DNA of 64,000 bases, from positions 53,424,026-53,488,025 of the forward strand of contig JARDVH010000025.1 of the NCBI GenBank assembly GCA_030324005.1, given 5' to 3'. The first letter of the stretch is position 1. Every line of letters starts with the position of its first letter. The position numbers and the translations under genes were made by a program. Below, piece by piece: positions 1 to 64,000 of the stretch. Below the pieces are notes generated by a model that was given only the letters and a program-made list of their open reading frames with translations, was not told the origin of the DNA and did not search any database. The DNA is from Negaprion brevirostris (lineage: Eukaryota).

Positions 1-395
1 GAGGTTGAGGGGAGACCTGAGAGGAGTCTACAAGATCATGAGAGGCATGGACAGAGTGGACAGTCAGAAGCTTTTTCCCAGGGTGAAAGAGTCAATTACT
101 AGCTGGCACAGGTTTAAGGTGCGAGGGGCAAGGTTTAAAGGAGATGTACAAGGCAGATTTTTTGCACAGAGAGCGGTGGGTACCTGGAACTCGTTGCCAG
201 GGGAGATAGTGAAAGTGGATACAGTACTGACTTTTAAGGGGCGTCTTGACAAATACATGAATAGGTTGAGAATAGGGGGATATGGTCCCCGGAAGGGTCG
301 GGGGTTTTAGTTAAGTCGGGCAGCATGGTCGATGCCGGCATGGAGGACCGAAGGGCCTATTCCTGTGCTATAATTTTCTTTGTTCTTCGTTCTTT
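1..395 (+). mobile_element. CR1-type LINE 3' end
   Basis: ORF 5-310 (RGDLRGVYKIMRGMDRVDSQKLFPRV...FKGRLDKYM) is the CR1 ORF2 C-terminus; followed by a gaagggcc 3' UTR and a ttctttgttc-type tail. Confidence 0.9.
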
Positions 396-720
396 AAAGA
401 CACTCAATGACCTGGCCTCCACAGCCCTCTGTGGCAATGAGTTCCACAGATTCACCATTCTCTGCTGAAGAAATTCCTCCTCATCTCAGTGTTAAAGGAG
501 CATCTCTTCACTCTGAGATTCCCTTGAGTTCTAGTGTCTCTCACTCATGGAAATATCCTCTCCATGTCCACTCTACCTAGGCCTCTCAGTTTTGTCTAAG
601 TTTCAATTAGATCCCCCCCTCACCCTTTTACACTCTATCGAGTATGGACGCAGACTCCTCAACCATTCCTCATATGACAAACCTTTAATTTCTGGGATCA
701 TTCTTGTGAACCTCCTCCTT
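396..720 (-). mobile_element. CR1-type LINE 3' fragment
   Basis: ggcctccacagccctctgtggcaatgagttccacagattcacc...aagaaattcctcctcatctc is the reverse complement of a CR1 ORF2 C-terminus; same subfamily as 4750-5005. Confidence 0.8.
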
Positions 721-1229
721 CTTATGATCCAATTCTATCATTGATATCTCAGGTGAAGAACATGAATTAACTGACATTGCACATGATGACAGATGATATC
801 CTACTCATGAGAGATTATATCCACCATACTTAAATGATTGTTACAAAACAAACAAGTCTTTTGTCTCATTGTATATGACTGAATACATTGGTAAATTAAT
901 ACAGAAATAAGGAATAGTAGTAATAATGATGGTGAAATTGAATGTTCACGTTATGCTTAAGTCTATCATTTACACTATTGGAAATAAAGCGTTGAGACAT
1001 TCTATGTCTCATTTAGTAAGAAGAGGGGGCACATAGTGTATTGAAAATTGTGTTGTGAATCTTGTTCATTCAAAGCGATCATACACAGATTTACCAACAG
1101 AATGAGTCTAGCAGGAACAGAAATAAAGGCTGTGATTCTCTCAAAAGCACTGAATTGGTGGGAAAACTGTTCTAGATCCCAACTGTTCTCTCCGTTCAGC
1201 TTCTCACCCAAATCTTCCAACTCTGTGCA

Positions 1230-2170
1230 CTGCAGGGGTCCCAGTCGTAAATCTCATTAAAAACACGGGGGAGTGGGGCCTATTTGCACCAGAGTCTGAC
1301 AGTTCTGGAACTCTGTCAGTTCATTGGCCAGCCCGGGATCCCCACAGTGCTGTCCCTCCAGCACCCACCCACCCGCCCCTTGCCCCGCCACCGGCCCGAT
1401 CGCAGCCCCCCGCAGCAATTTCTGGGCCAGCCCTGAACCCTTGACTCCTCCCCATCCCAGAGTTCCCCAGTGTCCAACTTCCCCCACCCCCCTTCCCCCC
1501 AGCAGTGGCACTCTCTCCATCCCTTACCCCAGCAGACCACTTCTCCAACCCACCCCAATTGCTGACCTTCCTCCATCCCAGACTGATCCTGTCTGCAGAG
1601 TGGTAGCAGGAACCCCTACACCCACCGATCGCCTCTAGGGCCCACCCTCTAGGCATTGCTCAATGCCTGGTGGGTAGTACTAAAGTGTCCGCAGGGCATA
1701 GGCGCTTTGCCCCTTGGGCAATGTCAAGGGGCATAGGTTGGCATTGTCAGGGTGCTGATGCCTGGTGGCACCATGCCCCCCCACCGCCTGAACCCATGGG
1801 GGGGGTGCCGATTGACCCCCCTTCATTCTGGCGAGGTCTCCCAGTAGTTCCCCGAATGTGGGGAGCTAGTCTAAACCCCGCCGGAATAAAGTACTCCTGG
1901 CAGGGTGGGAGATTCAATTGAGAATGTTCTCAATAACTAAATTGAAAACATATATAAAATACATGTAAAACAGATTCAAATAATTTACCTGCCTTCCCAC
2001 TGATTTCCAGTGTGGTCTGTTCTCCGACTGTTCTCTGGCCCTGGTAGATGTGCATACATTCCCAGCACGTGCACAAATCCTGGAACTAGGCCAGTAAACA
2101 GCATCTACCACCACGGCCCTCCAGAAAAGTTGCGGGTCACGATGGGAGTATCACAGCCAGAGAATCTCTA
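1230..2170. repeat. GC-rich interspersed repeat, probably a non-autonomous DNA transposon relic
   Basis: Abrupt GC- and C-run-rich block unlike its AT-rich flanks; overlapping low-complexity ORFs with no recognisable domain. Confidence 0.4.
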
Positions 2171-3729
2171 TCTTAACAGCGCTTAGTGTTTCCATTCTGA
2201 ATATCATTGAATAGCCTAATCTTTCTCCAAGACATTCACAGTGGCAGTTATACTTGAATGGCTGGCAGTGGTGCAATCTATGAGATGTGGGTGTGAGAAG
2301 TGCAAAGTGTGTGAGGGTGAAGTTTAATTATAAATGTTAAATATGGCTCATTATTGATAGAGATCTTTAGCAGTTGAGTTATGTGGATGTGGTGCAAGAA
2401 GCAATTTGTGAGGCTAATGTCACTATTGGAGCAATAAGACATTGGATATAATTCATTGACATTGACTACTCGTATGAAATTCAAATCTTTAATCCTGGCA
2501 CTCACAGCAAGGCTGCCTGCTTCCATTGACTTCACGTTTGTCTGGTGGGCATTCTGGCCTTTAGAGAGATTATATCTATCCCCTTTTGCATTTTCTGCGC
2601 TAAGACCTTCAGAGTTGCATCAGGAATCTTGGAACTCACTTTCTGTCATGTAATGCCATTCTTCTGTCTTTCCCAGATCAAAGTCAAATTAGAATTCCAG
2701 CATCTTCCCCTGTCTCAGTGCATTGCCCCTTTAAGAGGTTCCAGCTAGCTTTAAGTAGGACAGGTTAACTTCAACTTTACCTTCTGCTCAAGTGTGCGGT
2801 GACTCAACAGCGCACTTAATGCTGGCTGTGCATTATAATCATTTAAGTTAACAAGCAGCATGAAGTTTGCATGCTGCAGACATTGGAAGCAGCAGGCATA
2901 ATCATGCATTGCAGTCCCTGCGCCTGATTTTGGGCTGTGTCCAATTTTACAGCCTTTATTCTGTGAAATATAATTTAAAAGTACATGTCAGCGTTGTGTA
3001 ATACTTCCACTTGACTTCGAGCCCTTCTTCTTCTTCAAGATCCCATTGAAATAGATGTAAGGGAATTCCCAGAGTTTCAGGACAATTGTGCAAAAAGCTT
3101 TGTGCTCCTTCCAACGTTTGTAGTACATATTGTCATGGAATGTTGTTCCATGGTTCTGCCGTTTCAGTTTTTATTACTTAGTTCAGCTATAGATTGGCAG
3201 CAAATCATTTTCAAGGTAAGATTGTCCTCAACGTGCTTTAAATATAGTGGAGGTAAAATTCACTATCGGCAGGAGTGTAAAATGGGCAATAGCAATTCAA
3301 CAAGACATTTTCCACACTGGACAATCATTGATCTTTTATAAACTCAACTCTTGCTGCTGGTTACCATCACCCACCCACCCTTCTCCACCCCCACCTGGCC
3401 AGTACACATCAGGAGACCTCACGCAGAAATGTGACTTTAGATCATTGTTCAGGCGGAGAGTCACTACCAATAATTTTGAAGCTGTGATTTCTGAGTACTT
3501 TGCTGAAAATTTAAAGGCAGCTTCTGTTAGATAAAGTAATGGATTTCCTGCTGGGAATTCAATTGTTGCTGTGCTTTGAAGGGTAAGAACATGAAAGAAA
3601 TATAATTGGAAGCAAGAGGGGTGCAACATCCTCCAAACAGTCAATATTTGAGTCAGAGGTATCCCTGCCACAGGATCTATAAACCATGGAAAAGCATCAT
3701 ATTGGCAGTGTCTCAAAATCACTATATTT

Positions 3730-4420
3730 TCTGCTATTATCATGACAGTAATGTGCCAACTGTTAGAACCTTACTTGGAACCTCTTTCTATTAGGAAGTC
3801 TTTGTCTATGGCAATGACAATGACAATATTACTGAAGTTTCATGTGTCTGAATGCATCCATGTGTCTTCTGGTGACATTAGTCACTTCAGTCAATCAACA
3901 GTCCACTGCTACATTGGACCGATGACAAACATCCTATTCAGACATTTCTAAGTTTATTAATGCCACATGAATTCACAAAAGCAAGGAGAGTGAGTCATCA
4001 ACTTCTTCCAAGTGGTTGGATTCCCACCAGTACAATGTGCCATTGATGTCAGTAGCCATACAGCTATAAAAATGCCTCAAAAATGTCATGAACATAAAGG
4101 GATTTTATTTCCTAAAAGTTCACATGAATAGTAATGCAAGCCACCACATTTTCATGTTAATCCACCTCACTCAAAGACTAACATGTTTTCTCTGAGTAGG
4201 GCAGGTGTCTTGGATTGTCAGATAAGTATCAAGGTGAAGGGCTGCTTGTTCGGAGATCAGGGTGCCCCCTCAACTGATGGCATCTTTTTGGAATACAAGG
4301 ACAAATGCTATTCTGGCATTGCAAGCTGAAAGAATCATGGTGAAATGGATCACTGCGAGCCATGATCAAGGGTGGTCTTCAAGCTATCTAAAGTCATAAT
4401 TATTGCAGCTACTCGGAAGA
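3730..4420 (+). mobile_element. Decayed PIF/Harbinger DDE transposase fossil
   Basis: Collinear Harbinger/HARBI1-like motifs: SGDISHFSQSTVHCYI (ORF 3742-3951), FFQVVGFPPVQCAIDVSSHTAIKMP (4003-4077; cf. GFPxVxGAIDCTH), NIKGFY (~4091; cf. NRKGFHS) and GCLFGDQGAP (4240-4269; cf. GWLLGDxGYP). Broken by frameshifts and stops. Confidence 0.8.
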
Positions 4421-4749
4421 GATATATGTCTTTGACTGATATGCTGAGGTCTCACCGAGCTCCCAAATTGAAAGTCACCCAGGGTGTCTCTCATTTCATG
4501 TGATTCCTCTGGTATCGTGAGCCACTATAAGCTTTCCATCATGTACACTTCCACTTGAAATCTATGCTCCTGGATCATGGTCATTTTAAAGACCTACTCA
4601 CAAGATCCTATTCCTTAAACTCTTCAGGTAAGGGCAACAGTTGATGCCTGACCTCTTTTGCATGGGAGCCTTTTGTTTCATTTATCTTAATCAGCTTGGT
4701 GAGGCTGTGTGCAATGTGGTAAATATTGACCACCATAAGCCATATGACT

Positions 4750-5005
4750 ATAAGCTCATAAGACATAGGAGTAGAATTAGGCCACTCAGCCCATCGAATC
4801 TGCTTGCCATTCAATCATGGCTGATATTTTTCTTATTCCCATTCTCCTGTCTTTCCCTCATTACCCACGATCCCCTTATTAATAAAGAACCTATTCATCT
4901 CTGTCTTAAAGACACGCAATGATCTGGCCTCCACAGCCTTCTATGGCAAAGAGTTCCACAGATTTACCACTCTCTGGCTGAAGAAATTCCTCCTGATCTC
5001 TGCTC
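4750..5005 (-). mobile_element. CR1-type LINE 3' end
   Basis: Tail cataagacataggagtagaattaggccactcagccc, followed by reverse-strand ORF2 C-terminal sequence. Confidence 0.8.
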
Positions 5006-5357
5006 CACCACCTTTCACATTCAGTCAAATTGGTTTTCTGAAACATAACTCCCTGGATGCTATAGAATTTTTATCTTCAGGCTCATGCTTTTGTGAGCAT
5101 CATTACCACCGCTTCCTTTGAGAACCTTGGTCAGACGATACTCCTGTTCCTACCATCATTTTTCCATGGTTAATTATAGCTGAAACTCTCTTTCTCGCAC
5201 ACCAAGAACAGACAGGACACAAAGTTTCCAACAGTCTTTGACAGTGCTAGAGATATAGCATGTGCATCTCTCATATTAACACACTAACTTCACAAGATGT
5301 TGGATGTGAACTCTTTCAGACTATATTTAAAAAGGAACAGAACTGTTTGCAAGAGAG

Positions 5358-5682
5358 GGAAGCGATGACCTAGTGGTATTACCGCTGAACTATTAATCCA
5401 ACTCAGCTAAGGTTCTGGGGACCCAGGTACAAATCCCACCATGGCAGTTGGTGAAATTTGAATTCAATAAAAATATCTGGAAATAAGAGTCTGAAAACTC
5501 AGCTGTTTCACTAATCTCCTTTAGCAAAGGAAATCAACCACCCTTATTTGGTCTGGATTACATGTGACTCCAGAGCCACAGCAATACGGTTGATTATTAA
5601 GTGTCCTCAGACAACTAGGAATGGGCAATAAATGTTGGCCAGCCAGTCATGCCCATGTCCCACGAATGAACAATAAAAAAAA
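5358..5682 (+). mobile_element. tRNA-headed SINE with LINE-derived tail (near full length)
   Basis: A-box-like tgacctagtgg, B-box-like ggtacaaatccc, tail ggaatgggcaataaatgttggcc...gaatgaacaataaaaaaa. Related pieces at 15027-15115, 18924-19106 and 42355-42556 (-). Confidence 0.75.
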
Positions 5683-7454
5683 GCAGGAAGCAAAATAGAA
5701 GAAAATACAATATTACAAGACCCTGAGAATATGTACCAAGTTGATTAAAGGGAGGAATGGGAGGGGTTGCAAAGCTGGAAGACTTGAATGTTCAACTGTC
5801 ATTTTCCATCCAAATTTGGATTTGAAAAGTAATTTTTTTTTTACTAACATTCCACTTTGTGTGCCTTGAGATCTCTTAACAGCTGAAGTGCAGCAGTCAA
5901 CACTTATTGCACTGTCGCAGTAAAGTTTTCACATAACTGAGGTTGTAGTTGCACAATGAGAGTTGTAAAGATTGAGATCACAAGGGTATTGGTGTCGAAC
6001 AGAGCAGTACATGAAATAATGCTGCATTTTCACTTCTAAAAGCAATTTGAAACCGAAGTTGCTAACGGCTGAATGTATTTCAAATGGGCAGCAGCTTTTC
6101 CCCAAACGTTTTCTTTATGATTAAGTAGTAATAATAAAACCGCTTCCCCTCATGATTCATCACATTAATTGATTGATTGGTGCACAGCAGCACCAGCACG
6201 GGGAAAAAATGCACCATGCGTCCAAACCAGGCAAAAAAATAGTAGAATGCAGAGTAGAATCTGTAGGTTACTGAAGCAGCTTAACTGCTGGAAGCTGCAG
6301 AAATGTTTAGTACCAGCCAAAAATCACTCCAGAGAAAACCATGGCAAAATGAAGTTAGACATTGGCAGGAAACCAGCACCCACCATACTTGCAACAGGAA
6401 TAACATACGAACAAAAATTTTAATTCCTGTATTTATTGAAGGAGTTGCTCATTGATTGATGCAACAAAACACTTAAGACCAAGGATGTTGGGGGGGGGGT
6501 ATAAATCCAATCTATGCTTTCAAGGGATGTGTGACCTATTACAAAAGGGCCTCCTAATACAATGGGCTGGATTTTACTGTCCCTCGACAAGCATGTTGAG
6601 AGGGAGTGGGGGGGGTGTCACAAAATAATGTGGTTGTCCATCCCACAATCTTCCTGATTTGGCCCATAATGGTGCCAAAATGGGCAACCCTTCCCCCCAT
6701 CATACTTAAATAAATAATTGTTAACAAGCCAATTGATCCTGATTATATGCTGCCCGTGCCATCATATGGTTGGCATGGAATTCAATCAGGAGTGGGGAAG
6801 CCATACTTAAAAGGGTGAGAAGGAAGGAGGGGTATTGTCTTTGGAGGGCGTGGGTGCCCTTTGTCCAGGTCCTATCTTAGGCAGCCCTCCTAAGATATGA
6901 CCTCCTCTTTCTACATACCCACCTACTCTCTAAACCAACTAGCCCCACCCCCTTCCCTAAGCTGCCCAAACCCTCCCTGCCCAAAACTCTAGACTTGTCT
7001 TACTCCAGGAGCCATTGGGATGCATTCTTTTGGTTGCAATCCTAGCAGCACTAACTAAAACACTTTTGGTACTGCTGGGACTGTTAGAACTCCCAGCTAA
7101 TCCAATTCCCATCCACCTCTGAGTTCGGGGGTTGCTGGGAAGATGGTGGGTGGGCACTGATAGGCTTTGAATCTACAGAGAATTTCATAGAATGCAGAAG
7201 AGCTAATAGGCTCTTCAGCTCAACTAATCCATGCCTTGTGTTCATGAGATGATTAGTTCAAGCCTTTGGATTATATACCTGGGAACATAACCGCAACAAT
7301 ACATGCTATTGCTGCAATGTTTGCATGATTTTCAATATAATTGGTTTAAAAAACCTTGGTACTTTCTATAAGCAAAATATATTGTTGCATATCATTAATA
7401 TGTCATCAACATGATTTTCACATGTAGTATACATTATTTTACATTGGAAAGTAC

Positions 7455-7940
7455 AAAAAAAAACAAAGAACAACCCAGCACGGGAAACAGGCCCTTCGGC
7501 CCAACGAGCCCGCGCCGCCACATCCTCCTACACCTACCNNNNNNNNNNNNNNNNNNNNNNNNNNNNNNNNNNNNNNNNNNNNNNNNNNNNNNNNNNNNNN
7601 NNNNNNNNNNNNNNNNNNNNNNNNNNNNNNNNNNNNNNCACTGTTAGCCACATGTTCGCCTACCTCAACCTCAACCACCTGCCCCGGCTCATTCCCCAAC
7701 ACTAAATCCAGTATAGCCCCTTCCCTAGTCGGACTAGTTACATACTGTTCTAGAGACCCTTCCAACACACATTTCACAAACTCCTCTCCCTCTGTTCCCC
7801 CAGCTCTAGGCCCCCTCCAATCCACTCCAGGAAGATTAAAGTCCCCCACTACAACCACCCTATTCTTCCTGCACCTATCCAAAATGCCCCTGCGAATGCC
7901 TTCCTCCACTGACCTCGGGCTGTTGGATGGCCTATAGTAG
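7455..7940 (-). mobile_element. Young CR1 LINE spanning a gap (3' tail and endonuclease region)
   Basis: 3' tail at 7455-7538; after the gap an uninterrupted APE endonuclease frame VVVVGDFNLPGVDW...LEQYVTSPTREGAILDLVLGNEPGQV. Confidence 0.88.
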
Positions 7941-8319
7941 TTCCAAATCTTAACACATATTAAATGTGAACCTCTTTACAGATGGGCAACATGTGTTATA
8001 TACATGATTATACATAATTATACATAAAACAATTACATAGCATGGTGTGAATCTTCAAAGGAGAAAAAGAAAGTGTATATGGGGAAGGGTAGATAAGGCA
8101 GTAGCATGGTGTGTATAGAGTGGGTGATTAGATGTGGGTAAAGTTACCGAGGCGTTAAACAAGGTTTTAACCTGCCTAACATTCCAGGTAACTAAGTCAG
8201 AAACATTCAAAGTCTCCAACTCTAGCTCAGAGACTTTTGTAGAAGATCATGTGGAGGAGGAGAATTGCCCATCAGAAGTTCAAACTTCCTGGGAAATTCC
8301 CATAGTGTCAGAGCATTAG

Positions 8320-8552
8320 GACTTATCAGAAGGCATGAAATAAGGTATCATATCAAAGGTTATTGTGAAAATAAAAACTCATGGTGTAGTGGATAACATT
8401 TTGTCATAGATAGAAGATTGACAGGCCAATAGAAAACTGAGGGTAGCCATTAATAATTCTTTCCTGGTTGGCAGATTGTGATACATGTGCCACAGGGATT
8501 AGTGCTGGTACCTCAACTTTTTGCAATTCATATAAATGACTTGGATGAAGGG
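8320..8552 (+). mobile_element. Old CR1 reverse-transcriptase fragment
   Basis: Degenerate KAFDKV.../VPQGLVLVPQLFAIHINDLDEG motifs. Confidence 0.75.
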
Positions 8553-8591
8553 TTTTTTTAATGTTGGGCAGTCATTGTGCTAAGGCACTTG

Positions 8592-9935
8592 TCATAGAAT
8601 CATACAGCACAGAAATAGGCCCTTTGATCTACCATGTTTATGCTGACCATTAAATACCAATCTATACTAATCCCATTTACCATCACTTGGTCTATAGTCT
8701 ACTGTGCCTTGGTGATTTAAGTATTCATCCAGGCGCTTCTTAAATGTTGCAAGAGTACCTGCCTCCATCACTCTCTCAGGCAGTGCATTCCATATTTCCA
8801 TTTCTCCCCCCCCCACCGTCCGATGAATTTTTTTCTCTCTGATCCTTTCTAAACCACTTGCTATGTACCTTAAATCTATGCCCTCTGGTCTTAGACACCT
8901 CTGCATGGGAAAATATTCTTACAATGTACCTAATCTATGCCTCTCATAATTGTGTATACCTCTATCAGATTCCCCACTCAGTCTTCTCTGCTCTAGGGAA
9001 AACAAACCCAATCTATCCAGCCTTCTTAAAGCGGAAACGTTCCATTCCAGGCAACATCCTGATTATTCTCCTCTGCACTCTCTCCAGTGCAGTTATGTTC
9101 TTCCAATAGTGTGGCGACCAGAGGTGCACACAATCTGTGGCCTAACCAATGTTTTATAAAGTTATAGCATGACCTCCCTGCTCTTATATTTCACGTCCTG
9201 TCTAATGAAGGCAAGAATTCTGTACGCTGCCTTCACCACCCTGTCCACCTGTGCTCCCAACTTCAGGGATCTATGATTTTGTACACCAAGGTTCTTTTGT
9301 TCCTTAGTACCTCCTAGGGACCTTCCATTCATTGTGTACATCCTACCCTTATCAGTCCTCATAGAATGCATCACTTCACACTTATCAGGATTAAACTCCA
9401 TTTGCTATTGCTCTACCCATCTTACCTGCTGATCAGTATCAGTCTACAGCCCAAAACTATCCTCTTCACTATCAAAAATGCCACCAATTTTCATGTAATC
9501 TGCAAAGTTACTAATTATACCCACAATATTCACAGCCTAGTCAATAATGTACATAGCAAACAGCAAGGTTCCCATCACTGATTTCTGTGGTACATCACTG
9601 GTCACAGGTTTCCAATCCTAAAGTCAAACTTCCAACAACACCCTTTGCCTCCTATTAACAAGCCAATTTTGGATCCAATTTGCCAACATGCCTCGGATCC
9701 GGTGGGCTCTAACTTTTTGGACCAGTCTTCCATGTCAGACCTTATCAAAGGCTGTACTGAAGTCCACGCAAAAAATTTCCACTGCACTACCCTCATCAAT
9801 ATACTTACTTTTTCAAAAAACTCAATTAAATTAGTTAGACAGGATCTCCCACAAACAAATCCATGCTGACTACCTCTGATTAATCCCTGCCTTTCCAAGT
9901 GTTGATTAATCCCGTCCCTCAAAACTTTTACCAGT
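8592..9935 (-). mobile_element. CR1 LINE, 3' ~1.35 kb (RT and C-terminus, decayed)
   Basis: ORF pieces SQHGFVCGRSCLTNLIEFFEKV, MEFNPDKCEVMH and EIWNALPERVMEAGTLATFKKRLDEYL; tail tcatagaatcatacagcacag. Confidence 0.92.
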
Positions 9936-9940
9936 AAATT

Positions 9941-10013
9941 GGTTAGCATTGCTGCCTCACAGTACCAGGGACCTGGCTTCAATTCCTGCCTTGGGCGACT
10001 GTGTGGAGTTTGC
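9941..10013 (+). mobile_element. HE1/V-SINE-like head fragment
   Basis: ggttagcattgctgcctcacagtaccagggacctggcttcaattcc...tgtgtggagtttgc matches the head of the SINE at 62633. Confidence 0.7.
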
Positions 10014-10769
10014 TTTGTGATGTCTAATTGAAGTTTGTTGAAATAAGAAAAAAATTCTTTGATACAGTACCCACTGCACTTTTAAATTGGTTCTTTTAAC
10101 TGCTCCCTGAAGGCTTGGGTTCACTTCTGATATTGGAGAAGAAATGTAATCAGTGAACGATGAAATAAATCCTTTGGTCGTTTGTGATCTATTGAAAGAT
10201 TGTTGTTTTCTCAGTGGGATATCATACAAAGAAGGCCATAATGTGCAGTGGGTGACATCACTTACTACAACAACAAAAAATCAGGAAATATTTAAAACAG
10301 TGATCAATAGAAACCAGGAGAAATATATCACACTTAAAAGCAAGAACAAACAAGCCAGTAATGAAACATCATGGATGAATAAAGAAATAAAAGAACATTA
10401 CATAACTAAAATAAAAGGCACTGACCAGGTAAAAGGATAGGATGTAAGAAATCAGCCAGGACCCATTGGGATGTTAAGTCCAGAGACAAAAGAGGCATAA
10501 ATGAAGATTTCAGCAGCAGGTGAAGTGAGTATTTTAATGTACAGAGGTGAAAATAGACAGTCTTAGTGATGGTGTGAATATGTATACAGAAGCTCATCTC
10601 AAGATAAAATATGACACTATGATTGTGAACTTTCATCTGTTGCTAGGGAAAGGAATGGAACTGATTTGATTTGATAAGGTAAATCAGGGACAAAGTTTGG
10701 AATGGGAACCAAAAAAAAACAGCTTTAGTCTTAATCTTATTGGAGGAAGTTTTATCATCGATTAAAAAT

Positions 10770-11205
10770 CACAAGTAGCAGAAGACCCAGCACTGATCCC
10801 TGTGGTACACCGCTGGTAAGTTATGTTTTCTGCATGCCTACTCTCATATTCTATTTTCCCCTTCCAAATCAAACCCTTTGTCCTCCTCTGCTGGAATTTA
10901 AATTTCTCCCAGTCCTCAGGTTTGCTGCTTTTTCTGATCAATTTATCTGCCCCCTCTTTGGCTTTAACACTATCCCTGATTTCCCTTGTTAGCCATGGAT
11001 AAGCCACCTTTCCCATTTTACTCTTACATCAGATAGGGATGTAGAGTTGTTGAAGTTCGCCCATGTGTTCTTAAATGTCTGCCATTTCCTAACCACTGTC
11101 AATCCTACAAGTATCCTATGCCAGCTTTTCCAAGCCAATACACATCTCATGCCATCAAAGTTAGTTTTCCTCAAGTTCAGGAGCCAAGTGCCAGATAGTG
11201 AATGC
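10770..11205 (-). mobile_element. CR1 ORF2 fragment (EN-RT linker)
   Basis: PWLTREIRDSVKAKE...KPEDWEKFKFQQRRTKGLI and LNLRKTNFDGMR. Confidence 0.8.
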
Positions 11206-11539
11206 CACACAGATACTTAAGGAATGATATAAAACATGTTGAAGGAACTATAGCTAGACAGTTTAACATAAGCAGGATGTTAAAAATGATGGAATGTCTA
11301 CTAAAGGAGAAACAGGAAATAAAGTTAGAAGCTTGAAATATAGGCTGGAATTATCCAGCCCTATCCCCTACCCCATTGTAGGTCTTCCTGTGTGGAGGAT
11401 TTTCTGGTCCTGTCGAAGTCAATGGCATTTGCATAGTTCACCGATCCTGTTGCCAGGAAATCCATGGCAGGAGCTGACTTGTCAGGACCTGAAGATTCCA
11501 CCGGTTGGAAGGGCTGGACTGGACTATCACACCCATGGT

Positions 11540-11835
11540 AATGAACAGTCAACTTGAATTGCAAAAGGGAAAAGCTTGCTTGGTGAATCTCACTGAATTC
11601 TTCAAAAAGGTGACGGATAGAGTTGACAAGAGTAAAGGATTGAAGTAATATATCTCGATTTTCAAAAAAGATCTTTAATAAGGTATAATATAACAAACAA
11701 AGCATGCAGAGATGGGGCGAATCGCTAAATGGATAGCTAGGTGAAAGACAGAAAACAGAGCCTGGGTAAGGATAACCTTTCAAAGCAGCATGAGGCCGGG
11801 AATGAGGTCTCACAAGGATTAGTGCTGAGGTCACT
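11540..11835 (+). mobile_element. Old CR1 RT fragment
   Basis: Degenerate CLVNLTEFFKKVTDRVD...IYLDFQK.FNKV...SQGLVL motifs. Confidence 0.65.
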
Positions 11836-11899
11836 ATTTTTTTTTTCAAATTCATATTAGGCTTTGGAACTAAAAAATACATTGGGCTGGATTTATTTC

Positions 11900-13035
11900 T
11901 CTCCATCAAAGTGGGAAATTTGGTAACCAGCCCAACTTCATCATGGGAGAGGCTTAACCTCTGCAACTGGTTCCTAGACTTCCTAACCCTCAGTAAAGAA
12001 AGGCAACAACAGCTCCTCCACAATCATCCTCAATACCATTGCCCCACAAGGCTGTGTCCTCAGCCCCTTGCTNNNNNNNNNNNNNNNNNNNNNNNNNNNN
12101 NNNNNNNNNNNNNNNNNNNNNNNNNNNNNNNNNNNNNNNNNNNNNNNNNNNNNNNNNNNNNNNNNNNNNNNNCCACAAGGCTGTGTCCTCAGCCCCTTGC
12201 TATACTCCTTAAACACCTACAACTGTGTGGCCAATTTTCCCTCCAACTTGATTTTCAAATTTGCTGATGATACCACCATAGGGGGTCGGATCTCAAACAA
12301 TGATGAGACAGAGCACAGGAATGAGATAGAGAATCTGGTGAAATCTCCCTCAATATAACAAAACATAGGAGATAGTTATTGACTTCAGGGCGTGTACTGG
12401 AGGACATGCCCCTGCATACATCAATGGGGATGAAGTGGAAACGGTTGAAAGCTTCAAGTTTCCAGGTGTCCTGGTCCCTCATGTCAACACTATAGTTAAG
12501 AAAGCCTATCAATACCCCTATTTTCTTAGGAGGTTCAGGAAATTTGGCATGTCTGCTACAACTCTCATCAACTTTTACAGATGCACTGTAGAAAACATTC
12601 TTTCTGATTGTATCACAAGTTGGTAAGGGTCCTACTCTGTCCAAAACCACAATAGACTACAAACGGTAATGAACGAAATCCAGTCTATCATATAAACCAG
12701 TCTCTCATCCATTGATTCTATTAATACTTTCCGCTGTCTTGGAAAAGCGACCAGCATAATCAAAGATCCCTCGCACCCCGGACATGCTCTCTTCCACCTT
12801 TTGCCATCAGGAAAAGATACAAAGATCTGAGGACAAGTGCTAACTGACTCAAGAACAGTTTCTTCCCTGCTGCCATCAGAATTTTGAATGGACCTACCTC
12901 ATATGAAATTGATCTTTCTCTACAACTTAGCTATGACTGTAATATTACATTCTGCACTCTCTCCTTTCCTTCTCTATGAATACTTTTCATTGTATACTGA
13001 TACATGTGACAATAATAAAATCAAATCAAAATCAA
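11900..13035 (+). mobile_element. Rex1/Babar-like LINE 3' part (RT, decayed)
   Basis: LCNWFLDFLT, PQGCVLSPLLYSL, FKFADDTT, YFLRRFRKFGMS...NFYRCTVENILSDCITSW; tail aataataaaatcaaatcaaaatcaa. Confidence 0.85.
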
Positions 13036-13822
13036 TCTGATGGAAGCAACAAAAAGCCCTCAATTAAGCTGATTGTTAAAGGGTAGCATGGGCTGACATG
13101 GAATTCCCAGTCAAAGACGGGAGGTTATCAATTCAGCTCATTAATGATCAAATTGACATCCATTATCCCTGATCCCATCAGAATTTACTGATTCAGGGAT
13201 TAAGTGGGGGCTGCACAGATTTCTCACACCTCAAAAGACAGCCTAGCAAGACTAATTGGAATTGCCAGCAGCCAGGGTTTTCCTCATTATCAGACACTGT
13301 GCAACAGTGAACCTGCAATTGTAAGAATGAGGGGCACTAAAACCCATGCCCGTGTCCTTGCTTCCAGGACCCTTGCAATCCTCACCTCTTGATCTCTATC
13401 CCATCCTGACTCACCTTTGGCCTGAGGTGCCTCAGAAACCAGATCCTTAGTGGTTGTATTGCCATTGGCTGTCATTGCTCTTGGTGACATTGATGGCAAA
13501 GAGGAACTGCCAGCCTCTGGTTAGTCAGCAGCTCACAGCGGTTAGGACTTTTGCAATTAAAGTCTTGAATTCCTGATGGCAGTCATTTAAATGCCTGAAG
13601 TGCTTGTTCTCTGACTGGTATCCAGTGGTGGTCATTTCTGCCTTCCCCACCCCAAGTTACGTAACACTTCATCCCCAATGACATCATGGCCCTCCCTACC
13701 CTGCCAACCTTCACCCCCACACAACGCAAAGGTACAAGCCACAAAAATACACAAATTGGTAACCACCGGCACCTTGTCCTTGGCCTTTACACTTCTAATT
13801 GAGCTCTACCTCGTTGTGTTTT

Positions 13823-14390
13823 TATGCTGCAACTATACCGGACCTTGGTGAGACCACATTTGGAATATTGTGTTCAGTTCTGGTCACCTCACTATAAGNN
13901 NNNNNNNNNNNNNNNNNNNNNNNNNNNNNNNNNNNNNNNNNNNNNNNNNNNNNNNNNNNNNNNNNNNNNNNNNNNNNNNNNNNNNNNNNNNNNNNNNNNN
14001 NNNNNNNNNNNNNNNNNNNNNNNNNNNNNNNNNNNNNNNNNNNNNNNNNNNNNNNNNNNNNNNNNNNNNNNNNNNNNNNNNNNNNNNNNNNNNNNNNNNN
14101 NNNNNNNNNNNNNNNNNNNNNNNNNNNNNNNNNNNNNNNNNNNNNNNNNNNNNNNNNNNNNNNNNNNNNNNNNNNNNNNNNNNNNNNNNNNNNNNNNNNN
14201 NNNNNNNNNNNNNNNNNNNNNNNNNNNNNNNNNNNNNNNNNNNNNNGAACTTTCAAGCGGTTATTGGATAGGCACATGGAGCACACCAGAATGATAGGGA
14301 ATGGGATAGCTTGATCTTGGGTTTGGACATAGCTGGACACAACATTGAGGGCTGAAGGGCCTGTACTGTGCCATATTGTTCTATGTTCCA
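13823..14390 (+). mobile_element. CR1 LINE 3' end spanning a gap
   Basis: MLQLYRTLVRPHLEYCVQFWSPHYK; gaagggcctgtactgtg...tgttctatgttc tail. Confidence 0.88.
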
Positions 14391-14915
14391 TAAAAACTGA
14401 CTGCAAAAGCTCATATAGATATGTGAAGAGAAATAGACCGGTTAAGACAAATGGAGATTACTAGGTAACAAAGAGATAGCAAACCAGCTGAGCAAATATT
14501 TTAGATTAAGGAGGATACATCTTCCAGAAATATTAAGGGACAGGGGGTCCAGCATGAAGGAGGAACTGAAAGAAATGCTTATTAGTCAGAAAATTGTATT
14601 GAGGAAATTGCTGGGAATAAAACGTGATAAGTCACCAGGACCTGGTGCTCTGCATCCTAGAATACTTAAGGAGCCCTAGAAATAGTGGATACATTGCTGA
14701 TCATTTTTCAGCATTCTGTACACTCTAGATGAGTTCCAGTATGTTGGAGGATAGCTAATGTAACCCTACTTCTTAAAAAAGGAAGGAGAGAGAAAACAAG
14801 AATTATAAACAGTTAGCCTGATATCGGTGGTGGTGGACTAGCTTAGTGGTTTTAAAAATGGATGGCATAGACAAGTTGGGCCGAAGGGCCTGTAAACTTA
14901 AATGACTCTATGATC
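14391..14915 (+). mobile_element. CR1 ORF2 fragment fused to a 3' tail
   Basis: DKSPGPGALHPRILKE...WRIANVTLLLKKGRREKT.NYK.VSL, then gggccgaagggcctgt...gactctatga. Confidence 0.8.
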
Positions 14916-15238
14916 TAATCATTCATAAGGGATTGGGTAAACACATTGTGTGCTCATTTACTAAGACTGGGCACATAAGAACAGTTATACATAGGTATAT
15001 GGTTATGTAAGTATATTTATACATTAGGGGGATGGTGGCATATTAATAATGCCACTGGCCTAGTAATCCAGAGGCTCAGGCTAATGTACATGGTTCACAT
15101 CCCACCGTTGCAGCTGTTCTGCTCAGAACAAAAATGAAACTAAAACATTTGAATGGGGGAGGGGAGGGAACAGTACCTGTGTGAAGCTATTCTGTAGTTA
15201 CCTACCTTAGACAGCACTACCCATTCAATCAAACTGAA

Positions 15239-15447
15239 ATTGGATGAGATGAATCTGATGTGGGTAGAGACAGTTGGCATGCTTTTCACTTTGTGGGCTA
15301 GTTTGTTTTCCATTTCTTTTTGCTCACACTACTGATTAGCAACAATGTGAAAAAGACAGTCAAACGTATAAGTCGCTTCTTCGTCTCAGTACACCACATC
15401 TCCATCAGTAAGTTCTCAGCTATGCCTCCTCATGGTGACACATGAAA
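15239..15447 (+). repeat. 209-bp direct repeat, copy 1
   Basis: Ungapped match to 16868-17076 with 10 mismatches by manual count (~95%). Confidence 0.95.
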
Positions 15448-16867
15448 TAGCAGACAGAACAAGGTGTGAAATCCCCTCAAATTTAATGCAGTTAAATCAT
15501 TATTGATTGTGGTGCTTATTCATTCACTGCAACTTACCAATAGGAGATCAAGCGAGGTGAAAAATGTTGTGATTAATCTCTTTTCTCCACTAAACGATAA
15601 TATTTTCATTGTCCTTTTTATGAATGAAAACTTTAAAAATATACAGTTGCCATATCAAATAGCATTGCTTTTCAAATGTTCCCTTAAAAATACCATAACA
15701 ATGTCATAGAACAGACTAACAGAAGTTTACAATATGGATTAATATTAGATGCTCTTACAGATTGCCAAAGGTCAGACCTTGTAGCACCAGCAGCAAGCCA
15801 AGACCTGGGTTTTCTAAAATTAAATTTTAAAAATGGCCGAAAACCAGCAGGTTAGGCAGCATTTGTGGACAGAGGAACATATTAACATTTCAGGTCTTTC
15901 ATTAGAACTGAGATTTTTCCCCTCAGTTGTGACCAGAGAGATGGGTAACCCGGACACATGCTTAAATGAGCTTAAATGAGTTACATGTGTAACTGCAATG
16001 CACACAAGTCTTCTCAAGCTTTTAAATCCATTCATTAAACCTTTCCTCTGCGCAAATCTCTGCACAGGAATCTGGTCATGCCTCCAGGAATTGAACTGAA
16101 ATATCTTCCAATTGTGCTTGTCTGTGTGGTCTCTCAAAGTTGCATCTAGATTCTCAGACCTGCAGGTGCCCTGGTCACCTGAAGCAAATGCGGAGAAATG
16201 GGCCATGTGCAAATTGAAGCCTCCATTCTGCTGTTTACTGCTGCAGAAAAAAAAGCAGGAGATTTCTGAAAGAAACTAGAAAGATGACTCACTATTTACT
16301 GATAGTGTTATAAAATGGGGCTGTTTGGTTCATCATGCCTGTACCTTTGAGTGAACTTTCTAATTAGTCATACTTCCCTGCTTGTTCCTGGATCTTTGCA
16401 CATCCTTTCTGCCTTCAAGACTCAGTTGCCTTTTGTGTATTATTTTTGAACCTGCTTTCACCACTGTTCCATACACTGTCTTCCATTTTCTTGCCAATTG
16501 CCTTAATTCAGTGTCTTGTGGTTATGTGTACCTTCCTGAGAATGGAAAAGATTACTCCCTACTTTATGAAAACCCCTTGTTATGCACAACAATTAAAAAT
16601 CTTTCTTAACCTTCACTGCTCCAAAAAAAATTCCCAATGTCTTTAGTCTTCCGACATAATTGATGAACTTAATTCCTGGGACCATTCTAGTCAATCTTCT
16701 GCACCAAGTCCTTGAAATTCTTCCTAAAGTGTGCGGCCNNNNNNNNNNGTGTTAAACCCCATTTCAGGACTTGTACAGATGATTTAGGCTGACACTTTAT
16801 TTCACGACTGAGGGAGAGCTACATGGTCAGATGTGGTCTGCTTCAGATAAGATGGGGTGTCCAACAG

Positions 16868-17076
16868 ATTGGATGAGATGAATCTGATGTGGGTAGAAAG
16901 AGTTGGCATGCTTTTCACTTTGTGGGCTAGTTTGTTTTCCATTTCATTTTGCTCACACTACTGATTAGCAACAATGTGAAAAAGACAGCCAAATGTATAA
17001 GTCTCTTCTCCATCTCAGTACACCGCATCTCCATCGGTAAGTTCTCAGCTATGCCTCCTCATGGTGACACATGAAA
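16868..17076 (+). repeat. 209-bp direct repeat, copy 2
   Basis: Ungapped match to 15239-15447. Confidence 0.95.
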
Positions 17077-17399
17077 CTGGGCCCCTCATGGTCCCAGGCT
17101 AACACGTCAGAGAAATGTGAAGGAAGTTTGGCTCCAGACATGCAGTGTGCAGGCCCACTAGCATGTGGACATGTTCTGGCACTCATGAATCACACTCCCA
17201 GATATGAAATAGCTTTACTGCCTTGCTGCAACCTCAGGAGAGTTGAAGGCCCTGGCAAAAAAATTTGGAGTAAAACCTAAACATAGACTTGTGTCTCAAT
17301 GTTACATCTTTCTACAACTCCTGCAACCAAACCGGTGTCAAATGTATACTTCGTTTCAATGGACTCAATCAGAGAAGTCACGAAGAGCCACTGACATTT

Positions 17400-18130
17400 G
17401 GGCAGGCCAGGGTCTCCATACATTTTGCTGCTCCTATGCCCTTTGTTTGATTGGCACCTTCTTTCAGAACAAGCCAGGCCACAACACACCCCGGAGTTGG
17501 ATCTGATCATTACCAAATGTAATTCTCTCAACGGCGTTCACAGTGCTTGGGATGGAACCCTAAAGTTTTTCATTCAAAGCTCAAAGGTCTTCCTCCCACC
17601 AAAGTCAGCTGTACTGCATACCCAATTAAAAGCCAACAGTTCCTCCACTCGATTGAACAGGCACTCTCCATCATACCCACGCAGAAGCACGATAGAGCAT
17701 ATTTCAAAACATCATTCACAATACTCATTCTCAACACATAGGAAACATAAACAGAAAAATGCTGATTGGTTCAAGGCCAAAATCATTGAGATGGAACCTG
17801 GCATTGAAGCTGAGTGGTCTTTTAATTACAAGAGGGATTCAAATGCACTAAGAGTGCCTCATAGTAAAATCTAACAGACTGCTAACTGGTGCAGCAGTGA
17901 TGAGTGTTTGCAATTCTACCAGAATATCCAGAGGTGCTTTGACAAAGGGATTGCCAGGACATCAAAAGCCCATTTAGTGAAGTAAAGTTCATCAGCAAAT
18001 AAAATGGCTCCACTGAAAACACAGACATGGGCGATCATCGCTGACTGCAACAAACAGCTGAAGAAATGGGTCGAAGTTTCTTGAGTTGTAACCTAAGGAA
18101 AACACTGTCACCGAGGAACCTCTAAACACT
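17400..18130 (+). mobile_element. RTE-like LINE fragment (decayed)
   Basis: NADWFKAKIIEMEPGIEA and KQLKKWVE...KENTVTE resemble the RTE-clade EN-RT linker. Confidence 0.5.
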
Positions 18131-18222
18131 ATNNNNNNNNNNNNNNNNNNNNNNNNNNNNNNNNNNNNNNNNNNNNNNNNNNNNNNNNNNNNNNNNNNNN
18201 NNNNNNNNNNNNNNNNNNNNNN

Positions 18223-18545
18223 ATAAGGTGGATAGAAAGGACCTTTTCCCCTTAGCAGAGGAGTCAATAACCAGAGGGCATAGATTTAAGTTGAGGGGCA
18301 GGAGGTTTATAAGAAATATGAGGAAAAACATTTTCACGCAGAGGGTGGTGGAAATCTGGAACTTGCTGCCTGTAAGGCTAGTGGAGGCAGGAGCTCTCAC
18401 AACATTTAAGAAGTATTTAGATGAGCACTTGAAATGCCATAGCATACAAGACTATGGGCCAGGTGGTGAAAAATAGGATTACAATAGATAGGTGCTCGAT
18501 GACCGGCACAGACATGATACGCCAAAGGGTCTCTCTCCATGCAGG
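18223..18545 (+). mobile_element. CR1 LINE 3' end
   Basis: DRKDLFPLAEESITRGHRFKLRGRRF...FTQRVVEIWNLLP...FKKYLDEHL. Confidence 0.88.
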
Positions 18546-18923
18546 AGCTTGGCAAATTTCTTGACTCACTCTCCATGGGCAAAGCTCCAGGTTGTTATAT
18601 CACCTGAACTCATCAAGCAGGAGAAAAGTGCATCCATGCAGCATACACAAATGTCTCTGTCTCTGCAGGGAGCGAGCTGTGCCTCATGATATGTGTGATG
18701 CAATGATTATGACCCCATGGAAAAACAAGGGTGTCAAAAGGTTGATTGAAACAACTATCAACTGCTGAACATTGTGGGAAATATATTTGCCTGTGTTGTC
18801 CTCGTCAAACTGCAAATCTTGGCTGAATGCATTTGCCCCAAATCCCAGTGTGGTTTCAGAACTGGAAGATCTACAACTGACATATTTTCAGTTGCAACAG
18901 AAATGCTATGAACAAAGAAAACT

Positions 18924-19106
18924 GGGGAGATGGTGGCATAGCGGTATTGTCACTGGACTAGCAATCTAGAGACACAAGTTCTGGAAACCTGTGTTTGAAT
19001 CAAACCATAGCAGATGGTGGAATTAAAACAATTTAATTAAAAGTTTAATGTAAAAATCCATTGGTTTCACCAATGCCCTGTAAGAATCGAAATCTGCCAT
19101 TCCTAT
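18924..19106 (+). mobile_element. SINE 5' part (family of 5358), running into a gap
   Basis: ggggagatggtggcatagcggtattgtcactggactagcaatc...gtttgaatc...cagatggtggaatt. Confidence 0.65.
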
Positions 19107-19346
19107 NNNNNNNNNNNNNNNNNNNNNNNNNNNNNNNNNNNNNNNNNNNNNNNNNNNNNNNNNNNNNNNNNNNNNNNNNNNNNNNNNNNNNNNNNNNNNN
19201 NNNNNNNNNNNNNNNNNNNNNNNNNNNNNNNNNNNNNNNNNNNNNNNNNNNNNNNNNNNNNNNNNNNNNNNNNNNNNNNNNNNNNNNNNNNNNNNNNNNN
19301 NNNNNNNNNNNNNNNNNNNNNNNNNNNNNNNNNNNNNNNNNNNNNN

Positions 19347-19465
19347 TCTTCTCAATGTTGAACAGCACTTGAACGAGTTAGAGGGTCCTTAGGCATAGAA
19401 TATACTTTGGGTTGGGGGACTTCAATCTCCATCATCAAGAATAGTTTGGTAGCAGCACTACAGGC
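19347..19465 (+). mobile_element. LINE endonuclease fragment
   Basis: Frameshifted NVEQHL...W.GDFNLHHQE.FGSST, containing the APE GDFN motif. Confidence 0.6.
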
Positions 19466-19872
19466 TATCTATAAAACTTGCTAATTCACTCTGTTGACAT
19501 AAGCCTGGTTAGTGTTGCATGACAGATTTCACAACCTTTCATTATCACAGTGGGGTGCCTGTCAGTTCACAGTTCAGTTGATAGATCCAAGAGATTACAA
19601 ACTCTTTGACATGCAATTCTGAATTCCCATGTTTGTTTAAATAAGAGATTAAAGAAATATTAAATGTAGTTATTTGTTTTTTATCAGTGAGTGTTTTTGT
19701 TTTAAAAGGTGAATTCATCTATTGTCATTTAAGAACTTTACATAATCTCAGCATGTGTCCTGAGGACTTCCCATTGTGGACATTGAATAAGTTTGTATAG
19801 TAACTGTAATGGAAATGGTTAGTGGGTGATGGAATTGGGCATGCATGAGTTTGCACTAAGTTTCCATAGGGC

Positions 19873-20100
19873 ATAAGAACATAAGAAATAGGAGCAGGAN
19901 NNNNNNNNNNNNNNNNNNNNNNNNNNNNNNNNNNNNNNNNNNNNNNNNNNNNNNNNNNNNNNNNNNNNNNNNNNNNNNNNNNNNNNNNNNNNNNNNNNNA
20001 AAAAAGTTATTCAAGACCTCAGCCATTTCCCCATCCCCTACCACCAAGTCCCCCCTCTCATCCTCTAAGGGTCCAATGTTCACCCTAGCCAGCCACTTCC
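19873..20100 (-). mobile_element. CR1 LINE spanning a gap
   Basis: Tail cataagaacataagaaataggagcagga; after the gap RVNIGPLEDERGDLVVGDGEMAEVLNNFF. Confidence 0.82.
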
Positions 20101-20892
20101 TTAAAGGATGAGAGTGGGCATAGTCAGCATTGAACACATGAGTTCAGGTGGTGGGAGCATGAGGAGACATAGGTTAGCATGGAAGGGGAATGGAGAGTGT
20201 GCGACGGATAAGAGTTGGAAGACTGATTTCTCCTTATTGTATTTTTCTTAATGCTTTGACAAAGTGCCAATGCACCAAAGCAAGCCTTCCTACCTCTGTA
20301 CCTGGCGGCCTCCACGCTGTTTCGGGGTCACCCACCACAACTCCCAAACAACCCAGCATCCCCAGAACAAAAATCCAAGCTCCAGAGTAGGTTTTACTGG
20401 GTCAAATTAACAGAGCCGGGAATTGTTCCAAATCTATGCTCATGGAGTGAAAAGTCAGGCCATAGTTTCTGGAGAGCAAAGGTCAATAGCCTGAAACCAT
20501 ATTATTGGCACATTAGCATGCCAATAATTGGAGTTGCAAATCGTTCCTTTAGTGGTCTCTATATACACTCACATGGAGAATCAAGCACATTGCATGAGTG
20601 ATCCATTGCCTTAAGATGAAGTTGACAAAGATATCCCCTGCTTAACCCAAATTAACTACATAAAATTGAAAATAAAGCATTAAAAGTGAAATTACAGGTA
20701 AATGGTTCTCAACAATCAGGAAAGCTTCAATCAGAATTAAAATTAATTTCGAAGTTAGGGCAGATTATCAAATTAGCATTTTGCCATACTGATTGCTTCA
20801 ATTCTGCCCTCTTCTGGCAGTAATGATGAACCATATGAGAAACTTGGAAATCACACACACTTGTATTATGTCGCACAAGCAGGAGCACAGGA

Positions 20893-20902
20893 ACACACAC
20901 AG

Positions 20903-20931
<29 letters not shown>
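20893..20931. repeat. (AC)n microsatellite
   Basis: Read directly; one interruption. Confidence 0.95.
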
Positions 20932-20935
<4 letters not shown>

Positions 20936-23900
20936 CGAATAACAGTAAACAGAAAGCTTATTCCAGTAATTTTTAAAAGAAAATAAAACAAATTGATGTT
21001 TTCCCAAATAAATGTTTTGGTGTCTAATTTCACTTTAACAACACCATTTATGGCTACTGTTGAAGTATTCATCAAGAAAGTAGTTTTGTGAAGTGTAGTG
21101 ATATGAAGCTGTCACTGGAGAGGGAGAGAGATGCAAATTCTGGACCACTTACATGCAGAAGTTAACCGTCATTGAGTAAAGAACAAAAAGAGGACAATAT
21201 TTCACTGAGCGTGTATCTTAAACCAGTTTAGTGATGCACAAATATTCCATCAGATCCAAACTTTTTCTATTCTCCTTCCCTTCATTCATTTACAGTGAGG
21301 CATGAATCTTTCATTGAGGCAATGATGAAAAATATTAATTCCCACCTGTAAATTTGATTGTTTATTTAAATTAGTCCTGTACTGGCTGCAGATCATGCAA
21401 CAGATTTCACACCACCACAAAGCACCATTATTAATGTCAGGTTATATTTCATTTAGTCTTTGAAATTATGTTGTGTGAGGATTAGAGTGACCACTTAACT
21501 CATCCATATGCAATTCCTTTGTTAGTTATTCTAGTGTAGTGTTTACCTAACTAAATTAACTACCCTGTTGAAACAATGGAGACTTTATGCTCTTAATTTT
21601 GAGAATATATAACTGCACTAATATAATGTACATTTTCATACCTTCGGCTTTAAAAACAACTAGCTCCACGAATGTTAAAAATAATACTTCCAAACACACT
21701 GAAATATTTATCAGTTTTGGAATGATGCAGCATCAAAGTCTCCACAAAACAAAATGAAAATAATATTTTACAGACAGTGGTTTTCGAATTTTTGAATTAA
21801 TTAATGCAAATTGACTGCAGAAGATATATGTAATTACTATCAACATAATCAATCATTTCTTTAAAAATATTACCATTTTTGAATGAGTGATTAAAGGCAT
21901 TACTGTAGTCCAACACTAATTCAGCATGTAGGGTGAGGTATCTGGTATCTCTCTAATCAGTATTGTCCCACACATTAATTTCTTACACTATTTTCAGCAA
22001 GTATAAACCTGATCAATTGCTTGAAGTCTTTTTTTTATATATTTCTTTTAAAATAATATATTCAGTTATTTCTCAACTTGATCCACCTTCATTCAAATTT
22101 ACTGCTGGTCCTTTACCTTCTGCTCTTAAAATGATTGAAAGCCCTGAACTACTTCTATGGTTTGAAATGGCAATGGCACACAAGTCATATCATTACTCGA
22201 ACACAGGAGCCTACTGCTTTTACACTTGCTATTCTTAAAAGAGACGTGCTTATCTGGCAAAGTGCATTGTCTGGTTAAGTGCCTACTTTTGCATCTCACA
22301 AGCACATTACAGACTGAAAAATGGACCATCTGCACAAGGCTTGTGAATCAGCATTAGATATGCAAAGATGTTCAAGAGAACGCACAATGAACTGAAGTAC
22401 GAGTCATGCACAATTGCACATCAGAGAATAGAGTCCAAGTGTGCAACCTTGTGTTCTATTTTTTAAATTACAGCAAGGTTACATGTGAATACAGATTACT
22501 TGGTAAATGTTGCAAATATGTTTTCTCTTTACCCATTGTGGGAATATATTGGAATTTGAATATGACGATTAATAATCTTGTCATTTCCATTAATGAGTGG
22601 AAAATCTTGCAGAGCCCAAATTCCTAACATATACCCCCATCAGCCAGAAGTTGAAATGAGGAAACTTTATGCTTGGGTCTAAGAAGTGTCATAGTATCTC
22701 ATCTTTGCAAAGCTTACAAAGGGGTTTCAGATAGCACAAATAGTGACATAATAATATCAAATCCAAATGTTGCACACCTGAGTTATAAAGAATGGCATTT
22801 ATGCAAAAATTTGGCAAATATATATATTTTGTTTGAGGAAGAAGAGGCACAAGAACAGTACAATTTCTGGTACTGTACACAAGTGAAGCAATGGTTCTTT
22901 TAAAACCATTTAAGCATTTATATAATTAAATTTATCGTAGCATCATTGCTGTGAGGAACTGATAGCAACCTTTGCCATCTGCAAATGCACAGTTAAATGT
23001 GGAAATCTGGAAGTTGCTGTCAAAGTTACCCTGATCCTCTATTGCAGATGAACTCAACACAGAATTAGTAATTGACAGAATCATAGAATTGTTATATCAG
23101 AGAAGGAGGCCATTCGGCCCATTGTGTCTGTGCCAGCTCTCTGATAGAGCAGATCAGTTCGTCCCTGAACCCTTTTCCTGTAATCCTGTAAAGTAATTCT
23201 TTTCAGGTGTTTATCCAGTTTCTTTCGGAAAACCATAATTGGAATTTCCTTCACCATAATTTCAGTACATTTCAGGTTCTTCTGCCAATTACCTTAAATT
23301 GTGCTCTTGAGTTCTTGACTCTTGCATAAATGGGAACAGTTGTTCCCTATCTCCTCTATGCAGAACCCTTATACTTTTCAACAGTTCCATTACATCTCCT
23401 CACAACATTTTTTTCTTTACGGAGAATAGTTCAGGTTTTTCAATCTGCAGCCCCTCATCCCTGGAACCATTTATGCAAATCCTTTCTGCATCCTCTCATT
23501 CTTCTCATTCTCATTCTCATTCTTCTTAAATTATATTGCCTACAATACTTCAGTGAAGGCCAGGCCAGTGCTTTTTAAACATTTTGCACTATATTTATAA
23601 AGCTCAGGATCCAATTTGCCTTGTTAACCATTTTCTCTACCTGCCCTGCCAGCTATGTCCCTCTGTTCCTGCATCCCCTTTAGAATTACACCCTTTATTT
23701 TGTATTACCTCTTCTCAATCTTTCTACCAAAATGTATCACTTCAAACTTCTCTGAAAAGAAAAATTATCTGTCACATATCTGACTGTTCAACAAGCCTCT
23801 CTTTAGCGCTTTGAACGTTATTGCTATCCTGCTCACATTTCACAACTCCCAAATTTTGTGTCATCTAAAAATAGCAAAATTGTGCCCTATAGACCCAAGT

Positions 23901-23954
23901 CTGGGTCATTATATATCAAGAAAAGCAATGGTCCTGAAATTGATTCTTGTGCAT

Positions 23955-24402
23955 TCTTTATTCATTTATGGAATGAGAGCATTGCTAGCTAGGGCTTCAT
24001 TTGTTGCCTATTCCTAATTGCCCTGGAAAGGCATAGTGATCTGCCTTCTGAAATTGCTGCGATTCACATTCCTAAGGTACTCAAACAGTGCTGTCGGGAG
24101 GGAGTTTCAGGATTTTGAGCCAGCAGAAGTGAAGGAACAGTTAGATAGTTCCAAATCATGATGATGTGTGACTGGGAGGTGGTGTTGGCGTGTGCCTACT
24201 TCCCTTGTCCTTCTAAGCAGTAGAAGTCATAGGTTTGGAAGTTGCTGTCAAAGAAACTTTGGCAAGTTGCTGCAGTACATCTTGTATTTAGTGGATACTG
24301 CTACCACTGCCTATCCACAGGGAAAGGTGAGGGCATTTAAGGTGATGGACAGGTTGCTGATTAAGCAGGCTGCTTTGTCCTGGAAAGTGTCAAACTTTTT
24401 GC
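23955..24402 (-). mobile_element. LINE 3' fragment sharing its tail with the 5358 SINE family
   Basis: catttgttgcctattcctaattgccctgg is the reverse of the gggcaattagggatgggcaa tail; continues into ORF2 C-terminal-like sequence. A + strand tail of the same type lies at 31368-31460. Confidence 0.65.
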
Positions 24403-24708
24403 TTTTTTTTTATACTTTATTCCAGTCCAATCAAATCGAATTCAGAGTCCCAACAAGTTGGGACGGTCCTGATCCAAGCTGACAAGACAGGGCTCTCACC
24501 TCCTGTCTTGGGCATGATCTACATGATCCAAGCTGATTGGAGTAGGTATAGCTCCTCCTCCAAGGCTCGATTTTGTTTGCAGCTTAGCCAAAAGGCCGAG
24601 ATGCCGCTTTAAAAAATTGCTTCAAATGAAGCTAAAATGTAACCTAATGACTTCAACCAAGTACAGCATGTCAATACTGCACTTGATCTTAGCCACTCAC
24701 TTGCCGAG
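24403..24708 (-). mobile_element. U2 snRNA-derived, polyadenylated SINE-like element
   Basis: Minus strand: 24674-24695 matches U2 nt 18-39 at 21/22, and 24583-24601 matches U2 nt 7-25 at 19/19 (U2 sequence from memory). Ends in AATAAA (24416-24421) and an A9 tail (24403-24411). Confidence 0.75.
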
Positions 24709-25554
24709 GTATTCCCCAGTCCAAAAACGCCAGTTCAACACTTCTCTACATTTGCCATCACTCAGGCATTTTTGCATACATATTTCCACTGTGCCTTTTA
24801 ATCCATAAGCTTCAACTTTGCTGCTAAGCCTGTTATGTGGCATTTCATCAAAAACCATTTGGAAATTCATGTGTGCTACACCAAAACTGCATTACCATCA
24901 TCAACTCTCTGTTACCTAATCAGAAAATTCAAACTAGTTAACTAAACACAATTTGCTTTTAATAAATCTATTTTGGCTTTCTTCACTTAATCCACACTCA
25001 TTCATGTGACTGTTAATTTTGTCCCAGATTATAGTTACTAATCACTTTTCCGCCACTGTGGTTAAGATGCTTGGCCTGCAGTTGCAAACTTTAGCTTTGT
25101 AACCTTTTATAACAAAGGTGTACTATTTGCAATTCTCCAGTCCCTTAGCACTACCCTGTACCTAAGGAGGATTGGAAGGTTATGGCTTTGCTCCCTTACA
25201 TTCTTCAGCATCCTCAGATGTATCACTCAGTTCGAGGGACTTATCAACTTTAAATTCTGTCAGCCTGTCTTAATCCTTCCTCTTTACCAATTTTGGCCCA
25301 TCCCATGCCTCAGTTGCCTCTTCTTTCATTACTTGATGTGTGCTTCAACTTTTCTCATACTATTCTCATATTAATAAAACAATTAAATTGTTAAACATTG
25401 TACAAATCAGGTGGAGCTGAGTTATTGATAAACAACCTCTGTTTCTGAAAAGGTAATTTGACAAATATGGAGACCCACCATCTCAGCATAACAACTAAAA
25501 TTAAAATAAAACAGTTAAAAGAAAAAATATTTTAAAGGTCTGTTTAGAAAGCTA

Positions 25555-51790: not shown

Positions 51791-52035
51791 CATCCTAGAT
51801 TCTCAGATTATTTCTAATTAAGGTGATAAAACAAGAAAATGTTGAATTGCTATTGTAGCCTTTTTTCTTCTTGTATCACAGTTGTTTGATAAGGAAAATA
51901 CTTTAATTGATGGATGGGTGTCATTGCAACCTGCATAAGAGTAAGATGAATCTAATGAGGTGTCAGTGGTGGATGAATGTCACAAATGTGTTGATATCCA
52001 ATAGAGCTTTACTGACCATTCTTGTTTTATTACAG

Positions 52036-52966
52036 ACTCCAGCCTACATGTCCCATCGAAGGTCAATTTGGGGACCAAGAGCAAATCATGCTTCGTGCTT
52101 TGCAGTACAAGCGAGGGTTGTCACATGATTTACGCAAAGGCAATGCAACAAAGGAACAAATCAGACTACACAACATGGTGCAACAGCTTCCCCAGGCCAT
52201 TATTATTGGAGTCCGCAAGGGTGGAACACGTGCCCTGCTCGAAATGCTGAACTTACACCCAGCTGTAGTCAAAGCCTCACAGGAAATCCATTTTTTTGAC
52301 AATGATGAAAACTATGCTAAGGGCATTGAATGGTACAGAAAAAAAATGCCCTTTTCCTACCCCTATCAGATCACTATTGAGAAAAGCCCAGCATACTTCA
52401 TCACTGAGGAAGTCCCCGAAAGAATTTTCAAAATGAACTCGTCCATCAAATTGCTGATCATTGTGCGCGAGCCAACAACTCGAGCCATTTCAGATTACAC
52501 TCAGGTGCTGGAGGGGAAGGAAAGGAAGAATAAAACATACTACAAATTTGAGAAGCTTGCAATTGACCCCACTACCTGTGAGGTAAACACTAAATACAAG
52601 GCTGTGAGAACTAGTATATACACAAAACACCTAGAGAGATGGCTCAAGTACTTTCCCATTGAACAGTTTCACATTGTGGATGGTGATCGTCTCATAACTG
52701 AGCCATTGCCTGAACTCCAGCTAGTGGAGAAGTTTCTGAATCTGCCCCCCAGAATAAGCCAGTATAATTTATACTTTAATGCCACAAGGGGGTTTTACTG
52801 TCTACGGTTTAATATCGTGTTTAACAAGTGTCTGGCAGGCAGTAAAGGACGGATACACCCCGAAGTGGATCCCTTGGTTGTCAACAAACTGCACAAGTTT
52901 TTTCACCCTTTCAATCAGAAGTTTTATCAGATCACTGGGCGGACATTTAGCTGGCCATATAAGTGA
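52036..52966 (+). CDS. HS3ST5: HS3ST5 last coding exon (stem and sulfotransferase domain)
   Basis: Acceptor ttcttgttttattacag ends 52035; open frame (R)LQPTCPIEG...FSWPYK* to TGA at 52964-52966. Contains the 5'-PSB loop IIGVRKGGTRAL, QEIHFFD, EKSPAYF, the 3'-PB VREPTTRAISDY, the Cys pair CLRFNIVFNKCL and KGRIHP, all typical of HS 3-O-sulfotransferases. Spliced CDS 107+931=1038 nt. Confidence 0.97.
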
Positions 52967-53067
52967 TCCTTGCAACACTGTGTGTTGATGTAAAGCAAAA
53001 ATTTTCTATCAAAGCAGTGATATTCCATACTTTCAATGGTTGCCAATTAATTATAGTCATCCTTCCC

Positions 53068-53147
53068 AATAAATGGGATGGTATGTTTTACTTATAAAAT
53101 TATGTTTAAAGGTTCTATAATTTATTCCATTTGGTCATTTTAATAAA
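53068..53147 (+). terminator. Candidate proximal poly(A) signals of HS3ST5
   Basis: AATAAA at 53068-53073 and 53142-53147, 100-180 nt after the stop codon; usage unproven. Confidence 0.3.
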
Positions 53148-56100
53148 AAGATTGATGTGAGTATAAAGCAGAGATCATTGCTTTATAATCATGTTTATTT
53201 TTTTCTTAGAAACTTGGCAAAGGGAGCAAATTGTATTATTAAATTTTTGAGAAATCTATTGCAGAACAAAGTAGGCAATATTAAAAAAGTTCATTGCCTA
53301 TCTGAAACTGAGATCAACCATTGCCACTCCCGTTCGTCCCTATGTGTGGTTGATGTCCGACCTGGGACAAGACAAACCAGTTTTATGTGAAGTTCCTGGA
53401 TCTTTTGTGCCAGTAAGAGTCAGATTTTAACACTTCCTGTATCTTTCAGTGTGAGGCTATTAGTCATCAAGGTTGCTAAAGTTTTCACTGAAGTGAACTT
53501 TGGAACCCTTGTACCAACTGCCCAGCTTCTGTTCTGTCCCCTGTCTGGTTTGGGGTTAGCAGAATGGAGCAACCTTGGTCACACCAGAGGATGAAATCAA
53601 CTGCACAACCTAATAGACTTTTTTTTAATTTGGCTGTATGTTTCAATGGGGAATTGATATTTTCACGTAGCTTTAGTTTGTACAGTACAATCACTAGTGC
53701 ATGCTCTGAAGGTTTTGATTACATTTTTCCCTCAATTTTGACAGACTGTAGTGAACTGCTGTCATTTTGTAGTAGGCACCAACTCACTAGACAGCTGTCA
53801 CACAATTACAGTGAGGTAAATGCATAGCCATTTTCTCTCAGAAAAACATTCCTGAAAAACGCGGTGACATAAAATATGTAAATATATTTAATAACAGGAT
53901 GTATTAGATCTATTAAGCTCTAAATTACCATCAAGTTATTCATACTTTCCAGAACTTAAAATAATTCATCTCTGATGTAAAGTGTTTTACTTACTCACAT
54001 CCTTCCGATCTACTAAGCAAATGAGTGAACATGGGACTCCCTAAGAATGCAGTACCATTTTGATCTTCCAGCATCTTCTTCAGTCACCACAGCTACCTGT
54101 TAGACAATAGACGAACATAATTTTAGAGTCAAGAAAATGTCTAGGATAAGGAATATGTGAAAATGAATATTGTGGTGTGTTGTAAAGCAGTTTTATTCCT
54201 TATCTCAAATGTTCCAGCACAACTATAGCTGTGAAATTTTACCAGTAACTCCCACCATTGACATTAACTATTGATACATCAATGCTTCAAATATTGACAT
54301 TTAATTTTTTTTTAAGAAGTTGCATAACATGTTTCAGCCACAAGAAATATTCATTCAACAAATTACCTTTCTGTTACTTATTATTTTTAAATTGTTTCAA
54401 GCATTTCATAAACAGGTTAAGCACTTCTTATGGGAGGGAATATCAGTCAGGTTTCATTCATGATCACCGTCTAGTTACCTCCAGCTGGAGTATGTTTGCA
54501 TGTGGACATTGTGTTGGAGCAAGACTGGAATCAGTTATGATATGCCCATTAATTGCGCCTCAGAAACCTGAGAACATTTACTGCCTTGCCTCATACATAA
54601 AGATTGGATAGTTGGCATAGGAAAGGTGCACAGCCACATCTTAACACAAATCCGTAGCTTCACAAATGAAGGGTTGAAAACTGGGGAAAACATTTTTAAA
54701 ATATATTTTTCCTTTTTTTCCAGAATTCCTTAACTGAGAGCGTACCCTACTCTTACTCTTTCAGCAATGTTTATGTGTAGCCAATCAGAATTCAGGTTGA
54801 TAATTGACCACTTGAGACTGGGAAATAGGCATAAGGCTAATCTTAACTACACACCGCCCAGTCTAGCAATCTTCAGTTACTCAAAATGCAAATCTCAATA
54901 TAGATATGGTTAAAATTGAGAAAAGCCAAGGAAAAGCATATGTCAGCATGGATTAGCTTGGCAAATCTCCCAAAAACCTCATAAACCTATCAGATTTTTC
55001 AGCTGAATTGTGTTTATTGTTAAATAGATCTGGTTAGATGAGAGTGTTTTAGTTTAGTAGGCATCTTTCAATGTTACCTTGAAAAATGATTCATTTAATG
55101 ACAATGTTTAGGGTACTGCAGCTTCAAATGGAATTCCCATGCTGTATATGAATTTTGTTTTATTTTCTGGCTGCATAATTTCTGTGTTATTAAAAGTCTC
55201 TCAGAGACTCCAAAAAATCAACAGCTTAATTTTTCAAGTCTGATGTTTTTAGAGCAAGCATCCTGACTACTTATGTTTTAAGGTAACATTTACTGTTGAT
55301 TAGATGGAAACTCTACTTTGCCTTTTTTACCAACAACAAACAACCAACATAACCACATGACAGAATTGTACATATGTAACATACTTTTGTAAATACTAGT
55401 TTGAAACTGAGCAGTTCTATTTTGTATATTATTGATTCTGAACTGGATGTTTAAACTAAGAATAGCTTTTCAGTTCTTTCTAACTTACTCTTGCACACTT
55501 TGCTCTCTATATTGATATCTTTCTAAATTAGGTCTTGACTCATTCTCTATACATACACAAAGCTCAAAAATGTTAATACTTTCTGCAGTTTATTTCAAAT
55601 GTGACTCTTATTCTTGCACAGTAGTTAACAACTTGGCATGCTGCTGCTAACATCATTATCTGCCAAGCACTGAAAGGAAGTATACTATTTTGGAGCACAT
55701 TGGAAATATCTATGTAATTGTGCAACACAAACACCTCTGTTACTAGACTGTAAAATTAATGTTTTTGTATTAGCTATCAGGATCTTATATACACCCTCTT
55801 ATTATTTTGACTTAATTCATAATTTTCCATAAAACTAATTTCTGTTCCATATCTGTACAGCACGGCCTGTTTATGTTACAATTTGGTCTAGTGATATTAC
55901 TTCAGCACTTGATATTTAACTGAAGTGATAATCTCACTATTAAGGTTATAAATTTCCACTTAATATCTAGTATTTTGCAGGTACATCTGGGTGTAATAAC
56001 AAAATAACACAGAAAAGACTATTATAATCCTGGGTGTTTAATTCACTCCAAGTTTGGTGTAGCAGCTGTGCATTAATGTTAAAGCCACAGACATTTCTTG

Positions 56101-59100
56101 GCCCAAGTGATCAGATTCTATTTTTTCCTTATTAACCTTGCCTATCAGTGGAGTTGCAAGAGTTAATCAGCTTTAATGCATTATCTCAGAACAACACCTT
56201 CAACCTCCTGCATCATTATGGAATTACCTTCAAGTATACAAAAATATCCTACATGTATTTGAAAACCAAGATTGTTATACATTTTGCTGCAATATGCAAC
56301 AGTATTTGTAACTTGTACAGATGTTAGCAATGAAAAGAGAAAGAAAGTGTAAATGAGCATACAACAGTCAACTACAGAAACATGTTTATACAACCACAAC
56401 TTCTGTCCATTCCAACTTAGGCAACTCACATTTGGTAGTTACTGCTTCATAGAGAGCTAAACTTTGGGACCAATAAGAAAGTGAAGAGCGGAATGGAAAT
56501 TGGGGTGTGTGTGGCATTAAAATAATCAGCAAACATGAGTAAATTGTTCAGATCCACATAGACAGTGAAGCCAGAACAATAGAACTCTTTGGCCTCATTT
56601 ACATCTCGAACACTGACTCCTAACTGTGCAGGACGGAAATCACCATCGTCATGGCATCAAGATTAATGAAATGTTAAATCAATGCTGAGTGTCCACAGAA
56701 ACAGTCTCCAGCATAGCACACATGGATGGGAAATGGTACAGAGTGCAAGTTAATGGTATTAAGGGAAAGCTTGAAACAGGGGAGGCCTAAGGTACCTTTC
56801 TGGGATCAAAAGGCAGATTACTGTTCTTCCTGACCTACAAGAAACTTTAAAAAGTATATTTTTAAAAATTTTCCCTGAGTTTCCCAAGCTCTGAACTTTT
56901 ATTGCTGCAAGATAGCACACAGGATGGCAATGTGATACAAATCTGTCATTTAAATTAAGCCCAATTCCCACAGGTGAGCAGCCACCTTCTGCCACAATAC
57001 AAGGAAGTACAAGTTGTGAGGGGTTTGGAAACATCTTGGGGAAAAGGACATCATTTTACCTCTCCAGCATCAATGCTCACTTTGGATTGGAGGGTTAATG
57101 TCAATCCTTGAGTAATTGGCAATGACTGTTTGACTATGTTGTGTTGTTACAATGAAATAAAAGCACTAATCACTCTTAAGGATTGGTTAAACGTATTTTG
57201 GGTTCATTTATTGAAACCAGGCACTTGAGAACATTTATACAAAGACAGAAAGCTTGTGCTGCTCTCTGCCCTAAGGTTAAACTGAAACTCAGACTGGATT
57301 GCATGACATACTCCCCTTCTAGTAATGGCATCCTGCTGTCCCCTAATAGCATATTACAACATCCCCCTTTCCTTTTACAGATACTTGCCCCCTGTTCCAA
57401 AGAAATTGATCCATTTCCAATACATGTCAAGCTTACTTACCATTGTGTGTAGGACTGGTGAATATGATTCTCTAAAGCATAGAGGTAATCTACAACTACA
57501 CTCAGATCTTGTNNNNNNNNNNNNNNNNNNNNNNNNNNNNNNNNNNNNNNNNNNNNNNNNNNNNNNNNNNNNNNNNNNNNNNNNNNNNNNNNNNNNNNNN
57601 NNNNNNNNNNNNNNNNNNNNNNNNNNNNNNNNNNNNNNNNNNNNNNNNNNNNNNNNNNNNNNNNNNNNNNNNNNNNNNNNNNNNNNNNNNNNNNNNNNNN
57701 NNNNNNNNNNNNNNNNNNNNNNNNNNNNNNNNNNNNNNNNNNNNNNNNNNNNNNNNNNNNNNNNNNNNNNNNNNNNNNNNNNNNNNNNNNNNNNNNNNNN
57801 NNNNNNNNNNNNNNNNNNNNNNNNNNNNNNNNNNNNNNNNNNNNNNNNNNNNNNNNNNNNNNNNNNNNATCCTGAACCTGAAATTAGCAAACCACTGTAC
57901 ATTGAAAGTAGTAGGTTTCACCAAGGCCTTACACAAATATGGCTATGCCTTTTAGAATTTGCAGAGCAAGTATGTTGCTACATGCGCCTGTGTCTATCTT
58001 GGCCAATAACAATTAATTATCCACATTCTTAAAGCAGATAATTAGAATCTAACAAACATTAAAATGGTGTGACAGTACCTGTGTTCTCAATCAGATTGAT
58101 GGTGCAAAATATACGTTCACTGACCTTCTTCATTGCATACATCATGGTAATTTTCTCATGTATGTTTCTGACGGGAAACCAGAAGGTCATTCTTGTTGCT
58201 TGGAGACACCCATTGTGTACAGTTTGTTTAAATTAGCACACGGCTCAGCTGCATCAGTCTTTACTCTCATGTACAGCCACTGTCCGTGGCCCTTTTCACC
58301 ACTTGATGCAGAATTGCTAAGGAGTTGGACATTTCCTTGGTGCATGTAGAAGACCAGACATTTGACAAGTCTTGCTAGGTTTGGGTGTTCTAGCGAGTGC
58401 ATTAACAATTGGGGTTGTATTTAGGATCTGTACATCCATGCTTGAGTAGCTCTGCGATACTATATACTTTGGGCTTGTCTAGCAAATCCTTCCAGATTGC
58501 TTCATGGAAGTGGATGCAATCACCAACACAACAATTTTGCCTGTTAACTCTGTGTTATTGTTCAGCAACTCCCACAGACACCCATTATAATTGCAACCTT
58601 GTCTGGCCTGAATTTTATGATGGCTTTTTTTGCTTGAGTCTCCCTTGCTTACTATCAATCTGGCCCACATCCTGGCCACATACACTTCCTGAATGAGCTA
58701 AACTAGTGCTTAGCTCCCACTAGTTTCCCACTATCCCACTCACAGAAATGACAGCCTAAGTACTGCAATTGCGCCATGAGGGGTCAATCTGCTCACCAGC
58801 TCTTTACATGCGTGTTGCAATGTGTCTTCAAAGCTTTTCTGTGCAGTTTGCACATGGCATTTTCAACACTCACCAATACTGCAACATCATTGAAGTCTGA
58901 CCTACNNNNNNNNNNNNNNNNNNNNNNNNNNNNNNNNNNNNNNNNNNNNNNNNNNNNNNNNNNNNNNNNNNNNNNNNNNNNNNNNNNNNNNNNNNNNNNN
59001 NNNNNATGGCATGAAGCGACCTTCAAAACATTGAAGGTTGCTTCATGCCATGTAGCCTGATCTAAGGCTGTTCACCATGTCGTACCTGTACATAACCTTG

Positions 59101-59184
59101 CTGTCATGCTTTTTGACCACTACTGAACACCAATCACTCATAAGGGATTGGGTAAGCACGGTGTAGATTTATTTATTGAAACTT

Positions 59185-59435
59185 GGATCATGGGAATCAT
59201 AGAGTTCCTACAGTGCAGAAGGAGCCCATTCAGCCCATCAAATCTGCACCGACGACAATCCCACCCAGGCTCTATCCCCAATACCCCACATATTTTCCCT
59301 GCTAATCCTCCTGACATTAAGGGGCAATTTAGCATGGCCAATCAACTTAACCCGCACATCTTTGGAGTGCAGGAGGGAACTGGAGCATCCAAAGAAAACC
59401 CACACAGTCATGGGGAGAATGTGCAAACTCCACAG
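59185..59435 (-). mobile_element. HE1/V-SINE-like SINE (5' truncated)
   Basis: ggggcaatttagcatggccaatc...gcacatctttggag...ggggagaatgtgcaaactccaca; CR1-type tail. Confidence 0.85.
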
Positions 59436-62400
59436 AACATTCATATGAATGTAGAAAATTTGTAGATATCAGAGTTGTGCTGTGTTCTGCTCACAGGTAA
59501 AAATGAAATTGAGACTGGATCAAACAAGACACTTCCCTTCCAGGGATTCCATGCTGCTGTTTCTTAAATGCTACAGATCCATTTTTCCCAGTATAAGTAA
59601 AGTTTCATGTTTCTATATATAATAAATGTTCAGGAAGGATAGGCCTACATTACATCACTTCGTAACTCATAATACAGAAATTCTATGTAAATTTATAGAG
59701 GAATAGCAAAAAAAACACTGGTGGTATTTTTAAAAATAATTACACTTTGTTGTATGCATTTGCAAATACCTCATCTCTGTGCTCTTAACGATGCTCAAAG
59801 TTACATTGCTGTAAACTAGGGATGAGGAGGAAAAAGATGGCATAATGTATTGTTAAACATAGTTAGGCTCTTTTCACAATTGTTCATTGTTGATCAAAAT
59901 ATCTTTCAGGTGATTTATATTTTCTAAGACAGCCACAAAACAAAAATGTCCCTGGAGCAGTTTTCTTCATTAACTAAGTGAAATGGATGTCACAGATAGC
60001 AAATGATTTGTTATTTAGATGTGTTTCATTTTTTACTCCAGAGTTATGTATAGGACAGGTCAAGCATCATGTTCCATTGTAAAAGGTATTAAATAAGTGC
60101 CAGCAACTTTTGTTATCAGACCATAAAATATCCAATGTCTTGCATAAGCTGAAAAAGTATAAACATATACCTGGAGAGCATAAATCACGCTTTCTGTGAA
60201 AGCTTTTAAAGTCAAAAATATGCCTGTTAGTTTATATGTTCTTCCATACAATGTTACATGAAGCACAGAGACAGTTTTTGTTGAAATGTAATATCTGTAA
60301 TTCCTGGTGTACCTTTTGTGACAGATTTGCTGTGGATCTACCTTGCAGTCAGCTGTATTGCATATCATGCAATTTAACAGACTGTTAGGTACAAATGACA
60401 AGAGATTGAACTCAAGCACCAAGTTCCTGGTTCCATTTGGGCATAATAGGGTTATATCACTGGGGCATTCATACAATCAAGTGCAATTTTAGTGTTTTAT
60501 ATCTGGTATTGAGTCTTATCATCAAGTATTTGAATTATTGATTATTATGGCTCCTGGTGGGTGGCCTTTTATGCCAAGGCTACCATTTTCAGCTATGAAC
60601 ATGGGAAGAACATCCACTCACAAGAGGGTAGTCATACCATTCTCTGAATATTGTATACAAATATATGATACACCAAAATATGCAGCAGTTTTCTTTGTAG
60701 AAGTTGTCTCGTGCATGCTTTTTTTTCCTTTCAAAGCTTTTTTTTTCCTTTCAAAAGTTAAAATACATGATGTGGGACAGTGACTCTAACATTCCTTGAC
60801 AGTTCTTTTATTTTAATTTGTGTATTTAAAACTGTGGCCAACTGCAAAGTCAACCTAGAATGTTTTGTGACTGACGGTCATCTCCTGAGCACCTGTGTGC
60901 ACAATCTTCGCCTGGTCATTAAAATTGCATACATAGCATTTAAAAGTGAAGTCTAAAATACTTCAATATCACATCACAAAAATATAAAACCAAGTCCGAT
61001 ATGGTGAGGGAAATGCAGTTGCAAGTGGCATAATAACCAAAATATGTTTTTCCTAATCTGTTGTAAGAGGTGTACTATTATTAACAGGGGACTAGCCCAG
61101 CATCAAATGTTGCAAACCTCACTGTGGAATTTGTGAGCATTATAACTTCTGTATATTTCACTGTACACATTTATTTGTTTATATGTAAGTAATGTATGTA
61201 CTAATACTGCATTCCAATAATAAATGCTTATGTAATATTCACCATTAGCAGTTTCTAAAGTTGTCTTATCTTTTATGGTTGGCTTCCAGGATAAATTCAG
61301 CTATTTTAAAGGTTTATTTTGTTTCGAAGTCATTGTACATGATACAATGGAGAAATCTTAAAGATTGGTTGACACAGTCTTATATCTCTTCAGAAATATT
61401 AGAAAAAGGACAGTCATGAGAGAACATCAAGCGTTCTTATCCTGAAAAACAATTATTCCTGCCTAAGCATTTTGATACAGATTTTCTCCCCCATCAAAAG
61501 ACAATTGCTCTGAGCAATATTTCTGTTTAGCCAGCCCCTCTTAAGAAAAATAGTCAAGGGTATGTGATTATGTTAAGTAAATGGATATTTAAATACCAAA
61601 ACTTTTCCTGCACTGAACTTTTCTAAGTGCTCCTGTTAAATTGATTATTTTTGTTTCATATGCCTAATACATTGTCCAAATTACAGCTATTATCCTGCTT
61701 AATGAGTCAAATAACACAGTGAACACCTGCAGCCCTGACATTTTCATTATTTATATACATCACGCACCAACATACTGCAAATTCTAAATTATTCACAGTT
61801 TAGTCGTATTTTTGTACAATCGGGAACAATGAAAGGAAAACACAGCAGGAAAGTGCTACAGACACCTGACTGAATTCCTGGGAAGTGGCAATCTATTCTC
61901 GCAAATTTACTGTGCTACTGAATTTATTCTGACACCTTCATTCTGAATAAGGCAGAGTTAACATCAGGTATTTATCAGCACACTTGAAATTTCCTTTCTC
62001 CCCTTCTCTCTGTCTCCACCATATCCATTCTGACTATGCCATCTTCCCTCAGCTGAGGATTGCACAAGCAGGTATGCTGAATCCAGCAGGTAGGATCCTC
62101 CTGGATCTGACAGCTGTTACCTAAATGCTGTTGCCAGATAGGCCATGTCTAGTTAAATATAAAAAGCGGAACAACAATAAGACCCAAAACATTATTACAA
62201 TTCAAAGTGTTGACACAACTTATTGGTGATCTGTACACTTGTGTCTCAGAACTTATGATTCAGAAATCCAGAACTGGTCGCATTTACGATAGGTTTGGGT
62301 CAAGATTCTAATTTTTAGAATTTTATCCCCCATCCCCTCAGCCCTTTCATTTTCTAACCCAACTGCTCCAAACTCACACATATGTTTAAGTTAAAACTCC

Positions 62401-62632
62401 CCCTTAAGAAGCAGCTTACCCAGCAGAGTGTTGCCACTGATTGGGCCTTTGCAATGCTAACAGTAGCCACAGGTAAGTGAGGAAGGCCTGACTAGCTGAG
62501 GCAGTGATCATTAGCTAGGAGGATAAAAGACTAGTGCCCAGTGAGAGTGGGAGCAATTGATGGCCAGGCCAGACGAGTAATTGGAGTGGAAGGTTTGGAT
62601 AATAGGGGAAAGCGGCGCGGGTTCCTTTAATA

Positions 62633-62948
62633 TGGACAGCACAGTGGCAGAATCGTTAGCACTACTGCCTCACAGCAGCAGGAAACCAAATTCAATTCCA
62701 ACCTTGGGTGACTGTGGAGTTTGCACATTCTCCTTGTGCCTGCATGGGTTTCCTCCGGGTGCTCCGGTTTCCTCCCACACTCCAAAGATGTGCAGGTTAG
62801 GCTGATTGGCCATGCTAAATTGTCCCTTAGTGCCAGAGAGATTAGTTGGGTAAATACGTGGTTTACAGAGATAGAGCTAGGTAGGATTGTTGTTGGTGCA
62901 GGTCCAAAGGGCTGAATGGCTTTTTTCTGCACTGTAGGGATTCTATGG
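62633..62948 (+). mobile_element. HE1/V-SINE-like SINE (full length)
   Basis: tRNA-like head, V-domain-like tgtggagtttgcacattctcc...tcctccgggtgctccggtttcctcccac, and CR1-derived tail ctgcactgtagggattctatg. Confidence 0.88.
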
Positions 62949-62954
62949 AATGGG

Positions 62955-63048
62955 CATAATAAGAAGTCTCACAGTACCAGGTTAAAGTCCAACAGGTTTA
63001 TTTGGAATCATGAGCTTTTGGAGAGCTGCTAATTCATCAAGTGAGTGG
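62955..63048 (-). mobile_element. Penelope-like terminal fragment
   Basis: agaagtctcacagtaccaggttaaagtccaacaggtttatttgg...; the minus strand has a decayed ttgatgaa...ccaaaagctc hammerhead-like core. Confidence 0.55.
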
Positions 63049-64000
63049 AGGTAGGTTGCATATGGTCGTCAGAATGCCAGGGTCCACCAAGACACAGATA
63101 GGCACAGGAGACCACTGACGTCATTCCAGGCCATTGGGCAGCAAAGTCAATAGACTGCCTGCACTAGTACTGGCAGTGAAGGAGCAAGCATAGAATAATT
63201 AAGAAAACATATTAGGGGCACTTAACAGATGATTAGATAGGAGAGATGTTACAATTTGTGTGCATCAATGTTTATCATAAAGGGTGTGATTTGTTTTCTT
63301 GGCATTTTCATTTACTGTTGGAGGCCCACTGGAAGTGCAGGAGTGTTTTTTTGGAGGGACCATGGACTTTGTGATCATCTTTTTGACTGTGCAGAGGAAC
63401 CAGGTGGCATTCACTGAGGGAACCTGGGCTTGCAACCAATGTAAATGGCAACAATGGAGGTTAAATATGAATCTTGATAAGGTAGGATGGCTACAGTGGA
63501 AAGGGTTATCTGAATCGGTATGCATGAGCACCTCCATTCCTCCTTTGCACCAATGTCATTGTCACCTCACACTGCCCGTTTAAGCAGCCCTTTAAGTAGC
63601 CTCTCATCTGGATGCTGCAATTGGTCATTGTCCTCCATCCTCCACATCTGTGGATGCCTTGCACTCCACCAAATCTTCATTGGCTGATGCCTCCTTCCTT
63701 ATAGGGCCAGGTTATGCAAAGTGCAGATGGCCACGATGATTTAGATGATTCTCTCTGGAGCACGTGTCTCCTCTGAATGATCCAAGAACCAGAATTTCAT
63801 TTTAGGATACCTAAGGCCTGCTCAATGGTGGTTCAGGTCACCATGTGGCTGGTGTTTCTCACTGGTGTCAGCAGCCCATTCTGCAGCTTTCCCCAACGTC
63901 TTCATGCTGAGGTTGACCATACAGGTGGGTATCTATTGTCAGCAAGGATCAACCCTGAAGGGCATGTGGACGGAGGGCTGAGGTGGGCAATGAAAGGGGA

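Follow-up and report, generated by a model that had tools for sequence, protein, structure and literature searches.

A dispersed U2 snRNA-headed SINE family with a predicted self-pairing head and a probable Keno-like LINE partner

Results

The element in the window

The window, i.e. the whole stretch of 64,000 nucleotides that was analysed, carries at 24403-24695 on its minus strand a 5'-truncated member of a dispersed, poly(A)-tailed SINE family of about 320 nt. The window copy begins at family nt 18, and its non-CpG divergence from the family majority sequence is 4.5%. The whole element and its parts, the latter running from 5' end to tail, are the following.

24403..24695, minus: whole element, a 5'-truncated copy of the ~320-nt U2-headed SINE family
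24674..24695, minus: head, U2 snRNA nt 18-39 (family head nt 1-40), whose branch-site recognition sequence carries one private substitution
24641..24669, minus: antisense arm (nt 44-72 of the family), the predicted pairing partner of U2 nt 11-39
24619..24632, minus: predicted small hairpin (nt 81-94 of the family) with an oligo-T run behind it
24579..24604, minus: second U2 module, spanning U2 nt 7-25 in this copy and 7-27 in the family, a predicted extended stem I
24523..24572, minus: hairpin module A, with an outer stem closed by the first 13-mer and an inner stem-loop
24470..24519, minus: hairpin module B, a duplicate of A, with a 9-bp perfect stem and the second 13-mer
24447..24464, minus: 3' hairpin with a pair compensated across subfamilies
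24416..24421, minus: AATAAA, the poly(A) signal, preceded by a variable repeat of a pentamer
24403..24411, minus: A9 tail

Much of this anatomy had been recognized in a first-pass annotation and was recovered here. The match to U2 nt 18-39 at 24695-24674 agrees at 21/22 positions with the U2 gene of the genome itself (L031), the 13-mer is present at both 24470-24482 and 24524-24536, both perfect stems (24483-24510 and 24447-24464) are in place, and AATAAA (24421-24416) and A9 (24411-24403) are as claimed. The internal U2 copy, reported as nt 7-25, is indeed exact at 24601-24583, 72 nt downstream of the first match, but the family module consists of U2 nt 7-27 followed by a second piece resembling U2 nt 22/23-31. 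The base change described in the branch-pairing sequence is present in the window copy but is no family trait (C in 2/49 copies); being private to this copy, it is attributed to decay. The opening 6-mer and 7-nt spacer, which had been taken as the beginning of the element, had to be given up as a family feature: the family has an intact U2 head, and the window copy starts at nt 18. The 13 nt preceding that position may be flanking DNA, resembling an old repeat that continues downstream. Additional to the first-pass annotation are the antisense arm predicted to mask the head, the duplication of a 54-nt hairpin module that underlies the 13-mer repeat, and copies of the element inside U2 genes.

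When the window was searched with the U2 profile of Rfam (RF00004), no match was obtained at the gathering score, only a 15.7-bit fragment, and the body is unlike U2 nt 41-191 (score matched by 325/1000 shuffles); the opinion that this is not a plain U2 pseudogene was thus upheld. The body was also compared with an internally deleted U2 of the SINEU-3 type, hairpin A being reminiscent of U2 stem III, and this candidate was rejected (325 and 439/1000 shuffles). A target-site duplication was looked for at the ends of the window copy and none was found. This copy is flanked (23950-24401 and 24696-25300) by LINE-like repeats in a decayed state. The upstream repeat is presumably CR1-like; for the downstream repeat, matches at ~67% were obtained at other loci.

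Family size and marks of retrotransposition

A genome-wide copy search (2.69 Gb, gappy) with the window stretch returned 3651 first-look candidates, i.e. a dispersed family and not a single-copy locus; the 40 of these that were scored were 88-93% identical to the window copy. The genome is presumably that of a shark, a label that comes from the first-pass annotation and from the look of the flanking repeats. Exact 24-mers from the head-body junction and from the 3' hairpin occurred 610 and 663 times, respectively, with no occurrence of the controls. As few of the sampled copies keep these 24-mers exactly (2/7 and 0/12), a few thousand copies are likely. All 610 exact junction matches share one fixed joint at U2 nt 40, indicative of a transposing unit and not of a sum of independent chimeras. 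Since the whole unit recurs genome-wide (0 for reversed-pattern controls), the features seen in the window are far beyond chance. Loci picked by a 3' motif were the same element in 30 cases out of 30, with 18 reaching the head, 5 truncated and 7 ending at gaps.

The ends of the copies were studied in a set of 59 distinct copies whose flanks were clean, taken from the best matches, two samples of contig C1 and five U2-site loci, after copies with a gap near an end had been dropped. The start lies within U2 nt 1-18 in 52 of them. Target-site duplications, which the first-pass annotation had proposed to look for, were present in 13/59 copies (8-38 bp), compared to 0.5% of 600 shuffled pairs; the other 46, the window copy included, show none. 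This assay replaced an earlier one on the 30 best matches, in which 3-5 duplications were found. One copy (L121) displays a 5' inversion. Non-CpG divergence across 50 copies ranges from 1.6 to 14% (mean 5.3%), and linked variants suggest the existence of several subfamilies. At 9/58 loci a second copy or fragment lies within 1.5 kb, where ~0.2 would be expected, a figure to which gap artefacts may contribute. The earlier description of a non-autonomous U2-headed retroelement is thereby supported by the dispersed family, the duplications, the 5' inversion and A-tails joined to U2 nt 39.

The family has several features of the SINEU class: a 5' head of U1 or U2 snRNA origin (here U2), a non-coding sequence shorter than 500 bp (~320 nt) and AATAAA with an A-tail; oligo-T runs are visible inside the majority sequence. 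The majority sequence is predicted to fold strongly (z = -5.4). Modules A and B represent a duplication of a 54-nt hairpin closed by the 13-mer, the score of which was reached in 0/1000 shuffles, and in the 3' hairpin one pair is compensated among 50 copies (C-G in 23, U-G in 10, U-A in 11, unpaired in 6). At least half of the sampled family words are contained in 19 of the 24 runs listed, which carry nine organism labels and one of which may be the source, and no RNA data set appears among those listed; a metagenome scan with the SINE body yielded 0 matches.

Insertions at U2 nt 38|39

At seven loci (L055, L221, L203, L175, L184, L204 and L263) the SINE A-tail runs directly into U2 nt 39. When A-runs leading into U2 at nt 39 were searched for, 5 places emerged (control, 0). 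Two of these are LINE ends; the others are a SINE, a tail that lies behind a gap and a bare A-run. The total of seven was assembled with further exact patterns and from 48 Rfam U2 matches with their flanks. A looser tail-plus-U2 pattern gave mostly chance matches (145, against 77 in the control) and served as a source of candidates only. The apparent double copy at L055 probably represents a single copy, repeated on the two sides of a gap. At an eighth locus, L238, the head of the SINE follows nt 38 of a gene in a U2-variant array, with the upstream spacer intact; this head-side insertion shows targeting at the DNA level. The U2-site copies amount to 8 loci among thousands, and the specificity for the site is therefore weak.

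The partner LINE

A LINE family with 211 candidates in the genome was found at the same site. Its ORF1 carries ZCCHC3-type RBDs (PF23057/PF23058) and a zinc knuckle (PF00098), and the LINE also has a reverse transcriptase (PF00078) and an APE-type endonuclease domain (PF03372), the latter as a weak match below cut-off on an 85-aa piece. Homologues occur in fish and amphibians (40-55%); one is named 'transposon TX1', and no Keno-labelled sequence is among the 120 homologues listed. Tails of this LINE are joined to U2 within nt 39-46 at 5 loci, at nt 39 in L043/L054, L053 and L205 and at nt 43-46 in L238 and L239. At the opposite end, U2 5' pieces were found within 400 nt upstream at 23/30 LINE 5'-UTR loci, the remainder being 2 loci without upstream sequence and 5 without a match. 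These pieces vary in length and some are stacked; two LINE copies begin at +1 of array genes, and at L104 a SINE, a LINE and SINEs lie in tandem, head to tail. Judging by these features, the LINE is likely a Keno-like member of the Tx1 type, and mobilisation of the SINE by a Keno/Tx1 LINE, as suggested earlier, appears probable given that a Tx1-type LINE has U2 heads and uses this site as well.

No likeness was detected between the SINE body and the LINE, as the 3' UTR score was matched by 14/300 shuffles and the 5' UTR score by 56/300; what the SINE has in common with the one LINE family examined is limited to the U2 head and the motif of the poly(A) signal. The SINE body is thus not LINE-derived, and the partnership rests on a common site and head, not on a common tail. 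A candidate derivation of the SINE tail from the LINE 3' UTR (L103, L093) was dismissed, since a gap or another repeat lies between the two and the 3' UTR of other LINE copies is not the same.

In L282, L296, L272 and L274, two to four U2 5' fragments are stacked head to tail in front of the LINE 5' UTR, which suggests repeated template jumps.

Predicted fold-back of the U2 head

Family nt 44-72 were found to be largely complementary to U2 nt 11-39 at the RNA level: in the predicted structure 25/29 positions are paired (17 Watson-Crick and 8 G-U pairs), with two 2x2 internal loops. None of the 126,942 29-mers of the window reaches 24 pairs in register. The predicted energy is -28.1 kcal/mol, compared to -11.4 for the opposite strand, and was reached by 4/3000 shuffles of the arm. 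In a plain DNA alignment the arm does not reach significance as an inverted repeat (275/1000 shuffles), and repeat finders therefore miss it. The branch-site recognition bases have predicted pairing probabilities of 0.93-1.0. Two common variants preserve pairs 32:51 and 33:50, and all 8 transitions keep pairing (p ~0.02, an estimate); the window copy retains the inner 20 pairs. One LINE subfamily folds its own U2 1-35 head back in a similar way (3/2000 controls). The fold-back is thus predicted to bury the bases with which U2 recognizes the branch site and pairs with U6, suggesting a constraint on any RNA that borrows the U2 leader.

The source of the SINE RNA

At four of the seven loci whose tail runs into U2, all with unrelated flanks, the same subfamily tail is followed by U2 nt 39-47 and then by a second A-run, ~25-30 nt past AATAAA. 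From the arrangement of these sequences, we take them to be copies of a transcript from a putative master lying inside a U2 gene. L263 has, in addition, U2 nt 13-47 upstream of the SINE, which places the SINE inside U2 with a 9-11-bp duplication. An alternative explanation is insertion of the SINE into pre-existing short U2 retrocopies; against it, none of the 12 genome-wide matches to U2 38-47 plus A6 follows free U2 5' sequence and 3 follow a SINE tail, and L184 has no U2 upstream of the SINE. At L299, L303, L304, L306, L308 and L309, U2 38-47 is followed by an A-run of 8-10 with nothing recognisable upstream; these are possibly extreme 5' truncations of transcripts tailed with U2 39-47.

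A search with the U2 promoter returned 5 places, among which no intact promoter-borne master was found. At one of them, L061, a U2 promoter (84-89% to L031) is followed by U2 nt 1-40, 14 nt of SINE-like body and then a LINE fragment; this locus is decayed, and its junction is ambiguous in part, resembling the LINE as well.

Discussion

The reading that we favour, and consider rather probable, is that of a retroposon with a U2 1-40 head, copied by a Keno-like Tx1 LINE and transcribed from masters inside U2 genes. Its starting point is the observation that a joint with U2 at nt 38|39 is present in some copies of both SINE and LINE. The upstream U2 promoter would drive Pol II transcription of a master at that position, starting at U2 +1, and the RNA of this master would be polyadenylated by its own AATAAA, sometimes just past the duplicated U2 39-47. 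The U2 leader is then predicted to fold onto the antisense arm, burying the branch-site and U6-pairing bases; candidate purposes of such folding are keeping the RNA out of the spliceosome or providing a signal for the LINE proteins. Finally, the LINE endonuclease and reverse transcriptase would insert the RNA mostly at unrelated sites, the latter often appending further U2 5' pieces by template switching. A more general proposal, to which we give slightly less than an even chance, is that U2 genes act as launch pads for the pair of SINE and LINE: a promoter-less element inserted at nt 38|39 would be supplied with the U2 Pol II promoter, the captured leader would become the head, and selection would add the masking arm. 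If this is true, the family would represent a second, independent origin of snRNA-headed SINEs, and would provide a general answer to the question of how such SINEs are transcribed.

An alternative scenario, which we regard as unlikely while ranking it first among the alternatives, is that the head is added and not transcribed: RNA of the body would arise from host read-through, the Tx1 reverse transcriptase would jump repeatedly onto U2 snRNA 5' fragments, one chimera would have become the master, and the U2-site copies would reflect only the preference of the LINE endonuclease. Addition of this kind has been proposed for SINEU in the main text of Kojima 2015 (PMC4494074), and the stacked or variable U2 5' pieces seen here before LINEs (1-35, 1-41 and 1-48 to 1-58; L282, L296, L272, L274) and also before SINEs (L004 and L241) are in line with it. 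It sits less well with the single fixed junction at nt 40, with an antisense arm matched to the head, and with the copies bearing 3' U2 39-47 plus an A-run and the promoter locus L061. It appears improbable that the family is no SINE of its own but what is left, as a non-autonomous 5' UTR plus 3' UTR, of a Tx1/Keno or Utopia LINE that escaped sampling: the head-plus-fold-back design is common to a LINE 5' end and the AATAAA-plus-A tail resembles a LINE tail, but 0/30 of the 3'-anchored loci continue into LINE sequence and the body bears no likeness to the single LINE family studied. That it is a variant U2-like gene for a small RNA or a family of U2 pseudogenes, as the two U2 pieces and the strongly folded body might imply, is very improbable and largely refuted by the sub-threshold Rfam score, the body's dissimilarity to U2, the poly(A), the duplications and the thousands of decaying copies.

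The family works like the SINEU elements of crocodilians, from which it is set apart here by the published description of SINEU. According to the main text of that description, SINEU-1, -2 and -3 are reported only in crocodilians, with a preference for a Mariner element (Mariner-N4_AMi), and the transcription of SINEU, which has no internal promoter, was left open by Kojima 2015 (PMC4494074). As there described, the two share a U2-derived head, a length below 500 bp, a poly(A) tail, internal oligo-T and more than one U2 piece, as well as recurrent 5' snRNA additions, tandem insertions, a Tx1 partner with snRNA heads (Tx1-Mar there, the probable partner LINE here) and the lack of a common LINE tail (PMC4494074). 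The present family differs from what is described there in that its marked site is U2 nt 38|39 itself, with 3' U2 pieces carried along, and in that its head pairs with an antisense arm, no such arm appearing in the SINEU main text (PMC4494074). It offers a testable transcription route: some copies lie at the Keno site in U2 genes, and others, dispersed, bear U2 sequence from both sides of it.

In the published passages on Keno, the U2 flank from nt 39 is its 3' target (PMC6136364; PMC4640811). The partner LINE resembles Keno, as described in those passages, in its APE-type endonuclease and reverse transcriptase and in the same 3' U2 flank, and the SINE uses the site too; unlike Keno, the SINE is non-coding, and both SINE and LINE are mostly dispersed outside U2 genes. 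Utopia is described as inserting at the same U2 site, with weakened specificity and short U2-like junctions in reptiles (PMC4640811), features shared by the present elements, but also as having a restriction-like endonuclease and, in reptiles, 20-bp duplications (PMC4640811). The LINE found here is of the APE type, and the single U2-site duplication seen measures 9-11 bp, in contrast to this account of Utopia.

The present family would also resemble R2 as a promoter-less element dependent on the transcribed gene into which it inserts. R2 has no promoter of its own, relies on a transcribed host gene and cuts itself out of the transcript by a ribozyme. As the 5' ends observed here reach U2 +1, the leader appears to be kept and masked, and not cut off as in R2. 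Co-transcription of R2 elements with 28S rRNA is mentioned in the SINEU paper (PMC4494074).

Among the literature matches listed, a scope outside which the catalogues Repbase and Dfam lie, no U2-headed SINE occurs beyond the crocodilians. The family may already have an entry in a repeat catalogue, although we would sooner expect that it has none.

Other U2-derived sequences

Several further U2-related sequences were encountered in the genome. A bare A-run is inserted at U2 nt 38|39 in L053 (G000:C54127:88-109). A variant of U2, 84% to the main U2 gene, forms a tandem array with a 492-bp unit (L036-L038 / L140; G000:C157:37354999-37356174), and units related to this array were struck by LINE and SINE (L054, L053, L238, L269, L289). 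Full U2 genes ~81% identical to the main one, in which an additional A precedes the branch-site sequence, are found in L032:991-1183, L033:672-864 and L034; two of these three lie on small contigs and may derive from another organism. Dispersed U2 copies in L218, L222 and L237 begin at nt 37-39, lack an element upstream of them and extend 30-40 nt past the mature 3' end. In L203:1483 and L224:769, other RNA-like sequences directly precede U2 5' pieces; we tentatively take these to be a fragment of 5S rRNA and the 5' half of a tRNA-Pro, respectively.
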